Source: an uncultured Brevundimonas sp. | Lineage (GTDB): Bacteria; Pseudomonadota; Alphaproteobacteria; Caulobacterales; Caulobacteraceae | DNA length: 64,000 bases | Direction of reading: 5' to 3' | Assembly (NCBI RefSeq): GCF_963975535.1 | Contig: NZ_CAXBHE010000005.1 | Location: 25,172 to 89,171 of the forward strand | The notes under the pieces: model-generated | The model's input: the letters and a program-made list of their open reading frames with translations, nothing else | Told to the model about the DNA's origin: nothing | Database searches by the model: none | Shown here: in pieces, positions 1-64,000 of the stretch | How positions within the stretch are numbered: the stretch's first letter is position 1 | Layout: every line of letters starts with the position of its first letter | Position numbers and translations under genes: made by a program

Positions 1-239
1 AGCGCGGGTTCGACTCCTTCGCCGCCGCCATGCGCACCGAATTCGCCGGGCACCCGGAGATCATGGGCACCTACAGCGGCGAGGTGCTGGACGCCCTGCC
101 GCTCGGACCCGATCACGTCGCCCTGGTGCTGCGCTGGCAGATCACGCGTGACGGCACCCGCCTGTACGGCGGCGTCTCGACCCAGGTCTGGCAACGGATC
201 GACGGCCACTGGCGCATCGTCCTGGAACACGCGGGCTGA
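1..239 (+). CDS. DUF4440 / SnoaL-like (NTF2 fold) protein, 5' truncated by the window edge
   Basis: Frame is open from the window start; C-terminal pattern STQVWQRIDGHWRIVLEH is typical of YybH/DUF4440 proteins. Confidence 0.7.
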   Translation, partial: RGFDSFAAAMRTEFAGHPEIMGTYSGEVLDALPLGPDHVALVLRWQITRDGTRLYGGVSTQVWQRIDGHWRIVLEHAG

Positions 240-243
240 AGCG

Positions 244-1116
244 CTATTTGACACCGGCGAGGAATTCGAAGATCGCGGCCCGCGCCTCGGGCTCGTCCAG
301 CATCGGGGCGTGGCCGACACCCGGCACCTGGACATAGGCCATCTTGCGCGCCGCCTTGCGCATCCGGTCGACGATCTCGGGACTGAGCAGGTCGGAGGTC
401 TCGCCGTGCACCAGCAGCACCGGACGGCCCCGGGTCAGCCGGCGGAAGAAGGGCCACAGATTGGGCACCATGGCCTTGGCCCCGGCGGCCCGGATCGGCA
501 CGGCGATATCCGGGTCATAGTCCGGCACCGGCAGGCCCTCGGTCCCCTCGCGGAAGGTGCGGCGCGCGAAGGCGGCCCAGTCGGCGTCGGTATAGTGGGG
601 CAGGGCCACGGCGTTCAGCCCCTTCACATAGTCGGCCGCCTCGGCCCAGGTCGAGATCTCGACCGGCTGGCCCATATAGGCGGCGATCCGGGCCAGGCCG
701 ACCGGCGACACCTCGGGGCCGACGTCATTGATGATGGCCGCCGCGATCGTCCGCGCCCGGATGGCGGCGATGGCCATGGTGATCAGTCCGCCCATCGAGG
801 TGCCGAGAAAGACCGCCTTGTCGATTCCGGCCTGGTCCATCAGGGCCAGGATGTCGCGCGCATAGACCTCGGGCGAATAGGTCATCGGGTCGGGGGCGCG
901 GTCCGAGCGGCCGCGGCCGCGCACATCGACGGCCAGCACGCGGCGACCGCTCTGGGCGATCAGGGGGGCGATGGTGTCGAAATCGGCGCTGTTGCGGGTC
1001 AGGCCATGAATGGCGATCACCGGCAGGCGGGCCGCGCCGTCGGCACCGCCGTAGTCACGGGCGAACAGGGTCAGTCCGTCCGGCGAGGTCCAGCGACGTT
1101 CAGCGTATTCCGCCAT
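244..1116 (-). CDS. alpha/beta fold hydrolase
   Basis: HGLTRN oxyanion motif, GTSMGG nucleophile elbow, C-terminal GVGHAP catalytic His. Confidence 0.93.
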   Translation of the reverse strand: MAEYAERRWTSPDGLTLFARDYGGADGAARLPVIAIHGLTRNSADFDTIAPLIAQSGRRVLAVDVRGRGRSDRAPDPMTYSPEVYARDILALMDQAGIDKAVFLGTSMGGLITMAIAAIRARTIAAAIINDVGPEVSPVGLARIAAYMGQPVEISTWAEAADYVKGLNAVALPHYTDADWAAFARRTFREGTEGLPVPDYDPDIAVPIRAAGAKAMVPNLWPFFRRLTRGRPVLLVHGETSDLLSPEIVDRMRKAARKMAYVQVPGVGHAPMLDEPEARAAIFEFLAGVK

Positions 1117-1172
1117 GACAAATTCTCCGGATCGGGAGGGCCCAGCCTATTTCATTGTCACGGGAATTGCGA

Positions 1173-1721
1173 TCAACCGCCCAGAAGATCATGGACGAAT
1201 TCGTCGAGGTCGACGCCCTCGAACAGGAAACCGGGCAGGCCGGCGCGCCGGGCCGCCTCGAGATCGGTCGGCCGGTCGCCGATCAGGAACGACCGGGCCG
1301 GGTCGATGCCGTGGTCGGCGATGGCCCGGGTGATCATGCCGGGGTTCGGCTTGCGGTCGGGATGATCGGCATGGAAATAGCGTTCATCACGCGCTTCCTT
1401 GTGAAAGGGGCAGGCATAGACCGCCCCGATCCGGGCTCCCTTGGCCGCCAGGCGTCGCACAATCAGATCGTTGAAGGCGTGCATCTGCGCCTCGCTGAAC
1501 AGGCCGCGCGCCACACCCGACTGATTGGTCACCACGATCACCAGATAGCCGAGGGCATTCAGCCGGCGCACCGCCCCGTCGGCCCCGGGGATCAGGGTCA
1601 GATGGGATTCGAGATGCGGATAGCCGGTATCCTCGATCAACACGCCGTCGCGGTCGAGAAACACGGCAGGCACGCCGCCGCCCGCTGTCTGGCCGGTTGC
1701 GCTGGTCGTTCTGGTCGTCAC
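1173..1721 (-). CDS. gmhB: HAD-IIIA family phosphatase, D-glycero-D-manno-heptose-1,7-bisphosphate phosphatase-like
   Basis: FLDRDGVL, VTNQSGVARG, RKPNPGM, IGDRPTD motifs; GTG start. Confidence 0.88.
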   Translation of the reverse strand: MTTRTTSATGQTAGGGVPAVFLDRDGVLIEDTGYPHLESHLTLIPGADGAVRRLNALGYLVIVVTNQSGVARGLFSEAQMHAFNDLIVRRLAAKGARIGAVYACPFHKEARDERYFHADHPDRKPNPGMITRAIADHGIDPARSFLIGDRPTDLEAARRAGLPGFLFEGVDLDEFVHDLLGG

Positions 1722-1909
1722 TAATGCACTCCACCCTGCCCCGGTCGCTTAGGACACCGCGTGGTCGCGTTGCAACCCGCAACGTGAAGTGACCCTGTGG
1801 CATTTGTCTGCGGTGGGGACGGTTTGGTAGGAGGCGCCAGCCTTGGCCCTCCCGCTCCGTGGCGCTTCAAGCCGCAACACGCCGACGCCTGATGAGAGAA
1901 TCGCCAGTC

Positions 1910-3070
1910 ATGACCATCGCCTTCATCGACCTCCAGGCCCAGCGCCTTCGCCTCGACGGCCGGATCGAGGCCGCCGTCCAGGCCGCCGTCGTCGGCGGTG
2001 CCTGGGTCATGGGCCCTCAGGTGCGCCAGTTCGAATCCGACCTCGCCGCCTTCGGTGGCGCGAAACACGCGCTCGGCTGCGCCAACGGCACCGACGCCCT
2101 GGCCCTGCCGCTGATGGCCTGGGGCGTGGGTCGCGGCGACGCCGTCTTCGTGCCCAGCTTCACCTTCGCCGCCACCGCCGAGGTCGTGCCCTGGTTCGAC
2201 GCCGAGCCGGTCTTCATCGACGTCGACGCCCGGACCTACAACATGGACCCCGGCCACCTCGAGGCCGCCATCGAGGCCACGCTCAGGGAAGGTCGCCTGA
2301 CCCCCAAGGTGGTGATCGCCGTCGACCTGTTCGGCCAGCCCGCCGACTATCCGGCCATCAAGGCGATCTGCGACAAGTACGGCCTGAAGCTGATCGCCGA
2401 TTCGGCCCAGGGTTTCGGCTGCACGATCGACGGGGATCATCCGCTGAAATGGGCCGACATCACCACCACCAGCTTCTTCCCGGCCAAGCCCCTGGGCTGC
2501 TACGGCGACGGCGGCGCGGTGCTGACCAATGACGACGACCTGGCCCAGCTGATCGATTCGATCCGGGTGCACGGCAAGGCCGTCGCCCGCGACCTCACGG
2601 GCCGGACCTTCGAGCACGACCCCAAATACCTGAACATGCGTATCGGCCTGAACTCGCGGCTCGACACCATCCAGGCCGCGGTCCTGATCGAGAAGCTCAA
2701 GGTGTTCGGTCAGGAGATCGAATGGCGCAACCGCATCGCCTCCCGCTACAATGTCGGCCTGCGCGCCCACGTCGCGGCCGTGCCGGACGTGCCGGCCGGC
2801 AACGTCTCGAACTGGGCCCAGTACACGATCGAACACGCCGACCGCGACGGCCTGGCCGCCCATCTGAAGGCCCAGGGCGTGCCCACCGCCGTCTACTATC
2901 CGATCCCGCTGCACCTGCAGCCGGCCTATGACATGTATCCGCGCGGCCCCCAGGGCCTGCCGGTGACCGAGCGGCTGATGACGCGGGTCATCAGCCTGCC
3001 GATGCACGCCGACCTCGACGAGGCGACCCAGGACCGGATCATCGCCGCCGTCGCCAGTTACAAGGGCTGA
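1910..3070 (+). CDS. DegT/DnrJ/EryC1/StrS PLP-dependent sugar aminotransferase (GnnB/WbpE-like)
   Basis: CANGTDAL, DSAQGFG, SFFPAKPLGCYGDGG (PLP Lys), NSRLDTIQAA; start placed at ATG 1910. Confidence 0.93.
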   Translation: MTIAFIDLQAQRLRLDGRIEAAVQAAVVGGAWVMGPQVRQFESDLAAFGGAKHALGCANGTDALALPLMAWGVGRGDAVFVPSFTFAATAEVVPWFDAEPVFIDVDARTYNMDPGHLEAAIEATLREGRLTPKVVIAVDLFGQPADYPAIKAICDKYGLKLIADSAQGFGCTIDGDHPLKWADITTTSFFPAKPLGCYGDGGAVLTNDDDLAQLIDSIRVHGKAVARDLTGRTFEHDPKYLNMRIGLNSRLDTIQAAVLIEKLKVFGQEIEWRNRIASRYNVGLRAHVAAVPDVPAGNVSNWAQYTIEHADRDGLAAHLKAQGVPTAVYYPIPLHLQPAYDMYPRGPQGLPVTERLMTRVISLPMHADLDEATQDRIIAAVASYKG

Positions 3071-3075
3071 ACCGC

Positions 3076-4011
3076 ATGACCACCTCCCTGCCCCCCCTTC
3101 GCTTCGGTGTCGCCGGTGCCGGCGTCATGGGCCGCAACCATGCCCGGGTCCTGTCGGACATCCGCGACGTCGACCTGACCGCCGTGTTCGATCCGGACGC
3201 GGCCACGGCCGAGGGGGTCGCCACCCTCTATGACGCCAGGGCCTTCACCCGGGCCGAGGATTTCGTCGCCGCCGGTCTCGACGCCGCCGTCGTCGCCACC
3301 CCGAACCGGCACCATGCCGAGCTGGGCGTGGCCCTGCTGGAAGCCGGCATCCATGTGCTGGTCGAAAAGCCGATCGCCGCCACCGTCGCCGACGCCCAGC
3401 GCATGATCGACGCCGCGAAAGCCAATGACCGGGTGCTGATGGTCGGTCAGGTCGAGCGGTTCAATCCGGCCGTCGACGCGGTCAAGCGCGCCATCGACGG
3501 TGACGACATCATCTCGATCCAGATCACGCGCGTGGGCCCCTTCCCGCCGCGCATGGGCGAGGTCGGGGTGGTCATCGACCTGGCCGTGCATGACATCGAC
3601 ATCATCCGCCACCTGACAGACTCCGAGATCACCGAGGTCCAGCCGCAACTGGCCCGCACCAAGGCCGATCGCGAGGACACGGCCCTGCTGCAGTTCCGGC
3701 TGGCCAACGGCGTCATCGCCCACATCACCACCAACTGGGTCACCCCCTACAAGGTCCGCACCCTGCAGGTCGCCACGCGCAACAAATTCGTGGTCGCCGA
3801 CCTGATCACCCGCCAGGTCACCGAATATTTCGGCCAGCAGGCCGACGGCTCCTACCAGACCCGCGCCGTCAACAGCTGGCCGGCCGAGCCGCTGAAGAAG
3901 GAGCTGGAAGCCTTCGCCCACGCCATCCGTACCGGCGAGACCCCGGCCGTGACCGGCGAGGACGGGCTGCGCAATCTGGAAGTGGCGCTGCGGTGTCTGG
4001 GCGAGGGCTGA
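3076..4011 (+). CDS. Gfo/Idh/MocA NAD-dependent oxidoreductase (GnnA/WbpB-like)
   Basis: GAGVMG Rossmann motif, VEKPIA, DLAVHDID; 5 bp downstream of the aminotransferase. Confidence 0.92.
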   Translation: MTTSLPPLRFGVAGAGVMGRNHARVLSDIRDVDLTAVFDPDAATAEGVATLYDARAFTRAEDFVAAGLDAAVVATPNRHHAELGVALLEAGIHVLVEKPIAATVADAQRMIDAAKANDRVLMVGQVERFNPAVDAVKRAIDGDDIISIQITRVGPFPPRMGEVGVVIDLAVHDIDIIRHLTDSEITEVQPQLARTKADREDTALLQFRLANGVIAHITTNWVTPYKVRTLQVATRNKFVVADLITRQVTEYFGQQADGSYQTRAVNSWPAEPLKKELEAFAHAIRTGETPAVTGEDGLRNLEVALRCLGEG

Positions 4012-4015
4012 GCCT

Positions 4016-4495
4016 CTAGCCCACCACCTGCATCCCCAGCCATTCCGCCACCAGGGCCGGCTTGTCGCTGCCGTCGATCTCGACCGTGACCTCGTGTTTC
4101 AGCAGCCAGCGCCCGCCGCCCCTGTCCTCGGCGGACAGCAGCCGGAACCGGCCGCGCACCTGCGATCCGGCCGGCACCGGGGCGAGGAAGCGGAGTTTGT
4201 CGAAGCCGTAGTTGATGCCCATGGTCACCCCTTCCAGCGGCGGCACGGCGTCATAGGTCATGGCCGACAGCAGGCTGAGGGTCAGGAAGCCGTGGGCGAT
4301 GGTGCCGCCGAACGGGCTGCTCGCCGCCGCGACCGGGTCGATATGGATGAATTGCCGGTCCTCGGTGATCCCGGCGAAGGCGTCGATCCGGGCCTGGTCG
4401 ACCAGGATCCAGCGGCTGACCCCGACCTCGGTCCCGACCAGACCGGCGAGGGCGGCGGTGGGCGTCGGCACACCCTTGCGTTCGGTGCGGCTCAT
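4016..4495 (-). CDS. MaoC family dehydratase
   Basis: DRQFIHIDP hydratase motif, TIAHGFLTLS, NYGFDKLRFLAPV. Confidence 0.92.
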   Translation of the reverse strand: MSRTERKGVPTPTAALAGLVGTEVGVSRWILVDQARIDAFAGITEDRQFIHIDPVAAASSPFGGTIAHGFLTLSLLSAMTYDAVPPLEGVTMGINYGFDKLRFLAPVPAGSQVRGRFRLLSAEDRGGGRWLLKHEVTVEIDGSDKPALVAEWLGMQVVG

Positions 4496-5502
4496 GGTGC
4501 GGCTCCCCAGGTTTCCGGCGTGTAGCGCTCTTCGATGATGGCGCTGAACAGGGCCGGGTCGACATTGCCGCCCGACAGGATGATGGCGGTGATCCGGTCC
4601 TTGACCGGCAGCTTCCCGGCCAGCAGGGCCGCCAGCGACACCGCCCCGCCCGGCTCGACCACCAGTTTCAGCACCCGGAAGGCCCAGGCGACCGCCGCCG
4701 CCACCTCGGCGTCGCTGACCGTCAGCACCCCGGTCATCCGGCGATTGATCGGAAAGGTCAGCACCCCCGGCTGCGGCGACATCAGGGCGTCGCAGATCGA
4801 CGGCCGGGTCACCGGCGGATGGCCGCGCCGCTCGCCCGCGATCAGCGAGCGTCGGGTATCGTCATAGGCCAGCGGCTCGACCCCGAACACCTGGGTGTGC
4901 GACGCGGTCGCCGCCAGGGTCAGGTTGATGCCGGCCATCAGCCCGCCGCCCGACATCCCGCACAACAGCTGGTCCAGCGGGGCCGCCCCGACCGCCTTGG
5001 CCTGGTCCAACAGCTCCAGCGCCACCGTCCCCTGCCCCTCGATGATCAGCGGATCATCGAACGGCGGCACCAGCACGCGGCCGTGCTCGGTGGCGATGGC
5101 CGCGCCGATGGCCTCGCGGCTCTCGGTATAGCGGTCATAGGTCCGCACCTCGCCACCATGGGCGATGACGCCGTCGAGCTTCACCTTCGGGCTGTCGGCC
5201 GGCATGACGATGACGGCGTGGGTCCCCAGCATCTGCGCCGCCGCCGCCACCGCCTGGGCGTGATTGCCCGAGGAATAGGCCACGACCCCGCGCGCGCGTT
5301 CCTCGGCCGTCAGCCGGCTGATGCGATTATAGGCCCCGCGGAATTTGAAGGCCCCGGTGACCTGCAGGGTCTCGGCCTTGATCAGCACCCGGCCGCCCAG
5401 CCGCGCGTTCAGCGCCGGGCTCTCGATCAGCGGCGTGCGCACCGCGACGCGGGCGATCTGACGGGCGGCGTCCTGGACGCCGGCATAGGAGGCGATACGC
5501 AT
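4492..5502 (-). CDS. PLP-dependent threonine/serine dehydratase
   Basis: LQVTGAFKFRGA (PLP Lys), SSGNHAQ, EGQGTVALE, SGGNVD; start placed at MRIAS (5502). Confidence 0.93.
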   Translation of the reverse strand: MRIASYAGVQDAARQIARVAVRTPLIESPALNARLGGRVLIKAETLQVTGAFKFRGAYNRISRLTAEERARGVVAYSSGNHAQAVAAAAQMLGTHAVIVMPADSPKVKLDGVIAHGGEVRTYDRYTESREAIGAAIATEHGRVLVPPFDDPLIIEGQGTVALELLDQAKAVGAAPLDQLLCGMSGGGLMAGINLTLAATASHTQVFGVEPLAYDDTRRSLIAGERRGHPPVTRPSICDALMSPQPGVLTFPINRRMTGVLTVSDAEVAAAVAWAFRVLKLVVEPGGAVSLAALLAGKLPVKDRITAIILSGGNVDPALFSAIIEERYTPETWGAAP

Positions 5503-5569
5503 CCGGCCACTTAACCCCAGACACCGGCTCTGCGTAAGATGGAATGCTGAACCACCGCGAAGGGAATTC

Positions 5570-7063
5570 ATGAACCGCCTGATCCTCGCCATCGACCAGG
5601 GCACGACCTCGACCCGGGCCATCGCCTTCGCCGTGTCGCCCCAGGGCGGGTTCAGCGCCGTGGCGGTCAGCCAGATCGAACTGGCCCAGCATTTCCCGCA
5701 CTCCGGCTGGGTCGAGCATGACGCGGCCGAAATCTGGCAGGCGACCCTGCAGACCTGCCGCGCGGTCATCGCCGAGGCGGGCGGAATCGACCGTTTCGCC
5801 GCCGTCGGCATCACCAACCAGCGCGAGACCGCGGTGCTGTGGGACGCCACCACCGGCGAGCCCCTGCACCGGGCCATCGTCTGGCAGGACCGGCGCACCG
5901 CCGACGTCACCGCCCGTCTGACCGCCGAGGGCCATGAGCCGAGGGTCCAGGCCGCGACCGGCCTGATCCTCGACCCCTATTTCTCGGCCACCAAATTCGC
6001 CTGGCTGCTCGACGCTGTGCCCGGGGCGCGCGACCGGGCGGCGCGCGGCGAGGTGAAACTCGGCACGATCGAGAGCTGGCTGATCTGGAAGCTGACCGGC
6101 GGCACCCGCCACGTCACCGACGCCACCAATGCCAGCCGCACCAGTCTGATGGACCTCCAGACCCGGGCCTGGCGCGACGACCTGTGCGCCCTGTTCGCCG
6201 TCCCCCGCCGGGCCCTGCCGCAGATCCTCGGCTGCAGCGATCATTTCGGCGACTGCGACCCGGCCCTGCTGGGCGCGGCCCTGCCGATCCACGGCGCGGC
6301 CGGGGACCAGCAGGCGGCCCTGGTGGGCCACGGGGCGATGCGCCCGGGCGACGCCAAGATCACCTATGGCACCGGGGCCTTCCTCGTCGCCAATGTCGGG
6401 GCCGCGCCGGTGCTCTCGACCCGGCGGCTGCTGGGCACGCTCGGCTATCAGATCGGCGACACCGTCGCCTGGGCGCTGGAGGGTTCGATCTTCTCGGCCG
6501 GGTCGGCGATCCAGTGGCTGCGCGACGGGGTCGGACTGCTCGCGGACTCCGCCGGGTCCGAGGCCATGGCCCGGTCCCTGGCCGACAACGGCGGCGTCTA
6601 TCTGGTGCCCGGCTTCACCGGCCTGGGCGCGCCCTGGTGGCAGCCCGACGCCCGCGGCACCGTCACGGGCCTGACCCGCGACTCCGGCCCGGCCCATTTC
6701 GTCCGGGCGGCGCTGGAGGCCCTGGCCTACCAGACCCGCGACCTGCTGGACGCCCTCGTCGCCGACGGGGCCCCGCCGCTGGCCGTATTGCGGGTCGACG
6801 GCGGCGTCACCGCCAACGGCTTCGCCATGCAGTTCGTGGCCGACATCTGCGACGTCACCGTCGAACGCCCGGCCTTCCAGGAGATGACGGCCCTGGGCGC
6901 GGCCCGGCTGGCGGCGCTCGGCATCGGCCTGATCGACGACCTGAGCCCCTCGGCGACCGACGCCCCGACCGTCTGGACCCCGCGCATGGACCCGGACGAG
7001 CGGGCGCGGCTGATCAAGGGCTGGCAAAGCGCGGTCCGGGCCGCCATCATCGCCGCACAATGA
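5570..7063 (+). CDS. glpK: glycerol kinase
   Basis: AIDQGTTSTR, GWVEHD, ITNQRET, WQDRRT, GDQQAAL, KITYGTG, LRVDGG. Confidence 0.95.
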   Translation: MNRLILAIDQGTTSTRAIAFAVSPQGGFSAVAVSQIELAQHFPHSGWVEHDAAEIWQATLQTCRAVIAEAGGIDRFAAVGITNQRETAVLWDATTGEPLHRAIVWQDRRTADVTARLTAEGHEPRVQAATGLILDPYFSATKFAWLLDAVPGARDRAARGEVKLGTIESWLIWKLTGGTRHVTDATNASRTSLMDLQTRAWRDDLCALFAVPRRALPQILGCSDHFGDCDPALLGAALPIHGAAGDQQAALVGHGAMRPGDAKITYGTGAFLVANVGAAPVLSTRRLLGTLGYQIGDTVAWALEGSIFSAGSAIQWLRDGVGLLADSAGSEAMARSLADNGGVYLVPGFTGLGAPWWQPDARGTVTGLTRDSGPAHFVRAALEALAYQTRDLLDALVADGAPPLAVLRVDGGVTANGFAMQFVADICDVTVERPAFQEMTALGAARLAALGIGLIDDLSPSATDAPTVWTPRMDPDERARLIKGWQSAVRAAIIAAQ

Positions 7064-8139
7064 CCGATACCGACCTGACCGACGCCCAGACCGCCTTTTC
7101 CGGCACCCGCGCGGTGGATCCGCGCCATGCCCTCGACGAGGCCGCCCTCGGGGTCTGGCTGAGAGAGAACATCGACGGCTATGCCGGTCCCCTGACCATC
7201 CGCCAGTTCAAGGGCGGCCAGTCCAATCCGACCTATGAGCTGACCACCCCCTCGGCCACCTATGTGCTGCGGCGCAAGCCGCCCGGGGTGCTGCTGCAGT
7301 CGGCCCATGCGGTCGATCGCGAGTTCACCGTCATCTCAGCCCTGCACAGGCACGGCTATCCGGTGGCCCGGCCCCACGCCCTGTGTACCGACGACGCGGT
7401 GATCGGCTCGATGTTCTATGTGATGGACAAGGTCGAGGGCCGGGTGTTCTGGGACCTGAAGCTGCCGGGCCTGCAACCGGCCGAACGCCGCGCCATCTAT
7501 GAGGCCCAGACCGACACCCTGGCCGCCCTGCACCGCTTTGACCCGGCCGCCATCGGCCTGGGCAACTACGGCAAGCCGGGCAACTATTTCATGCGCCAGG
7601 TCGGGCGCTGGACCAAACAGTACCGGGCCTCCGAGACCGAACCCAACCCGGCCATGGACCGGCTGATCGCCTTCCTGCCCGACAGCCTGCCCGCCGACGG
7701 CCCGACCCGCATCGTCCACGGCGACTTCCGTCTCGACAACCTGATCCTCGACCCGAAGAAGGCCGAGGTCCGGGCGGTGCTGGACTGGGAGCTGTCGACG
7801 CTCGGCGACCCGATGGCCGACTTCTCCTATCTGCTGATCGGCTGGGTCATCCCCGCCACCCTGCGCAACGGTCTGGGCGGGGCCGATCTGGAGGCGCTCG
7901 GCATTCCCTCGATCGACGAGACGGTCGACCGCTATGCCGCCGCCGCCGGGGTCGCGGGTCCGAAGAATCTGGACTGGCTGTTCGCCTACAATCTGTTCCG
8001 GCTGGCGGCCATCTGCCAGGGCATCGCCGGGCGGGTGCGCGACGGCACCGCCGCCAGCAGCCATGCCCGCACCATGGCGGCCCAGGTCCAGCCGCTGGCC
8101 GACGCGGCCTGGAGCTTTGCGAAAAAGGCCGGCGCCTGA
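7060..8139 (+). CDS. APH/choline-kinase-like phosphotransferase (ACAD10/11 N-terminal type)
   Basis: FKGGQSNPTY, HAVDRE, VHGDFRLDN, VLDWELSTLGDP; ATGA overlap with the glpK stop. Confidence 0.92.
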   Translation: MTDTDLTDAQTAFSGTRAVDPRHALDEAALGVWLRENIDGYAGPLTIRQFKGGQSNPTYELTTPSATYVLRRKPPGVLLQSAHAVDREFTVISALHRHGYPVARPHALCTDDAVIGSMFYVMDKVEGRVFWDLKLPGLQPAERRAIYEAQTDTLAALHRFDPAAIGLGNYGKPGNYFMRQVGRWTKQYRASETEPNPAMDRLIAFLPDSLPADGPTRIVHGDFRLDNLILDPKKAEVRAVLDWELSTLGDPMADFSYLLIGWVIPATLRNGLGGADLEALGIPSIDETVDRYAAAAGVAGPKNLDWLFAYNLFRLAAICQGIAGRVRDGTAASSHARTMAAQVQPLADAAWSFAKKAGA

Positions 8140-8151
8140 ATCCGGCCGTGG

Positions 8152-8949
8152 CTAGCGCTGCGCCGCCGTCAGGATGCGACGGTCCGCCCGCGCCTGCAGC
8201 AGGACCACCACCGCATCGCCGTCGTCCGACACCGGCGGCAGGGCGAACAGGGCCGAGCGCCCGGTCCAGTCACCCAGACGGGTCACGCCGCGCACGACAT
8301 TGAGCTGACGCACGGTCCGGCCGCGGTTGTCGCCGCGATCGACCTGCACGCTCTGCAGGCCGGGTGTATAGGTCACCGCCACCACCTCGGCCCCGCCCTC
8401 GGGCGGGCGGCCCGAGCCGATTCCGACCCGGCCGCCGGTGGCGCGGAATTCGATTTCGGGCGGGAAGTCGCGGCGGACCGATTCCTCGTCGATGGCGGTC
8501 TGCAACTCCGGCGAACGGGCCCCCGACACCTGGCGATGGCCGTCGATCACCACCTGGGGCGTCGACACCGACCGCAGGCGCAGGGCCTGGCGATAGGCAT
8601 GCTGGCGCGCGGCGAACTCCGGCCGCGCGAAGGTGTCGGCCCAGCCCAGATAGTCCCAGTAGTCGACGCCATAGGTCAGCACGATCACCCCCGGGGTGTC
8701 GGCCGCCTCCTCGACCATCCGGTCGGCGTCGGAACAGCCGGCGCAGCCCTGGGCCGTGAACAGCTCCAGCACCACCGGCGCGCTCCGCACCGCCCGTGAC
8801 GCCGGACGGGCGTCGGACGGCTGGGGCTCGGGCGGCAGGGTCGCCCCCGCCGCCATCAGCCCCGCGACCGCCGTCGCCACACCAAAGATCAAGCCCCTCA
8901 GGTTCATGGCCGACAGCTTAACCACCCCCGGCCCGATCCCGCCGCTCAT
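8152..8949 (-). CDS. DUF1223 thioredoxin-like secreted protein
   Basis: VLELFTAQGCAGC, VDYWDYLGWADTFA, TPQVVIDG; alternative start at 8907. Confidence 0.88.
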   Translation of the reverse strand: MSGGIGPGVVKLSAMNLRGLIFGVATAVAGLMAAGATLPPEPQPSDARPASRAVRSAPVVLELFTAQGCAGCSDADRMVEEAADTPGVIVLTYGVDYWDYLGWADTFARPEFAARQHAYRQALRLRSVSTPQVVIDGHRQVSGARSPELQTAIDEESVRRDFPPEIEFRATGGRVGIGSGRPPEGGAEVVAVTYTPGLQSVQVDRGDNRGRTVRQLNVVRGVTRLGDWTGRSALFALPPVSDDGDAVVVLLQARADRRILTAAQR

Positions 8950-8966
8950 TTTCCCGTGAGGAACCG

Positions 8967-11159
8967 TCAGTCCATCAACTGCTGGGCCAGATAGACATAG
9001 TGGCGGGCCCAGCGCCGGGCATTGGCCACCGGATCGGCGTCATTGGAGTGGCCGCCCGAGGTTTCCTCATAATACAGGTGGTCGTGGCCCTGATCGCCCA
9101 GCCGCGCCGCGAATTTGCGCGCATGGCCGGCATGAACCCGGTCGTCCAGCGTATTGGTGGTGATGTAGACGCGCGGATAGTCCGCATCCGGACGCAGCTG
9201 CTGATAGGCCGAATAGCCGGCGATCCAGGCGGCCTCCTCGGGGATGCGCGGGTCGCCGTATTCGCCGATCCACGAGGCCCCGGCGGGCAGTTCGTGATAG
9301 CGCAGCATGTCGATCAGCGGGCTCTCGATCACCGCCGCATTGATCAGCTCTGGGTGCTGGGTGACCATGACCGAGGTCAGCACCCCGCCGTTCGAGCGAC
9401 CGTAGATGCCCAGACGGCGCGGCGAGGTGATGCCGCGCGCCTGCAGATCACGCGCCACGGCGGCGAAATCGTCAAAGGCCATCTGGCGGTTCTCGTTCAG
9501 CACCGCCTGGTGCCAGTCGGGCCCGAACTCGCCACCGCCGCGGATGTTGGCGTTGACATAGACCCCGCCCTTCTCGAGCCACAGCCTGCCCATTTCCGGA
9601 ATATAGGCCGGCGGCTTGGACACCTGGAAACCGCCGTAGCCGTACATGATCGTCGGCGCATGGCCGTCCATGACCAGGTCGCGGGGACGGGTGACGAAAT
9701 AGGGGATCTTGGTGCCGTCGGACGAGGTGGCCTCGAACTGTTCGACCACATGGGTCGAGGCCTCGAACCGGGCGGGGGCGGCGGCGATCTGTTCGGTCCG
9801 CCCGGCGGGGCCGACCCGCATATCCAGCAGGTTCAGGGTGGCCGGCGTCAGAAAGCCTTCAAAGCTGTAGAACTGTCGATCCGATCCCCGGCTCGAGTCG
9901 CCCAGGTGCACCGCGACATTGTCCGGCACGTCGACATCGGCCTTCAGCCAGCCGCGGCCCCGGGTGTCGAGGAAACGCATCATCCGTCCCCGGACGTTGT
10001 CGTAGACCGTCGCGACAACGCGGTTGTCGAACACCGACACCTCTTCGACCGACTGGCGGTCAGCGGGCGCAAAGATGGTCTCGGCGCGGCCCTGGCCGTC
10101 GCGCAAGCCCGCAAGGGGCGCGGCCATCAGGCTGCCGGCCCGGAACGTCTCACCCGCCTGGGTCCACGACTGGTCAACGCTGAAGATCAACTGGTCGCGG
10201 ATCGCGCCCTGGACATTGACCTTGGCCGGAAGGCTCAGCTTGACCGCACGACCGTCCAGCCACTGTACGGTCTCGCTGCTGAAGGTATCCAGCGGACGGT
10301 TGAACAGCACCGCCAGGACCGCGCCCCGGCCGTCGCGCAGAACCCGCGCGCTGACCCCATAGCCGCCGTCGCCGATGTCGCCGCGATAGACCTCGGTGGC
10401 CTGGGCCAGGGTCTGGCCGCGCGTCAGGGTCTTGATGATGAAGGGATAGCCGCTCTCGGTCAGGGTGCCGGGGCCGAAATCGGTGGCCACCAGCAGGGTG
10501 TTGCGGTCCAGCCAGCTGAGGCGGTGCTTGCCCTCGGGCAGGGTGAAGCCACCGGCGACGAAGCGTTTGGTCGTCAGGTCGAACTCACGCACCACCACGG
10601 CGTCCCGGCCGCCGTCGGACAGATTGACCAGGCAGCGGGTCTCGTCGGGCGCGAGGCAGTTGGCCCCCTTGAACACCCAGTCCCTGCCTTCAGCCGCCGA
10701 CAGGGCCCCGATGTCGAGCAGGGTCTCCCACTGCGGATCGGCCGAACGATAGGAGTCCAGCGTCGTGCGTCGCCACACCCCCTTGGGATTGGCCGCGTCC
10801 TGCCAGAAATTGCCGATGCCGTCGCCGAGGAAGCTCGGCGCGGGAATCCGGTCGGTGGCCGACAGGATGGCGAAGGCCTGCTGGCGATAGGGCTCATAGC
10901 GGGGATCACCGGTCAGGGCCGCCAGCGCGGCCGCATTCTCGCGTGCGACAAAGGCCATGGCCGCCTCGCCCTGCACCTGTTCCAGGTCCAGATGGTCGTC
11001 GGCGGCGGCCACCCCGGCCGGGCTGAGGTCGGCGGGGAAATGCGGCGGCGGCGCGCGCTCGGCCACGACCGCCGGCGGGGCGACGGCGGGGCCCGGCAGG
11101 GTGGCGCAGGCCCCCATGAGCAGGGCCGGGATGGCGGCGGACAGGATCAGATGGCGCAT
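8967..11159 (-). CDS. prolyl oligopeptidase family (S9) serine peptidase, probable lipoprotein
   Basis: GRSNGG (Ser), DDRVH (Asp), GGHS (His); N-terminal lipobox LMGAC. Confidence 0.93.
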   Translation of the reverse strand: MRHLILSAAIPALLMGACATLPGPAVAPPAVVAERAPPPHFPADLSPAGVAAADDHLDLEQVQGEAAMAFVARENAAALAALTGDPRYEPYRQQAFAILSATDRIPAPSFLGDGIGNFWQDAANPKGVWRRTTLDSYRSADPQWETLLDIGALSAAEGRDWVFKGANCLAPDETRCLVNLSDGGRDAVVVREFDLTTKRFVAGGFTLPEGKHRLSWLDRNTLLVATDFGPGTLTESGYPFIIKTLTRGQTLAQATEVYRGDIGDGGYGVSARVLRDGRGAVLAVLFNRPLDTFSSETVQWLDGRAVKLSLPAKVNVQGAIRDQLIFSVDQSWTQAGETFRAGSLMAAPLAGLRDGQGRAETIFAPADRQSVEEVSVFDNRVVATVYDNVRGRMMRFLDTRGRGWLKADVDVPDNVAVHLGDSSRGSDRQFYSFEGFLTPATLNLLDMRVGPAGRTEQIAAAPARFEASTHVVEQFEATSSDGTKIPYFVTRPRDLVMDGHAPTIMYGYGGFQVSKPPAYIPEMGRLWLEKGGVYVNANIRGGGEFGPDWHQAVLNENRQMAFDDFAAVARDLQARGITSPRRLGIYGRSNGGVLTSVMVTQHPELINAAVIESPLIDMLRYHELPAGASWIGEYGDPRIPEEAAWIAGYSAYQQLRPDADYPRVYITTNTLDDRVHAGHARKFAARLGDQGHDHLYYEETSGGHSNDADPVANARRWARHYVYLAQQLMD

Positions 11160-11182
11160 GGACTTACACTCCGCAGTTAAAA

Positions 11183-11289
11183 TCCTCCCCCATCGGGGGA
11201 GGGGGACCATCCGAAGGATGGTGGAGGGGGACTGGACCTGAACCGGGGCCGGGGCCTTCGCGGTCCCCCTCCCCCAAGGAGGGGGAGGA
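11183..11289. repeat. alphaproteobacterial palindromic intergenic repeat (CIR/MITE-like)
   Basis: Terminal arms TCCTCCCCC-ATC-GGGGGAGGGGGACC (11183-11208) and GGTCCCCCTCCCCC-AAGGA-GGGGGAGGA (11262-11289) are inverted copies differing only in the loop; internal hairpin ACCATCC-GAA-GGATGGT. Confidence 0.85.
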
Positions 11290-11298
11290 AGGCACGAC

Positions 11299-13485
11299 CT
11301 ACTCCGGCACGGGGATCTGCGTGTCCATCAGCCGCCGCGTCAGATAGGTGTATTCCAGCGCGATGCGCCGGGCCGTCTCGCGCAGATTGGCGCCGGCCGC
11401 GTGGCCGCCGTCGGTATTCTCGTAGAACAGCACCGGATAGCCCAGTTCCTCAAGCCGCGCCGTCGCCTTGCGGGCGTGGCCCGGATGGACCCGGTCATCC
11501 TTGGTCGAGGTATGGATGAAGACCTCGGGATAGGGCTGTCCGGCGCGCAGGTTCTGATAGGGGGAATAGGCCTGGATCCAGGCCCGCTCGGCCGGGATGT
11601 CCGGATTGCCGTATTCGCCCTGCCACGAGGCCCCGGCCAGCAGCTTGTTGAAGCGCAGCATGTCGAACAGCGGCACCTGGATGACGGCGGCGTTGATCAG
11701 GTCCGGCCGCTGGGTCAGCATCGTGCCCATGAACAGCCCGCCCTGGGACCCGCCGATGATGCCCAGTCGCGGCTGGCTGGTGATGTCGCGGGCGATCAGG
11801 TCCAGGGCCACGGCCTGGAAGTCCTCATGGGCGCGCTGGCGGTTCTCCTGCAGGGCCGTGTCGTGCCAGTTGGGGCCGAACTCGCCGCCGCCGCGGGTAT
11901 TGGCCACGACATAGACGCCGCCGCGCTCCAGCCACAGCTTGCCGACCGTGGCCGAATAGCCGGGCAGCAGGGAGTTCTGGAAACCGCCGTAGCCGTACAG
12001 CAGGGTCGGGTTCGCGCCGTCGCTGGCCATGGCGTCGCGATGGACGACGAAATAGGGGATCATCGTGCCGTCGGCCGAGCGGGCCTCGAACTGGTCCACG
12101 GTCATGCCGTCGGCATTGAATTTGGCCGGCAGCGCCTTGACCTGTTCGACCGCGCCGGTGGCCGCATCGGCCAGCCACAGGCTGGACGGGTTCAGATAGC
12201 CGGCGACGCTGACGAACACCTGGTCGTCGCGGTCCGAGGTCGACCCGACCCCGACGGTGACGTTCTGCGGCAGGTCCAGACGGATCCGGGCCCAGTCGCC
12301 GTCCGCGTTCGGCGCATAGACATGGACCGCGCCGCGGACGTTCTCGAACAGGGCCACGACCAGGCGGTTGCGGGTGGCCCGGATGCCCTCGATGGCCTCG
12401 CGCGGCCCGGGGCGGATGATCAGCCGCGCCGGTGTCGCCGGATCGGCCAGCCAGGCGTCGAGCGGCCAGGCCAGCACGTCGCCGGTCCGGAACGCCTGTC
12501 CCGAGGGGGCGGTCCAGTCCTGTTTGGTGGTGATGACCAGCTGACCCTGGACCAGGGCCTCGATGTCCGCCTTGGCCGGAAGCGCCAGCTGTGTCGTTGA
12601 GCCGTCGGCGTGCAGACGCCAGGTCTCGCTCTCATAGAAGCTGACGCCGCGGTTGAGCAGGGTGGCCCGCACCGTCCCGTCGGCGTCGCGCAGGGCATAG
12701 CCGGACACCGAGACGTCCTCCGGCTGGCCGGTGAAGACGGTCTCGGCCTGGTCGATCGTCTGACCGCGCCGCAGCCGTTTGACGATCATCGGATAGCCCG
12801 AACGGGTCATCGACCCCTCGCCGAAATCGCGGGCGATCAGCAGGGTGTCGGCGTCGATCCAGGCGGCGTCGCCCTTGGACTCCGGCAGGACGAAGCCGTC
12901 GGCGACGAAGGTCTTCGTGGTGCGGTCGAATTCGCGGATGGTGACCGCGTCCTTGCCGCCGTCGGACAGGGACACGAGGCAGCGGGTCTCGGCGGGCGGC
13001 AGGCAGGTCGCGCCCTTCCACACCCAGTTGTGCCCCTCGGCCGCCGACAGGGCGTCGATGTCGAGCAGGGTCTCCCATTCCGGTTCGGCGCGGCGATAGC
13101 TGTCCAGGCCGGTCGTGCGCCAGACGCCGCGCACATGCTCGGCGTCCTGCCAGAAATTGTCGAGCGTGCCGTCAGCGTTGAAGCCGGGATAGGGTATGCG
13201 GTCGCGCGACTGCACGATCTCCAGCGCCTGCCGGTGCAGGGCCTCATAGCGGGGATCCCCCTGCAGGACGCCCAGCGACCGGGCGTTGTGGGCATTGACC
13301 CAGGCCATGGCCCGCTCGCCCTCGATCTCTTCCAGCCACAGATACGGGTCGGTGGCGTCCGAGGTGGCGAAGGCCCCCTCGGCGAGCGGCGGATTGGGCG
13401 GGGAAGCGGGGGATTGGGCCATGACGCCTGTCGCGAGAGCGGTGGATGCCAGAAGGACGGCGAGCGTGGCGGCGGGACGGATCAT
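11299..13485 (-). CDS. prolyl oligopeptidase family (S9) serine peptidase with Sec signal peptide
   Basis: GGSQGG (Ser), DDRVH (Asp), GGHA (His); clear paralogue of the adjacent gene. Confidence 0.93.
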   Translation of the reverse strand: MIRPAATLAVLLASTALATGVMAQSPASPPNPPLAEGAFATSDATDPYLWLEEIEGERAMAWVNAHNARSLGVLQGDPRYEALHRQALEIVQSRDRIPYPGFNADGTLDNFWQDAEHVRGVWRTTGLDSYRRAEPEWETLLDIDALSAAEGHNWVWKGATCLPPAETRCLVSLSDGGKDAVTIREFDRTTKTFVADGFVLPESKGDAAWIDADTLLIARDFGEGSMTRSGYPMIVKRLRRGQTIDQAETVFTGQPEDVSVSGYALRDADGTVRATLLNRGVSFYESETWRLHADGSTTQLALPAKADIEALVQGQLVITTKQDWTAPSGQAFRTGDVLAWPLDAWLADPATPARLIIRPGPREAIEGIRATRNRLVVALFENVRGAVHVYAPNADGDWARIRLDLPQNVTVGVGSTSDRDDQVFVSVAGYLNPSSLWLADAATGAVEQVKALPAKFNADGMTVDQFEARSADGTMIPYFVVHRDAMASDGANPTLLYGYGGFQNSLLPGYSATVGKLWLERGGVYVVANTRGGGEFGPNWHDTALQENRQRAHEDFQAVALDLIARDITSQPRLGIIGGSQGGLFMGTMLTQRPDLINAAVIQVPLFDMLRFNKLLAGASWQGEYGNPDIPAERAWIQAYSPYQNLRAGQPYPEVFIHTSTKDDRVHPGHARKATARLEELGYPVLFYENTDGGHAAGANLRETARRIALEYTYLTRRLMDTQIPVPE

Positions 13486-13579
13486 GCGGGCGGTTCCGGT
13501 ATGCGGGGGCCCGCACCTTAACCGCCGGCCGCCGCCGGACAAGGCGATGCGCGGTCCCTTACGGTTTTGTCATCGCAAT

Positions 13580-14380
13580 TCAGCGGCCGGGATCGGGAAT
13601 GCAGAGGGTCTCGCCGCACGCCTTGCAGTGGACGGCGTCGGGATCGTGGCGCTGCAGGCCGCAGGTCGGGCAGGGATAGACGACCTTGTGCGGCATCAGC
13701 AGGGTCTGCCCCAGGCGCACGAACAGGGTCACCCCGACCAGCATGATCACGATCGACACCAGCCGCCCCCAGTTGCCCGGCAGCAGAATGTCGCCATAGC
13801 CGGTCGTGGTCAGGCTGGTGACGGTGAAATACAGGGCGTCGATATAGCCGGTGATGCCTTCATAGCGGCCCATGAAGCTGGTGTAGACGAAGCCGGTGGC
13901 CACGAAGACGAAGGTCACCAGGGCCACGATCGCCTTGGTCGTGTCCTCGACCCGGGTCTGGTCATAGCGCCGGCCGATCGTGCGCCAGAAGAATTCCGAA
14001 TTGATCAGGGTCCACAGCCGCAGCACCCGCAGGAAGCCGAGATTGAACAGCCAGGCCGGGAACAGCAGCGTCGCCAGGATGAACAGATCGACCCAGACGA
14101 TCGGCTTCTTCAGCCAGGCCCTTACGTCGGAAAAGGCCCAGGCCCGCGCCGCAAGGTCGAGCGCCAGCAGGAAGGCGATCACATAGTCGATGACATAGAA
14201 GACCCAGGCCTCGCTCCGCAGCAGCGGGGCCGCCACGAAGAAGCCGACAATCAGCAGGTCAATGACCAGCACCGCCAGCCGGAACCGGACCGCGGTCTCG
14301 GATGAGCCGTGATACAGGGCCCGGACCCGCGCGCGCAGACGCAGGCCTTCGGGTTTTTCGACATCGTCAGCGCGGCTCAT
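13580..14380 (-). CDS. potassium channel family protein with C-terminal zinc ribbon
   Basis: Selectivity filter TTTGYGD, S4-like LRVLRLW, C-terminal CPTC...HCKAC; start at MSRADD (14380), not at the long ORF start. Confidence 0.9.
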   Translation of the reverse strand: MSRADDVEKPEGLRLRARVRALYHGSSETAVRFRLAVLVIDLLIVGFFVAAPLLRSEAWVFYVIDYVIAFLLALDLAARAWAFSDVRAWLKKPIVWVDLFILATLLFPAWLFNLGFLRVLRLWTLINSEFFWRTIGRRYDQTRVEDTTKAIVALVTFVFVATGFVYTSFMGRYEGITGYIDALYFTVTSLTTTGYGDILLPGNWGRLVSIVIMLVGVTLFVRLGQTLLMPHKVVYPCPTCGLQRHDPDAVHCKACGETLCIPDPGR

Positions 14381-14462
14381 GCGCCAGCGATACCGCGCTT
14401 CGCCGCCGGCGGAAACAGCGCCCTTCGCCACAGGACGTTCCCGGTCTATAGGCTCGGGGTCC

Positions 14463-15383
14463 ATGCAACGCCCCTTCGTCAAGATGAACGGCGCCGGCAA
14501 TGACTTCGTCATCGTCAATGCGCTCGAAACCCCCTTCGCCCCGACGGGGACACAGGTGCGCGCCATCGCCGACCGCGACACCGGCCCGGGCTGCGACCAG
14601 CTGATCGCCATCGAGCCGTCCGACCGCGCCGACGCCTTCATGCGGGTGTGGAACGCCGACGGCGGCGCGGTCGAGACCTGCGGCAATGCCCTGCGCTGCG
14701 TCGGCTGGCTGCTGATGCAGTCGACCGGCAAGGACCAGGTCACCCTCGACACCCTCGGCGGCCCGACCACGGCCTGGCGCGTTCCGGGCCGCGTCGGATC
14801 GGGACCCGACGGGCGGCGCGAAGCGTCAGATCCGCCCGACCCGATCGGGGGGTCGACGAGCGCGGCCCGGATTAAGGTCGACATGGGCGCGCCGCGGCTG
14901 GACTGGACCGAGATCCCGCTGGAGGAGGCGATGGACACCACGGGCATCGAGCTGCAGGTCGGGCCGATCGACGCCCCGCTGCTGCACACGCCCGGAGCCG
15001 TCTCGATGGGCAATCCCCATGTGGTCTTCTTCACCGACCGGCAGGACGACGCCTTCGTCACCGGCTCCGGCTCGCTGATCGAGCACCACCCGCTGTTTCC
15101 CGAGGGGGTCAATGTCGGCTTCGCCCACGTCCTGGCCCCGGACCGCATCCGCCTGCGGGTGTGGGAGCGCGGGGCCGGCCTGACCCGCGCCTGCGGCACC
15201 GGGGCCTGCGCCGCCCTGGTCGCGGCCAGCCGCCGGGGTCTGACCGGCCGCTCGGCCACGGTCGAGGTCGACGGCGGCACCCTGACGATCGCCTGGGACG
15301 AGGCCACCGGCCACGTCTTCATGACCGGCCCGGTCGAGATCGAACGCACCGGCATCCTGACCCTCAAACCTGACCCCGGGTAA
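14463..15383 (+). CDS. dapF: diaminopimelate epimerase carrying an in-frame insertion of about 25 aa
   Basis: KMNGAGNDF, ETCGNALRC and RACGTGAC catalytic Cys motifs, SMGNPHVV, VWERGAG. Confidence 0.95.
   Translation: MQRPFVKMNGAGNDFVIVNALETPFAPTGTQVRAIADRDTGPGCDQLIAIEPSDRADAFMRVWNADGGAVETCGNALRCVGWLLMQSTGKDQVTLDTLGGPTTAWRVPGRVGSGPDGRREASDPPDPIGGSTSAARIKVDMGAPRLDWTEIPLEEAMDTTGIELQVGPIDAPLLHTPGAVSMGNPHVVFFTDRQDDAFVTGSGSLIEHHPLFPEGVNVGFAHVLAPDRIRLRVWERGAGLTRACGTGACAALVAASRRGLTGRSATVEVDGGTLTIAWDEATGHVFMTGPVEIERTGILTLKPDPG
14783..14871. repeat. nested palindromic element inside dapF
   Basis: 11-bp perfect terminal inverted repeat TCCGGGCCGCG/CGCGGCCCGGA, inner pairs GATCGGG/CCCGATC and GGGCGG/CCGCCC, apical CGC-GAA-GCG hairpin. 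Confidence 0.8.
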
Positions 15384-15466
15384 GGAATACGACGGGGGCC
15401 GGTTGTCGCCCCCCGTCGCCCGCTCTAGGAACAGATGACGCCCCCCGAGCCCCCGGAAAGACGCTG

Positions 15467-17746
<2,280 letters not shown>

Positions 17747-17792
17747 GCCGTCGGGCCGCCGGCCGGGTCGCACCGGCCGGCGATCCCGCGGC

Positions 17793-19463
17793 TCAGCCGG
17801 CCGCCGCGCCCGTCTTGCGCCGCCCGGCCGTCAGGCGGATCCACTCCAGAATGCAGAAGATCACGGTCACCCCGCCCAGGGCGGCCGCGAAGACGAACAC
17901 CCAGGCGAAGCCGTGCACCTCGATCATCTCGCCCAGCGCACCCCGCCCGAGCGTGCCGATCAGCAGGGCCAGTGAGGTGAAGACCGCGAACTGCACCGCG
18001 CCGAACATCTTGCTCGACAGGGCCGACAGATAGGCCACGAACGCGGCCCCGGCGAAGCCCCCGGCGATGTTCTCGCCGGCGATGGCCAGCATCAGTCGCG
18101 CCATGGGCTCGCCGATGCCGAAACCGCCGAACAGCCCATAGAGGCCGGTCGAGGCCATGAAGCCGCCGATCACCGGGGCCCCCATGGCCAGGTCGGCGAA
18201 CAGCAGATTGGTCGCCGCGGCCAGCACCGCCCCGATCACCAGCGACGCCATCCGGCCGATGACCAGCAGGGCCCAGCCGCCGAGGCCGATGCCGAGAATG
18301 GTCATGACCACGCCGAAGGTCTTGGAGGCCAGGGCCACCTCGGTCTTGGTGTGCCCGAGGGCGCCGCCGACATCGCCCATGTAGAAGGGATAGGCGAACG
18401 GGCCCCAGACGCCGTCGGTGATCCGGTAGGTCAGGATCAGGCCCAGCACGATCAGCGCGCCCCAGCCCAGACGCCCCATCAGCTCGACCAGCGGGGCCAG
18501 GATGGCGTCGTACAGGGTGGTCACCAGCGGGCGGGTGTCGGTCGCGGGCGTGGGCTGGCGACCGCGCCAGACCACGAAGCCGGCCAGGCCGCACGGCAGC
18601 AGGACGGCGGCGGCGATGATCCACGGCCCCCAGCTGGCGGTGAATTCGGTCGCGCTCGGGGCCGGCGAGGTGTTCAGGGCCGTGACCATGAAATTGACCA
18701 GCATGAAGGCGGCCCAGCCCCAGGCGGCGAGGGTGGCGATCAGGGCGAACAGCCGCAGTTTCGGCGACCCCAGCCGCTCCTTGGCGATGGCCTGGGGCGG
18801 GGCTGGTTCCGGCTCGGGGGCGATGATCGTGCCCAGCAGGCCGAGGCCCATCAGCAGGCCGGCGATGGTGAAGGTGGCCGGCCAGCCGGCGACATCGGCC
18901 AGCAGCAGGGCCCCGGCCCCGCCGACCAGGGCCGCGGTGCGGAAACCGAACTGGTAGATGGTCGACAGCAGGTCGATCGGTGCGCCCGGCCCGGCGACCT
19001 CGATGCGCCAGGTGTCGATGACGATGTCCTGGGTGGCGGAGGCGAAGGCCCCCAGGGCCGCGGCCCCGGCCAGCAGGCCCAGGGTGCCGCCCTCGGGACT
19101 GGAGACCGCGATCACCAGCAGGGCCCCGCCGATGATCAGCTGGCACCCCAGCAGCCACGAGCGCCGTCGCCCCACCCGCCGGCCGATCACCGGCGGGAAC
19201 AGGTTGACCAGCGGCGACCACAGGAATTTGAAGGCGGCGAACAGGCCGATCCACGACAATATGCCGATCGTGGCGATCGACACGCCGGCCTCGCCCAGCC
19301 AGGCGTTGAGGGTGCCGATCAGCATGGTGAAGGGCAGGCCCGCCGAGAAGCCCAGCAACAGCATGGCCAGGGTGCGGCGATCGCGGAAGGCCGCCTTCAG
19401 CACCGCCAGTCCCTTGGGAGCGATATCCTCATCGGCCGTCGGGACGGCGGGTGTCTCGGTCAT
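17793..19463 (-). CDS. ampG: AmpG family muropeptide MFS permease
   Basis: LLGFSAGLP, FKFLWSPLV, GRRRSWL, SATQDIVIDTWRIE; many TM segments. Confidence 0.9.
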   Translation of the reverse strand: MTETPAVPTADEDIAPKGLAVLKAAFRDRRTLAMLLLGFSAGLPFTMLIGTLNAWLGEAGVSIATIGILSWIGLFAAFKFLWSPLVNLFPPVIGRRVGRRRSWLLGCQLIIGGALLVIAVSSPEGGTLGLLAGAAALGAFASATQDIVIDTWRIEVAGPGAPIDLLSTIYQFGFRTAALVGGAGALLLADVAGWPATFTIAGLLMGLGLLGTIIAPEPEPAPPQAIAKERLGSPKLRLFALIATLAAWGWAAFMLVNFMVTALNTSPAPSATEFTASWGPWIIAAAVLLPCGLAGFVVWRGRQPTPATDTRPLVTTLYDAILAPLVELMGRLGWGALIVLGLILTYRITDGVWGPFAYPFYMGDVGGALGHTKTEVALASKTFGVVMTILGIGLGGWALLVIGRMASLVIGAVLAAATNLLFADLAMGAPVIGGFMASTGLYGLFGGFGIGEPMARLMLAIAGENIAGGFAGAAFVAYLSALSSKMFGAVQFAVFTSLALLIGTLGRGALGEMIEVHGFAWVFVFAAALGGVTVIFCILEWIRLTAGRRKTGAAAG

Positions 19464-19494
19464 CGAAGCGTCTCTCCTGGACGCCCCGCGCCCT

Positions 19495-21045
19495 CTATTC
19501 GCCGACGACCTTGGCGCGGGTTTGCCGGTTCGTCCAGCGGGCGAGTGTCCGGCGCAGGCTCTCGGGGGCCAGCGGCTTGACCAGATGGTCGTCCATCCCG
19601 GCCTCGAGACAGGCGCGGCGGTCCTCGGCGAAGGCGTTGGCGGTCAGGGCCACGATCGGGGTTGCGTCGCCGCGGGCCCGGATCGCCCGGGTCGCGGTCG
19701 GACCGTCCATGCCCGGCATGCGCATGTCCATGAACACCAGGTCGTAGCGGGCCCGGGTCAGGGCGGCGACGGCCTCGTGGCCGTTGGCGGCGGTCTCGAC
19801 GGCGCAGCCCTCGCGCCGCAGCAGGGTCGCGGCCAGCAGCGCCCCGACCGGATTGTCCTCGACCAGCAGCACCCGGGTGCCGGCGAAGCGGACGGTGGCC
19901 ACCCGGTCGTCATCGGCCGACGGCGGCGGCGGCTGGCCGGGGGTGTGACCGGCCGAGGGGCTGGTCACGGCCAGCACCCGCTCGGCCAGGGAGGCGCGGC
20001 GCAGCGGCTTGATCAGATAGCCCTGGAAGCCGGCGGTGCGGTAGCGGGCGATCAGGTCCCGTTCCGACGGGCGCAGCAGCACGATGGCCCGGCCCGTTTC
20101 GGGCCGCGGGGCCAGGGACTCCCCGGCGACGGCGGCCAGGGCGTGGTCGACCAGCACGACCGGGGCCGCCGGGTGGACCTTGCCGCCCGAGGCCTCGATC
20201 TGGTCGATCGCGGCCTGGCGCACCATGTCGTCGGGCGACAGCACGGCGACGCGCCGGCCCTCCAGCGGCCGGCCGCGCTCGGGCCGGTCGGCGGCGGCGG
20301 TGAAGCTGGCCTCGAACCGGAAGCGCGAACCCGGGCTCTTGCCGCGGTGACCGACCGAGACCTTGCCGCCCATGGCGTCGGCCAGGCGTTTGACCACCGC
20401 CAGGCCCAGGCCGGCCCCGCCGAAGCGGGTGGCGTCCGAGGCGTCGACATGGCCGAACTCCTCGAAGATGCGGGCGCGCGCCTCGGCCGGAATACCCGGC
20501 CCGGTGTCGTCGACGATGAAGGCCAGCCGCGGGCGGTTGCCGGCCCGGGGCACGCGTTCGACGGTGATGTGGACCCCGCCGGTCTCGGTGAATTTGACGG
20601 CATTGCCGGCCAGGTTGAACAGCACCTGGCGCAGGCGGCCCTCGTCGGCCATCACATCGACGGCGTCGGGGGCGACCGACCAGACCAGCTCCAGCCCCTT
20701 CTCGTGGGCCCGCGGGCTCAGCAGTTCGGCGACACTGCGCACCAGGGTCTCGACATCGACCGGGGCGGAGTCGAACTCCAGCTTGCCGGCCTCCAGCCGG
20801 GCATAGTCCAGCAGGTCGTTGACCAGGCCCAGCAGGTGCTCGGCCGACTCGCGCGCCGCCTCGGCATAGGCGCGCTGCGCCCCGTCCAGCCGGGTCCGGG
20901 TCAGCAGGCCCAGCATGCCGATGACCCCGTTCAGCGGGGTGCGCATCTCGTGACTCATCAGGCGCAGGAACTGCTGCTCGGCCCCGTCGGGCGGCGCCAC
21001 CGTCGCTGCGATGGCCTTTGCGATATTCTTCGCCGGTCGTGTCAT
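19495..21045 (-). CDS. shkA: soluble hybrid histidine kinase (HisKA-HATPase-pseudoREC-REC), ShkA orthologue
   Basis: MSHEMRTPLNG H-box with no sensor or TM segment, NLAGNAVKFT, degenerate first REC, DDR linker motif (ADDDRVA), second REC with LVFMDMRMP; position between ampG and comM. Confidence 0.85.
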   Translation of the reverse strand: MTRPAKNIAKAIAATVAPPDGAEQQFLRLMSHEMRTPLNGVIGMLGLLTRTRLDGAQRAYAEAARESAEHLLGLVNDLLDYARLEAGKLEFDSAPVDVETLVRSVAELLSPRAHEKGLELVWSVAPDAVDVMADEGRLRQVLFNLAGNAVKFTETGGVHITVERVPRAGNRPRLAFIVDDTGPGIPAEARARIFEEFGHVDASDATRFGGAGLGLAVVKRLADAMGGKVSVGHRGKSPGSRFRFEASFTAAADRPERGRPLEGRRVAVLSPDDMVRQAAIDQIEASGGKVHPAAPVVLVDHALAAVAGESLAPRPETGRAIVLLRPSERDLIARYRTAGFQGYLIKPLRRASLAERVLAVTSPSAGHTPGQPPPPSADDDRVATVRFAGTRVLLVEDNPVGALLAATLLRREGCAVETAANGHEAVAALTRARYDLVFMDMRMPGMDGPTATRAIRARGDATPIVALTANAFAEDRRACLEAGMDDHLVKPLAPESLRRTLARWTNRQTRAKVVGE

Positions 21046-21079
21046 GTCGATCTCCGACCGCCACCATGGCGCACAACCG

Positions 21080-21094
21080 TTAAGGGCGGCTCAA
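21080..21094 (-). promoter_or_regulatory. CtrA-like binding site upstream of shkA
   Basis: TTAA-GGGCGGC-TCAA, one mismatch from TTAA-N7-TTAA, about 35 bp upstream of the shkA ATG. Confidence 0.5.
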
Positions 21095-22683
21095 GGCGGG
21101 ACCTGCGCGATCGAGTCCGTCGCCACCCCGGATCCCGACCACGGCAGGGCGTCGCCGGTCCCCGGCCCCACCGGGGTGCGCCGGTGCACCAGGGCCTCGG
21201 CGATATGGCGGCGCACCACCCCGCTCGCCCCTTCCAGATCGGCGATGGTCCGGGCCAGCCGCAGCGTCCGCACCCAGCCCCGCGCCGTCAGACCCCCGGC
21301 CTCACCCGCCCGCATCAGCAGGGCCCGGCCCGGTGCATCGGGGGCCGCGAACCGCTCCAGGGTCTCGCCCGAGGCGCGGGCATTCAACGCCTGATCGGGG
21401 GCCAGCCCCGCCGCCCGCGCCCGCTCGGCCTGCAGGCCCCGGGCCACGGCGACCCGGGCGGCGGCCTCGGCCGTGCCCTCGGCCGGCGGCGGCAGGGCCA
21501 TGTCGGCGGCGGTGACCGGCGGCGTCTCGACCGTCAGGTCGATGCGGTCGAACACCGGGCCGGAGATCCGGTTCTGGTAGTCGCGCTGGCAGCGCGGGGC
21601 CTTGCCGCAGGCCCCGCGCCCGCCGCCGCCGATGCCGCAGCGGCACGGGTTCATCGCCGCGATCAGCTGGAACCGGGCCGGATAGCGGATATGGGCATTG
21701 GCCCGGGCCACCACGATCTCGCCGGTCTCCAGCGGGGCGCGCAGACTGTCCAGCGCCTGGGCGCTGTATTCCGGCAGTTCATCGAGGAACAGCACGCCAT
21801 TGTGGGCCAGCGAGGCCTCGCCCGGCCGCGCCTTCAGCCCGCCGCCGGTCAGGGCCGCCATACTGGCTGAGTGGTGCGGACTGCGGAACGGCCGGTCCCG
21901 GGTCAGGGCCCCGCGCTCGATCAGCCCGGCCACGGACCAGACCATCGAGGTCTCCAGCAGTTCGGCCGGGGTCAGGGGCGGCAACAGGCCCGGCAGCCGT
22001 TGCGCCAGCATCGACTTGCCCGAGCCTGGCGGGCCGACGAACAGCAGGTTGTGGCCCCCAGCGGCGGCGATCTCGAGCGAGCGTTTGGCGCTCTCCTGAC
22101 CCTTGACCTCGCGCAGGTCGGGCACGGCCCCGCCGGCCCGCACCGGTCCCGGCTCGGGCGGGCGCAGCACCTGGCTGCCCTTGAAATGGTTGATCAGCCC
22201 GATCAGCGAACGCGGGGCGAGGATGGCGACCTCCCCGGCCCAGGCGGCCTCGGGCCCGTTGGCCTCGGGGCAGATCAGGCCCAGCCCCATGGCCGAGGCC
22301 GCCACCGCCGCCGGCAGGGCCCCGCCGACCGGGGCGATCCGGCCGTCCAGCCCCAGTTCGCCGATCGCGGCCCAGCCGTCCAGCGCATCGGGCGTGATCA
22401 CCCCCAGGGCCGCCATCAGCACCAGGCCGATGGCCAGGTCGAAATGACTGCCCTCCTTGGGCAGGTCGGCCGGGGCCAGGTTGGCGATGATCCGTTTCGG
22501 CGGCAGGCCCAGGCCGATGCCGGCAAAGGCCCCGCGCACCCGCTCACGGCTCTCGGCCACCGCCTTGTCCGGCAGGCCGACGATGGTGAAACTGGGCTGG
22601 GCCGCCCCGACCAGCTGCACCTGCACATCGACCCGGCGCGCCTCGACCCCGTCGAACGCCACCGTCACCACGCGAGCGACCAT
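21091..22683 (-). CDS. comM: YifB/ComM Mg-chelatase-like AAA+ ATPase
   Basis: VGLPDKAVAESRERV, NLAPADLPKEGSHFDL, Walker A GPPGSGKS, LFLDELPE, AAMNPC. Confidence 0.95.
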   Translation of the reverse strand: MVARVVTVAFDGVEARRVDVQVQLVGAAQPSFTIVGLPDKAVAESRERVRGAFAGIGLGLPPKRIIANLAPADLPKEGSHFDLAIGLVLMAALGVITPDALDGWAAIGELGLDGRIAPVGGALPAAVAASAMGLGLICPEANGPEAAWAGEVAILAPRSLIGLINHFKGSQVLRPPEPGPVRAGGAVPDLREVKGQESAKRSLEIAAAGGHNLLFVGPPGSGKSMLAQRLPGLLPPLTPAELLETSMVWSVAGLIERGALTRDRPFRSPHHSASMAALTGGGLKARPGEASLAHNGVLFLDELPEYSAQALDSLRAPLETGEIVVARANAHIRYPARFQLIAAMNPCRCGIGGGGRGACGKAPRCQRDYQNRISGPVFDRIDLTVETPPVTAADMALPPPAEGTAEAAARVAVARGLQAERARAAGLAPDQALNARASGETLERFAAPDAPGRALLMRAGEAGGLTARGWVRTLRLARTIADLEGASGVVRRHIAEALVHRRTPVGPGTGDALPWSGSGVATDSIAQVPP

Positions 22684-22707
22684 CGCCCCCTCCCGTTATA
22701 CGGGAAA

Positions 22708-22722
22708 GAACAAATCACGAAC
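22708..22722 (-). promoter_or_regulatory. alphaproteobacterial LexA (SOS) box upstream of comM
   Basis: GAAC-AAATCAC-GAAC, i.e. GTTC-N7-GTTC on the minus strand, about 25 bp upstream of the comM start. Confidence 0.8.
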
Positions 22723-22792
22723 TGTTTTGAAGATCAAGGGATGCCGGACCGGCGATCAGCAGAATACGGAACCCCGGGGGAGCGGATCGGCG

Positions 22793-23287
22793 TCAGCCCG
22801 TCGGCGCGCCGCCTGGGTCGCTCAAGCGCATCTCAGCTCGCCTGTAGACACTCAGTTCACTGCGTTTCACCAAAGCCCCCAATAGAAAGAGTCCCAACAG
22901 GAATCCAAAATCCATCAGTATTATTGAGTTGTAGTTGGCGATATCAAATCGAGCAGTCAATAGTTTCATGACCCATGGAAGGGTTATTGCCATCAGCAAG
23001 AACAAGGTCATCGGCCACTGAACGACCCTCATCCTTGATAAAATTTGTTTCTCGGAATCCAGGAGCAACGGCTTCAGCTTTTCGACCCGTTTCCCGGTCC
23101 CAGTTCCAATCGCGGTATATACCAAGCCCACGGATACTGCGACGAGGCCATAGGCGGCAACGCGGGGTATGACTGGTGGATCATACATCTGGGAAAAATA
23201 GGCCCCCAACCCGGCAATCGCAGCCATCAGCCTGTAGGTCGCGGAACTATTCCAAACGTCCGATTTTTGAGCCAACGACTTCGACAT
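22793..23287 (-). CDS. orphan multi-pass membrane protein (low GC)
   Basis: ORF with about four hydrophobic segments; AT-rich codon usage; start placed at MSKSLAQ (alternative TTG 23383). Confidence 0.6.
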   Translation of the reverse strand: MSKSLAQKSDVWNSSATYRLMAAIAGLGAYFSQMYDPPVIPRVAAYGLVAVSVGLVYTAIGTGTGKRVEKLKPLLLDSEKQILSRMRVVQWPMTLFLLMAITLPWVMKLLTARFDIANYNSIILMDFGFLLGLFLLGALVKRSELSVYRRAEMRLSDPGGAPTG

Positions 23288-23401
23288 CTGGACCCACCCC
23301 TGTAACGCGCGAATTGAGCGATCCAACCGTACAGCCGTCGAGCGTGCTAACGCGAAGACCGCTTGACGTAGTCCCCTCAACAATCCCCGGAATCTACCGC
23401 A

Positions 23402-23713
23402 TCATTGCTCTGCATGACGCCGGATAATCTCCCGAACCTGCAAGACGTCCGTCACCGCCAACAGCACCAGGGCGCAGAAAACCGTTATCGGAATCAGCAG
23501 CGACACCCCCGAGAAGACCGGCACAACCGCAGACAGCACAAGCCCGCCCACGGACACGACTACCCTGCGCCTGTTCCAGATATCGAAATCTTCCAATACC
23601 CGGGTCATCCGGGCACCATAAAACATGGAGGCTCTCCAGATATTCTGGTCTGGGAGGAAAAAGAATACGGCGTAAATCGCAGCAACAAGGGCGAGGTATT
23701 TGAGCCAGTCCAC
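23402..23713 (-). CDS. orphan small membrane protein (low GC)
   Basis: GTG start behind GAAGGG RBS; 103 aa with about three hydrophobic segments. Confidence 0.65.
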   Translation of the reverse strand: MDWLKYLALVAAIYAVFFFLPDQNIWRASMFYGARMTRVLEDFDIWNRRRVVVSVGGLVLSAVVPVFSGVSLLIPITVFCALVLLAVTDVLQVREIIRRHAEQ

Positions 23714-23757
23714 GGATCACCCTTCAGTCCAACCCCGGCCCTGCGCCGCCGCGCTTG

Positions 23758-24702
<945 letters not shown>

Positions 24703-24824
24703 GCGGAATTCCTTTGTCGGCGTCGGGTGGAGGCGTCAGGCAGCCCGGGCGACGGACCGGTCCCTATGTGACCAGCCGCGGGCCCGGTCTCAAGGGGGCG
24801 GGGCCAACGCCGGACCGGATTCCC

Positions 24825-25676
24825 TCAATTCAGCTGCAGCCGGACCCGGTCGAGACTGGTCTGGCGCCGGACCAGGGCCGGGCCGTCCAGGTCCTCGGCC
24901 CGGGCCAAAGCCTCCATCGCCCCGGTCAGGGCCCCGCAGCGTTCGCGCGCCGCCGCCACGTCCAGCCACGGCCGGTGATCGTCCGGGTCCAGCAGGGCCC
25001 GGCGCAGGGCCGAACGCTCGGCCGCCTTGCAGTCACCGGCGGCGATGGCCCGGCTGAACTGCATGGCCTGCAGCCGGATCAGGGCCTGGCGCGCCGTCAC
25101 CGGGGCCATCAGCAGGTCCAGCCGGTCGGCGACATGCGGGGTCAGGCCGGCGCACAGGGCCCGGCGCGTCAGCTCCGACGGCAGCACCAGCTGGCCCTGG
25201 CTGAACGGGTCCAGCGCCACCGGCCCGTCGGCCGTCTCGACGCGGATCAGGAAATGGCCGGGAAAGTCGACCCCCGTGGCCGGTATGCCCGCCTGCCGGG
25301 CCGCGTCCAGATAGAAGACCGCCAGGGCCACCGACAGGCCACGCCGCCGCTCGGCCACGGCGATGATGTCGGTATTGGCCGGGTCGCCGCCGTGGATCAG
25401 ATCCCCGGTCAGCCGCAGCTCCGCCGACAGGGTCTCGGTCAGGGCGTCCTCGACCGGCTCCCCGCCGATCCGCTCCAGCAGCCGCTCGGCCGCCTGCCGC
25501 GCCAGCAGCCGCACCGGCTCGGCCTCGCGCATCGGATCGTCATGCAGGGCACAGGCGATCGCCGCCTCGAGCAACGGAAAATCGTCGTCGTCAGCCAGTC
25601 CGGCCGCCGTCAAGGTCGTGGTCGCGTCCTGATGGATCACGGAAATCGGGCCCCCCGGTCTCGATATCCTTAACAT
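24825..25676 (-). CDS. SirB1 / transglutaminase-like TPR protein
   Basis: RRRGLSVAL, GVDFPGHFL, LDPF, C-terminal TPR-like helices; start uncertain. Confidence 0.85.
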   Translation of the reverse strand: MLRISRPGGPISVIHQDATTTLTAAGLADDDDFPLLEAAIACALHDDPMREAEPVRLLARQAAERLLERIGGEPVEDALTETLSAELRLTGDLIHGGDPANTDIIAVAERRRGLSVALAVFYLDAARQAGIPATGVDFPGHFLIRVETADGPVALDPFSQGQLVLPSELTRRALCAGLTPHVADRLDLLMAPVTARQALIRLQAMQFSRAIAAGDCKAAERSALRRALLDPDDHRPWLDVAAARERCGALTGAMEALARAEDLDGPALVRRQTSLDRVRLQLN

Positions 25677-26061
25677 GACGCGGAAAGCGTCCGGGGGCCA
25701 GCGCCACCATATCCAGCCGCAGGGTCAGGCCCGCCAGAGCGGGCCGTCCGCGCGCCACCGCCCGGGCCGAGGCGCGCAGCCGCGCCAGCTGCTGCGGGCC
25801 CAGGGCGGTCAGGGCCGCCGCCAGCGTCGCCCGGCGTTTGACCTCGACCACCGCCAGGATCTTTCCCCGTCGGGCGAGAATATCGATCTCCCCGGCCCGG
25901 CTCTTCAGGCGAAAGCCCAGGATCTGGTAGCCGCGGCCCATCAGCCACAGGGCGGCCAGCCATTCCCCGGCATGGCCGCTGCGGTGCGCCGCCTGCCCCG
26001 ACGCCCGCCGCCGGCCCGACACGGGCCGCACCGGCGCCGGACCGGGGCGCAGCCGTTTCAT
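25591..26061 (-). CDS. yraN: YraN family (UPF0102) putative endonuclease
   Basis: G..GE..A..WL...GY.IL, GEIDILARRG, VVEVKRR, LRLDMV; overlaps the rsmI stop. Confidence 0.88.
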   Translation of the reverse strand: MKRLRPGPAPVRPVSGRRRASGQAAHRSGHAGEWLAALWLMGRGYQILGFRLKSRAGEIDILARRGKILAVVEVKRRATLAAALTALGPQQLARLRASARAVARGRPALAGLTLRLDMVALAPGRFPRHVKDIETGGPDFRDPSGRDHDLDGGRTG

Positions 26062-26945
26062 CCCCGCCCCTGCAGCTCCAGCGCCCGCTTGTAGAGCGGC
26101 TTGCGCGGCAGGTTCAGCGCCTTCGACACCTCGGCCGCCGCCTCGCCCGGGGCCAGCCGGGTCAGGGCCTCGGCCAGGGCCGCGTCGGCATCGGCCGCGC
26201 TGGCCACCTCCATCTCGCCGGGGCCGACGACCACGACGATCTCGCCCTTCGGCCCCTGGCAGCGCGGATCGACGGCCAGTTCGGCCAGGGTGCCGCGCAC
26301 ACATTCCTCGTACAGTTTGGTCAGCTCGCGGGCCACGGCGGCGGGCCGGGGTCCGAGCACCTCGGCCATATCGGCCAGGCTGTCGGCCAGCCGCGGCCCG
26401 CTCTCAAAGAAGACCAGCGTCTGGCGCGCGGTGCGCAATTCTTCCAGCATCGCCCTGCGCGCCCCGGATTTGGGCGGCAGAAAACCGGCGAACAGCACCC
26501 GGTCCGACGGCAGTCCGGCGATGCACAGGGCCGCCAGCAGGCTGGACGCCCCGGGGATCGGATGCACCGGCAGGCCCGCCGCGATCACCGCCCGGGCCAC
26601 GACGAAGCCGGGATCATTGACCATCGGCGTGCCTGCGTCCGAGACCAGGGCCACCACCTCGCCCGCCCGCAGCCGTTCGATCGCCCCCTCGGCCGCCCGG
26701 GCCGAGGCATGGTCGTCGCACCGTTCCAGCTTCGCCTTGATCCCATAGGCCGACAGCAGCTTGCCGGTGACCCTTGTGTCCTCGGCCAGCACCAGATCCG
26801 CCGCCGCGAGCACATCCAGCGCCCGCAGCGTCATGTCGCGCAGGTTTCCGATTGGCGTCGCCACCAGATACAGGCCGGACGCGACGGGGCGCGGCGGCGG
26901 GGCGGTCGGCGGGAACGGCGCGGGATCGTGTTGGGAGTCTGGCAT
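26058..26945 (-). CDS. rsmI: 16S rRNA C1402 2'-O-methyltransferase
   Basis: LYLVATPIGNLRDMT, AEDTR, SDAGTP..NDPG, ARELTKLYEE, KGEIV. Confidence 0.95.
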   Translation of the reverse strand: MPDSQHDPAPFPPTAPPPRPVASGLYLVATPIGNLRDMTLRALDVLAAADLVLAEDTRVTGKLLSAYGIKAKLERCDDHASARAAEGAIERLRAGEVVALVSDAGTPMVNDPGFVVARAVIAAGLPVHPIPGASSLLAALCIAGLPSDRVLFAGFLPPKSGARRAMLEELRTARQTLVFFESGPRLADSLADMAEVLGPRPAAVARELTKLYEECVRGTLAELAVDPRCQGPKGEIVVVVGPGEMEVASAADADAALAEALTRLAPGEAAAEVSKALNLPRKPLYKRALELQGRG

Positions 26946-27010
26946 CGCCGGGACCGTGCCAGCGGGGCGCGGGCGGCTCAAGGGCGGAGAGGCAAAGGGC
27001 ACATATTGCT

Positions 27011-27031
27011 CCCTCTCCCGCCGGGAGAGGG
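27011..27031. repeat. single-arm remnant of a CIR-like palindrome
   Basis: CCCTCTCCC-GCC-GGGAGAGGG hairpin in the rsmI/PLD intergenic region. Confidence 0.5.
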
Positions 27032-27104
27032 TTGCCGCGCCTGCTCCTCGACCGCCGCGCCAAACGGGCGGATTATGAGCCGAGCGGGCACCAACGCCGC
27101 ATCA

Positions 27105-28658
27105 CTAGACCGATTTCCTGCTCAGCCGGCGCGGCGGGGTCGGCAGGCCGGCGCGCGCCACCCTGCGGGCCGCCGCCGCGAGGCTGGCTTTCAGCCGGGC
27201 CCGCCGTGTCCACGGCCGCCATGAGTCCTGCGGCGAGATCGGGTCACCCAGGTGGAAGGTGGCGATGAAGGTGGCCATCGGACCGAGCCCCTCCGGCTCC
27301 AGCGGCCGCAGACGGCAGTAGCCCGCCAGACGCAGCGCCTCGAGGGCCCGGCCGACCCGACCCGCCCTGTCGATCGCCGTCCGGACGATATCGGCCTCGC
27401 AGCCGAACCAGTGGGCCAGGATGCCGGTGCGGATATCGGTGATCCTGGCGCGCGTCGCGGTGCCACCGGCCCCGCGCGCGGCCTCGATCGACAGGTCACA
27501 CTCGGTGTCGAAGCCGAACGAGCGGTTGTTCATGTTGCTGGACCCGACGCGCAGCAGCACATCGTCGATGATCGCCAGCTTGGCGTGGACGATGATGGTG
27601 CGACCCAGATTGGTGACCGGGCTGTAGGCATGGAGGCGGCCGTGTTTGTCGGCCTCCTTCAGGCGCTTGAGAAACATCGACCGGGTCCGGTCCATGGTCA
27701 TCTGGTCGAAATAGCTGGGCGAATGCTGGGTCGAGACGATGACCACCTCGGGCCCGCGCGGCTCGGCGAGGCGCGCGGCCAGGGCCTCGGCCATGATCGG
27801 TGAGGTGAAATACTGGTTCTCCAGATAGATGCAGCGCTTGGCGGCGGCGAAGGCCGCCAGATACAGCGCCTCGCTCTCGCGCACCTGTCCCACCTGTCGC
27901 CAGGCCGCGACACTGCGCGACAGGCCGACGGAGACCCGGCGGAAATCAGGCTTGACCCGGGTCGGCCAGGCGGACGGTGCCATGGCCTCGGGCTCCGGCA
28001 AAGCTTCCCTGGTGGCGCGCTGCCAGCGGTCGCGAAACAGCTGACCCAGCGCCCGGGCCGGCGCGCCGTCGACCAGGGTCATCACCTCGTGGCGCGAGTC
28101 GAAGCATTGATGATCGCGGGGCGTTTTCTCGCGCCGGGGATCGTCGTCGCGGTGTTCCGCCGTGTCCCAGCGATCGGGTCCGATATCGCCGCCGCCGCAG
28201 AAGGCCACGGCGTCGTCGACGATCAGCACCTTCTGATGGTGCGAGGCCCCGATCGGCAGCGCCCCGTCCAGCACGAATTGGACCGGCGTGCCGGCAAAGC
28301 ATTTGCGCGCCTTCAGCGGAAAGAAGTCCTGGGTCGCCGCGACCGGCAGGGCCGACTTCCAGCACAGCACCCGCACATCCAGCTCCGGGCGACTGCAGGC
28401 CAGGGCCTTGAGGAAGGCGGCGAACCGGTCGGAGTCGGGCCCGGTGCAATTGGGCTGGGGGTCGAACAGGGTGTCCGGGTCAAAGGCCCAGTTCAGCAGG
28501 TGGATCGAACGTCTGGCCCGGGTCATCGCCTCGCGGGCGGCGAGAAAATAGTCGGCCATGTCGAGCAGGAAGGCGGCGCGCGGCGCTGTGCCGACCTGCC
28601 AGCAGGTGGTCCCCTCTTTCAGCAGCATCACCCAGGTCTCCGGAAGGGTCGCGGTCAT
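27105..28658 (-). CDS. phospholipase D-like domain protein
   Basis: Two HKD motifs: HHQKVLIVDD and VHAKLAIIDD, followed by GSSNMN. Confidence 0.92.
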   Translation of the reverse strand: MTATLPETWVMLLKEGTTCWQVGTAPRAAFLLDMADYFLAAREAMTRARRSIHLLNWAFDPDTLFDPQPNCTGPDSDRFAAFLKALACSRPELDVRVLCWKSALPVAATQDFFPLKARKCFAGTPVQFVLDGALPIGASHHQKVLIVDDAVAFCGGGDIGPDRWDTAEHRDDDPRREKTPRDHQCFDSRHEVMTLVDGAPARALGQLFRDRWQRATREALPEPEAMAPSAWPTRVKPDFRRVSVGLSRSVAAWRQVGQVRESEALYLAAFAAAKRCIYLENQYFTSPIMAEALAARLAEPRGPEVVIVSTQHSPSYFDQMTMDRTRSMFLKRLKEADKHGRLHAYSPVTNLGRTIIVHAKLAIIDDVLLRVGSSNMNNRSFGFDTECDLSIEAARGAGGTATRARITDIRTGILAHWFGCEADIVRTAIDRAGRVGRALEALRLAGYCRLRPLEPEGLGPMATFIATFHLGDPISPQDSWRPWTRRARLKASLAAAARRVARAGLPTPPRRLSRKSV

Positions 28659-28870
28659 CGCCGTCGGCGGATGGCGGCGCGCGTCGCGCCGGCTGACCTT
28701 GAAGCCCCGGGGAGGCCGTCGGGTTCCGGCGCGGTCCCCGGGGCCCCGGTCGCGACCACTGTCGAGCGGCCTGACGCCGGCGCGTCAGCCCCGTCCGACC
28801 GGACCGGTTGGGCCGGAAGGGCCGGCGAGTGCTATAAGGGGAAGGCAACCGCTGCGAGTGAGGGCCCGAG

Positions 28871-29365
28871 ATGACCGAGACGCCGCCGCTACTCCACCGT
28901 CGCGCCGAGGCGGCCGTGGTGGACCTGCTGAACCGCGAACGGGTGATGACCATCGCCGTCATCCGTGACGACGGCTGGCCGCAGGCGACGACGGTCGGCT
29001 ACTATAATGAGGGTCTCGACCTCTATTTCTCCATCGCCCGGTCCAGCCAGAAATTCGTCAATCTGCAGGCCGATTCCCGCGCCTCGATCGCGATCCGCTC
29101 GCGCAGCGGGGGCGGCAGCACAGGCCTGTCCATGGCCGGCCATGTTGTCGAGATCACCGACCCCGAGGCGGCGGAAAGCCTCAATCAGCGCCTGCTGGCG
29201 CGCTATCCCGAGGCGCATGTCTATTCGCCGTCCGGGGCCGCCGTGGCCCTGCTGCGCTTCAGACCCGTCATCGTCTCGGCGGTCGGGGTCGCGCACGACC
29301 GCAGCGATCCGCAGACCTTCAGGGTGGCGGATCGCGACGGCGAGACGGCACCGGCCGGGGGTTGA
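28871..29365 (+). CDS. pyridoxamine 5'-phosphate oxidase family (FMN-binding split barrel) protein
   Basis: MTIAVIRDDGWPQATTV, SQKFVNL..DSRASI pattern. Confidence 0.8.
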   Translation: MTETPPLLHRRAEAAVVDLLNRERVMTIAVIRDDGWPQATTVGYYNEGLDLYFSIARSSQKFVNLQADSRASIAIRSRSGGGSTGLSMAGHVVEITDPEAAESLNQRLLARYPEAHVYSPSGAAVALLRFRPVIVSAVGVAHDRSDPQTFRVADRDGETAPAGG

Positions 29366-29377
29366 GGCACGACGGCG

Positions 29378-30550
29378 TCACACCAGCAGCGCCCGCAGCA
29401 CACCGTCCAGCACCGGTCGGCCGGTGGCCGTCGCCCTGACCCGTCCTGCCTCCACCGTCAGGAACCCGTCGCGGATCAACCCGGCCAGCGGCTCCGTCGT
29501 CCCGGTGCGGTCCAGCGTCGCGAGATCGTCCAGCGCCGCCCCCTCGACCGTGCGCAGCCCCAGCAGCACCCGTTCCTCGGCGGCCGCCCGCGGGTCCAGG
29601 GTCTCGTGCTCGCGCCACGGCCTGCCCGCAGCGACGCCGGCGACATAGTCGGTGACGCCGCGATGGGCGACGGTGGCGGTGCGCGCCCCGTCCAGCGTCA
29701 GTCGTCCGTGCGCCCCGGGACCGAGGCCCAGATAGTCGCCGCCGCGCCAGACGTGCAGATTATGGGCCGAGCGGGCCGCGACGCCGCGCCCGTGGTTGGA
29801 CACCTCATAGGCGTCGAAGCCCGCGCCCTCGAGCACCGTCTGGGTGGTCTCGTACAGGGCGGCGGCCGTGTCCTCGTCCGGCGGGGTCCAGGCTCCGCGC
29901 GCCACGGCCCGGCCGAAGGCGGTCGTCGGCTCGATGGTCAGCTGATAGGGCGAGACATGCTCGAACCCCATGGCCAGGGCCTCGGTCAGCTCGGCCGTCC
30001 AGCCGGCGACCGTCTGGTCCGGTCGGGCGTAGATCAGGTCGATCGACAGCCGGTCGAAGGCCCGGGCGGCCACGGCCACGGCGCGGCGCGCCTCATCGGC
30101 CGAATGGTTGCGGCCGAGGAAGGCCAGGGCCGCGTCGTCCAGCGCCTGCACCCCCATCGACAACCGGTTGACCCCGGCCTCGGCCAGGGCCCTGAACCGC
30201 CCGGCCTCGGCGTCGGTCGGATTGGCCTCGAGCGTGATCTCGATCACACCGGACGGCGGGAACAGGGTCTTCGCCCGCGCGATCACCGCCGCCACCGCCG
30301 CCGGATCCATCAGCGACGGCGTGCCGCCGCCGAAGAAGATCGAGGCCAGCCGCCGCGGCCCGGTCAGGACGGCCTGCGCCGCCATATCGGCAAGGATCGC
30401 CTCGACCAGCCCGGCCTGTTCCGCGACCCGGCCCCGGTCGCGCACGACGTTGAAGTCGCAATAGGGGCAGATGCGCGCGCAATAGGGCCAGTGCACATAG
30501 AGGGCGAGGTTATCCCCCAAATTGTCCACAGGCCCGCTAGTCCGCGTCAA
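29378..30550 (-). CDS. hemW: radical SAM heme chaperone HemW
   Basis: [17 protein letters not shown] (CX3CX2C), [28 protein letters not shown]. Confidence 0.95.
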
Positions 30551-31145
30551 TCAGGGCCGCCTTCAGCAGCGCGAAGGCCCGGGCCCGGTGGCTCATCGCG
30601 TCCTTGGCCGCGGGTTCCATCTCGCCAAAGGTCTGGTCGTGGCCGTCGGGTATGAAGATCGGATCATAGCCGAAGCCCCGGTCACCGCGCGGCGGGAAGG
30701 TCAGCTGGCCGTCGACCCGGCCCTCGACCACGACACAGGGGCCGTTCGGCCAGGCCACGGCCAGGGCCGAGGTGAACCAGGCGCTGCGATCCCGGGACCC
30801 GGCCTCCTCCAGCCGTTCCTCGACCTTGGCCATGGCCTGGCTGAAATCCTTGTCCGGACCGGCCCAGCGCGCCGAGAAGATCCCCGGGGCCCCGTCCAGC
30901 GCCGCCACCGACAGGCCGGAGTCGTCCGCCAGGCTGACCTGACCCGTAAAGGCCGCCGCATGGCGGGCCTTCAGCATGGCATTGCCGGCAAAACTGCTCT
31001 CGGTCTCGTCCGGTTCGGGCACATTCAGCGCCGCCGCCGTGACGATCTCGTAATTTCCGTCCAGCAACGCCGCGATCTCCCGCGCCTTGCCGGGGTTATG
31101 CGTGGCCGCGACCAACCGCATTCCCTTGATTAATTTCAGATTCAT
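30537..31145 (-). CDS. rdgB: dITP/XTP pyrophosphatase
   Basis: [30 protein letters not shown]. Confidence 0.96.
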
Positions 31146-31184
31146 TCTGATCACGCCCTCGCAACAAATCCTTGCCAAAGTTTA

Positions 31185-31201
31185 ATATCGTTAAACGATA
31201 T
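31185..31201. promoter_or_regulatory. 17-bp palindromic operator
   Basis: ATATCGTT-A-AACGATAT, a perfect inverted repeat in an AT-rich intergenic region. Confidence 0.7.
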
Positions 31202-31353
31202 GTAACATGACTTCCCGGCACGCACGGCCTATCTATGATCCTCAAGAACGGCAGCCGCACCGTTCCCCTGATTGCCAACAAGAGCAACAGACTTGCAGCG
31301 GTTAACTGGATCGGGGGCAAAAACGACCCCCACCAAATAGATGGAGAAAGACG

Positions 31354-31470
31354 ATGGATACCATGAGCGCCTCTTTGTGGATGGAAAAGGTCGGCCACGC
31401 GATCGTCAATGCCGCCCTGCTGGCCGCCCTGCCGACCGCCCTGGTCGCGTGCCTGGTCCAGGCATTTTGA
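31354..31470 (+). CDS. 38-aa single-TM small protein (below the ORF-track cutoff)
   Basis: GGAGAAAG RBS just upstream of ATG; MDTMSASLWMEKVGHAIVNAALLAALPTALVACLVQAF*; host-like codons (GCC CTG CTG GCC GCC CTG CCG ACC). Confidence 0.75.
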   Translation: MDTMSASLWMEKVGHAIVNAALLAALPTALVACLVQAF

Positions 31471-31580
31471 TCGTCGCCGCTTTGACGCCGTCGCCAAAGC
31501 CCGCGAAGACTATACCGCGTGAGGGTCGGTCGGACCCCACGCGGTAATCGCGCCCCGCCACCCGACCCGAGGTCTACCGC

Positions 31581-32189
31581 ATGCGCCGCCCGACGTTCTC
31601 ATCTCTCGGGTTCCACCTGCCCCGCCTGTCGGACAGGGGTCTGCGCGCCCCCAATCTGAAAACCCTCGGACCCGGCTCGGTCTCCAGCCTGCTCAAGATC
31701 GCGCTGGATGTCGCCTATATCCTGCTGGGTGTCATCACCGGCGGCCTGGTCCTGATGCTGATCGCCGCGGTCTTCATTCCGTTCGCCAACCTCAACCTGA
31801 CCGTCTCCGACGATTCCGGCGGCCTGCAACAACCCCTGACCCGCCCGCTTCTGCTGTTCGGCGTCGGGGCCTTCGCCGCCTTTTTCGGCAGCTTCATGCT
31901 GATCCTGCGTAACCTGCGGATGATCTTCCGCACCCTGACCCTTGGCGATCCGTTCCAGCCGCCCAATGTGCGCCGACTGCGCCAGATCGGCCTGATCCTG
32001 GCCGTGGTCACCGGCGGCAAGTGGCTGGCCCAGGGCCTGGTCGCCGACCGCCTGGCCCCCGGCATCATGGACCCCCAGGGTTTCACGGATCTGCTGACCC
32101 CGGTGTTTTCGGTCCTTGTCGTCTTCGTCCTGGCGGAAGTGTTCCGTGAAGGGGCCCGTCTGCGCCGCGAATCCGAACTGACCATCTGA
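31581..32189 (+). CDS. DUF2975 membrane protein
   Basis: LGPGSVSSLLK, GDPF...NVRRLR.IG, C-terminal VLAEVFREGARLRRESELTI. Confidence 0.9.
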   Translation: MRRPTFSSLGFHLPRLSDRGLRAPNLKTLGPGSVSSLLKIALDVAYILLGVITGGLVLMLIAAVFIPFANLNLTVSDDSGGLQQPLTRPLLLFGVGAFAAFFGSFMLILRNLRMIFRTLTLGDPFQPPNVRRLRQIGLILAVVTGGKWLAQGLVADRLAPGIMDPQGFTDLLTPVFSVLVVFVLAEVFREGARLRRESELTI

Positions 32190-32280
32190 CATGGCCGCGC
32201 GCGCCGCTAGACATGACGTTTTGGCGCGACACGGCAGCCTCCGGGTCGACCCTGCAAATGCCGCGGGATAGAGAGATTTC

Positions 32281-32532
32281 ATGGCCATCCGCATCCAGCT
32301 TGATCGCATCCTTCTCGAACGACGCATGTCGTTGACCGAGTTGGCCGATCGCGTGGGCGTCACCCTGGCCAATCTGTCGATCCTCAAGACCGGCAAGGCC
32401 CGCGCCATTCGCTTCACCACCCTCGACGCCCTGTGCCGCGAACTGAACTGCCAGCCGGGGGACCTGGTCGTGCATGAGCCGGGCCCGCAGGACGCCGCCC
32501 GCGCCTTCGACGACGAAGACGACGACGCCTGA
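32281..32532 (+). CDS. Cro/C1-type HTH regulator (YozG-like)
   Basis: MSLTELADRVGVTLANLSILKTGKARAIRFTTLDALC..L.CQPGDL. Confidence 0.92.
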   Translation: MAIRIQLDRILLERRMSLTELADRVGVTLANLSILKTGKARAIRFTTLDALCRELNCQPGDLVVHEPGPQDAARAFDDEDDDA

Positions 32533-33098
32533 TGGTCACGCGACGCGGCGGGGACCTGACTCCCGAGGACCGGCGGATCTGGACCCGGGTCACAGGCTCG
32601 GTCAGCCCGGCCAAACCGGTCAAGGCCCCGCGCATCGCCGTCGCCGGCCCGGTCGCGAATCCGGGCGCGACGCCCGCTCCGCTCCGGCCGACGCCCCAAC
32701 CGGGTCCACGGCCGGCCGCTCCGGCGGCGACCGCGGCCGGCGCGGCCCGGCCATCCGCATCCCGCGGCGTGCCGGAGTCACTCGAACCCCGGCGTCAGAG
32801 GCGGTTGTCGCGCGAACGCGATCCGATCGAGGCCCGCATCGATCTGCACGGCTATGGCCGGTTCCAGGCCCAGGACGCCCTGACGTCCTTCCTGACCACC
32901 GCCCAGGCGCGCGGCTATCGCGCGGTGCTGGTCATCACCGGCCAGGGCCGGCGCGGCGGCACCGGGGTGATCCGCGGCTCGGTCCATGAATGGCTGACCG
33001 GCCCGGCCCTGCGGGGGGTGGTGTCCGGCTACGCCGCCGCGGCCCGCCACCACGGCGGTGACGGGGCTCTGTATGTGACGATCAAACGGCCGGGTTAG
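32532..33098 (+). CDS. Smr/MutS2 C-terminal domain protein
   Basis: IDLHG, LVITGQG, HHGGDGALYV. Confidence 0.9.
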   Translation: MVTRRGGDLTPEDRRIWTRVTGSVSPAKPVKAPRIAVAGPVANPGATPAPLRPTPQPGPRPAAPAATAAGAARPSASRGVPESLEPRRQRRLSRERDPIEARIDLHGYGRFQAQDALTSFLTTAQARGYRAVLVITGQGRRGGTGVIRGSVHEWLTGPALRGVVSGYAAAARHHGGDGALYVTIKRPG

Positions 33099-34123
33099 GC
33101 CGCGAGTTTCAGGCCAGCCGCGACGGCCAGCCGCTCAAGCGACGTCATCGGTCGCGGACCCCAGTGGGCGATGACCTCGGCCGCCGCCAGCGAGCCGAGC
33201 GCGCCTGCCTCGGCCAGGGTCAGGCCGCGCGCCAGACCGAGCAGGAAGCCGGCGGCGTACTGGTCACCAGCCCCGGTGGTGTCGACGACCTTGTCGACCG
33301 CGGCGGCCTTGACCACGACCCGCTCATTGCCGGCCACGATGACCGAACCCTCGGCGCTGCGGGTGACGGCGGCAACCTCGACCAGCGCGGCCAGTCGGGT
33401 CGTGGCCGCCTCGAAATCGTCGGTCTCGAACAAGGCCAGGAGTTCGCTCTCATTGGCGAGGACGATATCGGCCGAGGCCGCGATGAAGGCCAGAAGTTCG
33501 ACGCGCCAGCGGCCGACGACGAAGGAATCCGACAGGGTGATGGCGACCTTGCGACCGGCGGCGTGGGCGGCTTCGGCGGCGGCCTCGAAGGCCGCACGGG
33601 CCGGGGCCGGATCGAACAGATAGCCTTCCAGATACAGGATGGCGCTGTCGGCGATCAGCGCCGCATCGATGTCGGCCACGGTCAGCTGGTTTGCCGCCCC
33701 GAGAAAGGTCGACATGGTGCGCTGCGCGTCGGGGGTGACATTGATCAGGCAGCGGCCGGTACCCGCACCGCCGGTCAGGACCGGGGTGTCGAAGGCCACG
33801 CCGGCGGCACGGATGTCATGGGCGAAGACCTGGCCCAGGGTGTCGTCGGCGACCTTGCCCAGATAGGCGGCGCGTCCGGAAAACGAGCCGATACCCGCCA
33901 CCGTATTCCCGGCCGATCCGCCCGAGACCTCGACGCCGGCCGCCATGGCGTCATACAGGGCGGCGCTCTGGATCTCGTCGACCAGCGACATCGAGCCCGG
34001 GACCAGGCCCTGGGCGCTGAGGAACTCCGGCGTGCACGGGGCGAGTACGTCGACGATGGCATTGCCGACGGCACAGACGTCGAAGCGGGCGGGGGTCGCG
34101 GCGGGAATGTTTGTCTGGGTCAT
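33095..34123 (-). CDS. PfkB family kinase (adenosine kinase-like)
   Basis: GNAIVDV, GGSAGNT, LANESE, VDTTGAGD. Confidence 0.92.
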   Translation of the reverse strand: MTQTNIPAATPARFDVCAVGNAIVDVLAPCTPEFLSAQGLVPGSMSLVDEIQSAALYDAMAAGVEVSGGSAGNTVAGIGSFSGRAAYLGKVADDTLGQVFAHDIRAAGVAFDTPVLTGGAGTGRCLINVTPDAQRTMSTFLGAANQLTVADIDAALIADSAILYLEGYLFDPAPARAAFEAAAEAAHAAGRKVAITLSDSFVVGRWRVELLAFIAASADIVLANESELLALFETDDFEAATTRLAALVEVAAVTRSAEGSVIVAGNERVVVKAAAVDKVVDTTGAGDQYAAGFLLGLARGLTLAEAGALGSLAAAEVIAHWGPRPMTSLERLAVAAGLKLAA

Positions 34124-34206
34124 GGCGCGCCCCTTAGCGGTCGCGCCCGGAATTGGCCAGTGGGGGCGGTTGCGGGCCCGGGCCGTTTCGGGTCAGGAGG
34201 GTCTCC

Positions 34207-35076
34207 ATGACCCGCATTGCCGTGCTGACCCCCGACCCCGCCGACCTTTCCTACGCCAGCCAGTGGCCCGGCGTGCGCGACCGGCTGGCGGCGGCCCTGG
34301 CGCGGGAAGGGATCGAGGCCGTGGCCACGCCATGGACCGAGCACATCGACGATGTTGCCGGCCTGGCCGGATTTCCATTGATCCTGCCGATGATCGTCTG
34401 GGGTTACCATCGCGATCACCCGCGCTGGCTCCAGGCCTGCGCGACCTGGGCGGCGGCCGGCCTGCCCCTGGCCAATCCGGCCCCCGTGCTGGCGTGGAAT
34501 TCGGACAAGACCTACCTTGCCCGCCTTGCCGGGCGCGGCGTGCCGATTCCCGAGACGATCTGGAGCGCCGGAGTCACGGTCGACACGGTCGCCGCCGCCT
34601 TCACCAGCACGGGGGCCGAACAACTGATCGTCAAGCCGACCGTCTCCGGCGGCGCGTGGCGGACACTGCGCCTGTCACCGGGCCAGCCGCTCGACGCGGC
34701 TCCGAAGGGTTCGGCGATGATCCAGCCCTATCTGCCGACCATCGAAACCGCAGGCGAAACCTCCCTGCTGTTCTTCGGCGGTGTCTTCAGCCATGCGGTC
34801 AACAAACGTCCGGTCGGCGGCGATTTCCGCATCCAGGTCCAGTTCGGCGGCCTCTATGCGCCGGTGGCCGACCCGCCGGCCGCAGCCATGGCCCTGGCGA
34901 AGCAGGTGCTGGCCGCCATCGACGAGCCCCTGTTGTATGCCCGTATCGACATGGTGCCCGACGCCGACGGCAACTGGCTGCTGATGGAGGCCGAGCTGAT
35001 CGAGCCCGACATGTATCTGGACCATGCCCCCGACGCTGGCATGGGATTCGCCCGCGCAGTGCGGGCGCGGCTCTAG
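34207..35076 (+). CDS. RimK/DcsG-like ATP-grasp ligase
   Basis: WNSDKTYL, IVKPTVSGGA, MIQPYL, YARIDMV, LMEAELIEP. Confidence 0.85.
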   Translation: MTRIAVLTPDPADLSYASQWPGVRDRLAAALAREGIEAVATPWTEHIDDVAGLAGFPLILPMIVWGYHRDHPRWLQACATWAAAGLPLANPAPVLAWNSDKTYLARLAGRGVPIPETIWSAGVTVDTVAAAFTSTGAEQLIVKPTVSGGAWRTLRLSPGQPLDAAPKGSAMIQPYLPTIETAGETSLLFFGGVFSHAVNKRPVGGDFRIQVQFGGLYAPVADPPAAAMALAKQVLAAIDEPLLYARIDMVPDADGNWLLMEAELIEPDMYLDHAPDAGMGFARAVRARL

Positions 35077-36371
35077 CGCGGATCGTCCAGGCTGAGCCGC
35101 GACACCAGCACCGCCGCGCGCAGGGCCTGGCGGGTCAGACTGTCCAGGTCGATCCATTCGCCGTCGGCATGGGCTCCGCCCCCGGCCACGCCCAGCCCAC
35201 CCAGCGTATCGACATCGGCCGCCACAAAGCCGCTGTCGGCCGCCCCGCGTCGGCCGGGATCAAACTCGGCCAGCAACGGCAGACCGAGATCGCGATTGAC
35301 GACATTGAGCCGGGCCAGCAGGGCGCGGTTGCCCTCGGTCGGCGCCATCGGTGGATAGCCGCCCTCGGCGAATTCCAGCGTCGCTCCGGTTCGGGGCAGG
35401 TGTCCGGCGACGATCGTCTGCATGCCGGCGCGGACGCGATCATCCTGTTCGCGCGTCAGGGTGCGAAGATCGCCGCGGGCGATGGCGGTTTCAGCGACGA
35501 TATTGGTCTTGCCGGAAGCAACGACCCCAAAGCCTTCGGCATCGATTGCCACCGGGGTACCGCCGGCCATCACCCCGACATTGAAGGTGGCGTTGGGCTC
35601 CTGAAGTTCGCGCTGAAAGGCGTCGAGGATGCGGGCCATTTCATAGATGGCCCCATAGCCCAGGGTCTCGTTGAACACCCCGCTGGAATGACCGGTGCGG
35701 CCGGTCGTGGTCAGGGCCCAGTTGGTCGAGCTGCGCCGGGCGACGGTTCCGAACTCCAGCCCGCCTTCAACTGCCAGATTTTCGAATTCCAGCGCATAGT
35801 CAGCCACCTTCCCGGCCGCGATCAGGTCGCGCCGCGCGACCGAGGCCGGAATCCCGACCCGCTCCTCGTCCCCGGTCAGAACGATGGTGACATTGGCGCG
35901 GTCCAGGTGACCTGCTGCCTGCAGGGCCCGCATCGCCGCGATGATCACCACCAGTCCGCCCTTGTCGTCACCGATGCCGGGCCCGATGGCACGGCTGCCC
36001 TCGCGCCGGAATGTCTGGAACGCCCCGTCAGCCTCGAACACGGTATCCAGATGGCCGATCAGCAGGACATTGCGCCCGGGTCCAGGGTAGCTGGCGATCA
36101 GATGACCGGCCCGGCCGGATTCGGCCATATCGACCCAGCGGATGACAAAGCCCAGGGGCTCAAGCTCGGCCGCGACCATTGTGCCGACAGCGCGAACACC
36201 CGCCAGGTTCAGCGTCCCGCTGTTCTGATTCACCAGTCGCTCCAGCAGGGCGATATGGCGATCGCGCTCCTGCGCCACCGTTCGGACCATGGCCTGTTCT
36301 GCAATACTGACCTGGGCATAGGCTGCGGCGGGCACCACCAGCAGCAACAGGCAACATAGGATCAGGCGCAT
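35073..36371 (-). CDS. M20/M25/M40 metallopeptidase (carboxypeptidase G2-like), secreted
   Basis: Signal peptide, GHLDTVF, DDKGG, TGDEE, GGAH. Confidence 0.9.
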   Translation of the reverse strand: MRLILCCLLLLVVPAAAYAQVSIAEQAMVRTVAQERDRHIALLERLVNQNSGTLNLAGVRAVGTMVAAELEPLGFVIRWVDMAESGRAGHLIASYPGPGRNVLLIGHLDTVFEADGAFQTFRREGSRAIGPGIGDDKGGLVVIIAAMRALQAAGHLDRANVTIVLTGDEERVGIPASVARRDLIAAGKVADYALEFENLAVEGGLEFGTVARRSSTNWALTTTGRTGHSSGVFNETLGYGAIYEMARILDAFQRELQEPNATFNVGVMAGGTPVAIDAEGFGVVASGKTNIVAETAIARGDLRTLTREQDDRVRAGMQTIVAGHLPRTGATLEFAEGGYPPMAPTEGNRALLARLNVVNRDLGLPLLAEFDPGRRGAADSGFVAADVDTLGGLGVAGGGAHADGEWIDLDSLTRQALRAAVLVSRLSLDDPR

Positions 36372-36441
36372 CGAACTCTCCCGGGACCGGGTCAAGGCAT
36401 TGCCCATACCACGCGCCGGGTAAAGGCCGCCCGCAGTGGCG

Positions 36442-37137
36442 TCAGTCGCTGCTTCGCGGTACCGTCAGGCGTACAGTCAGTCCATCAGGTCCGGAATCGA
36501 ACGCCAGGGACGCATCCAGCTGCCGGGCCAGGTCCCGCATCAGGCCGATGCCGAACCCACCGTCGGTACCGGCCGGCAGGGCGGCGGGGAGGCCGTCGCC
36601 GTTGTCACCGATCTCGACCCGCAGATCGCCGGACGGGAGGGGCAGGCAACGGACGGTCAACCGCCCCGGTCGTGTTCCCCGGAATGCATATTTCAGCGAA
36701 TTGGTCACCGCCTCGTTGACGATCTGGCTGATCGGCAGAAGCTGGTCCATTCGCACCGAACAGGCCGGGTCCAGGTCCTCGACCACGGCGCAGGTTTCCG
36801 GATCGATCGCGAAACAGGCCACCACCTCGTGCAGAAGGGGGCCCAGATCGCTCGACTGATCGTTCACATTCGTCATCAGCCTGCGGTGCAGGCGGGCGAT
36901 GGCATGGATCTGGGCATCGACGCTGCGGGCGAAGAGGCTGACGGCCGCGCGGTCCACCACGCCGTCACGCGCGATATGGCGACCCTGCAGGCGCACGTAG
37001 CTGGACAGCATCATCAGATGATTGGCCACCCGGTGGTCGGTCTCGGCCCGCAACACACACGGTCCGGCACAGTCCGGACCGGCCGGAGGCGGTGCCTCCG
37101 GTGGCCGGTCTTTCGAAGATCGCGTGGAGTCTGGCAT
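36442..37137 (-). CDS. HisKA_2-type histidine kinase with no recognisable sensor domain
   Basis: ETDHRVANHL H-box, NEAVTNSLKYAF N-box, DNGDGL, GFGIGL; only about 28 low-complexity residues precede the H-box. Confidence 0.85.
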   Translation of the reverse strand: MPDSTRSSKDRPPEAPPPAGPDCAGPCVLRAETDHRVANHLMMLSSYVRLQGRHIARDGVVDRAAVSLFARSVDAQIHAIARLHRRLMTNVNDQSSDLGPLLHEVVACFAIDPETCAVVEDLDPACSVRMDQLLPISQIVNEAVTNSLKYAFRGTRPGRLTVRCLPLPSGDLRVEIGDNGDGLPAALPAGTDGGFGIGLMRDLARQLDASLAFDSGPDGLTVRLTVPRSSD

Positions 37138-37171
37138 GGCCGGCTGCACCCGCGGATCCGTCCTGATCCGA

Positions 37172-37220
37172 GCCCGCAATCCTAGACAGGACGCCCATCC
37201 CCGACATTGAGAGAGATCAA
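37172..37220 (-). promoter_or_regulatory. FNR/FixK-like class II promoter for the orphan kinase
   Basis: TTGAT-CTCT-CTCAA (37207-37220, one mismatch from TTGAT-N4-ATCAA) centred 41.5 bp upstream of the +1 implied by a TAGGAT -10 (37179-37184). Confidence 0.65.
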
Positions 37221-37222
37221 TC

Positions 37223-37242
37223 GGTGCCGGTTTGCCGGCACC
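37223..37242 (-). terminator. GC hairpin directly after the nth stop
   Basis: GGTGCCGG-TTTG-CCGGCACC perfect 8-bp stem; no clear U tract. Confidence 0.5.
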
Positions 37243-37956
37243 TTATCCGGCCATCATCAGCCCCGCCCGCGACGGACACAGGTCGGCGACCGGACAGCCG
37301 CCGCAGTTGGGCTTGCGCGCGGTGCAGGTGTAGCGGCCGTGCAGGATCAGCCAGTGGTGGGCCTTGGCCAGATAGGCCTCGGGCACGATCCGGTGCAGCT
37401 GGGCCTCGACCTTGTCCGGGGTGGCGGCATTGGCCAGGCCCAGACGGTGCGAGACCCGGAACACATGGGTGTCGACGGCGATGGCCGGCTCGATGCCCAG
37501 TTCATTGAGAACCACACTGGCGGTCTTGCGCCCGACTCCCGGCAAGGCCTGCAGGTCGGCGCGGTTCAACGGCACGCTGCCGCCGTGCTGCTCCAGCACG
37601 ATCCGGCTCAGGGCGATGACGTTTTTCGCCTTGTTCCGGTACAGGCCGATCGAGGCGATGAAGGGCGTCAGCCCCGCCTCGCCCAGGGCCAGCATCTTCG
37701 CCGGGGTGTCGGCCACGGCGAACAGCCTGTCCGTGGCCTTGTTGACCGCGACGTCGGTGGCCTGGGCTGACAGGGCCACGGCCACGGTCAGCGTATAGGC
37801 GTCATGGAAATGCAGTTCGGTCTTCGGCTCGGGCATGATCGCGGCCAGCCGCGCGAAAATGGCCTCGACCCGGTCGGGATCGGGCGGGAAGACGACGGCC
37901 CCGGACGCCGGCGCGCGCGGAGCTGTCTTGCGAGGACGAGGTTTCGGCACGGCCAT
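37243..37956 (-). CDS. nth: endonuclease III
   Basis: LSAQATD, HhH LPGVGRKTA, AVDTH, [4Fe-4S] CTARKPNCGGCPVADLC. Confidence 0.96.
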   Translation of the reverse strand: MAVPKPRPRKTAPRAPASGAVVFPPDPDRVEAIFARLAAIMPEPKTELHFHDAYTLTVAVALSAQATDVAVNKATDRLFAVADTPAKMLALGEAGLTPFIASIGLYRNKAKNVIALSRIVLEQHGGSVPLNRADLQALPGVGRKTASVVLNELGIEPAIAVDTHVFRVSHRLGLANAATPDKVEAQLHRIVPEAYLAKAHHWLILHGRYTCTARKPNCGGCPVADLCPSRAGLMMAG

Positions 37957-38058
37957 CAACAAGGCCTTCGCCGTCCTCGCCGGTCGGGTCAAGCGCCCCG
38001 AGTGACGAACACTGAAACACGACGTGTTTGCTGCGGCGCATCCGGTGTTGTTGATTTT

Positions 38059-38074
38059 TGGACGTTGTAGTCCA
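38059..38074. promoter_or_regulatory. candidate TetR operator for the efflux operon
   Basis: TGGAC-N6-GTCCA inverted repeat in the AT-rich spacer upstream of the HlyD gene. Confidence 0.45.
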
Positions 38075-38121
38075 TTTTAGCGGCCAGCCTCCCCGGCACA
38101 GACCCTGAGTTCGAGTTACCC

Positions 38122-39243
38122 ATGACCGTCTCCGCCACTTTGAAACAGCGCTTGCCGCTGATCGTCGCCGTTTTGGTCGGCCTTGCGGTCATCATCGGCG
38201 GCACCGTCTGGTGGCTGGGCAACCAGCGCTGGGAGACCACCGACAATGCCTTCGTCCAGGCCGACACCACCCTCGTCAGTCCCCAGGTCAGTGGCTATGT
38301 CGTCGCGGTTCTGGTCGCCGACAACCAGCGCGTCGAGCCCGGCCAGATTCTGGTCCGCCTCGATGACGCCGACGCCCGCGCCAAATTGGCCGAGGCCGAG
38401 GCCAATCTGCAGGCCCTGATCGCCGCCGTCGGCAATGTCGATGCCCGCGCCGCCCAGGAACAGGCGATGATCGCCGCGCGGGCCGCCGGGGTGGACCAGG
38501 CCCGGGCCCAGGCCGGCCTGGCCCATGCCCAGGTCGACCGCTACGGCCGGCTGGCCGAACAGGGCTGGGTCTCGCAGCAGCGCATCCAGACTGAACAGGC
38601 GGGGGCCGCCACGGCCCAGGCCGCGGTCGCCCAGGCCCAGGCCGCCCTCGTCGCCGAACAGCGCGCCGCCGCCGTACTGGGCTCGACCCGCGAACAGAGT
38701 GTCGCCGCGGTCCAGCAGGCGCGCGCCGCCGTCGATCAGGCGCGCACCGCCCTAGACCGCACCATCATCCGCGCGCCCGTCGCCGGCGTCGTCGGGGCCC
38801 GGGGCGTGCGCGCCGGCCAGTACGTCAATCCGGGGGCCCAGCTGCTGTCGATCGTGCCGCTGGGCGATACCTTCGTCGTGGCCAATTTCAAGGAAACCCA
38901 GCTGGACCATTTGCGTCTGGGCCAGACCGTCGAAATCACCGCCGACGCCTTTCCCGGTCGGCCCGTTCGCGGCCGGATCGACAGTTTCGCCCCCGCGACC
39001 GGTTCGGAATTCGCCCTGATCCCGGTCGAGAACGCCACGGGCAATTTCACCAAGATCACCCAGCGGGTCCCGGTGCGCATCGTCGTCGCCCGGAGCGAAC
39101 ACGGAACCGCGGCCCTGCGTCCCGGCCTGTCGGTCGAGGTTCGCGTCGACCTCAAGAGCGCCGGCGGGCCCAGCTTCGCCCAGGTCGGCGGTGACGATCC
39201 GCGCCTGGCCGAGGTCGCGACCGGTCCGGCCCGTCCCGAATGA
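38122..39243 (+). CDS. HlyD/EmrA family membrane fusion protein
   Basis: TTDNAFV, IRAPVAG, VANFKETQL, ATGSEFALIPVENATGNFTKITQRVPVRI. Confidence 0.93.
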   Translation: MTVSATLKQRLPLIVAVLVGLAVIIGGTVWWLGNQRWETTDNAFVQADTTLVSPQVSGYVVAVLVADNQRVEPGQILVRLDDADARAKLAEAEANLQALIAAVGNVDARAAQEQAMIAARAAGVDQARAQAGLAHAQVDRYGRLAEQGWVSQQRIQTEQAGAATAQAAVAQAQAALVAEQRAAAVLGSTREQSVAAVQQARAAVDQARTALDRTIIRAPVAGVVGARGVRAGQYVNPGAQLLSIVPLGDTFVVANFKETQLDHLRLGQTVEITADAFPGRPVRGRIDSFAPATGSEFALIPVENATGNFTKITQRVPVRIVVARSEHGTAALRPGLSVEVRVDLKSAGGPSFAQVGGDDPRLAEVATGPARPE

Positions 39244-40838
39244 GCGCGGCCGTCACCGACGGCTCCGCCCTTGCCCCCCAGCCTGAAACGGCCGCGCCCG
39301 AGATCAACTGGACCTTCCTGCTGCTCGGCTTTGCCGGGATGGTGATCGGCCAGTTCATGGCCATTCTCGACATCCAGATCGTGGCCGCCTCGCTGCCGCA
39401 GATCCAGGCCGGGATCGGGGCCTCGGCCGACGAGATCAGCTGGATCCAGACCGCCTATCTGATCCCCGAGGTCGTGATGATCCCGCTGTCGGGCTATCTG
39501 TCACGCCTGTGGGGGACGCAGAAGGTGTTCCTGGTCTCCTGTACCGGCTTCCTGCTGATGAGCGTGGCCACAGGCCTGTCGACCTCGATCGACATGATGA
39601 TCCTGTTCCGGGCGCTGCAGGGCTTCGTCGGCGGGGCCATGATCCCGACCGTCTTCGCCGTGGCCTTCACCGCCTTCCCGCCCGACAAGCGGGTCACGGC
39701 CAGTGTGGTCATGGGGCTGATCGTGACCCTGGCCCCGACCGTCGGCCCGACCCTGGGCGGTCACCTGACCGAATGGCTCAGCTGGCGCTGGCTGTTCTTC
39801 ATCAATGTGATCCCGGGTCTGCTGGTGCTGTTCCTGGTCGGTCGCTTCGCCGATTTCGACAAGGGCGATCCGTCACTGTCCAGGGGGTTCGACTGGTTCG
39901 GACTCGGCCTGATGGCGGTGTTCCTGATGAGTATGCAGTTCGTGCTGGAGGAAGGGTCGAAGAAGGACTGGTTCGCTGACACCGTCATCCTCGCCCTGGC
40001 CGTCGTCGCCGCCATTTCCGGGCCGGCCTTCATCTGGCGTTCGCTGACCTATTTCAATCCGATCGTCGAACTGCGCGCCTTCGCCAACCGCAATTTCACG
40101 GTCGGCTTCATCATGACCTTCATCGTCGGCGCGGCCCTGTTCGGCGGCACCTTCCTGCTGCCGCTGTTCCTTGGGCGGGTGCTCGATTATTCGCCCTCTG
40201 AGGTCGGCACCACCATGGTGGTCTCGGGTCTTGCCATGTTCGCCACCGCCCCCTTCGCCGGACGGCTGGTACGCAAGCTGGACCTGCGCCTGCTGATGTT
40301 CGTCGGTTTCGTCATGTGCGCCTGGGGCATGTGGGACGCCCGGGCCCTGACGTCGGAATGGGGCTATTGGGAGTTCGCCGGGGTCCAGGCGATGCGCGGG
40401 GCCGGAGTCATGCTGGCCATGATCGCCGCCCAGCAGGTGACGATGTCGACCCTGCCTGACCATATGGTCAAGAACGCCTCCGGTCTGGTCAATCTGTCGC
40501 GCAACGTCGGCGGGGCCTTCGGCCTGGCCTTCCTGAACACCTCCCTGACCACCAATACCGCCGTGCACATGGGCGAACTCACCGACCGGATCAGCCAGTC
40601 CAATGTGCAGATGCAGGCCATGCTGGCCGGGATGAGCCAGCGGTTCGCCGGCTCGATCGACCCCGAGGGGGCGGCACTGAAGGCGGTCTGGGGCATGCTG
40701 CAGCGCCAGGCCACCATCCTTGCGTTCGGTGACGCCTTCGCCATGCTGGCCATGGCCTGCGCCGTCGCCGCGGTCGTCACCCTGTTCGCCCGCCCCGTGA
40801 AGACGACCCCGGGCGCACCGCCTCTGGAGGCCCACTGA
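39240..40838 (+). CDS. DHA2/EmrB family MFS efflux permease
   Basis: MAILDIQIV, WIQTAYL, FRALQGFVGG, WRWLFFIN; about 14 TM segments. Confidence 0.93.
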   Translation: MSAAVTDGSALAPQPETAAPEINWTFLLLGFAGMVIGQFMAILDIQIVAASLPQIQAGIGASADEISWIQTAYLIPEVVMIPLSGYLSRLWGTQKVFLVSCTGFLLMSVATGLSTSIDMMILFRALQGFVGGAMIPTVFAVAFTAFPPDKRVTASVVMGLIVTLAPTVGPTLGGHLTEWLSWRWLFFINVIPGLLVLFLVGRFADFDKGDPSLSRGFDWFGLGLMAVFLMSMQFVLEEGSKKDWFADTVILALAVVAAISGPAFIWRSLTYFNPIVELRAFANRNFTVGFIMTFIVGAALFGGTFLLPLFLGRVLDYSPSEVGTTMVVSGLAMFATAPFAGRLVRKLDLRLLMFVGFVMCAWGMWDARALTSEWGYWEFAGVQAMRGAGVMLAMIAAQQVTMSTLPDHMVKNASGLVNLSRNVGGAFGLAFLNTSLTTNTAVHMGELTDRISQSNVQMQAMLAGMSQRFAGSIDPEGAALKAVWGMLQRQATILAFGDAFAMLAMACAVAAVVTLFARPVKTTPGAPPLEAH

Positions 40839-41437
40839 TGTCCCGCGCCGTCGGCCAGATCGACCCCCGCAAGAGCGAGGCCATCCTCGACGCCGCCACG
40901 GAGCTGTTCGCCGAAAAGGGAGCGGCCGCGACCATGGACGAGATCGCCCGCCGCGCCGGGGTATCGAAACAGACCCTCTACAACCGCTTCGCCTCCAAGC
41001 TGGACATCGGTCGGGCCCTGGCCGCACGGCGGTCCGACGCCGTGACCGCCCCGCTGCGCTCCGAAGGCGACCCGCAGACGGTGCTGACGGCCTATGCCAT
41101 CGCCCTGCTGGAGAAGATCGTCCACGGTGAGGCCGGAGCCTCGCTGCGCGGCCTCGCCATGGTCTCGCCGGAGGCCCCGGACATCGCCGCCGCCATCTAT
41201 GACGGCGGTCCCGGTGAGAGCCTGCGCCGTCTGTCCGCCTGGCTGGGCGAGCAGGACCGGCGCGGCCTGCTGTCCGTGCCCGATCCGGACCACGCCGCCG
41301 AGATCTTCTCCGGCATGGCGCTGGGCCACAGCCACCTGCGCACCCTGCTCGGGGTTCATCATCCGGGCGCGGACCAAATCCCCGAACGGGCCCGCGAAAC
41401 CGCGCGCCGCTTCATCCGCGCCTTCCTCCCCGACTGA
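40838..41437 (+). CDS. TetR/AcrR family regulator
   Basis: ILDAATELFAEKG...TMDEIARRAGVSKQTLYNRFASK. Confidence 0.93.
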   Translation: MSRAVGQIDPRKSEAILDAATELFAEKGAAATMDEIARRAGVSKQTLYNRFASKLDIGRALAARRSDAVTAPLRSEGDPQTVLTAYAIALLEKIVHGEAGASLRGLAMVSPEAPDIAAAIYDGGPGESLRRLSAWLGEQDRRGLLSVPDPDHAAEIFSGMALGHSHLRTLLGVHHPGADQIPERARETARRFIRAFLPD

Positions 41438-41520
41438 CCGGATCCGGCCCGTTGCGGATTGGCGACAGTCCCGGATCGGCGTAGGAGGCGGGCCAGTCCC
41501 CTGTACCGGAGTTCCCGACC

Positions 41521-42270
41521 ATGCTCATCCATCTGTCGTCCTGGCCCGAAATCGATGCCCGTCTGAAGACGACCAAGACGATTGTGGTGCCGATCGGCTC
41601 CAATGAGCAGCACGGCCCGACCGGTCTGCTCGGCACCGACTGGCTGTGCCCCGAGATCATCGCCAACGCCGCCGAGAAGACCGATGACAACCTGATCGTG
41701 GCCCCGACCTTCAACATCGGCATGGCCCAGCATCACCTCGCCTTCGCCGGCACCATCTCCCTGCGTCCCTCGACCTTCATGGCCGCCATCACCGACTGGG
41801 TCTCCTCGCTCAGCCGCCACGGCTTCGAGCGGATCTATTTCCTCAACGGCCACGGCGGCAATGTCGCCACCATCGAGGCGACCTTTGCCGAGATCTATGC
41901 CGAATGGAGCTTCGTCGAGGAGCAGCCGCCGTTCGTGCTCAAGCTGAAGAACTGGTGGGACCTGCCGGGCGTCCACGCCCTGTGCAGTTCCATCTTCCCG
42001 ACCGGCCACGGCATGCACGCCACCCCGTCCGAGATCGCCGTGACCCAGGCGGCCTATCCGGACCGGATCAAGACCGCCGACTATGCACCGAAGATCGCGC
42101 CGGTCGGCCCGATCCGCGACGCGCTGGATTACCGGGCCCGCTTCCCGGATGGCCGCATCGGTTCGGATCCGGCCCAGGCCAGCCCGGAAAAGGGTCAGCG
42201 CATCATCGATGCCTCCGTCACCGCCCTGCTCAAGGACGTGGCCGACTTCTCGGCCGAAGTTCTGCCCTAG
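41521..42270 (+). CDS. creatininase / MftE family amidohydrolase
   Basis: PIGSNEQHG, GTD, NGHGGN, HATPSE. Confidence 0.9.
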   Translation: MLIHLSSWPEIDARLKTTKTIVVPIGSNEQHGPTGLLGTDWLCPEIIANAAEKTDDNLIVAPTFNIGMAQHHLAFAGTISLRPSTFMAAITDWVSSLSRHGFERIYFLNGHGGNVATIEATFAEIYAEWSFVEEQPPFVLKLKNWWDLPGVHALCSSIFPTGHGMHATPSEIAVTQAAYPDRIKTADYAPKIAPVGPIRDALDYRARFPDGRIGSDPAQASPEKGQRIIDASVTALLKDVADFSAEVLP

Positions 42271-42319
42271 GGGTTTCCCGGGACTTGCCCCCGGACCGAA
42301 TGCGGCCCAAGGCTCGGCC

Positions 42320-42823
42320 ATGACCCATATCAAGAAGGCGGCCCGCAACGGCCGACGCCTGGCCCGCAACAACCAGTCCGCTGCCGATACAGCCGTCGCC
42401 GGCGGCGAGATGCTGCAGGCCTCCGGCGAGGTCATCTCGGCCCGCCTGGAGATCATGGCCGCCGGCCTGGCCAATCCGGGCAAGACCGACCTCGTGGAAA
42501 TGGCTCTGATGAGTTCGGAAAAGGTCGCTGCCATGTCGGCCTCGGCGTCCACCGTGACCCGCAATTTCGGCGACCTGTCCGACCGGATGGCCCGATCCGC
42601 CGCCAATGAGATGCACCTGGCCAGCCGCGCGGCCTCGGCCATGGCCAGCGCCGGCGACCCGGCGACCCTCGCCACCCTGCAGTACAACTATGCGGTCGGC
42701 TGGTGGGGGCGGGCGACCGGCCAGATGCTGACCCTCAATACCGAACTGCTGAAGGCCCAGGCCCAAGCGCTGGACCCGATCCACCGGACCGCCGTCGCCA
42801 ATGCCAAACGGCTGAAGCGCTAG
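42320..42823 (+). CDS. phasin-like (PHA granule-associated) protein
   Basis: Ala-rich helical protein with EM..M..EKV and PIHRTAVANAKRL patterns. Confidence 0.65.
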   Translation: MTHIKKAARNGRRLARNNQSAADTAVAGGEMLQASGEVISARLEIMAAGLANPGKTDLVEMALMSSEKVAAMSASASTVTRNFGDLSDRMARSAANEMHLASRAASAMASAGDPATLATLQYNYAVGWWGRATGQMLTLNTELLKAQAQALDPIHRTAVANAKRLKR

Positions 42824-42833
42824 ACCGGCCCCG

Positions 42834-43211
42834 TCACGCCGTCCGGATGACACCACCGTCGGCCACCACCGGCCACGGCGTCAATTTCGCCCCGGCGCAG
42901 GGGCCGCCGACGCAGGCCCCGGTCAGGGGCGTGAACACCGCCCCGTGCCAGCCGCACAGGATCAGCTCGCCGTCCGGCGTCAGATAGCGGTCCAGTTCAA
43001 TCGCCAGCGGATGACCCTGGTGCGGGCAGCGGTCGACATAGCCGGCCACCTGACCCTGCCTGCGCACGACGAAGCCGTGGAAATACGCCTCGCCGATCTG
43101 CAGCACGAATCCGCGCGAGCCGGGATCGACGATGTCCGTCTCGGCACACAGGGTCACGCCGGGCGGCGTCTTCCAGACGCGTTGGCGCTCGGTCGGTATC
43201 GCGTCATCCAT
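42834..43211 (-). CDS. Rieske 2Fe-2S ferredoxin
   Basis: CPHQGHPL and CGWHGAVF Rieske motifs. Confidence 0.92.
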   Translation of the reverse strand: MDDAIPTERQRVWKTPPGVTLCAETDIVDPGSRGFVLQIGEAYFHGFVVRRQGQVAGYVDRCPHQGHPLAIELDRYLTPDGELILCGWHGAVFTPLTGACVGGPCAGAKLTPWPVVADGGVIRTA

Positions 43212-44209
43212 CAGTGCCGCTCGACCTTCAGGGGGCGCGACAGCAGGTTTCCGATCATCGCATCGACCGTGGTCTCTCCGTTCAGCAGGGCGGCGACCGC
43301 TTCCGAGATCGGCATCTCCACCCCCAGCTTCGCCGCCAGCTGGCGCACGGCCGGCGCGCTCTCATAGCCCTCGGCCACCGACCGCTTGCCGGCCAGCGCC
43401 TGATCGACACTCTGGCCCTGACCAAGGGCCAGACCCAGGCTCATGTTGCGCGACTGCGGGCTGGAACAGGTCAGCACCAGATCACCGAGGCCACACAGAC
43501 CGGCCACCGTCTCCGGCCGCCCCCCCATGGCCACGCCCAGACGGGTCATCTCGGCAAAGCCGCGGGTGATCAGGGCCGCGTGGGCACTGCGCCCCAGACC
43601 CCGGCCCTCGCTGATGCCGCAGGCGATGGCCAGCACGTTCTTGATCGCCCCGCCGACCTCGGCCCCGATCAGGTCGGTGGCCAGATAGGGCCGGAAGGTC
43701 GGGGCCGACAGGGCCACCATCAGCGTCTGGCCCAGGGCCTCATCGGCGCAGGCCAGGGTGACGGCGCTGGGCAGGCCGCGCGCCACCTCACCGGCGAAAC
43801 TGGGACCGGACAGCACCGCCGCCGGCGCGTTCGGCAGGGTCTCGGCCAGGACCTCGGTCATCAATTTCAGCGAGCCGCGCTCGATGCCCTTGGCGCACAG
43901 CACCACCGGCACGCCGGCCCGATGGAAAGGGGCGAAGGCCGCCAGGGTGGCGCGCATATACTGCGCCGGCGGTACGGCCAGGATCACGTCGCAGGCCCCG
44001 AGGTCGGCCAGCTCACCGGTCACCTTCACCTGCTCGTCCAGCGTAACGCCGGGCAGGAAGGCCTCATTGATCTGGTGGTCCCGGATGCTGTCCACGACTT
44101 CGGACTCGCGCGCGTGCAACAGCGTGTCCAGCCCGGCCCAGCCGGTCACCTGGGCCAGGGCGGTGCCCCAGGCACCGGCCCCGATCACCCCTGCGGTACG
44201 AAATTCCAT
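43211..44209 (-). CDS. gpsA: NAD(P)H-dependent glycerol-3-phosphate dehydrogenase
   Basis: [45 protein letters not shown]. Confidence 0.96.
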
Positions 44210-44220
44210 CGGTCGTTTCC

Positions 44221-45366
44221 CTAGGCCTTGGCCCCCTTGCGACCCGGCTTGTGCATCGGGTCGCTGAGCGCCTTGTTTTCATCCAGCGGCCATCGTGGGC
44301 GCGCCGCCGTATCGATATCCGAAACGAGACCCTGCTGCAGGCGTTCCGCCCCGGCCAGGGCGATCATCGCCGCATTGTCGGTGCAATAGGCCATCGGCGG
44401 GGCCAGAAAATCAAAGCCGTTCTTCGCCGCCGTCGCTTCCAGCACGGCCCGCACGGTCCGGTTGGCCGCCACGCCCCCGGCGACCACGAACATCGGCCGG
44501 GTCGCCGCGGTGCCGTGGCTGTCGATCCAGTCGTGCATGGCCCGGTGCGAGCGTTCGGCCAGCTGGCGGGCGATGGCGCTCTGCACCGCATCAGCCAGAT
44601 CGGCCCGGTCCTGATCGGTCTCGCAGGTCCGGGCCAGCCGCGAGGCCGCCGTCTTCAGTCCGGAAAACGAGAAGTCGCAGTCCTTGCGGCCCAGCAGGGC
44701 CCGCGGCAGATCATAGCGGCTGCCGTCGCCGGCCTCGGCCAGCCGCTCCAACGCCGGACCGCCCGGATAGCCGAGCCCCAGCGCCTTGGCGATCTTGTCG
44801 AAGGCCTCGCCGGCGGCGTCGTCGATGGTGGAGCCCAGCCGGCTCATGTCGCCGATGCCGCGCACCTCCAGCAGCTGACAGTGTCCCCCCGACGCCAGCA
44901 GCAGCAGGAAGGGATAGGCGAGGTTGCGCCCCAGCCGCGCCGACACCGCATGGCCTTCCAGATGATTGACCGCCACCAGCGGCACGCCGCGCGCCAGGGC
45001 CACCGCCTTGCCGAACCCCAGGCCGACCATCACGCCGCCGACCAGGCCGGGCCCGGCCGTGGCCGCGACGCCGTCGAGGCCCTCATAGCCCAGGCCCGCC
45101 TCGGCCATGGCCCGTGCCGTCACACCGGCGATCATCTCGACATGGCTGCGCGCGGCGATCTCGGGCACCACCCCGCCGAAGGCCGCATGGTCGTCGATCT
45201 GGCTGTGCACCATCGACGACAGGACGGTGGCCGTGCCGTCCGGATCCAGCCGCACCACGGCGGCGGCGGTCTCGTCACAGCTGGTTTCCAGTCCCAGCAC
45301 GGTGAGCGCCCGCACCGGTCCGGTTGCCCGACCTGTTCCGCTGCTGTAGTCCGCGACCCTGTTCAT
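44221..45366 (-). CDS. tsaD: tRNA N6-threonylcarbamoyltransferase
   Basis: [49 protein letters not shown]. Confidence 0.97.
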
Positions 45367-45407
45367 CGGGTCCAGCTAACGACCCCCACTCCTGTGCGCA
45401 ACGCCTC

Positions 45408-46358
45408 ATGACCTTCCCGATCCGTATCGGCACCCGACGTTCCGCCCTGGCCCTGACCCAGTCGGGCATAATGCAGCGCGCCATCGCCGCCGCCATGGGC
45501 GTGCCCGACGACGAGGTCGCCACCGCAGTTCCTCTCGTCGAGATCGTCACTACCGGCGATCGAATCCAGGACCGCCGCCTGCTCGAGATCGGCGGCAAGG
45601 CCCTGTTCACCAAGGAGATCGAGGAGGCCCTGATCGACGGCCGCGTCGACGTCGCCGTCCATTCGATGAAGGATGTCCCGGCCGAACAGCCGCCCGGCCT
45701 GTGCATCGCTGCCGTGCCCCAGCGTGAGGATGCGCGCGACGCCTTCATCAGCACGGCCTTCGCCAGCTTCGCCGACCTGCCGCAGGGAGCCCGGCTGGGC
45801 ACCGCCAGCCTGCGCCGCCAGGCCCAGGCCCTGGCCCTGCGCCCGGACCTTCGGATCGAGATGCTGCGCGGCAATGTCGATACCCGGCTGCGGCGTCTGG
45901 CCGACGGCGATTTCGACGCCATCCTGCTGGCCACCGCCGGCCTCAACCGGCTCGGCCGGGCCGACGTGATCCGCGAGCGGCTGTCCCTCGACCAGTTCCT
46001 GCCGGCTCCGGGCCAGGGGGCCCTGGCCCTGCAGACCCGCGCCGGCGAAACCGGGGCCGCCTGGGTCGCGGCCCTCGACCACCCGCTGACCGCCCTGGCC
46101 GTGGCCGCCGAGCGCGGGGCCATGACGGCGCTGGAAGGCTCGTGCCGCTCGGCCATCGGAGCCCACGCCACCCGGGCCGACGGCCGGCTGCTGCTGAGCG
46201 CCGAACTGCTCAGCCCCGACGGCACGGCCCGCTGGCGGCGCTCGGGCGACCTGGGCGACATCACCGCCGCCGATGCTGTCTCGGCCGCCCACGCCATGGG
46301 CCTGGCCGTCGGCCGCCAGATCCACGACGCCGCCGGCGACCAGCGGATCGATCTCTGA
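45408..46358 (+). CDS. hemC: hydroxymethylbilane synthase
   Basis: IRIGTRRSALA, GGKALFTKEIE, AVHSMKD, GTASLRR, LRGNVDTRL, EGSCRSAIG. Confidence 0.96.
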   Translation: MTFPIRIGTRRSALALTQSGIMQRAIAAAMGVPDDEVATAVPLVEIVTTGDRIQDRRLLEIGGKALFTKEIEEALIDGRVDVAVHSMKDVPAEQPPGLCIAAVPQREDARDAFISTAFASFADLPQGARLGTASLRRQAQALALRPDLRIEMLRGNVDTRLRRLADGDFDAILLATAGLNRLGRADVIRERLSLDQFLPAPGQGALALQTRAGETGAAWVAALDHPLTALAVAAERGAMTALEGSCRSAIGAHATRADGRLLLSAELLSPDGTARWRRSGDLGDITAADAVSAAHAMGLAVGRQIHDAAGDQRIDL

Positions 46359-46360
46359 CC

Positions 46361-47062
46361 ATGGCCCGGACGGACGGGTCCGGCCCCCGCGTCTGGATCA
46401 CCCGGGCCCGGCCGGGGGCCGAGCGCACCGCCGCCGCCCTGAGCGCGCGCGGCTTCACCCCGGTCGTCGCGCCGGCCCTGGCCCTGGTCCCGCTCGATAC
46501 ACCGCTCGACCTGACCGGTGTGGCCGGCCTGGCCTTCACCAGCCGCAACGGCGTCGCCGCCTTCGCCGACCGGACGCCGCGTCGCGACTGGCCGGTCTTC
46601 ACCGTCGGCGACGCCACCGCCGAGGCGGCCCGGGCCCGCGGCTTCACCCGGGTGCACTCCGCCGACGGGGCGCTGGATGACCTCGTCGCCCTGATCGCCG
46701 CCGCCTGGCCCGCCGACGGGGGCCTGATCCTGGCCCCCGGGCCGCGCGACCCGGCCGGCGACCTGACCGCGGCCCTGACGGGTCGGGTCGAGGTCCGCGC
46801 CCTGCCCCTGTATGCGGCGCTGGAGACGGATCTCGCCCCGCCCGGAGCCTTCGACGCCGTTCTGGTGCATTCTCCCCGCGCCGCCCGGGTCCTGGCCGCC
46901 CGCCTGGCCGCTGCCGACGTCGGCAGCCGCCTGCTGGTGGCGATTTCACCCGCCGCCGCCGCGCCGCTGGAAGGTGCCGGCTTCGCCGAAATCCGCATCG
47001 CGCGCCGCCCGACCGAAGACTCCCTGCTCGCGGCGCTTGGCAACCCCGTCCGGCCCGTATAA
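46361..47062 (+). CDS. hemD: uroporphyrinogen-III synthase
   Basis: VWITRARPG, FTSRNGV, VGDATA, HSPRAA; follows hemC. Confidence 0.9.
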   Translation: MARTDGSGPRVWITRARPGAERTAAALSARGFTPVVAPALALVPLDTPLDLTGVAGLAFTSRNGVAAFADRTPRRDWPVFTVGDATAEAARARGFTRVHSADGALDDLVALIAAAWPADGGLILAPGPRDPAGDLTAALTGRVEVRALPLYAALETDLAPPGAFDAVLVHSPRAARVLAARLAAADVGSRLLVAISPAAAAPLEGAGFAEIRIARRPTEDSLLAALGNPVRPV

Positions 47063-47103
47063 ACAGCGCTCCTCGCGCCGGGCCCCGTCGTCCGCGCACA
47101 GAG

Positions 47104-47179
47104 GCCGCTTTAGCTCAGCTGGTAGAGCATCGCATTCGTAATGCGGGGGTCAGGTGTTCGAGTCACCTAAGCGGCACCA
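47104..47179 (+). tRNA. tRNA-Thr(CGT)
   Basis: Cloverleaf: acceptor GCCGCTT/AAGCGGC, D-stem GCTC/GAGC, anticodon stem TCGCA/TGCGG with loop TTCGTAA, T-arm AGGTG-TTCGAGT-CACCT, encoded CCA. Confidence 0.97.
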
Positions 47180-47435
47180 CCACTCCAATGGCACTCTAGG
47201 CAGGAAGTCGGCAGGCGAGCGGCGGAAGGGCCCCGGCCGCGAAGGGCTGTCTGGGTCCTGCGCGGCTGGCGCTCAGCTGGAAGGAACAGTCTGGACAGGC
47301 AAGACTCGTCTCTCGGCGCGGCCAGGGCAGGCGGGAGGCGAGGCTCTCCGGCCCCCTGCCGGAACGGGGATCGGCCACCCGACAACAACACCGGCGGCGG
47401 CCTCTCCCGGCCGAGCATCGTTGGCGCTGTCGATC

Positions 47436-50400
47436 CTAGAACTTCCTGGACAGGACCAGTCGCAGGGTTCCCAGCCTCTGTCCGGCGCTGAACTGCCCAC
47501 CCAGTTCGCTCGATGCGGTCCAGCCGCTCGCAGTGGCCATCCGCAGCCCGAGACCCAATTTGATCTCGCCCCTGTCCCACCCGGCAGACCTTATCTGGTA
47601 GGTCGGCCCAGCAAGCCAGTCGGCATACTGGAGGTTCTGGGTTCCGCCATCGGCGAGCTCGTGCCGGTACTCAAGGCGCAAGCTGGGTGTCCAGGCGCTG
47701 TCGCGTTTCAGGTGGGTCACGGCGAACCCGACACCAAGCACCCCCTGCAGGGACTCAACGTCGCGCTTGGCGTAGCTGAGGGCCCAGAGTGCCGAACCGG
47801 TCTCGGTATAGGCGTCCAGCTCGGCGTTCGTTGATTCAACCCGACCGTAGCTGCTGATCCGGCCGCCGGAGAACGCCTTGTCGATACCCACCCCGATGGA
47901 ACCGAACAGAGCCACGCCATCCCGTTGGCCCGAGACCAGACTGTCATCGATGCTGACCCTGCGCCGGAGGTCGATCCTGTGCGTGCCGTACCCCATCATG
48001 GCGTCGAAATGGACACCGTCCCGGGGCCGCCAGCTGCCGTAGACCACACCCACGAAATTGGAGGTATCGACGCTGGAGTCACGCCTGCCTACGTTGGCGC
48101 TTTCCCGGCCGAAGCCGCCGCCGACACCCAGGTCGAACCGCGGCGAGACCGGAAAATCGACACCCAGGCTCACACCGGACGAGCGGACCGAGAACCTGGC
48201 CTGATTGGTGGTGGCGTCCCGTTCACCGAGGGTAATCGCACCGCCAGTCCAGAACCGCGGTCCGCCTGACGGCAGCAACCCACCATCGGTTTGGCCGGCG
48301 GCACGACGACCGGCACCGGGACTGACATCCGTGTCGGAGCCAACGCCGAAGCCTGTACCATAAGCAGGGTCCGAGCCGCCGCCCGGGGATGCGCGCTTCC
48401 GGTCGGGCGAGTCGCCCGCGCTGGACAGCAGCAGGGCGTTCAGCTCGGCCCGGTCGAGATCGACCTGGCTTTGGCCGAACATCTGCCTGCCACCGAAGGG
48501 GGGCCGCTGATCGGGCTCCTGGCCCAACCGGGTCAGACCCGAGTTCAGAGTCAGGCCCAGGCTCACGGGCTGATCCCCGGTGCCGGAGTTGAGTTGCTCG
48601 AGACGACGGCTGAAGTTTTCCATCTGCGTGCCGGTCAGACGACGGGTCGCCTCGGCCTGGGCCGCATCCAGACCACGCACGTCCGGATCCTGCGAGGGAT
48701 CAGGGCGGGCAAGGATCGACAGGCGCAGCGCCGCAGACCCGCTGTTGCCGAAGGAGTCGGTGGCAGAGACCGTAAAGTTGGCATCACCCACCTGATCGGA
48801 CTTGCCGCTGATGCGACCCGCCGAAGACAGTGTGATGCCGGTCGGCAGCGCGCCCGAGATGACAGCATAGGTGTAGGTTCCCGAGCCCCCCGAGGCGCTG
48901 AGCAGGCGGTCATAGGGCACACCGGCCATCACGTCCGGCAAGGCGGTCGGGGAGATGGTGATGACTGCGGCATTGACCTCCAGCGTCAGGCTGACGTCGG
49001 AGAAGAACGGCCCCGAACCCGTCGAGGAATCGGTCACCCGCACCACGATGGGGAAGGTACCGATCACCGTCGGGGTCCCCGAGACCAGACCCGCCGAAGA
49101 CAGGGTGATCCCGGCCGGCAGCGGGCCGGTCTGCAGGACGAACGTGTAGGGACCCGTGCCGCCCGAGCCGACCAGGGTCTGGCTGTAGGCAAAGCCGCGC
49201 TGGGCCGCCACCAGGGTCGAGGTCGAGGTCACGGTCGCTTCCCCGATGACCAGCCTGTACCGGTGGCTGGCGGTCACATTGCCGGCCCCGGCATCGGTCG
49301 CGGTCACCCCGATTTCAAAGGGGCCACCCGCCGTCGGGGTGCCCGAGAGCACGCCCGCGGAAGACAGGGATATCCCGGTCGGAAGCGGGCCGCCCGTGAC
49401 CGCAAAAGTGCATGGACCGACACAGCCGATAGCCGTCAGGGTCGCGCTGTAGGCCGTGCCCACCCTGCCTGACGGCAGTTGGAACGGCGCGATGCCCGAA
49501 ACACCCAGATAGGTGAAGTCGTCGCCTGCGCCGGCGGTGTCACTGGTTCCAGCGGGGGTGGTGACCGACACGTCCACCGCGCCCGCAGCATGCGCCGGAA
49601 CGATGGCCGTCATCGATGTGGCGCTGTCAACGTTGAAGCTGGTCGCCGCGGTCCCGCCGAAGCTGACGCCGGTCGCACCCGAGAAGTTCGCGCCTGTCAG
49701 GGTCACCGTCGACCCGCCCTCGGCCGAACCGCTTGCAGGAGAAAGGGACGCCACCGCGGGCGGGGGCACCGAACTCTCGTCCTCGACGTCGGTCACGCTG
49801 ACATAAACGGCCTGAACCGCCGAGCGACCCTGGCTGTCAAAGGCCGTGACAACGACCTCATAGCGATTGTCTCGGTCGCTGTCGGCGAGGTTTTCAAAGT
49901 CGCGACCGACCCGGAACGTCAGCGCCCCGGTCTGCTGCCCCAGGGCGAACAGCGCCTGATCCGCGCCGCCCGTGATGGCAAAGGTCACCGTCGGCGTTGC
50001 CAGACCCGGATCGTCCGCGACCAGGGTCATGATCGTCGTCTCATTTTCCGGCACGCTGACGAAGACATCGGAACGGCCGCCGCCGGAGGTGATCTGGAAA
50101 CCGCACGCCAGAGCGCGGATCTCGGCGACCTTGGCGTTGAACCGTGCGGTGATTCCGGGCGTGCCGGCCTCTTCCTCGGCTGTAATCGGATTGTCGAACG
50201 GCGGGCAGAAGGCCTGTGCCAGCAGCAGTTTCAGCTCGCCGGAGTCGCAGGCGGGCAGATCGGAGGGGGCGTTCTGGGCGGCCTGCTGGGCCTCAAACGC
50301 GGCCTGGCCGTCGACCGTGGATTGGGCCACGGCGGTCTCAACGGCCAGCTTGGCGTCATTGTAGGCCACCAGCGCCTCCGGCGACGGGAAGCGGGTTTCC

Positions 50401-51092
50401 GCAAACAGGCTGGGCGCGCCGCTGGCGACCGCATCGTTATGGACGCTCAATGCGGCGTCGCGGTAGGATTTGAGCTTCTCCAGCAGCGAGGCCTTCAGGA
50501 CCTCTTTCAGGATCTGGTCCAGCCCGAACGGGACGCCCCCGGTGAGCGAGAAGCCGATGCTGCCGGACAGATTGTCCACGTATTCCGCGGCAAAGCTGCG
50601 AATGGCCGCGTCGGGATGGTTCACCAGATCGGACCAGGTGACGCCCCTGTCCGGGGCCAGCAGGACAAGACCGCCCTGGTAGGCCCGTTCCGTGACATCC
50701 CTCACCGCCTCGAGGACCGCGACATAGGCGTACCATTTGAGGACATCCTCGGTCGTATAGGTCTTGGTGACGGTGACCGAGGCGTCGAGATTTGCCTTGG
50801 CCACGACCAGGGCCGCCCGGGCGGCGGTGACGTCCGCGGAACTGGCGACGGCCTTCAGCCGCGCCGTCTCATAGGCGACGTCGAGGGGGTGGGGACCGTA
50901 GGGTCGACCGTTCTCGAGGTTGTCGTCCGCATAGCAGCGAAACGGACTGTCCAGGGACAGGTCGGATCGACCGCGCGGATCAATGCCGAGCTGTTCAATC
51001 CCGGCCAGGGCGTTGCCGGCCCCGACCGCACCGAACAGCGTCGCCAGACCGAGGAGGCGAAGGGCCCGCAAGCAGGAGTTCACGATAAGCAT
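47436..51092 (-). CDS. autotransporter adhesin: signal peptide, unknown helical domain, cadherin, IPT/TIG, 3x putative Ig (He_PIG), beta-barrel
   Basis: Cadherin PEN...DFE...DSDRDNRYEV; IPT SLSPASG..GGSTVTLTG.NF; three LP.GI.LSS.G..SG repeats; barrel ending in LSRKF; start placed at MLIVNS. Confidence 0.9.
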   Translation of the reverse strand: MLIVNSCLRALRLLGLATLFGAVGAGNALAGIEQLGIDPRGRSDLSLDSPFRCYADDNLENGRPYGPHPLDVAYETARLKAVASSADVTAARAALVVAKANLDASVTVTKTYTTEDVLKWYAYVAVLEAVRDVTERAYQGGLVLLAPDRGVTWSDLVNHPDAAIRSFAAEYVDNLSGSIGFSLTGGVPFGLDQILKEVLKASLLEKLKSYRDAALSVHNDAVASGAPSLFAETRFPSPEALVAYNDAKLAVETAVAQSTVDGQAAFEAQQAAQNAPSDLPACDSGELKLLLAQAFCPPFDNPITAEEEAGTPGITARFNAKVAEIRALACGFQITSGGGRSDVFVSVPENETTIMTLVADDPGLATPTVTFAITGGADQALFALGQQTGALTFRVGRDFENLADSDRDNRYEVVVTAFDSQGRSAVQAVYVSVTDVEDESSVPPPAVASLSPASGSAEGGSTVTLTGANFSGATGVSFGGTAATSFNVDSATSMTAIVPAHAAGAVDVSVTTPAGTSDTAGAGDDFTYLGVSGIAPFQLPSGRVGTAYSATLTAIGCVGPCTFAVTGGPLPTGISLSSAGVLSGTPTAGGPFEIGVTATDAGAGNVTASHRYRLVIGEATVTSTSTLVAAQRGFAYSQTLVGSGGTGPYTFVLQTGPLPAGITLSSAGLVSGTPTVIGTFPIVVRVTDSSTGSGPFFSDVSLTLEVNAAVITISPTALPDVMAGVPYDRLLSASGGSGTYTYAVISGALPTGITLSSAGRISGKSDQVGDANFTVSATDSFGNSGSAALRLSILARPDPSQDPDVRGLDAAQAEATRRLTGTQMENFSRRLEQLNSGTGDQPVSLGLTLNSGLTRLGQEPDQRPPFGGRQMFGQSQVDLDRAELNALLLSSAGDSPDRKRASPGGGSDPAYGTGFGVGSDTDVSPGAGRRAAGQTDGGLLPSGGPRFWTGGAITLGERDATTNQARFSVRSSGVSLGVDFPVSPRFDLGVGGGFGRESANVGRRDSSVDTSNFVGVVYGSWRPRDGVHFDAMMGYGTHRIDLRRRVSIDDSLVSGQRDGVALFGSIGVGIDKAFSGGRISSYGRVESTNAELDAYTETGSALWALSYAKRDVESLQGVLGVGFAVTHLKRDSAWTPSLRLEYRHELADGGTQNLQYADWLAGPTYQIRSAGWDRGEIKLGLGLRMATASGWTASSELGGQFSAGQRLGTLRLVLSRKF

Positions 51093-51517
51093 CGACGCGA
51101 CCGGGGAGTGGGAATACCGCCCTCCCGTCCCGACGACAGAAGAAATGCACTCTATTGATGTACAGGCGGGGACAGACCACCCCGGGCATTGCTTGACGAA
51201 AGTTCGCTTCAGATAGTTTCGGTATCTATGACCGGCCGACGGGCTTTTGACGAGCAAAATCAGCCATCAATCTGACAATTCGACTCCCACACCCACCCGG
51301 CAGCGTCAGTAATTCACGCCTGGTCGCCCGATCGACATCCGGATTCACAGACCGCGAAGGCCGGATTTACTGATCGGACGCCGCCCAGGCTTTATCGGCG
51401 TCCAGATCGCCGGGCCGAACGACCCTCAGCCCGCCGGTCAGAGGGCACAGCGGGGGGAGGGGTCCGTCCGCCTCCGCCGACGCGCCCGACCCGGGGCCCG
51501 GGTCGTTCCGCGGCAAC

Positions 51518-51720
51518 TCAGACGTTGATGCTCTGCGGAATTTTCGACGGCATCAGATAGGCATAGGTGTGGCCGTTGGAATCGGCACCCCGCCGCGCGA
51601 TGACGGATTCAATACCGTCGAGCGTTTCCTGGAACAGGTCCAGGGCAGAATATCCTGCCAATACATCACGGCACCGACCTTGCGCTGATCCCGCAGTTTG
51701 CGGTGTCCGGGGGTGTTGAG
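51518..51720 (-). pseudogene. C-terminal relic of a bacterial lipoxygenase
   Basis: Hand translation ALDLFQETLDGIESVIARRGADSNGHTYAYLMPSKIPQSINV* matches the LOX C-terminal pattern L..FQ..L..IE..I..R ... Y.YL.PS.IP.S.NI*; a frameshift lies just upstream and there is no intact 5' part. Confidence 0.8.
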
Positions 51721-51977
51721 GTCCCGCCGCCTATTCTGTCAGCCCGGAGGCCGAACCGCGGCCGTCATGCCCGCCTGCCCCCGCGCCCGCGCCCGATCAG
51801 CATAACCGCTGCAAAGTTGATGCAAATGTTGGGAAGCTGACATATGGTGTCGGGTAAATAAATGTTCGTGTCGGCTATCGTATTTATTCGTCGGATTCTA
51901 ATTCGACAAAAGTATCTCTGTTCCTGAATATCGAATTCTTGTAGTTCCAACGGTCTCTTCGATGGGGCCCATTCATC

Positions 51978-52682
51978 GTGCGTTTCCGAAACCGCGTACT
52001 TTCATCCATAAGGGAAGAAGATATCGTCGCCCTGCGACCGCATCTGCGCGAGGTTCTCGTGGCGCGGGGACAGGTTCTGATCCCCGAAAACACGCGGGTC
52101 ACCCAGGTCTATTTTCCCAGCACCGCCATCCTGTCGAGCGTCATCGTTCTGCTGGACGGACGTCAGTGCGAGGTCTCCACGCTCGGAACCGAAGGGTTCG
52201 GCGGGGGGCTGGCCTGCCTGACCGGCGAGGTCTCGACCGAGCGCCTGTTCGCCCAGATCGCCGGCGGGCTGATCACCGTGCCCGCCGACGTCCTGAAAAC
52301 GCGGGCGCTGGCCAGTCCCGCCCTGCTGAACCTGTTGCTTCAGCGGCTCCAGGCGAGCCAGGTCGAGGCCGGACAGGGCGTGGCCTGTAACGCCCTGCAT
52401 GAGGCTCCGGCCCGGCTGGCGCGCTGGCTGCTGATGACCATGGATCGCATCGGCGCGACGGAGTTCCCCCTGACCCAGACCTATCTGGCGGTCATGGTCG
52501 GGGTCCAGCGCACGACGATCAGCGGCGTGGCCAACCGGCTCAAGCAAAAGGGCCTGATCGGCTACAGCCGGGGCCAGGTGACGATTCTGGATCCGGCCGG
52601 CCTTGAGACCGAGGCATGCGAATGCTACGCGGTCATCCGTAATCGCTCCGACGCCCTGGGCCTGGTTGACCGCCATGACTAG
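51978..52682 (+). CDS. Crp/Fnr family transcriptional regulator
   Basis: VYFP cNMP-like domain, ACNALH...RLARWLL, LTQ..LA.MVGVQRTTIS HTH, ACECY tail; GTG start. Confidence 0.93.
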   Translation: MRFRNRVLSSIREEDIVALRPHLREVLVARGQVLIPENTRVTQVYFPSTAILSSVIVLLDGRQCEVSTLGTEGFGGGLACLTGEVSTERLFAQIAGGLITVPADVLKTRALASPALLNLLLQRLQASQVEAGQGVACNALHEAPARLARWLLMTMDRIGATEFPLTQTYLAVMVGVQRTTISGVANRLKQKGLIGYSRGQVTILDPAGLETEACECYAVIRNRSDALGLVDRHD

Positions 52683-52768
52683 TCGCGCAGCGACCTTCCC
52701 CTCCCCCTCCGCCCGGGCCGTTCTGTGGATCGGCTCACCTCTTTGGCATGCTTCCCGATAGGCGACCG

Positions 52769-53419
52769 ATGTTGTCCCCATTGACCGCGCGACAGGAAGA
52801 ATGCCTGCGGCTGACGACATACCGGACCGACAAGGAAATCGCCGTCGCCCTGGGGCTTTCCGAGGCGACCGTGAAAAAGCACGTCCACGCCGCCTGTCAG
52901 CGACTGGGCGTCAACCGGCGCAAGGCGGCGCTGGCCCTTCTGGGACCAAAGGTACCAACGGCTACAAAGGACCCCATTGGTGACCTGGCTGAGGTGGGGC
53001 TTGATGCGCCTTCACCAACGGAAGACCACCATGCCCCCGATGACGGATCCCCTGCCACACTGGACCTGGGACGACCTGGAAACGGCCCTGGGTCAGTTCG
53101 ACCAGACGCAGCAGCTCGAGATGCTGCGCAGTCACCTGCTGAACGGCCTGCGCTCGGACGCGATCTCGGCGACACCGCCGGATCTGCTGGCCCAGGTGTT
53201 GAGCACAGCCTGGGTGCTGGCCCAGGTCGGCGCTTCGGCTACAGGCCCCCGCCCGGAGGCTGGGCGCTCCGCCTGCTGATCATCAGCCTTATCATCGTGT
53301 TCGGAGCCGTGATGCTGGTCGGCGTCTTCGAGATGTTGGTCCGCTATCAGCGTCAGGTCAGCGAAATCGACCGCACAGTCAGCCAGATCACTCATCCGAT
53401 CGATCCCGTTTCCCGTTAA
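52769..53419 (+). CDS. N-terminal LuxR-type HTH, low-complexity linker and C-terminal TM helix
   Basis: LTARQEECL...TDKEIAVALGLSEATVKKHV...LGV HTH; TM LRLLIISLIIVFGAVMLVGVF near the C-terminus. Confidence 0.82.
   Translation: MLSPLTARQEECLRLTTYRTDKEIAVALGLSEATVKKHVHAACQRLGVNRRKAALALLGPKVPTATKDPIGDLAEVGLDAPSPTEDHHAPDDGSPATLDLGRPGNGPGSVRPDAAARDAAQSPAERPALGRDLGDTAGSAGPGVEHSLGAGPGRRFGYRPPPGGWALRLLIISLIIVFGAVMLVGVFEMLVRYQRQVSEIDRTVSQITHPIDPVSR
53031..53279 (+). CDS. nested 82-aa protein in the +1 frame of the LuxR-TM gene
   Basis: GGAAG RBS-like motif 6 nt before ATG; 59 of the first 67 codons end in G/C; amphipathic helical sequence WTWDDLETALGQF...LRSHLLNGLR...LLAQVLSTAWVLAQ. Confidence 0.7.
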   Translation: MPPMTDPLPHWTWDDLETALGQFDQTQQLEMLRSHLLNGLRSDAISATPPDLLAQVLSTAWVLAQVGASATGPRPEAGRSAC

Positions 53420-53456
53420 CGGCAGGGATCGTTCGCCGAACCGGAACTGAATCTGC

Positions 53457-53912
53457 ATGGACCCGCTTCCGGCCGCCTTTCTGGTCTCCGCCCTGGTCAT
53501 CTTTCCCCTGGCCTGGCTGGGAGGTGGACATACCGAACGGTCGGGGGTGGCGCTGTATATGTGCCTGTTTTTCGTCAGCCCCCTGGTTCAGCAGTACCGG
53601 ATCGGCAATCTGATGTGGGCTACAGCCCTGATCGATCTCGTCTTCCTGATCGGTCTTGTCTGGCTGGCGCTGAAGCGGGAACGCTGGTGGCCGCTGGTGG
53701 CCTCCGCCTTCCAGGTCATGGTCATGCTGATCTATCTCAGCACGGCACTGGTGCCGGGCTTTGATACCCGGTCCGGGGTTGTGGCGATCATGGTCCTCGG
53801 CATGCTGGCGCTTTTCTGCCTGCTGGGTGGCGTGGTGGAACGGATTCTGGCCGGCGAGGCTCCCGTCAGCGCGTCCGCGGTCTGGCGACGCCGTCGCCCG
53901 GCCCCGCTCTGA
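53457..53912 (+). CDS. hypothetical 4-5 TM membrane protein
   Basis: Hydrophobic throughout; WLGGGHTER, IDLVFL.GLVWLALK.ERWWPL..SAFQ pattern. Confidence 0.85.
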   Translation: MDPLPAAFLVSALVIFPLAWLGGGHTERSGVALYMCLFFVSPLVQQYRIGNLMWATALIDLVFLIGLVWLALKRERWWPLVASAFQVMVMLIYLSTALVPGFDTRSGVVAIMVLGMLALFCLLGGVVERILAGEAPVSASAVWRRRRPAPL

Positions 53913-53927
53913 CACCAGCCCGCTTGA

Positions 53928-53951
53928 ACATATAAGCATATCTTTATATGT
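53928..53951. promoter_or_regulatory. palindromic operator upstream of metK (SahR-like)
   Basis: ACATATAA-N8-TTATATGT perfect 8-bp arms, 45 bp upstream of the metK TTG. Confidence 0.7.
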
Positions 53952-53995
53952 TTGTCGGAATACCCGATGGGTCCCCCCCGACCAGGAGCCTTTGC

Positions 53996-55189
53996 TTGTC
54001 CCGTTCCTCATTCCTCTTCACCTCCGAAAGCGTCTCCGAGGGTCATCCCGACAAGGTCGCGGACCGCATCTCCGACACCGTGGTCGACCTGTTCCTGTCC
54101 AAGGACCCCGAGGCCCGGGTCGCCTGCGAGACCCTGACCACGACCAATCTGGTGGTGCTGGCCGGCGAGATCCGCGGCAACGGCATCATGGGCAAGGACG
54201 GCCAGTGGGCCCCGGGCGTCGAACAGGAAATCGAGACCGCCGTGCGCGCCGCGGTGCGTGACATCGGCTATGAACAGACCGGCTTTCACTGGGAAACCTT
54301 CGAATTCATCAACCGCCTGCATGGCCAGTCCGCCGACATCGCCGTCGGCGTCGACGCCGCCGGCAACAAGGATGAAGGCGCGGGCGACCAGGGCATCATG
54401 TTCGGTTACGCCTCGAACGAGACCCCCGAGCTGATGCCGGCGACCCTGCAGTACAGCCACAACATCCTGAAACGCCTGGCCGAGGTGCGCCACGCCGGCG
54501 GCTCGAAGCTGGAGCCCGACGCCAAGAGCCAGGTGACCATTCTGTACGAGAACGGCGTGCCCATGCGCGCCACCTCGATCGTGCTGTCGACCCAGCATGC
54601 GGCGGGGCTCTCGGCGGCCGAGGTCACGGCCATCGTCAAACCTCACATCCTGGCGGTCCTGCCCGAAGGCTTCACCGACGACGCCACCGAGTGGCACATC
54701 AATCCGACCGGTATCTTCGAGATCGGCGGACCCGACGGTGACGCCGGGGTCACCGGGCGCAAGATCATCGTCGACACCTACGGCGGCGCGGCCCCCCACG
54801 GCGGCGGGGCCTTCTCCGGCAAGGACCCGACCAAGGTCGACCGCTCGGCGGCCTACGCCTGCCGCTACCTGGCCAAGAATGTCGTGGCCGCCGGCCTGGC
54901 CGACCGCTGCACCATCCAGATCAGCTATGCCATCGGCGTGTCCAGGCCCCTGTCGGTCCACGTCGACCTGCACGGCACCGGCAAGGTTGCGGAAGCGGTG
55001 CTGGAGACGGCGCTTCCCGAAATGATCGGCGGGGCCACCCCGCGCGCCATCCGCGAGCACCTGGGTCTGAACCGGCCGATCTATGCCCGCACCGCGGCCT
55101 ATGGCCATTTCGGCCGGGCGCCGGACGCCGACGGCGGTTTCAGCTGGGAAAAGACCGACCTGGTCGATCGCCTCAAGGCGCTGGTCTAG
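53996..55189 (+). CDS. metK: S-adenosylmethionine synthetase
   Basis: [62 protein letters not shown]; TTG start behind AGGAG. Confidence 0.97.
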
Positions 55190-55428
55190 ACGTCAATTTC
55201 GGGCTCGCCGGTCTCCGGTGAGCCCTTCGGCGGTTCCTTGGCCTCGGCCACATGGCGTTGCGGGGGATCGAGGACGGCTCCGAATCCGAACAGGGCGGCG
55301 GCTATCAGTCCTAGCCCGCCCCGACGTTTTCCGGCCGGCCGTGACCGGGTGACCGCCATCGTGGCCCAGATGACCCCCGCAATCATCAAGAGCCCGGCAG
55401 TCCAGCCGACAAGGTCGCGCATCGTCAT
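55186..55428 (-). CDS. small hypothetical membrane protein
   Basis: 80 aa, two hydrophobic segments and a charged tail; 4-bp convergent overlap with metK. Confidence 0.65.
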
Positions 55429-55512
55429 TTCTTCGTGCCGGACCGACAGATGGCGGTTCGTGCCCGTCGTTTAAAGGCTCCCGTCCACCTCGAGACCTTT
55501 CTATAAGCCCCC

Positions 55513-56226
55513 ATGGCCACCGATCCCGACAATCCATTCACCGACCGTCCGCTGCGCTCGTTCGGCCGCATCAAGTCGCGCGCGATCAAGCCGAAACAGG
55601 CGGTGCTGTTCGATACCCTGCTGCCGGACATCGCTGTGCCCGACCCGAAGGCGGGCCCGCTTGATCCCGCCGCCCTGATGCCCGGGGCGAAGGCCGTGTG
55701 GCTGGAGATCGGTTTCGGCGGCGGCGAGCATCTCGCCGAACAGGCCGCCCGCCATCCGGACACCCTGATGATCGGCTGCGAGCCCTTTCTCAACGGCGTG
55801 GCCTCAGCCCTGCGCCATATCGACGAGCGTGGCCTGAAGAATGTCCGCCTCCATGCCGACGACGCGCGTGACGTGCTGGACGCCCTGCCCGATGCCGCGC
55901 TGGACCGGGTCATGATCCTGTTCCCCGATCCCTGGCACAAGGCGCGCCACAACAAGCGCCGCCTGCTCAATGACGAGACCGCCGCGGTCCTTGCCCGGGT
56001 GCTGAAGCCCGGCGGCCGGGTGCGATTCGTCACCGACTGGGCCGACTACGCCGACTGGGCCCTGGAGCGGCTGCAGCGCACGCCCGGCCTGGTCGAGATG
56101 GACCCGGGCGAGGGCTACTGGCCGCAGCGGGCCATGACCCCGCCCGCCGACCATGTCGTCACCCGCTACGAGGAAAAGAAACTGGGCGACACCGCGCCGA
56201 TCTTCCTGGAGTTCAGTCGCGTCTGA
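55513..56226 (+). CDS. trmB: tRNA (guanine46-N7)-methyltransferase
   Basis: LEIGFGGGE, GCEPF, FPDPWHK.RHNKRR, TDW, TRYEEK. Confidence 0.96.
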   Translation: MATDPDNPFTDRPLRSFGRIKSRAIKPKQAVLFDTLLPDIAVPDPKAGPLDPAALMPGAKAVWLEIGFGGGEHLAEQAARHPDTLMIGCEPFLNGVASALRHIDERGLKNVRLHADDARDVLDALPDAALDRVMILFPDPWHKARHNKRRLLNDETAAVLARVLKPGGRVRFVTDWADYADWALERLQRTPGLVEMDPGEGYWPQRAMTPPADHVVTRYEEKKLGDTAPIFLEFSRV

Positions 56227-56731
56227 ACCACACCGTCCGGCGCAGGGCGGCGGCGCAAACCACCACGGCCGCTGACTTGACCCCGGCTCCGGCCAGGAAG
56301 GGCGTGAAGCCGGCGGCCATCGCCGGGCCCGCGCCGACCTGGGTCGCCAGCCAAGCGGTGCCGAGACCAAGGATCAGTAGATGCGCCCCGATCATCAGGG
56401 CGACCCCGGACGCCGGGCCCGCGAACGCCGGACGGCGAGCCAGGGTCCCGGCGATGAAGGCTGCGACCGGAAAGGCGAACAGATAGCCGGCGGTCGGACC
56501 GGCGAACCGCTGCCAGCCCCCGGTGCCGTCCGAAAGCACCGGCAGGCCCAGCGCCGCCAGGGCCAGATAGACCAGGACCGCCACCGCCCCCCAGGTCCCG
56601 CCCAGCACCGCCCCGGCCAGCAGGACCGCGAACGTCTGCAGCGTCATCGGCACCGGCACCATGGGCACCGCCACCTGGGCGCAGAGCACCATCAGCGCGA
56701 CAAATCCGGCCACGGCGATCAATCGACGCAT
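56213..56731 (-). CDS. bioY: biotin ECF substrate-binding component BioY
   Basis: PVPMTLQTFAV, LGLPVL, GPTAGYL..F. Confidence 0.93.
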   Translation of the reverse strand: MRRLIAVAGFVALMVLCAQVAVPMVPVPMTLQTFAVLLAGAVLGGTWGAVAVLVYLALAALGLPVLSDGTGGWQRFAGPTAGYLFAFPVAAFIAGTLARRPAFAGPASGVALMIGAHLLILGLGTAWLATQVGAGPAMAAGFTPFLAGAGVKSAAVVVCAAALRRTVWFRRD

Positions 56732-56745
56732 CCGCGTCTCCCACT

Positions 56746-56774
56746 TTGCATTTGTCCGAAAGGCCCTCTATACC
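56746..56774 (+). promoter_or_regulatory. sigma70-like promoter of the rimP-nusA-infB operon
   Basis: TTGCAT-N17-TATACC. Confidence 0.6.
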
Positions 56775-56816
56775 GCCTGTCACATCGTTAGACCGGCGTC
56801 CAACGGCGTCGTTCAC

Positions 56817-56849
56817 AGCGGCGGCCCGGGGACGGCCAGCCGCTTTTTT
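56817..56849 (+). terminator. intrinsic terminator-like attenuator in the rimP leader
   Basis: AGCGGC-GGCC...GGCC-A-GCCGCT stem followed by a T tract, ending 8 nt before the rimP ATG. Confidence 0.7.
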
Positions 56850-56857
56850 ATTGAGTA

Positions 56858-57514
56858 ATGCCCGCCTTGCGCGCCAAGACCCCCGAAGACCGCAAACTGC
56901 TCGAGATGATCGACCCGATCGCTGAAAGCCTCGGGCTGGAGATCGTGCGCGTGCGCCTGATGGGCGGCACCCTGCGCCGGCGACTGCAGATCATGGCCGA
57001 ACGCGCCGTCGACAATGACATCGCCGTCGAGGAATGCGCCCGTCTGAGCCGCGCCGTGTCCGAGGTGCTGGACGCCGCCGACCCGATCGCCGGCGAATAC
57101 CTGCTGGAAGTCTCCTCGCCCGGCGTCGACCGGCCGCTGACCCGGCTGAAGGATTTCGACCTGTTCGCAGGCTTCGAGGCCCGGATCGAGACCGACCGGA
57201 TGGTCGAGGGCCGCAAACGCTTCAAGGGCATCCTGGCCGGAACCGAGGGCGACGCCGTCGCCATCGATCTCGACGGCGAGGACGATACCGCCCTGCTGCC
57301 GTTCGAATGGCTGCATGACGCCAAGCTGGTGCTGACCGACGCCCTGCTGAACCGCGGAGCCGCCCTGCGCGCCGCCCGCGGCGAATCCGACGAGCCCGGC
57401 GGTGGCCCGGCCGACGACCCGGACCTGCCGCAACGCGGCGTGGCCCAGCCGAAGAAGACCTTTCTCAAGACCCCTTCCCCCAAGACAACCAAGACCAAAA
57501 GGGACAAAGCCTGA
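56858..57514 (+). CDS. rimP: ribosome maturation factor RimP
   Basis: [36 protein letters not shown]. Confidence 0.96.
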
Positions 57515-59265
57515 TGGCCGTCACCGGTATTTCCGCCAACCGTCTCGAACTGCTGCAGATCGCGGACGCTGTCGCGCGTGAGAAGAACATCGACAAGGAG
57601 ATCGTCGTCGAGGCGATCGAGGAAGCGATCCAGAAGGGTGCCAAGTCGCGCTACGGGGCGCACCACGACATCCGCGCCAAGATCGACATCAAGACCGGCG
57701 AAATGCTGCTGACCCGTCACGTCACCATCGTGCCCGACGACTGGCAGCCGGAAGACGAGCTGGAAGAGTTCAACGACAGCGCCATGGTGCGGCTGACCGA
57801 CGCGATGAAGCGCGACCCCGAGGCCGTGGTCGGCAAGGAATATGTCGAGGTCCTGCCGCCGTTCGAATTCGGCCGGGTCCAGACCCAGATGGCCCGCCAG
57901 GTCGTGACCGGCAAGGTCCGCGAGGCCGAGCGCGCCAACCAGTACGAAGAGTTCAAGGATCGCGTCGGCGAGATCGTCAACGGCACGGTCAAGCGCGTCG
58001 AATACGGCAACACCATCGTCGATCTGGGCCGGGGCGAGGGCATCATGCGCCGTAACGACTCGATCCCGCGCGAGGTGTTCAACATCGGCGACCGCATCCG
58101 CACCTACATCTACGACGTCCGCGCCGAGGCCAAGGGTCCGCAGGTCATGCTGTCGCGCGCCCATCCGGGCTTCATGGCCAAGCTGTTCGCCCAGGAAGTG
58201 CCCGAAGTCTACGACGGCGTCATCGAGATCCGCGCCGCCGCGCGCGACGCCGGCTCGCGCGCCAAGATGGCCGTCCTGTCCAACGACTCCTCGATCGATC
58301 CGGTCGGGGCCTGCGTCGGTATGCGCGGTTCGCGCGTCCAGGCCGTCGTCGCCGAACTGCAGGGCGAGAAGATCGACATCATCCAGTGGAACCCGGACGA
58401 GCCGACCTTCATCGTCAACGCCCTGGCCCCGGCCGAGGTCTCCAAGGTCGTGCTGGACGAGGAAGCCGACCGCGTCGAGGTCGTCGTGCCCGATGAGCAG
58501 CTGTCGCTGGCCATCGGCCGTCGCGGCCAGAACGTGCGCCTCGCCTCGCAGCTGACCGGCTGGCAGATCGACATCATCACCGAGTCCCAGGACTCCGAGC
58601 GTCGCCAACGCGAGTTCGCCGAACGGACCCAGCTGTTCCAGGAGGCCCTCGACGTCGACGAGGTCATCGCCCAGCTGCTGGTCACCGAAGGCTTCGCCAC
58701 GGTCGAGGACCTGGCCTTCGTGGAGGCCTATGAAATCTCCGAGATCGAAGGCTTCGACGAGGACACGGCCGAGGAACTCCAGGCCCGCGCCGCCGACTAT
58801 CTGGCCAAACAGGCCGCCGTGCTGGACGCCAGGCGTATCGAGCTCGGGGTCGAGGACGCCGTGCTGCAGGTTCCGGGCGTGAGTCTGCCGATGGCCGTGG
58901 CCCTCGGCGAGGGTGGCGTGAAGACGGTCGACGACCTGGCCGACCTGGCCACCGACGAAATCCGCGGCGGCTTCGACATCAAGGACGGCGAGCGGATCAA
59001 ACTGCCCGGCGTGCTGGAAAGCTTCAACCTGGCCCAGGCGGATGCCGAAATGCTGATCCTCCAGGCCCGCGTGGCCGCCGGCTGGATCGACGCCTCGGAA
59101 CTGCCGCAGCCGGAACCCGAGCCGGAGTACGAAGAGGCCGGCGAAGACGCTGTTCTCGACGCCGAGGCCGTGTTCGACGCCCCGGCCGAGGCTGACGGCG
59201 ACGCGGACGACGATCTCGAGACGGAGGTCCCCGCCGGGGACCCCGAAACCCCCAGCGACGCGTGA
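57514..59265 (+). CDS. nusA: transcription termination/antitermination factor NusA
   Basis: EFGRV..Q.A.QV, S1/KH domains, [32 protein letters not shown]. Confidence 0.97.
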
Positions 59266-59283
59266 TGGGACGCCGGGCCGTTC

Positions 59284-59979
59284 ATGGGATTGCGCGACGC
59301 AACGATCGATAGGGAACGCCGCGACCTGGTCACGCACCAGGTCATGGAAGAATCTCGTCTGATCCGCTTCGTCGCCGCCCCGGACGGCTCGGTCGCCCCC
59401 GACCTGGGTCGCAAACTGCCCGGCCGCGGCCTCTGGGTCGCCGCCGACCGGGCCTCGGTCGAGACCGCAGTCCGGAAAAACCTGTTTTCGCGGGCCGCCA
59501 AGGCCCCGCTCAGGCCGGCCACCGACCTCGCGGACACCGTCGAGGCCCTGCTGGTGCGTCGGGTTCTCGACCAGCTGGGCCTTGCCCGACGCGAAGGCGT
59601 GCTTATCTCTGGGTTCGAGAAGTCGGCAGCGGCGATCCGTGCCGGCAAGGCCGCCTGGCTGATCGAGGCGAGCGACGGTTCACAGGACGGTCGCGGCAAG
59701 CTTCTGGGCCTCGCCCGGCACCAGCAACCGCCACCCAAAGTCTGCGGCACCTTCAGTGCGGACGATTTGAGTTTGGCCCTTGGGCTGGAAAATGCGATAC
59801 ACGCCGTCCTGCTTGCGGGCGGGCGGGCCGATCGCTGGACCGTAGAGGTCGAGCGACTGGCGGGATTTCGACCGCTCCACCCTCGGGACTGGCTCCAGGA
59901 ACGCCCTGGACTCGAGACCGGGGACGGATCGGATGAAGCCCCCGGAATGGGTTTTGACGGGCGGGGTTCCGCCTCCTGA
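59284..59979 (+). CDS. ylxR: YlxR/DUF448 RNA-binding protein fused to an L7Ae-like domain
   Basis: LIRFVAAPDG, GRGLWV, LGLARREG, SLALG.ENAIH; position in the nusA operon. Confidence 0.9.
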   Translation: MGLRDATIDRERRDLVTHQVMEESRLIRFVAAPDGSVAPDLGRKLPGRGLWVAADRASVETAVRKNLFSRAAKAPLRPATDLADTVEALLVRRVLDQLGLARREGVLISGFEKSAAAIRAGKAAWLIEASDGSQDGRGKLLGLARHQQPPPKVCGTFSADDLSLALGLENAIHAVLLAGGRADRWTVEVERLAGFRPLHPRDWLQERPGLETGDGSDEAPGMGFDGRGSAS

Positions 59980-60060
59980 ACGGGGAGGTGGGGCCACGCG
60001 CGGCTATTTGTGTTTGAACGAGACGATGGCGGGATTCTCCGCCCCGAGTAAAGCGACCGG

Positions 60061-63000
60061 ATGAGCGACGAGAACGACAAGACCAACGAAGGCCAGGACC
60101 CGGGCACCCCGGCAGCGGGCGGCACGACGCCGTCCCAGACGGGCCCCCGTGCGCCGCTGAGCCTGAAGCCGCGCCCGACGGGCTCGGTCTCGACCGGCAC
60201 CGTGCGCCAGAGCTTCAGTCACGGCCGGACCAAGACGGTCGTGGTCGAGACCAAGCGACGCCCCGGGGCAACGCCCGGACATCAACGCCCGCAGGGCTTT
60301 GACGTCGCCCGTCCGCGCCCCGAAACTCCGGCCCCCCAGGCCCCGCGTCCGACGGCCGCCCAACCCGCTGGCGGCAGCCTGTCGACCGAGGAGCAGGAAG
60401 CCCGCCGCCGCGCCATTGAACTGGCCACCAAGGCCCAGGCCGAACGGGCCAAGGCCGCCGCCGCCGAACAGGCCCGCCGCGACGCCGCGGCGCGCGAACA
60501 GGCGTCCGCGACCGAAAAGGCCGCCGCCGCCGCCCAGGCCGATGCCGCCGCCGCCCGGGCCGCCGCCGAGACCGCGCGCGCCGAGGCCGCCAAATTGGCT
60601 CCGGCCGCCAAGGCTCCGGCCCGTGCGCCCAAGGCTCCGGTCCCGGCCAAGGCCGAGCCCGCCGCTCCGACCGCCGAGGCTCCGGCCGCGCCGGCACCGG
60701 TCGCCGCCGCGCCGGTTGTCGAGACCCCCGCCGCCCCGGCCCGCCCGGCCCCGCCGGCCCGTCCGGTGGTCAATTTCGGCAAGCGCGTGCCCAAGGCCCC
60801 GACCCGGGCCCCGGCCGCCGCCGCCGACCGCCCCGCCTTCGGCGGTCGCTCGGCCCGTGAGGAAGCCATGGGCGGCGGTGAACGCGCCTATTCCGACCGT
60901 CCCCAGACGGCCCGCCCGCAGGGTGCGGCCGGACGGCCGGCCGAACCGGTCCGCTATTCTGCCCTGACGCCGCGTCCGGCACCCGGTGCCACCCGTCCCG
61001 GAGCCGCCCGCCCGGGTGCCGCCGGTCCGCGCGGTGCCAACCAGCCGCCGTCGACGCCCGAGGTCGCCCGTCCCAGTCGCGCGCCCGGTGGCGGCTTCGG
61101 CCGTCCGATCCGGCCCGAGGACGACCGCGACAAGCGCTTCTCCGACGCCGGCAAGGCTGTCAGCCGCACACGCGGCGAGCCCAAGCGCCGCGAAGGCCGC
61201 CTGACCATCCAGGCCCTGGCCGGTGACGGCGATACCGCCGAGCGCATGCGGTCGCTGGCTTCGGTCCGCCGCGCCCGCGAACGCGAGAAGGAAAAGCGCA
61301 AGGGTGGCTCCACCGATGCGCCGAACCGTCCGCGTGAAGTCGTCATTCCCGACATCATCACCGTCGGCGATCTGGCCAACCGGATGGCCGTGCGCGGTGT
61401 CGACATCGTCAAATTCCTGATGCGTCAGGGTCTGATGGTGAAGATCACCGACGTCATCGACACCGATACCGCCGAACTGGTGGCCGACGAGTTCGGCATG
61501 ACCGTGCGTCGCGTCTCGGAAAGCGACGTCGAGACCGGCTTCCTCGCGCCCGACGATGACAGCGGGGCGACCACGCCGCGCGCCCCAGTCGTGGCCATCA
61601 TGGGTCACGTCGACCACGGCAAGACCTCGCTGCTGGACGCCCTGCGCACCACCGACGTCGCTTCGGGCGAGGCCGGTGGCATCACCCAGCACATCGGGGC
61701 CTATCAGGTCCGTCTGCCCAACGACGCCCGCGTCACCTTCCTCGACACCCCGGGTCACGCGGCGTTCAGCGCCATGCGGGCCCGCGGGGCTCACGTCACC
61801 GACATCGTGGTCCTGGTCGTGGCCGCCGACGACGGCGTCATGCCCCAGACTATCGAGGCCATCCAGCACGCCAAGGCGGCCGGGGCTCCGATGATCGTGG
61901 CCGTCAACAAGATCGACAAGCCGGACGCCAATTCGCAGAAGGTCATCAACGAGCTGCTGCAGCACGAGGTCATCTCCGAGAGCCTGGGTGGCGACACCCA
62001 GATCATCGAGGTCTCGGCCAAGAACCGCACCAATCTGGACGGTCTGATCGAGGCCATCCTGGTCCAGGCGGAAATGATGGACCTGCGCGCCAATCCGGAG
62101 CGTTCGGCAGAAGGCGTGGTCATCGAATCCAAGCTCGACAAGGGCCGCGGCCCGGTCGGCACCGTCCTGGTCAAGCGCGGCACGCTGAAGCGCGGCGACA
62201 TCGTCGTGGCCGGCTCCGCCTGGGGCAAGGTTCGCGCCCTGCTCAACGAGCGCGGCGAACAGCTGGACGCGGCGGGTCCCGCCATTCCGGTCGAGATCCT
62301 CGGCCTCGACGAGGCTCCCGGCCCCGGCGAACCCTTCGCCGTGGTCGAATCCGAGGCCCGTGCCCGTGAACTGACCGACTATCGTGACCGTCTGCGTCGC
62401 GACAAGGCCACCGGCGGTATCAACCAGGTGTCGCTGGTCGACATGATGTCCAAGCTCCAGTCCAAGAAGGTCTCGGAACTGCCGGTCCTCATCAAGGCCG
62501 ACGTCCAGGGTTCGGCCGAGGCCATCGTCGGTTCGCTCGACAAGATGGGCAACGACGAGGTCCGGGCCCGCACCATCATGTCCGGTGCCGGCGGTATCAC
62601 CGAAAGCGATGTCCAGCTGGCCAAGTCGGCCGGTGCGCCCATCCTCGGCTTCAACGTCCGTGCCTCGAAACAGGCCCGCGAACTGGCCGAGCGTGAGGGC
62701 GTGGAAATCCGCTACTATTCGATCATCTACGACCTGCTGGACGACATCAAAGGCGTGCTCTCGGGCATGCTGGCCCCGCTCCAGCGCGAAACCTTCCTCG
62801 GCAATGCCGCCGTGCTGCAGGTGTTCGACATCTCCAAGACCGGCAAGATCGCCGGTTGCCGGGTGTCGGAGGGCGTGGTTCGCAAGGGGGCCAAGGTCCG
62901 GATCATCCGCGACGACGTGGTGGTTCTGGAACTGGGCACGCTGGCAACGCTCAAGCGCTTCAAGGACGAGGTCAACGAGGTCCCGGCGGGCCAGGAGTGC

Positions 63001-63087
63001 GGTATGCATTTCCAGGGCTTCCACGACATCAAGGCCGGCGACTACATCGAGTGCTTCACCGTCGAAGAGATCCAGCGCACGCTGTAA
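60061..63087 (+). CDS. infB: translation initiation factor IF-2
   Basis: [37 protein letters not shown]. Confidence 0.98.
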
Positions 63088-63095
63088 TCCGGCCC

Positions 63096-63124
63096 GCCTC
63101 CCCGTCGCCGCGCGGCGGGGAGGC
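63096..63124. repeat. GC hairpin after infB (CIR-like arm or terminator)
   Basis: GCCTCCCCG...CGGGGAGGC 9-bp inverted repeat 9 nt after the infB stop. Confidence 0.5.
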
Positions 63125-63165
63125 TACGCCCGACTTCCGCCGCAACCGGACCGGATGATGCTGTC

Positions 63166-63687
63166 ATGCGTCCCCTGCTGATCCTTGCCCTGCTCCTCGC
63201 GGTCCCGGCCGGCCCCGCGGCCGCCGGCGACACCCGCTATCTCGCCTATGACGCCGCCGATCGGCTGACCCAGGCGCTGACCCGGGGCGTGACCCTCGAG
63301 GTCGAGCGCAGCCTGTTCGGATCCATCAGCGTGCGCCGACTGATCTCCACGAGCCAGCGCGGCTCGGCCGAAATCCGCCGTGGCGGGCCTGAGCGCGTGC
63401 GCGACGCCCTGCCCGAGGGTGTCACCGCGCCGAACATCTACAGCATCGCTCCGGTCGGCGACGGCCGTGGCCTCAGCCGGGCCCTGTGCCCGGGGGCCGA
63501 GGAGACCTGGCTGGCGATCGGGCGCGTGCGGCTGGCCCGCCCGCTCGAACTCCATGCGGTCGGCCGCTGGTCGGACGGAACCCTGCGCCACTGCGTGCGA
63601 CTGGCCTACAACTGGCGCGGTGAGTGGTCGATGCCGCCGGCCGGGCCCGGCCTCGACGAACCGCCCCCGCCGCCGACCAGTCGCTAG
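63166..63687 (+). CDS. hypothetical secreted protein
   Basis: Signal peptide MRPLLILALLLAVPA; two Cys (RALCPG, RHCVRL); host-like codon usage. Confidence 0.8.
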   Translation: MRPLLILALLLAVPAGPAAAGDTRYLAYDAADRLTQALTRGVTLEVERSLFGSISVRRLISTSQRGSAEIRRGGPERVRDALPEGVTAPNIYSIAPVGDGRGLSRALCPGAEETWLAIGRVRLARPLELHAVGRWSDGTLRHCVRLAYNWRGEWSMPPAGPGLDEPPPPPTSR

Positions 63688-63790
63688 CCGATCCGGGCAC
63701 GCAACTGGACAGGGCGGTCGGTCAGGACTAGACCCCGCCCCTTCGCTTTTCCGTCCGGGTCCGATCCCCGGCGAGCGTGGAGGACCTCAC

Positions 63791-64000
63791 ATGAGTAACC
63801 GCAAGCCCAAGGGTGCCAAGCCCGCCGCCAAGGCCGGCACCGTCAGTCAGCGCCAGCTGCGCGCCTCGGAAATGATCCGCCATGCCCTCGTCGAGGTGAT
63901 GCGCGAGAACGAAATCCGCGACCCGGCCCTGACCGGCGTCTCGATCACCGTCACCGAGGTGCGGCTGTCGCCGGACCTGAAGCACGCCACCTGTTTCGTC
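63791..64000 (+). CDS. rbfA: ribosome-binding factor A, 3' truncated by the window edge
   Basis: SQRQLRASEMIRHAL, ITVTEVRLSPDLKHATCFV; GGAGG RBS. Confidence 0.95.
   Translation, partial: MSNRKPKGAKPAAKAGTVSQRQLRASEMIRHALVEVMRENEIRDPALTGVSITVTEVRLSPDLKHATCFV

What the first reader, a model, noticed from the sequence alone, without database searches (positions are those of the whole stretch)
14783..14871. Palindromic DNA element inserted in frame into the essential enzyme DapF
Seen: the DT.GG...VDMG segment is 47 residues here (PGRVGSGPDGRREASDPPDPIGGSTSAAR inside it), against about 22 in DapF sequences as I recall them. The extra codons coincide with a nested palindrome: an 11-bp perfect TIR, two inner stems and an apical GCGAAGC hairpin. 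Both catalytic Cys motifs are intact. Known: Rickettsia palindromic elements (RPE) insert in frame into protein loops. Inference: an RPE-like selfish element donating peptide sequence, which I do not recall being described in Caulobacteraceae.
Basis: partly seen in the sequence, partly recalled or inferred. Interest (0 to 1): 0.7.

Follow-up and report, generated by a model that had tools for sequence, protein, structure and literature searches.

The report
REP hairpin repeat translated inside DapF
A short hairpin-forming DNA repeat that normally sits between genes in Brevundimonas is lodged in frame in the essential cell-wall enzyme gene dapF and is read as a floppy surface loop; this kind of insertion is already known, and this is a new, unusually variable example of it.

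Summary
DapF (window 14463-15383) has 48 residues between its DT and VDMG anchors, against 23 in empty-site relatives. The extra codons form a nested palindrome.

The palindrome alone is not beyond chance. What decides the case is family membership. The insert derives from a 42-45 bp REP-type hairpin repeat:
- Its arms are GGCCGCGTCGGGTCG and GACCGCGGCC(CA). The inner stem varies and is kept paired by compensatory changes.
- This genome holds about 12 other copies, mostly between genes. One of them lies in frame inside a GTA terminase gene.
- A public-genome scan returned more than 117 stretches, almost all from Brevundimonas.

The window's copy is an expanded variant: 24 extra bases, then 12 more, each adding pairing.

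Across the genus the dapF site is empty, or holds one to three tandem copies or expanded copies. All are in frame. The filled state is scattered on the dapF tree (7 changes for 8 filled taxa). Filled and empty alleles occur in backgrounds about 98-99% identical, with divergence concentrated around the indel. I read this as a few insertions spread by recombination.

AlphaFold places the insert as a low-confidence coil at a beta-hairpin turn.

Intragenic REPs and Rickettsia RPEs are already described, so this is a new member of a known kind.

The parts
14463..15383 (+). dapF (diaminopimelate epimerase) CDS, 306 aa, the only copy in the genome
   Evidence: Pfam PF01678. PDB DapF chains match residues 1-104 and 137-300 as two stretches and skip the insert. 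The model has the DapF fold, TM 0.75-0.82. One match in G000.
14783..14871 (+).
14787..14804 (+). REP left arm GGCCGCGTCGGATCGGGA. One mismatch (A at 14798) to the family consensus GGCCGCGTCGGGTCGGGA. Read as G109-R-V-G-S-G114.
14805..14828 (+). First interior expansion, 24 nt CCCGACGGGCGGCGCGAAGCGTCA (peptide PDGRREAS). Absent from canonical 45-bp copies; shared with the '44-residue loop' dapF alleles of close relatives. Contains GACCCGACG (reverse complement of the left arm's CGTCGGGTC) and GCGCGAAGCG (a motif that precedes extragenic copies).
14829..14833 (+). GATCC, the 5' half of the canonical inner stem (GATCC-CGAA-GGGTC)
14834..14849 (+). Second interior expansion: 16 nt GCCCGACCCGATCGGG replace the canonical CGAA loop (net +12 nt). 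Pairs with 14797-14803 and 14810-14816. Seen only here and in a 99%-identical relative (P0002).
14850..14867 (+). REP right arm GGGTCGACGAGCGCGGCC. One mismatch (G at 14860) to the consensus GGGTCGACGACCGCGGCC. Read as G130-S-T-S-A-A135.
14679..14681 (+). Codon of catalytic Cys73 (ETCGNALRC)
   Evidence: Invariant in A1.
15192..15194 (+). Codon of catalytic Cys244 (ACGTGAC)
   Evidence: Invariant in A1.

Best explanation
The extra 25 codons of DapF are a translated, secondarily expanded copy of a Brevundimonas-specific REP-type palindromic repeat.

**The repeat.** It has conserved arms GGCCGCGTCGGGTCG and GACCGCGGCC, usually followed by CA and an A-rich tail. Its inner hairpin is variable and kept paired by compensatory changes. 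It is normally found between genes.

**Shown:**
- The repeat sits in the codons of a beta-hairpin turn of the N-terminal domain.
- It is read in frame as a Gly/Ser/Pro/Thr-rich loop modelled at low confidence.
- The site is highly polymorphic in the genus: empty, one, two or three tandem units, or expanded interiors.
- Amino-acid variation inside the insert follows base-pairing of the DNA/RNA hairpin, not protein constraints.

**Inferred:**
- The repeat entered dapF a small number of times, at a GGCC-containing site that resembles the repeat's own ends.
- Filled and empty alleles were then passed between Brevundimonas lineages by homologous recombination.
- Units were amplified or shrunk in place.
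- In the window's lineage the interior grew in two steps (+24 nt, +12 nt), each adding sequence complementary to what was already there. This is what hairpin-templated strand switching during replication would produce.
- The insert is most likely a tolerated passenger, and the only visible selection is for an open reading frame.
For: **Family membership**
- The core of relatives' dapF inserts is near-identical to extragenic copies in this genome. L034's 50 nt match C5:209969-210018 at 100%.
- About 12 further copies lie in G000. Most are at gene ends or between genes; one lies in frame in a terminase gene.
Almost all are Brevundimonas or Caulobacteraceae.

**Hairpin maintained**
- 97% of cells are paired. 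21 double-sided changes are seen, against 8.2 in shuffles (0 of 500 shuffles reach it).
- Inside DapF the residue pairs are D..S 36, G..P 16, G..S 2 and D..P 0. These match A:T, G:C and G:T pairs, with no A:C mismatch.

**Empty sites**
- 28 of 37 genus genomes gave two tblastn matches that skip the insert (8 carry an insert, and G004/L038 has a 4-residue longer loop). Every outgroup match also skips it or is correspondingly shorter.

**In frame**
- Every variant found is open, with loops of 36 to 74 residues.

**Scatter on the tree**
- 7 state changes for 8 filled taxa on the dapF tree, against a shuffled mean of 7.1.

**Recombination**
- L180 (two units) versus L181 (empty): 35 mismatches in 2990 nt, 20 of them within about 30 nt of the indel.
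- L182 versus L183: about 32 of 44 mismatches lie in a tract of roughly 330 nt around the indel.
- The dapF-specific left flank TGGCGCGTYCCS is found next to no extragenic copy.

**Clean filled/empty pair**
- L178 versus L179: a 48-nt insertion after GACGGCC.

**Structure**
- Strands 102-107 and 134-142 flank a coil with pLDDT below 50 at residues 113-131.
- Solved DapF structures lack the segment.
Against: - No copy of the 89-bp form exists elsewhere in the genome. The window's element is linked to the family only through its arms and through intermediate alleles in relatives.
- The insertion mechanism is unknown. I looked for no transposase (genome search closed), and a target duplication cannot be told apart from the repeat's own GGCC ends.
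- Translation of the insert is inferred from frame conservation, not from protein or RNA data (look-up of sequencing runs closed).
- The protein set contains many near-identical metagenome sequences, so its counts are not independent events.
- The C-terminal domain of the model is of modest confidence.
Confidence: 0.85

Rival explanations
1. The dapF hairpin-turn codons are a true landing pad. The repeat has inserted there independently many times, once per junction class or more. In this view the scatter on the tree reflects repeated site-specific transposition or template switching, not recombination.
For: - Junctions differ between lineages. Examples are AADG|PGRV..AAN|IK, AGD|PGRV..QQKF|V, RAASSL|PGRV..AAQ|HQVT and WRV|PGRV..AA|RIK.
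- Some inserts carry the repeat's own CCA head and A-rich tail and others do not.
- The native sites (GCGCCGGGCCGGCG, GACCACCGCGTC, GACGGCCGG) resemble the repeat's ends.
- The terminase site is also filled in two species, in two different frames.
Against: - The commonest junction class (W-R-V-P-G-R-V..) recurs unchanged in distant dapF backgrounds, together with a flank that no extragenic copy has.
- Filled/empty pairs show diverged tracts around the indel, as expected of imported DNA.
- The family has only about a dozen copies per genome, which is few for so many hits on one site.
Confidence: 0.3
2. The insert is kept because it does something. It could act as a protein loop (for example a partner-binding or dimer-modulating surface), or as an RNA hairpin inside the dapF message that tunes stability, termination or translation.
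For: - It persists in many lineages.
- Base-pairing is kept inside dapF copies.
- REPs elsewhere act on mRNA stability and termination (background in PMC3733652).
- E. coli DapF has a known protein partner, RppH (PDB 6d13 title).
Against: - The insert is present or absent between alleles about 98-99% identical outside the loop.
- Copy number varies from 0 to 3.
- The arms are decaying in some copies, for example L182.
- The peptide has low complexity and is modelled as low-confidence coil.
- The D/S and G/P pairing could simply be inherited from two extragenic subtypes.
Confidence: 0.12
3. One ancient insertion occurred in the ancestor of the genus, followed by many independent precise deletions.
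For: - Palindromes are deletion-prone.
- The repeat's GGCC(G) ends could act as direct repeats for slippage.
Against: - Empty alleles carry clade-typical native turns (AGDHR, AADGR) like the outgroups, not scars.
- The insert DNA is near-identical to extragenic copies, while the surrounding dapF differs by 15-30%.
- Seven or more losses would be needed on a 30-taxon tree.
Confidence: 0.07
4. Ordinary loop expansion by local duplication or slippage, unrelated to any repeat family, with a palindrome that arose by chance.
For: Taken alone, the 11-nt inverted repeat and the fold energy are within what chance gives.
Against: There are 45-50 nt identities to extragenic copies in the same and other genomes.
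Confidence: 0.01

Closest known systems
Intragenic REPs, especially CGTC-tagged REPs of alphaproteobacteria (Di Nocera, De Gregorio, Rocco 2013, BMC Genomics 14:522, PMC3733652)
   Same: - A short G+C-rich stem-loop repeat that is mostly extragenic and lies near gene ends and inside operons.
- A CGTC motif near the 5' end and a CCA-like tail.
- Singles, dimers and arrays occur.
- Some copies lie wholly inside genes for known proteins and add roughly 15-80 residues.
- The paper also reports REPs at about the same site of recB in two Xanthomonas species.
   Different: - Here an extra 7-bp outer clamp (GGCCGCG/CGCGGCC) encloses the CGTC, and the stem is 7+3 bp with bulges rather than 8-9 bp.
- I could not see that paper's Figure 2, so I cannot assign the repeat to CGTC-1 to CGTC-4.
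- Brevundimonas and dapF are not mentioned there.
- Not reported there: presence/absence in near-identical backgrounds, 1-3 tandem units, and stepwise interior growth at one site.
Rickettsia palindromic elements (RPE; Ogata et al. 2000, as summarised in PMC10969869 and PMC3184786)
   Same: A palindromic repeat inserted in frame into genes for known metabolic and housekeeping proteins and translated, at positions compatible with the fold.
   Different: - RPEs are about 100-150 bp, belong to Rickettsia and encode conserved peptides.
- This family is 42-45 bp, G+C-rich and Brevundimonas-specific, and only 2 of about 13 copies in this genome are in genes.
- No sequence relationship was tested or is expected.
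REPIN/RAYT systems (GTAG-tagged REPs mobilised by IS200/IS605-like tyrosine transposases)
   Same: Conserved arms around a variable centre fold into one long hairpin, and copies form clusters.
   Different: There is no GTAG tag at either end. I did not look for an associated RAYT. CGTC-type REPs are reported to lack a dedicated transposase.
Betaproteobacterial repeat element (BRE) of Bordetella (Hot et al. 2011, cited in PMC3184786)
   Same: A small repeat found internally in about nine protein genes.
   Different: A different clade and sequence family. I did not compare the sequences.

Membership tests
REP (repetitive extragenic palindrome), broad sense | Short (about 20-45 bp) imperfect palindrome able to form a stem-loop | tested here: met
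   Canonical units are 42 bp (type A) and 45 bp (type B). 17 pairs are counted, with 97% of cells paired.
REP (repetitive extragenic palindrome), broad sense | Many dispersed copies, predominantly extragenic | tested here: met
   About 12 copies besides dapF in G000. Most are at gene ends or between genes, and one is in frame in a terminase gene. More than 117 stretches in public Brevundimonas genomes, of which only the dapF and terminase cases lie inside long open frames. Copies lie between pseudopilin genes in L114 and L137.
REP (repetitive extragenic palindrome), broad sense | Stem maintained by compensatory substitutions among copies | tested here: met
   Pair 22-36 occurs as CG, GC and AU. 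Pair 24-34 occurs as AU and GC. No shuffle of 500 reaches the observed covariation score.
CGTC-tagged REP superfamily (Di Nocera et al. 2013) | Unpaired CGTC (or TGTC/CCTC) tetranucleotide at one end | tested here: inconclusive
   CGTC is present (GGCCG-CGTC-GGGTCG), and its TC plus the following GG are unpaired in the counted structure. However, it is enclosed by an outer 7-bp clamp rather than being terminal.
CGTC-tagged REP superfamily (Di Nocera et al. 2013) | Stem of 8-9 bp beginning with complementary A/T residues; loop of 4-5 nt | tested here: inconclusive
   In type A the inner stem is 7 bp and starts with an A:T pair. It is extended by GTC/GAC across a bulged G, with a loop of 3 to 5 nt. 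Type B differs. That paper's consensus figure was not available.
CGTC-tagged REP superfamily (Di Nocera et al. 2013) | Short unpaired tail, mostly CCA | tested here: met
   Most copies end ..GCGGCC-CA, followed by an A-rich tail.
CGTC-tagged REP superfamily (Di Nocera et al. 2013) | No flanking dedicated transposase gene | not tested
   The genome search closed. No transposase was seen in the few loci I read.
Rickettsia palindromic elements (RPE) | Membership in RPE-1 to RPE-10 sequence families of Rickettsia, about 100-150 bp | tested here: not met
   The unit here is 42-45 bp (89 bp in the window) and the host genus is Brevundimonas. Sizes are as given in PMC3184786 and PMC10969869. The sequences were not compared.
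Rickettsia palindromic elements (RPE) | In-frame insertion into genes for known proteins, at fold-compatible sites | tested here: met
   dapF and the GTA terminase. The dapF insert is a low-confidence coil at a hairpin turn.
MITE | Terminal inverted repeats plus target-site duplication | tested here: inconclusive
   Inverted ends are present. In the clean pair L178/L179, GGCC flanks both sides, but GGCC is also the end of the repeat itself.
MITE | Derivation from an IS with matching ends | not tested
   I made no search for a parent IS.
REPIN/RAYT | GTAG tag at the REP end | tested here: not met
   There is no GTAG in the consensus of either type.
REPIN/RAYT | Associated RAYT gene flanked by the REPs | not tested
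   The tool for whole-genome family searches closed.
DapF, diaminopimelate epimerase (PF01678) | Two DAP_epimerase domains with the catalytic Cys pair | tested here: met
   Pfam E 5e-53 with two stretches. C73 and C244 are invariant. PDB DapF hits. DapF fold.

The most novel reading that the evidence does not exclude
The dapF turn, and a site in the GTA terminase, may be preferred landing pads of a REP family that has no known transposase and is still mobile. In this reading the repeat recognises or anneals to GGCC-containing sequence that mimics its own ends. The natural filled/empty pairs at about 98-99% background identity, the 1-3 unit arrays and the stepwise, self-complementary interior growth would then be a living record of how CGTC-type REPs insert, multiply and grow. 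That mechanism is currently unknown.
Probability: 0.2. Interest if true: 0.6.

Novelty: new member of a known kind. Interest (0 to 1): 0.4.

Why it matters
REPs are usually treated as extragenic, and how the CGTC type moves is unknown. This locus offers several things:
- An essential, single-copy enzyme that tolerates 13 to 51 extra residues at one hairpin turn.
- A natural series of empty, single, tandem and expanded alleles, some in nearly identical backgrounds.
- A clear case in which the protein sequence (D..S versus G..P) is dictated by nucleic-acid base-pairing.

It is useful for annotating Brevundimonas genomes, since odd loops in DapF, the GTA terminase and reportedly ThiC are repeat-derived. 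It is also a permissive insertion site in DapF and a test bed for REP mobility. It does not change the general picture, because intragenic REPs and RPEs are already described.

Tried and rejected
- **blastn of the 89 bp against the own genome** found only the query itself and short fragments. Taken alone this would have suggested an orphan. The family appeared only when I used the shorter core from relatives' dapF genes as the query.
- **A fuzzy-regex genome scan** timed out. I replaced it with blastn-short, nhmmer and a Hamming scan.
- **Rfam** gave no meaningful match across dapF.
- **A search for an extragenic donor** carrying the dapF-specific left flank TGGCGCGTYCCS found none.
I used the 37 genus genomes and 120 database proteins instead.
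- **RNA or DNA read evidence** for transcription through the insert could not be obtained (look-up of sequencing runs closed).
- **Literature searches** for Brevundimonas REPs or a dapF insertion found nothing specific.
- **Considered and rejected:** assembly artefact (the insert is present in many independent assemblies); chance palindrome in a slippage-expanded loop; intein or intron (too small, no such motifs, always in frame).
- **Not attempted:** a search for RAYT or IS200-like genes, orientation relative to replication, and distances from the insert to the active site or dimer interface.

Full report
**1. The observation**

- dapF is window 14463-15383 on the + strand and encodes 306 aa. 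It matches Pfam DAP_epimerase and solved DapF structures.
- It is the only dapF in the 3.1-Mb genome.
- Between the (I/L)DT and VDMG anchors the window has 48 residues. Most same-genus relatives have 23, and 41 of the 120 best database homologues also have 23.
- PDB DapF chains align to residues 1-104 and 137-300 as two separate stretches.
- Both catalytic cysteines (C73, C244) are intact and invariant among 62 relatives.
- Taken alone the palindrome is not beyond chance. The DNA fold z-score is -1.8. The window holds six 11-nt perfect inverted repeats within 100 nt, where a first-order random model gives 4.2.

**2. What it is**

The 89-bp piece has no second copy in the genome. However, the same dapF position in seven other species representatives of the genus carries a shorter insert. 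Its DNA core is almost invariant: GGCCGCGTCGGGTCGGGAG(A/G)TCCCG(A/C)AGGG(T/C)CGACGACCGCGGCCC.

- Using that core as the query, the window's own genome yields further copies. Two of them are 100% identical over 49-50 nt to the dapF insert of another species.
- A terminus-based scan finds about 12 copies besides dapF. They fall into two types:
  - Type A, 42 bp, with inner stem A-N-A-R-GGC / GCC-Y-T-N-T.
  - Type B, 45 bp, with inner GGAGGTCCCGAAGGGCCGAC.
- Both types share the arms GGCCGCGTCGGGTCG and GACCGCGGCC. They are usually preceded by CGCCA and followed by CA plus an A-rich tail.
- Most copies lie just after a gene or between genes. Three form a tandem array at C11:55402-55556.
Nearly all are Brevundimonas or unclassified Caulobacteraceae MAGs, with a few hits in Actinomycetota and one gammaproteobacterium that look like chance matches (one checked, in Streptomyces, lies in coding sequence). 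This also names the genus.
- In two of those loci the repeat sits between pseudopilin genes of a type II secretion operon.
- On 30 distinct type-A copies, 97% of cells pair. Two stem positions switch between CG, GC and AU or between AU and GC. No shuffle of 500 reaches the observed covariation.
- Rfam has nothing here.
- This is therefore a REP-type repeat family.

**3. The window's copy is a grown-up version**

- Its arms differ from consensus at one base each (14798 and 14860).
- Between them, the canonical 20 nt are replaced by 45 nt.
- Close relatives (82-90% identical DapF) carry an intermediate with a 44-residue loop, VPGRVGSG-PDGRREAS-DPEGSTTAARIK. This is the canonical unit plus 24 nt, corresponding to 14805-14828 in the window.
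- The window and a 99%-identical relative (P0002) additionally replace the CGAA loop by 16 nt (14834-14849).
- Each addition is complementary to sequence already present (stems I8 and I9).
- The additions reuse repeat-derived motifs. GACCCGACG is the reverse complement of the left arm's CGTCGGGTC. GCGCGAAGCG precedes extragenic copies.
- I infer hairpin-templated strand switching. This is inference only.

**4. Behaviour of the dapF site across the genus**

- Among 37 species representatives, 8 carry an insert, and one more (G004/L038) has a loop 4 residues longer that I did not examine for repeat sequence. Every outgroup match skips the insert or is correspondingly shorter.
- Among 120 database proteins the loop lengths are 23, 36, 38, 39, 41-44, 46, 48, 54, 65, 71 and 74. 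These correspond to no unit, one, two or three tandem units, or expanded units. All are in frame.
- B. diminuta SCAU 5 has two units plus a fragment.
- On a codon ML tree of dapF with the loop masked, filled genes are scattered and each has empty sisters, for example L035|L042 at 100 and L034|L040+L044 at 99.
- Fitch parsimony needs 7 changes for 8 filled taxa. Shuffled labels give a mean of 7.1.
- Filled and empty alleles exist at 96-99% identity outside the loop.
- At the DNA level:
  - L180 (two units) and L181 (empty) differ at 35 of 2990 aligned positions. Twenty of those lie within about 30 nt of the indel.
  - L182 and L183 concentrate about 32 of their 44 differences in roughly 330 nt around it.
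- The commonest junction (W-R-V-P-G-R-V.., DNA TGGCGCGTYCCS-GGCCGCG) recurs in distant backgrounds and is found beside no extragenic copy.
- This pattern is what imported recombination tracts look like.
- Several other junction classes exist (AADG|PGRV..AAN|IK; AGD|PGRV..QQKF|V; RAASSL|PGRV..AAQ|HQVT). Some include the repeat's CCA head and A-rich tail. So there was probably more than one insertion.
- L178/L179 is a clean 48-nt insertion after GACGGCC. The GGCC on both sides could be a target duplication or simply the repeat's own end.
- The native sites resemble the repeat's termini. I note this as a possible reason for the site preference, without a statistical test.

**5. Constraint is on the nucleic acid, not the peptide**

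- Within the encoded unit ..GSG-x-P-x-G-y-T.., x/y is D/S 36 times, G/P 16 times, G/S twice and D/P never.
- These correspond to the stem pairs A:T, G:C and G:T, and to the unpaired A:C that never appears.
- Both stem versions also exist outside genes. The pattern may therefore be inherited rather than selected inside dapF, and the counts include many near-identical sequences.
- Some dapF copies show decaying arms (L182).

**6. Structure**

- An AlphaFold2 model from 62 aligned relatives gives mean pLDDT 74 and pTM 0.78, with the N-terminal domain at about 90.
- It places beta-strands at 102-107 and 134-142. Residues 108-133 between them are coil, with pLDDT below 50 at 113-131.
- The model matches DapF crystal structures at TM 0.75-0.82.
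- The insert therefore lengthens a hairpin turn.
- I did not measure its distance to the active site or the dimer interface.

**7. Mechanism**

- The most likely account is a tolerated passenger.
- A REP-type repeat entered a permissive turn. The only visible selection is for an open frame.
- Recombination spreads both the filled and the empty states.
- Units expand and contract in place.
- The rivals are repeated site-specific insertion, an adaptive protein or RNA role, and an ancient gain with many precise losses. I weigh them in the rivals section.
- Translation is inferred from frame conservation. I could not check RNA reads.

**8. Comparison with what is known**

- Di Nocera et al. 2013 (PMC3733652) describe GTAG- and CGTC-tagged REPs. 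The CGTC type predominates in alphaproteobacteria (C. crescentus is listed among CGTC-positive species), ends in a CCA-like tail and lacks a dedicated transposase.
- The same paper catalogues REPs wholly inside genes for known proteins. These include singles, dimers and clusters encoding up to 82 residues, and REPs at about the same recB site in two Xanthomonas species.
- dapF, terminase and Brevundimonas do not appear there.
- Rickettsia RPEs are the classic in-frame case.
- The present family has a CGTC motif and a CCA tail. It also has an extra outer clamp and a bulged stem. I could not see that paper's consensus figure, so I leave assignment to CGTC-1 to CGTC-4 open.
- It is not an RPE, and it lacks the GTAG tag of RAYT-mobilised REPs.
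- My searches found no description of this family or of a dapF case.
- Earlier notes of this scan report a different palindromic repeat in frame in thiC of another Brevundimonas, and CGTC-type REPs in hisS elsewhere. These are leads that agree with the picture, not evidence.

**9. Verdict**

- This is a new member of a known kind.
- It is of moderate interest because the site is so variable and offers natural material for working out how such repeats insert and grow.

Noticed in passing
Own genome G000, contig C5:208474-209898 (+), outside the window (locus L004:1059-2483): A GTA-type terminase large subunit carries the same REP family in reverse orientation, in frame (C5:208902-208946, peptide ..LRLG-VPHSCGAAVVGPSGPPDPTRPGASRGSHSPRLM-LTSTPKP..). 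The Pfam Terminase_6N match stops at residue 137, just before the insert. The same site is filled in a different reading frame in another Brevundimonas MAG (L172).
   Followed up: partly
Own genome G000, C5:209230-209367, outside the window: A second in-frame insert of about 40 residues in the same terminase (WVPACAGMSG...SPMQ) is absent from L172. It is built from two other short palindromic repeats, each with at least 6-9 partial copies elsewhere in the genome. So several REP-like families in this genome contribute coding sequence.
   Followed up: partly
Own genome G000, for example C2:224840-224900, C9:74060-74117, C1:387395-387480: Many extragenic copies are preceded by a second conserved palindromic module (..CGCGACGCGGTCGCTCACTGCTTGAGCG..GCGCGCAGCGCCA). 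These look like composite, BIME-like clusters of two repeat types.
   Followed up: no
L114:6200-7400 and L137:340-1570 (Brevundimonas MAG and B. denitrificans): Copies of the repeat occupy successive intergenic gaps between pseudopilin genes (GFTL(I/V)E(L/M)(L/M)V N-termini) of a type II secretion operon. This placement is typical of REPs that act on polycistronic mRNA.
   Followed up: no
window 14621-14673: A second 11-nt perfect inverted repeat lies inside dapF, upstream of the insert. Given six such repeats in the window against 4.2 expected, it is probably chance.
   Followed up: no
window 13580-14380 (-) and 15467-17746 (+): dapF is flanked by an ion-channel gene (Ion_trans_2) on the opposite strand and by a 759-aa malic enzyme with a PTA_PTB domain. 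This neighbourhood is conserved in all Brevundimonas loci I fetched.
   Followed up: no

Follow-up and report, generated by a model that had tools for sequence, protein, structure and literature searches.

A lipoxygenase gene stub in an uncultured Brevundimonas, attributed to a single deletion that also took a neighboring gene

Among the lipoxygenases (LOXs) of known structure, the 15S-lipoxygenase of PDB entries 4g32 and 5ir4 is presumably LoxA of Pseudomonas aeruginosa, a secreted bacterial enzyme; the parent gene of the stub described here also has a signal-like N-terminus. That parent is known from its intact product, P0015 (642 aa), which like the 15S-lipoxygenase belongs to family PF00305 (E=2e-39, 136 bits; cut-off 23.6) and whose best relatives in the PDB are all lipoxygenases (8x8f, E=2e-46; 4g32, E=3e-38). 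The solved 4g32/5ir4 chain ends in ...PYEYLLPSRIPASTNI, a C-terminal motif that aligns flush with the stub. The 15S-lipoxygenase is 688 residues long, ends in Ile and is distant from P0015, whereas the copy in the window (the whole 64,000-nucleotide stretch of DNA that was analyzed) is a non-functional stub. In fungi, LOXs that terminate in Val are described as the secreted class, combining a C-terminal Val with an N-terminal secretion signal, in the part of PMC5422543 that cites Heshof et al. (2014). These valine-type enzymes, which include manganese lipoxygenase (PDB 5fno), resemble the bacterial clade both in the Val end and in the N-terminal signal, the bacterial one being Tat-like: by eye, SRRATLG at the N-terminus of P0015 looks like a Tat signal. 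However, manganese lipoxygenase is very distant from P0015 (E=5.5e-10), and nothing indicates that the Val trait was inherited from a shared ancestor. The initial annotation of this DNA had regarded the terminal Val of the stub, in place of Ile, as unusual. Of the 17 members of the LOX clade, however, 14 terminate in Val and 3 in Ile, so that Val is the norm of the clade and not an oddity of the remnant. A further point of reference is the ordinary deletion-type pseudogene of bacteria, which has the same blunt single junction, collinear flanks, segregating intact allele and absence of decay after the event. The stub shows no difference of substance from this type, the only twist being the abundance of both alleles in public metagenomes. 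It is an ordinary deletion pseudogene: a new but dead representative of a familiar family, which arose by a familiar process.

The intact gene is encoded on six ENA metagenome contigs (L006-L011), which are 98.8-99.6% identical to the window. One strand of these contigs carries rimP, bioY, trmB, metK, a 151-aa gene, the LuxR region and Crp; the divergent strand carries the gene for a 346-aa VWA7_N-like protein (P0042), the LOX gene, a 1,218-aa autotransporter, tRNA-Thr and hemD/hemC. The intact allele of the species comprises a two-gene operon, encoding the 346-aa VWA7_N-like signal-peptide protein and then the 642-aa LOX, divergent from the Crp-family regulator, and the operon is followed by the autotransporter adhesin and tRNA-Thr. 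The existence in relatives of an intact LOX-adhesin-Crp-LuxR locus had been predicted from the window, and the six contigs supply it, collinear at about 99% identity. The conspecific P0015 locus and the window share Crp on one side and the adhesin with tRNA-Thr on the other at this level of DNA identity, and the last 43 LOX residues are the same in both. The window differs in having neither LOX codons 1-599 nor the 346-aa partner gene. Four residues (His-266, His-271, His-515 and Asn-519) and the tail P-x-x-IPQS-x-N are invariant in the LOX clade, and P0015 has all four residues; we take them to be metal ligands from their motif position and from general knowledge of lipoxygenases. Unlike P0015, the window retains of the metal-binding residues only the one whose terminal carboxylate would bind the metal. 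The features of the locus are collected in Table 1.

Table 1. Coordinates of the lipoxygenase stub, its flanks and the homologues of the deleted partner gene; positions refer to the window unless a contig is named.
Feature	Position	Strand	Basis or remark
Lipoxygenase 3' remnant, codons 600-642 and TGA	51518..51649	-	Translation, tblastn, clade HMM, comparison with L006 10239-10370
Deletion junction	51649..51650		Collinearity with L006; identical junction in L100-L105
Retained part of the Crp/partner-gene intergenic region	51650..51977		Aligns to L006 up to 7051; without LOX or P0042 similarity
Autotransporter adhesin, 1,218 aa, intact; cadherin/TIG/He_PIG repeats and autotransporter beta-domain	47436..51092	-	Pfam
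Spacer from LOX stop to autotransporter start, unchanged	51093..51517	-	Collinear with L006 10371-10795
tRNA-Thr(CGT), far edge of the accessory segment	47104..47179	+	Same tRNA after the autotransporter in L006 and after the LOX remnant in L004
Crp/FNR-family regulator	51978..52682	+	HTH_Crp_2, E=5e-17
P0042 homologues	L096:8386-9402; L099:1-1020; L005:7957-8973; L012:5729-6739(-); L013:9509-10483(-)		Orientation varies

The remnant consists of 43 codons, SALDLFQETLDGIESVIARRGADSNGHTYAYLMPSKIPQSINV, and a TGA stop, encoded in 132 bp of the minus strand at 51649..51518; within it, LDLFQETLDGIESVIARRGADSNGHTYAYLMPSKIPQSINV is the minus-strand translation of 51643..51521, after which the TGA occupies 51520..51518. 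The LOX-derived part is confined to 51518..51649 and does not extend over 51518..51720. All 43 amino acids (100%) are identical to residues 600-642 of P0015, and 131 of the 132 nucleotides agree with L006 10239-10370, the sole difference being synonymous (GAC vs GAT). Translation confirms both strings described in the initial annotation, the minus-strand peptide and the frame-2 string HRKLRDQRKVGAVMYWQD (51705..51652), as written, and its reading of the peptide as the C-terminal remnant of a LOX once directly upstream of the adhesin is borne out by the 43/43 identity and the collinear flanks. The stretch YAYLMPSKIPQSINV followed by the stop corresponds to Y-x-Y-L-x-P-S-x-I-P-x-S-x-N with a terminal Ile/Val residue, and its end is flush with the ends of the PDB lipoxygenases and of all 17 clade members. 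Of a complete catalytic domain (about 550-650 residues in one frame) 43 codons are left, in a stop-to-stop frame of 70 codons; the metal-ligand helices (H-x4-H and H-x3-N) are missing, as H266, H271, H515 and N519 all fall in the deleted codons 1-599.

Database searches place the remnant in the same family. An exhaustive phmmer search with the 48-aa frame against 1.84 billion proteins gave three relevant proteins: P0003, P0002 and P0005. P0003 (642 aa), a PF00305 protein of Altererythrobacter sp. ZODW24 with the annotation "lipoxygenase family protein", matches the query end to end with residues 602-642, P0002 is a 125-aa metagenome ORF (80% identical) and P0005 is a 124-aa fragment. When the full 64 kb is searched with P0003 by tblastn, the only match is 51643-51521 (58.5% identity, E=1.6e-9). 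A clade HMM, built from 14 members with the three nearest sequences excluded and run against the full set of 1,403 six-frame pieces from the window, matches the remnant piece only (E=2.9e-12, HMM positions 599-641 of 641). The expectation of a significant LOX match in a profile search thus holds for the clade profile and fails for Pfam: PF00305 gives no match to the window peptide even at E<=10, the remnant stays below the PF00305 gathering score, and a hand-joined frameshift version of the peptide finds no LOX in Pfam. The general Pfam model is too weak for 43 residues. Against the PDB, phmmer returns nine matches, all lipoxygenases with flush-aligned C-termini, and these are weak (E about 0.9). 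Both the silence of PF00305 and the PDB E-values would suit a short intergenic frame that merely happens to look like a LOX C-terminus, but the probability of such an accident is practically nil, because the tail equals, residue for residue, the end of an intact LOX with flanks collinear to the window, and because the clade HMM and tblastn each give a single strong match in 64 kb. The lipoxygenase likeness of the remnant is far beyond chance. A PF00305 search of the 3.1-Mb genome from which the window comes (a 35-contig draft) found no LOX, although the positive controls went undetected as well, so that the case against a second, intact LOX elsewhere in the genome is weak; a pattern scan of genome contigs with the 48-aa peptide gave 599 pattern matches, none of which was confirmed, and comparison of a 700-bp region with the DNA of 41 related genomes gave chance-level matches only.

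The event that left the stub can be read from the alignment with L006. By blastn, L006 1-7051 corresponds to window 58688-51650 at 98.8% identity and L006 10239-19892 to window 51649-41992 at 99.4% (99.3-99.6% for the other contigs), so that both flanks are collinear with an intact locus, as in a deletion pseudogene. Exactly 3,187 bp (L006 7052-10238) are missing from the window between 51650 and 51649, and the same 3,187 bp are held by all contigs that span both breakpoints (5/5). Lost in this way are 289 bp of intergenic sequence, the complete P0042 gene (L006 7341-8381) and LOX codons 1-599. The direction of change is loss in the window and not insertion elsewhere, because the breakpoint cuts an ORF at codon 599/600 and because more distant lineages carry the partner and LOX genes beside Crp (L096-L098) or decayed pieces of them beside the same tRNA-Thr (L004). 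It is almost certain, then, that this is a dead 3' LOX stub and that one 3,187-bp deletion removed the rest of the LOX gene together with its partner. This deletion took all three parts at once, the 289 bp being the end of the upstream intergenic region, and joined Crp-side intergenic DNA straight to LOX codon 600. The junction, ...CAGGATAT abutting TCTGCCCTGG..., is blunt with 0 bp of microhomology; inspection of the breakpoints for microhomology, nearby repeats and IS traces found none. This favors illegitimate or end-joining repair over homologous recombination.

The term fossil, applied to the stretch in the initial annotation, is correct in so far as a LOX remnant is present, but not as regards age. 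Because tail and intact allele disagree at a single synonymous base in 132 bp, the scar is young relative to the mutation rate and is not an eroded fossil. An ancient LOX that had worn away gradually would be expected to leave further decayed segments upstream in other frames, and the frame-2 string HRKLRDQRK...YWQD does loosely recall ...KRLRSV.DYF.N of the clade; it had been put forward as a decayed LG.Y...F.D segment. However, the DNA of this string is Crp-side intergenic DNA to the left of the junction, and it stands unchanged in the intact loci, at least 289 bp upstream of the partner gene. Moreover, the clade HMM finds no other LOX-like piece in any frame of the window. Gradual erosion is therefore exceedingly improbable.

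The deletion is a natural allele and not an assembly artefact; for the genome of the window itself the support is indirect, in that the junction lies in mid-contig, involves no repeat and recurs in other assemblies. The exact autotransporter product of the window was looked up in ENA metagenome contigs, and six of the resulting loci (L100-L105) were compared. At least 23 contigs encode this 1,218-aa protein; they come from numerous metagenome assemblies, several Tara Oceans samples among them, and show up to 100% DNA identity to the window over 10-16 kb. L100-L105, which come from six samples and independent assemblies (Tara Oceans scaffolds and NODE_ contigs), are 98.1-100% identical to the window; all carry the identical junction string, the tail and flanks are invariant among them, and the intact breakpoint was absent from all six. 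The junction is thus reproducible in independent data, and its identity in six independent contigs argues for a single event that segregates in nature alongside the intact allele. The draft state of the genome (35 contigs) leaves some room for an assembler having skipped 3.2 kb of a full operon, but this is very improbable given the same junction in six contigs from different samples, whose names follow at least two schemes (TARA scaffolds and NODE_ contigs), and given its mid-contig position away from any repeat able to cause a collapse. The exact junction string had 0 matches in JGI metagenomes, and an exact look-up of the Crp product of the window returned no record. Contigs of the window type occur in many assemblies, which would fit either a very widespread strain or a recurrent laboratory or reagent contaminant. 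Brevundimonas is a frequent reagent contaminant, and the ecological meaning of the metagenome samples is uncertain for this reason.

The deletion removed a second gene, which the initial annotation did not mention. P0042 is a 346-aa VWA7_N-like signal-peptide protein (L006:7341-8381) that is absent from the window. A signal-peptide protein of 338-346 aa adjoins LOX in all the clade members that were examined, which belong to Brevundimonas, Altererythrobacter, a Sphingomonadales isolate and Litorimonas, and the homologues are 63-82% identical across these orders. Numerous His and Cys residues are invariant in the family, and only the motif HASQDFYSHSNW matches Pfam VWA7_N. P0042 has no relative in the PDB and no NCBIfam family, and its AlphaFold2 model, made from a six-sequence alignment, is too poor to use (pLDDT 42). 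The protein probably functions as a partner of the LOXs in this clade. The pairing of LOX with a highly conserved 340-aa protein suggests a two-component oxylipin module that nobody has studied; no mention of Brevundimonas was found in a survey of bacterial LOXs (bioRxiv 10.1101/2022.06.21.497025).

MetK assigns the genome to Brevundimonas. Four loci from other Brevundimonas, whose MetK is 96-97% identical, retain the Crp-LuxR-151aa-metK-trmB block; beyond Crp they carry different genes, without any trace of LOX remnants beside it. The Tara scaffolds L096-L098, whose LOX is 85% identical to P0015, have Crp divergent from a P0042 homologue and LOX, without the adhesin. The arrangement of Crp facing the partner and LOX genes is found in two lineages, and the adhesin-free Tara scaffolds imply that it is older than the adjacency to the adhesin. 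In GTDB species representatives, the nearest intact LOXs among the matches listed for two peptide patterns are 61% (a Sphingomonadales bacterium) and 55% (Litorimonas) identical, and an intact orthologue of P0015 was not found among the matches listed in the clade-alignment scan of genome contigs with two peptide patterns.

A different course of loss is seen in L004, a 1.2-kb JGI contig (JGI metagenome 3300060904, 1-1171) that is about 80-84% identical to L006. It contains a fragment of P0042, LOX codons about 322-425, closely preceded by an in-frame stop, and LOX codons about 597-642; 57 bp beyond the LOX tail lie the 3' 54 nt of tRNA-Thr (682-736), and the adhesin is lost. This is an independent, multi-step decay of the same ancestral locus. 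One L004 junction, at about L006 9716/10249, has an imperfect CTCGAC/CTGGAT microhomology and lies about 11 bp from the right breakpoint of the window (L006 10238/10239), a near-coincidence that is very probably due to chance. A decayed IS3-type transposase start is present in L004 near 1015, and a gene caller has called the fused pieces as the 125-aa protein P0002.

Third-position GC content sets the lost genes and the adhesin apart from their surroundings: GC3 is 0.79-0.81 for P0042, LOX and the adhesin versus 0.86-0.90 for core genes. The segment from tRNA-Thr to Crp (window 47180-51977; L006 7341-14452) is probably an accessory, variable slot beside a tRNA gene, its contents once imported. 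Its lower GC3, its absence from other Brevundimonas species and its independent decay in another lineage argue that the LOX module is accessory and dispensable; repeated loss, in the window and in L004, likewise suggests dispensability.

What remains in the window cannot make a lipoxygenase because the four invariant residues, presumed metal ligands, are gone. The only in-frame start for the stub is a TTG at 51661, and no Shine-Dalgarno sequence precedes it. Most likely the stub is an untranslated passenger, possibly included in whatever transcript reaches the adhesin gene. It might instead have been kept for a function located in the final ~130 bp of LOX, either as a cis element (a leader or promoter of the adhesin gene, or a processing site) or as a micro-ORF. 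In favor of this, the endpoints of the independent deletions in the window and L004 are only about 11 bp apart, so that both loci keep the same last ~42 codons, and in LOX orthologues the fraction of identical codons is 0.77-0.88 over the last ~125 codons compared with about 0.70 gene-wide. However, the rise in synonymous conservation is slight, lies within the spread of other windows along the gene and gives no clear signal, and endpoints 11 bp apart in a 1.9-kb gene have a chance of ~1%, which is unremarkable post hoc. In addition, the adhesin is wholly lost in L004, so that the two loci have no shared downstream target; the TTG lacks a Shine-Dalgarno sequence; and scans of 51200-52000 for sigma-70 promoters and intrinsic terminators found neither. 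Retention for a function is thus improbable. It is likelier that the stub simply marks a pair of genes, a signal-bearing LOX and a VWA7_N-like protein, conserved across marine Alphaproteobacteria, and likelier too that this pair is a presence/absence polymorphism within one Brevundimonas species.

As a passenger and scar, the stretch should be marked in annotation as a lipoxygenase pseudogene fragment and not as empty intergenic DNA. The presence or absence of the LOX operon in one Brevundimonas species amounts to a natural knockout pair for a bacterial LOX beside an adhesin.

The adhesin of the window is intact; it is 99.3% identical to the L006 product and has the same start. The Crp/FNR-family gene is divergent from the partner-gene/LOX operon in the intact loci and forms part of the conserved Crp-LuxR-metK-trmB core block. 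No FNR/Crp box (TTGAT-N4-ATCAA) was found in the Crp/LOX intergenic region. Two 10-nt direct repeats, GTGTCGGGTA and GTGTCGGCTA, 21 bp apart at 51847-51877, lie in an AT-rich stretch (about 45% GC) immediately before the Crp-family gene and are a possible operator. The region upstream of the autotransporter gene contains a pair of 16-nt direct repeats (51339-51354 and 51361-51376, 22 bp apart) and an overlapping 16-nt inverted repeat (51306-51321 / 51358-51373). These repeats (51306-51376) are conserved in L006 and may be binding sites for a regulator of the adhesin gene. Directly after the LOX stop, ~120 nt of the minus strand (51400-51523) can form a long imperfect hairpin with no U-tract; the sequence is unchanged in the intact alleles. 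The fold of 51400-51530 has an energy of -79.3 kcal/mol (z=-3.2), and 0/200 shuffles are as stable; it may be an operon-end or RNA-stabilizing structure. On the other side of Crp, metagenome gene callers give a 91-aa (or 82-aa) ORF at window 53004-53279 (L006 5410-5685) and not the LuxR-frame ORF at 52748-53419, and the same call recurs at this site in other Brevundimonas species (L091-L097).

Follow-up and report, generated by a model that had tools for sequence, protein, structure and literature searches.

In this study, we analysed a window of DNA (the whole stretch of 64,000 nucleotides, to which all positions given here refer) that very probably carries a real protein-coding gene nested within the gene of a LuxR/GerE-type regulator, with the outer frame translated as well. 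A sequence-only reading of the same DNA had placed a second ORF in the +1 frame of the LuxR-TM linker and had interpreted the pair as same-strand dual coding. The ORF was recovered there, running on the same strand from ATG 53031 to TGA 53277-53279 and lying wholly inside 52769..53419. The interpretation is supported by the comparison of homologous loci, in which both frames are kept and selection is divided by frame. The features of the locus are listed in Table 1.

Table 1. Positions of the two overlapping genes, their parts and signals, and the gene that follows them in the window
Feature	Position	Strand	Evidence
Outer gene, tail-anchored LuxR/GerE-type regulator, 216 aa	52769..53419	+	Pfam GerE, orthologue matches
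HTH DNA-binding domain (GerE/LuxR), outer frame	52778..52930	+	Pfam
Linker 5' of the inner gene, outer frame	52931..53030	+	Frame 0 unbroken, other frames with stops
Shine-Dalgarno-like GGAAG	53020..53024	+	6 nt before inner ATG; same place in orthologues
Inner nested gene, 82 aa, +1 frame of outer ORF	53031..53279 (stop included)	+	GC3, conservation, dN/dS
Conserved core of inner protein (LPHWTWDDLETAL ... LLAQVLSTAWVLAQVGA)	53052..53234	+	Only inner frame constrained
Juxtamembrane motif RRFGYRPPPGGW, outer frame	53228..53263	+	Frame-0 divergence pattern, orthologue alignment
C-terminal TM helix, outer protein	53267..53338	+	Kyte-Doolittle, frame-0 divergence pattern
Downstream polytopic membrane protein, 151 aa (GGH.ER ... 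RWW)	53457..53912	+	Homologous ORF recurs

The outer ORF as listed extends from 52748 to 53419, and translation from its first ATG (52748) would yield 223 amino acids. The start at 52769 is the likely one, because orthologues begin about 4-5 residues before L(S/T)ARQEECL. Residues 11-61 of the 223-aa form score 34.9 bits (E = 1.2e-8) with the Pfam family GerE (PF00196), whose gathering cut-off is 23.5, and a distant orthologue reaches 52.5 bits to the GerE profile. Five orthologues from the same genus match the outer protein over its full length with about 50% identity. The HTH, which has a pI of 9.9, also matches the profile of sigma-70 region 4. The linker of the outer protein is rich in Gly, Pro, Ala and Asp; between 52931 and 53030, stops occur in frames +1 and +2 of the window and of the orthologues, and frame 0 is open in all loci. 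The juxtamembrane motif follows the pattern R-x-G-Y-R-P-P-P and could be aligned in 22 orthologues. Within the TM helix the top 19-residue Kyte-Doolittle window is LLIISLIIVFGAVMLVGVF, with a mean hydropathy of 3.04, and about 26 extracytoplasmic residues are predicted beyond the helix. No ATG, GTG or TTG that could serve the TM segment as a start of its own was found in the outer frame from 53228 to the helix, in agreement with what had been observed from the sequence at the outset.

The composition of the inner ORF follows the coding pattern of the surrounding DNA. Over its first 67 codons, 59 of 67 end in G or C in the inner frame against 31 of 67 in the outer frame over the same bases; the earlier hand count was thus exact for the inner frame and one codon too low (30) for the outer. 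In a sliding GC3 analysis the bias moved from frame 0 to +1 at about 52930 and from +1 back to frame 0 at about 53228, very near the point (53230) at which its return to the outer frame had been noticed. GC contents at the three codon positions were.70/.45/.88 in the inner frame and.69/.53/.88 in the long genes of the window, and the inner ORF in this respect matches the normal coding signature of the genome.

Translation in the inner frame would yield peptides such as WTWDDLETALGQFDQTQQLEMLR. Relatives share the inner peptide at identities as low as about 25%, their substitutions following the inner frame, and W13 and L20 are invariant in the 45 inner-protein sequences. Outside Brevundimonas the length of the protein ranges from about 76 to 113 aa. 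Its pI is 4.5 in the window, with a median of 4.7 and a range of 4.1-6.1 in the family. AlphaFold2 modelled the inner protein of the window as three helices, at moderate confidence only (pLDDT 62.6), and a relative, from locus L039, as a four-helix protein (pLDDT 87.2, pTM 0.68). The inner product is predicted to be an acidic, all-helical cytoplasmic protein with no signal peptide. Searches of Pfam and NCBIfam with the inner protein returned nothing above threshold. A relationship to TetR_C was considered and set aside, the matches being sub-threshold (E = 0.021 for the inner protein of the window and 0.0036 for the best among 52 members). A sequence-profile search of the PDB gave designed helical repeats only, Foldseek against the PDB gave no fold match (best E = 2), and no sequence or fold similarity to anti-activator or anti-sigma families was detected with Pfam, NCBIfam, the PDB and Foldseek. 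In metagenomes the inner ORF, at about 82 aa, has already been annotated by gene callers as a hypothetical protein. That annotation pipelines would drop one gene of the pair had been anticipated, and in locus L115 only the inner gene is called; the tethered regulator is sometimes the gene that is lost. Gene callers report one gene of the pair only, and therefore the inner family is practically absent from curated databases.

The inner gene has its own, conserved translation-initiation signals. The RBS-like motif that had been pointed out in front of the inner ATG is present in the window, where it is weak (GGAAG). At the same position orthologues have GGAG, GGGAGG or GGAGG, located 6-9 nt upstream of the ATG, and a strict SD motif was found in 27 of 41 distinct loci versus a background of 14% (P = 7e-14). 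In all Brevundimonas loci examined, the distance from the inner ATG to the WTW that follows it is exactly 10 (or 11) codons. The outer residues across this ATG vary, yet the two outer codons are always of the form xAT followed by Gxx. This conservation of the ATG and its SD-like motif beneath variable outer residues speaks for a nested gene. An inner-frame stop is found shortly upstream of the ATG in at least 12 loci, at 4-6 codons in most and at 17 in L053. No internal promoter was found by a sigma-70 scan, a scan that is uninformative for the organism of the window.

Nesting of the inner ORF, in frame +1, within an HTH-linker-TM ORF was identified at about 65 loci from at least 10 genera of Caulobacteraceae. 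Homologues were found to keep both frames open and not just one, as dual coding had implied: the inner ORF lies at +1 with both frames open in 45/45 paired loci, across which the HTH and the TM helix are always in phase, and 19 of 20 further paralogue loci have the same nesting, the exception being one host-less inner copy. Two additional long-linker paralogues also carry the inner ORF. Up to three cassettes occur per genome, each with its own nested copy, and in L112 the nested +1 ORF encodes a tandem double inner protein. The arrangement is old and has been kept in many paralogues. Short-linker paralogues without a nested gene occur in the same genome and have the same HTH ... RPPP-TM design, with YRPPP or LPPPP as the juxtamembrane motif; a long linker co-occurs with the presence of the inner gene. 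Since such paralogues exist without a nested gene, this type of regulator can work without a cis-encoded inner protein. In an unrooted tree based on 120 columns the short-linker forms are placed beside one nested clade, and it is tentatively suggested that they arose by clean loss of the inner gene. A full-text search of the literature retrieved no description of the locus or of the module.

Divergence at each codon position was calculated from 22 Brevundimonas orthologues. In the HTH it was.08/.08/.40 at outer positions 1/2/3, indicating purifying selection in frame 0, and in the linker (52931..53030) it was almost neutral, with.36/.43/.44 at the three codon positions. In the inner core (53052..53234) the values were.39/.25/.20 at inner positions 3/1/2. 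Frame 0 was selected again in the juxtamembrane motif (.27/.14/.42 at outer positions 1/2/3), and the values for the TM helix (.37/.23/.47) were consistent with frame-0 selection. An OLGenie-like estimate for the overlap gave a dN/dS of 0.25-0.51 for the inner frame, with a bootstrap CI below 1, and 1.1-1.7 for the outer frame; in three other clades the overlap gave 0.28-0.53 and 0.97-1.29, respectively. The ratio per frame is thus 0.25-0.53 for the inner frame, indicating purifying selection, and about 1.0-1.7 for the outer frame in the overlap. In the closest set, the subclade of the window, divergence at inner third positions was.19 versus.27-.29 at third positions of the flanks, which could be a weak extra constraint. 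The chance of the outer frame staying open was modelled given the inner protein and the codon usage of the genome, and amounted to 0.13-0.59 per locus (mean 0.37), with 45/45 observed open. Taken frame by frame, these patterns show a division of labour: purifying selection acts on the inner protein across the overlap, and on the outer one where it forms the HTH, the juxtamembrane motif and the TM helix. Across the overlap the outer frame is kept open by selection, with an unconstrained amino-acid sequence.

Several other explanations were weighed against translation of both frames. Long alternative-frame ORFs are common at 69% GC, and a few database proteins (P0060, P0117 and P0168) join the HTH and the inner domain in one frame, as would be expected if the locus reflected a sequencing or assembly frameshift, a pseudogene or an untranslated chance ORF in GC-rich DNA. 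However, contigs assembled from four metagenome runs (of two studies, represented by three samples and one sample, respectively) showed 0 differences and 0 gaps against 52700-53500, and indels that would join the frames were looked for in these independent assemblies and none was found; the runs holding the window consist of metagenomic DNA only, and a search for public Ribo-seq, MS or RNA runs of this organism or a close relative, Caulobacter-type loci included, found none that was suitable. All relatives keep the same frames, and the conservation of the inner peptide, with substitutions that follow the inner frame, also stands against an artefact. The one-frame fusions come from a MAG contig or from contigs that are short or of low coverage. 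A single frame joining HTH and inner domain was likewise rejected as the ancestral state: in L111 one indel also puts the TM helix out of frame and separates the N-terminal helix from the rest of the inner protein, and the remaining cases lie on a contig of about 2.5x coverage or on a short contig. An artefact can practically be dismissed. It is also very improbable that only the inner gene and the HTH matter and that the outer reading through the linker into the TM helix is a tolerated, functionless read-through. The unconstrained outer amino acids of the overlap, with dN/dS of at least 1, would agree with such a reading, and the high GC3 of the inner frame makes outer-frame stops rare anyway. 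Nevertheless, the juxtamembrane motif and the TM helix are under frame-0 purifying selection and lack their own start, frame 0 is unbroken in about 65 loci despite a near-neutral linker and many indels, and the chance of an open outer frame is only about 0.37 per locus. The design shared by the short-linker paralogues points in the same direction.

Two explanations invoke recoding. In one of them a single polypeptide would be made through two programmed frameshifts, from the HTH in frame 0 by +1 into the helical domain and by -1 into the TM helix, which would explain the constant order and phase of the three pieces. The SD-like element just 5' of the frame switch recalls the prfB +1 frameshift, in which an SD-like element lies just upstream of the shift. 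On the other hand, an inner-frame stop precedes the strictly conserved ATG by 4-6 codons in 11 loci (12 with L053, 17 codons), so that a shift would have hardly any space and conservation of the ATG would have no explanation, and neither a 0-frame stop nor a shift-prone codon is found at the first junction. The second junction is variable in length and sequence, with an 8-codon indel, an X_XXY_YYZ heptamer is present near this 3' junction in only 2 of 45 loci, and an Rfam search at the locus found no RNA element. A +1 shift from the HTH into the inner domain is rejected on account of the stops just before the conserved ATG and SD, and we consider the double frameshift extremely improbable. In the other explanation only the inner ORF and the TM helix would be joined, through a -1 frameshift or similar recoding, and an anti-sigma-like product would be made in addition to the free 82-aa protein or in its place. 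The helix lacks its own start and begins at the very point where the inner ORF ends, and the order of a small helical domain and a TM helix recalls anti-sigma factors. There is no conserved slippery site, however, the last 14-20 inner codons are under outer-frame and not inner-frame constraint, and the position of the stop is a product of hydrophobic codons read in +1. The uninterrupted outer frame already accounts for the TM helix, and a fusion of this kind appears very improbable.

Under translation of both frames, the outer protein would have a cytoplasmic N-terminal HTH, a long tether, the juxtamembrane motif, one TM helix and a short outside tail, and the middle of the tether would also be read in +1 from its own SD and ATG 53031 to give the 82-aa protein. 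Over the inner core the outer frame would be a spacer that must only stay open and in phase. Where the juxtamembrane motif and the TM helix constrain the outer frame, the inner protein would have only a free tail; RRFGYRPPPGGW shares bases with the C-terminal tail of the inner protein (53235-53276), which is unconstrained, and the inner TGA sits within the outer TM helix, where it would readily be created in +1 by hydrophobic codons such as CTG-ATC. The two frames would barely conflict, because each is constrained only where the other is free.

The orthologous and paralogous loci inspected have a homologue of the 151-aa ORF after the outer gene, and the membrane protein, for which no Pfam or NCBIfam family was found, is a partner gene of the cassette. 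The downstream genes, one for a helical protein (in the loci that have one) and one for the membrane protein, are conserved. The possibility that the inner protein is a diverged copy of the downstream helical protein was rejected (hhalign probability 0.1%). The inner protein might tentatively be regarded as a cognate partner of the host regulator or of the co-encoded membrane proteins; an anti-activator or a chaperone had been proposed at the outset. In one candidate role it would bind the basic HTH, as an acidic anti-activator or adaptor. The charge contrast between the two (median pI 4.7 for the inner protein versus 9.9 for the HTH) is circumstantial for the partner idea, as are the separate nested copy in each of up to three cassettes per genome and the conservation of the downstream genes. 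Nesting would keep each paralogous pair co-inherited and co-transcribed.

Among known systems, comS inside srfAB of Bacillus subtilis encodes a small regulatory protein out of frame on the same strand and the same transcript. ComS has 46 aa, is confined to a narrow Bacillus group, and is hosted by a constrained NRPS module. The locus described here is similar in that a small protein is encoded on the same strand, out of frame and wholly within a larger gene, but its host region is a free linker, it is family-wide with several paralogues per genome, and there is no sequence relation. In the Rz/Rz1 spanins of phage lambda the inner gene is also in the +1 frame of the outer and the products cooperate at the membrane, which makes them the best analogue for the logic of a nested partner. 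Rz/Rz1 serve phage lysis, with Rz1 being a lipoprotein that is secreted, whereas the present locus is chromosomal and regulatory, and its inner product is predicted to be cytoplasmic, acidic and helical, without a signal peptide. The outer protein resembles ToxR, CadC and TcpP in topology: the DNA-binding domain is N-terminal and cytoplasmic, and a linker connects it to the only TM helix. Its DNA-binding domain is of the LuxR/GerE type and not an OmpR-like winged helix, and only about 26 residues follow the TM helix, hence there is no periplasmic sensor domain; in spite of the similar topology, the GerE domain and the short outside tail led us to reject membership of the ToxR/CadC family. To our knowledge, no nested gene occurs in the ToxR, CadC and TcpP families. 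TraM (for TraR) and QslA (for LasR), both small and helical, bind a LuxR-family regulator directly and thereby neutralise it. The inner protein is like them only in helicity, small size and acidity (pI 4.1-6.1); unlike it they are encoded by separate genes, and no sequence or fold similarity between them and it was detected. Long, non-trivial overlapping ORFs of Pseudomonas aeruginosa and E. coli (e.g. PMC8850804, PMC5810103) have support from purifying-selection tests of the OLGenie type, and these overlapping genes are described there as antisense and evolutionarily young. Compared with those cases, the present pair is same-strand, family-wide across at least 10 genera, and has a conserved SD and ATG.

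Well-supported same-strand nested genes are few in bacterial chromosomes, and most recent claims concern antisense, young and disputed cases. The comparative evidence given above is strong and places the Caulobacteraceae pair among the better-supported cases of same-strand nesting on bacterial chromosomes. It illustrates that an overlap can be almost cost-free when the new gene occupies a spacer for which sequence is irrelevant, and it brings to light an inner family that can be folded confidently (AlphaFold2, L039) and has no known relatives. The Caulobacteraceae include genetically tractable organisms, in which mutations silent in one frame could separate both products. It is conceivable, although on balance we think it unlikely, that the nesting itself is a regulatory device and that the inner protein is a specific antagonist or adaptor of the very tethered regulator that encodes it; since the inner SD and ATG would lie in mRNA traversed by outer-frame ribosomes, the ratio of the two products would then be fixed or inversely coupled. 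If this were true, each paralogous cassette would keep its own cognate pair physically inseparable, and the locus would represent a family-wide, ancient and experimentally tractable bacterial counterpart of Rz/Rz1 or comS. The tethered HTH, the nested protein, the helical protein and the 4-TM protein would together form a previously undescribed signalling module.

The product of the outer gene carries a GerE/LuxR HTH at its N-terminus (34.9 bits against the Pfam cut-off of 23.5), followed by a Gly/Pro/Ala/Asp-rich stretch of ~107 residues, RRFGYRPPPGGW, a strongly hydrophobic helix and ~26 further residues. Its likely start was placed downstream of the first codon of the open frame, because its orthologues begin a few residues ahead of L(S/T)ARQEECL. 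The features of the region are listed in the table. An R-P-P-P run is kept in the juxtamembrane motif, just upstream of the point where the inner ORF terminates; polyproline stretches of this kind stall ribosomes without EF-P, and the run may have some bearing on translation dynamics.

Features of the nested locus and its neighbours (window positions)
Feature	Position	Strand	Remark
Crp/Fnr-type regulator	51978..52682		upstream of cassette
Outer ORF	52748..53419	+	from ORF listing of window
Outer gene, likely start	52769		216 aa
GGAAG motif	53020-53024		upstream of inner ATG
Inner ORF	ATG 53031 to TGA 53277-53279	+	82 codons, +1 frame of outer ORF
Juxtamembrane motif	53228-53263		
TM helix	53267-53338		
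Conserved membrane protein	53457..53912		~150 aa, downstream of outer gene

The GC content of the window is 69%, and GC by codon position was.70/.45/.88 in the inner ORF versus.69/.53/.88 in the window's long genes; the "GC3" of the outer frame in the overlap is therefore merely the inner second position. Of the first 67 inner codons 59/67 end in G or C, against 31/67 outer-frame codons over the same bases, so that our recount bears out the contrast noticed in the sequence-only reading. Frame 0 loses the high GC3 to frame +1 near 52930 and regains it near 53228, the latter being the switch that had been reported.

Using the outer protein as query in a six-frame search, five full-length orthologues (~50% identity) were found in the genus, all with the +1 ORF and a clearly related peptide (LPxWTWEDLEAAL ... 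LLQQVLSAGWVMAQ). The inner protein as query matched 43 of the 201 genomes searched in six frames, from 10 of the family's 27 genera. At all inspected loci the match lay in the +1 frame of an ORF encoding an N-terminal HTH of LuxR type, then a long linker and, C-terminally, a TM helix; the start of that helix is where the inner stop fell. The relative frame was +1 in 45 of 45 paired loci and again in 19 of 20 additional paralogue loci, and both frames are thus kept by homologues across Caulobacteraceae. The odd one out, L104 (791-1210, G120:C11), has an inner-like ORF (HMM E = 4e-14) overlapping a frame-0 ORF without recognisable HTH or TM, and is possibly the remnant of a cassette, or else a copy standing on its own. 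On a metagenome contig (L112, 2339-2884), a 181-aa inner protein with two tandem inner domains is still +1-nested, within an even longer HTH-TM linker. Within the order, matches were confined to Caulobacteraceae, with at most three copies per genome, and a profile search of 400 other alphaproteobacterial genomes gave no match.

The 22 distinct aligned Brevundimonas orthologues were compared pairwise, and divergence was averaged separately for outer codon positions 1/2/3. Selection on the outer frame was found in the HTH (.08/.08/.40), the juxtamembrane motif (.27/.14/.42) and the TM helix (.37/.23/.47), and the linker ahead of the inner ATG was nearly neutral (.36/.43/.44). In the overlap core (.39/.25/.20) the order was inner position 3 > 1 > 2, as for a selected inner frame. 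An OLGenie-like count of dN/dS in the overlap gave 0.25-0.51 for the inner frame (bootstrap intervals below 1) and 1.1-1.7 for the outer frame, and three other clades gave 0.28-0.53 and 0.97-1.29, respectively; the per-frame comparison proposed in the sequence-only reading thus indicates purifying selection on the inner frame (0.25-0.53) and values of about 1 or above for the outer (0.97-1.7). By divergence pattern and dN/dS, the overlap codes for a constrained protein in the inner frame only, the outer frame there being a spacer of free sequence. Judged from these substitutions, the constraints are partitioned, either frame being free where the other is constrained. Among the four closest relatives, inner third-position divergence (.19 over 53031-53231) was lower than that of flanking single-frame third positions (.27-.29), which may point to additional constraint on the overlap, over and above the dN/dS contrast.

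The outer frame had also been proposed to be needed, and the loci agree with this. When each inner protein was held fixed and codons were redrawn from the genome's usage, the chance of an open outer frame was 0.13-0.59 per locus (mean 0.37), versus 45 of 45 actually open. In the near-neutral linker that precedes the inner gene, stops occur in the other two frames but frame 0 is intact; the TM segment, selected in frame 0, carries no start codon of its own, as had been noticed; and HTH and TM are in phase at all loci despite many indels. The outer protein is therefore most simply read as one chain.

Sequencing or assembly error, which would show as indels joining the frames, is not the source of the arrangement: contigs from four runs (one study supplied three samples, a second study one) had 0 differences and 0 gaps over 52700-53500 of this marine Brevundimonas MAG. 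HTH and inner domain do stand in a single frame in three database representatives. In L111 the fusion results from one indel that also shifts the frame of two helices, the TM helix and the N-terminal helix of the inner protein; of the other two representatives, one lies on a contig with 2.5x coverage and one on a contig of 1.3 kb. We read these fusions as errors or pseudogenes. A separate metagenome contig (L110, ~2.2x coverage) equals the window save for a 199-nt deletion (window 52940-53138) between CTTCTG and CTGCTG, which removes the TM helix from the product and leaves the HTH continuous, in one frame, with the inner protein's C-terminal half (protein P0013). The contig may represent a rare variant with a deletion, or else an artefact of assembly.

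Entry into the inner frame by a +1 shift is left no room, because at least 12 loci carry a stop in the inner frame shortly ahead of the ATG (4-6 codons in most, 17 in L053). A canonical -1 slippery heptamer occurs at the 3' junction in only 2 of 45 loci, the length of this junction varies among loci, and an Rfam search matched no element. Separate initiation is better supported. The distance from the inner ATG to the WTW motif downstream is exactly 10 (or 11) codons in all listed Brevundimonas loci, and the outer residues spanning it differ (H-A, D-D, N-G, Y-E and others) yet always read xAT|Gxx, so it is the ATG itself that is conserved, not an outer peptide. GGAG, GGGAGG or GGAGG stands 6-9 nt upstream; the window's own motif, already picked out as RBS-like, is weaker, and a strict SD-like motif was present in 27 of 41 distinct loci versus 14% of background windows (P = 7e-14). 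With the recurrent +1 nesting, frame-specific selection and conserved start signals, the same-strand dual coding first suggested is very probably real, both frames of one mRNA region being read.

The inner protein is acidic (pI 4.5 in the window, median 4.7 across loci; HTH pI 9.9), and in other genera reaches ~110 aa with an additional conserved N-terminal helix. AlphaFold2 predicted three helices for the window's protein (pLDDT 62.6) and four for a Caulobacter-type relative (pLDDT 87.2, pTM 0.68). No family was matched in Pfam or NCBIfam, PDB sequences gave designed helical repeats only, and a fold search had no match (best E = 2). Of 1.84 billion representative proteins searched, 276 matched at E <= 0.001; almost all of the 150 listed are 70-140-aa products called by gene finders on metagenomes, and "hypothetical protein" was the only name returned by two word-based searches. 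Gene callers give one gene of the pair only, as had been anticipated; in L115 the inner gene was called and the outer missed.

In most other subfamilies a ~120-aa helical protein, which the window's subfamily lacks, lies between the outer gene and the membrane protein; comparison showed it to be unrelated to the inner protein. Two short-linker paralogues in the window's genome (C3, ~75.5 kb, - strand; C10, ~51.5 kb, + strand) consist of HTH, ~55 residues, (Y/L)RPPP and TM without a nested ORF, each followed by the ~120-aa and ~150-aa proteins as a recurrent three-gene cassette. Among the paralogues examined, long linkers go with the inner gene and short linkers with its absence. Short forms adjoin the Brevundimonas nested clade in an HTH + TM tree, and their origin by in-frame deletion of the inner gene would fit this tree of only 120 columns and unknown root. 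The neighbourhood is clade-dependent, the cassette following a Crp/Fnr-type regulator in the window's clade and directly following a tRNA-Thr(CGU) gene in the other Brevundimonas clade (L003 1340-1415, L006 1346-1421, L017 2160-2235).

comS in srfAB and Rz1 in Rz resemble this nesting as a phenomenon, without homology. No homology of the inner protein to known anti-activators or anti-sigma factors was found, nor any description of the locus in full-text literature searches. The small acidic protein might act with its host, the membrane-tethered regulator, binding to the regulator's basic HTH being one example, or might couple the regulator to the co-encoded membrane proteins; such a partnership is possible rather than probable. 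Where a genome has several paralogous cassettes, nesting would prevent cognate partners from being separated. The comparative evidence presents the inner gene as a family-wide chromosomal nested gene that lies in the tether-coding part of a gene for a membrane-anchored transcription factor, within an uncharacterised module.
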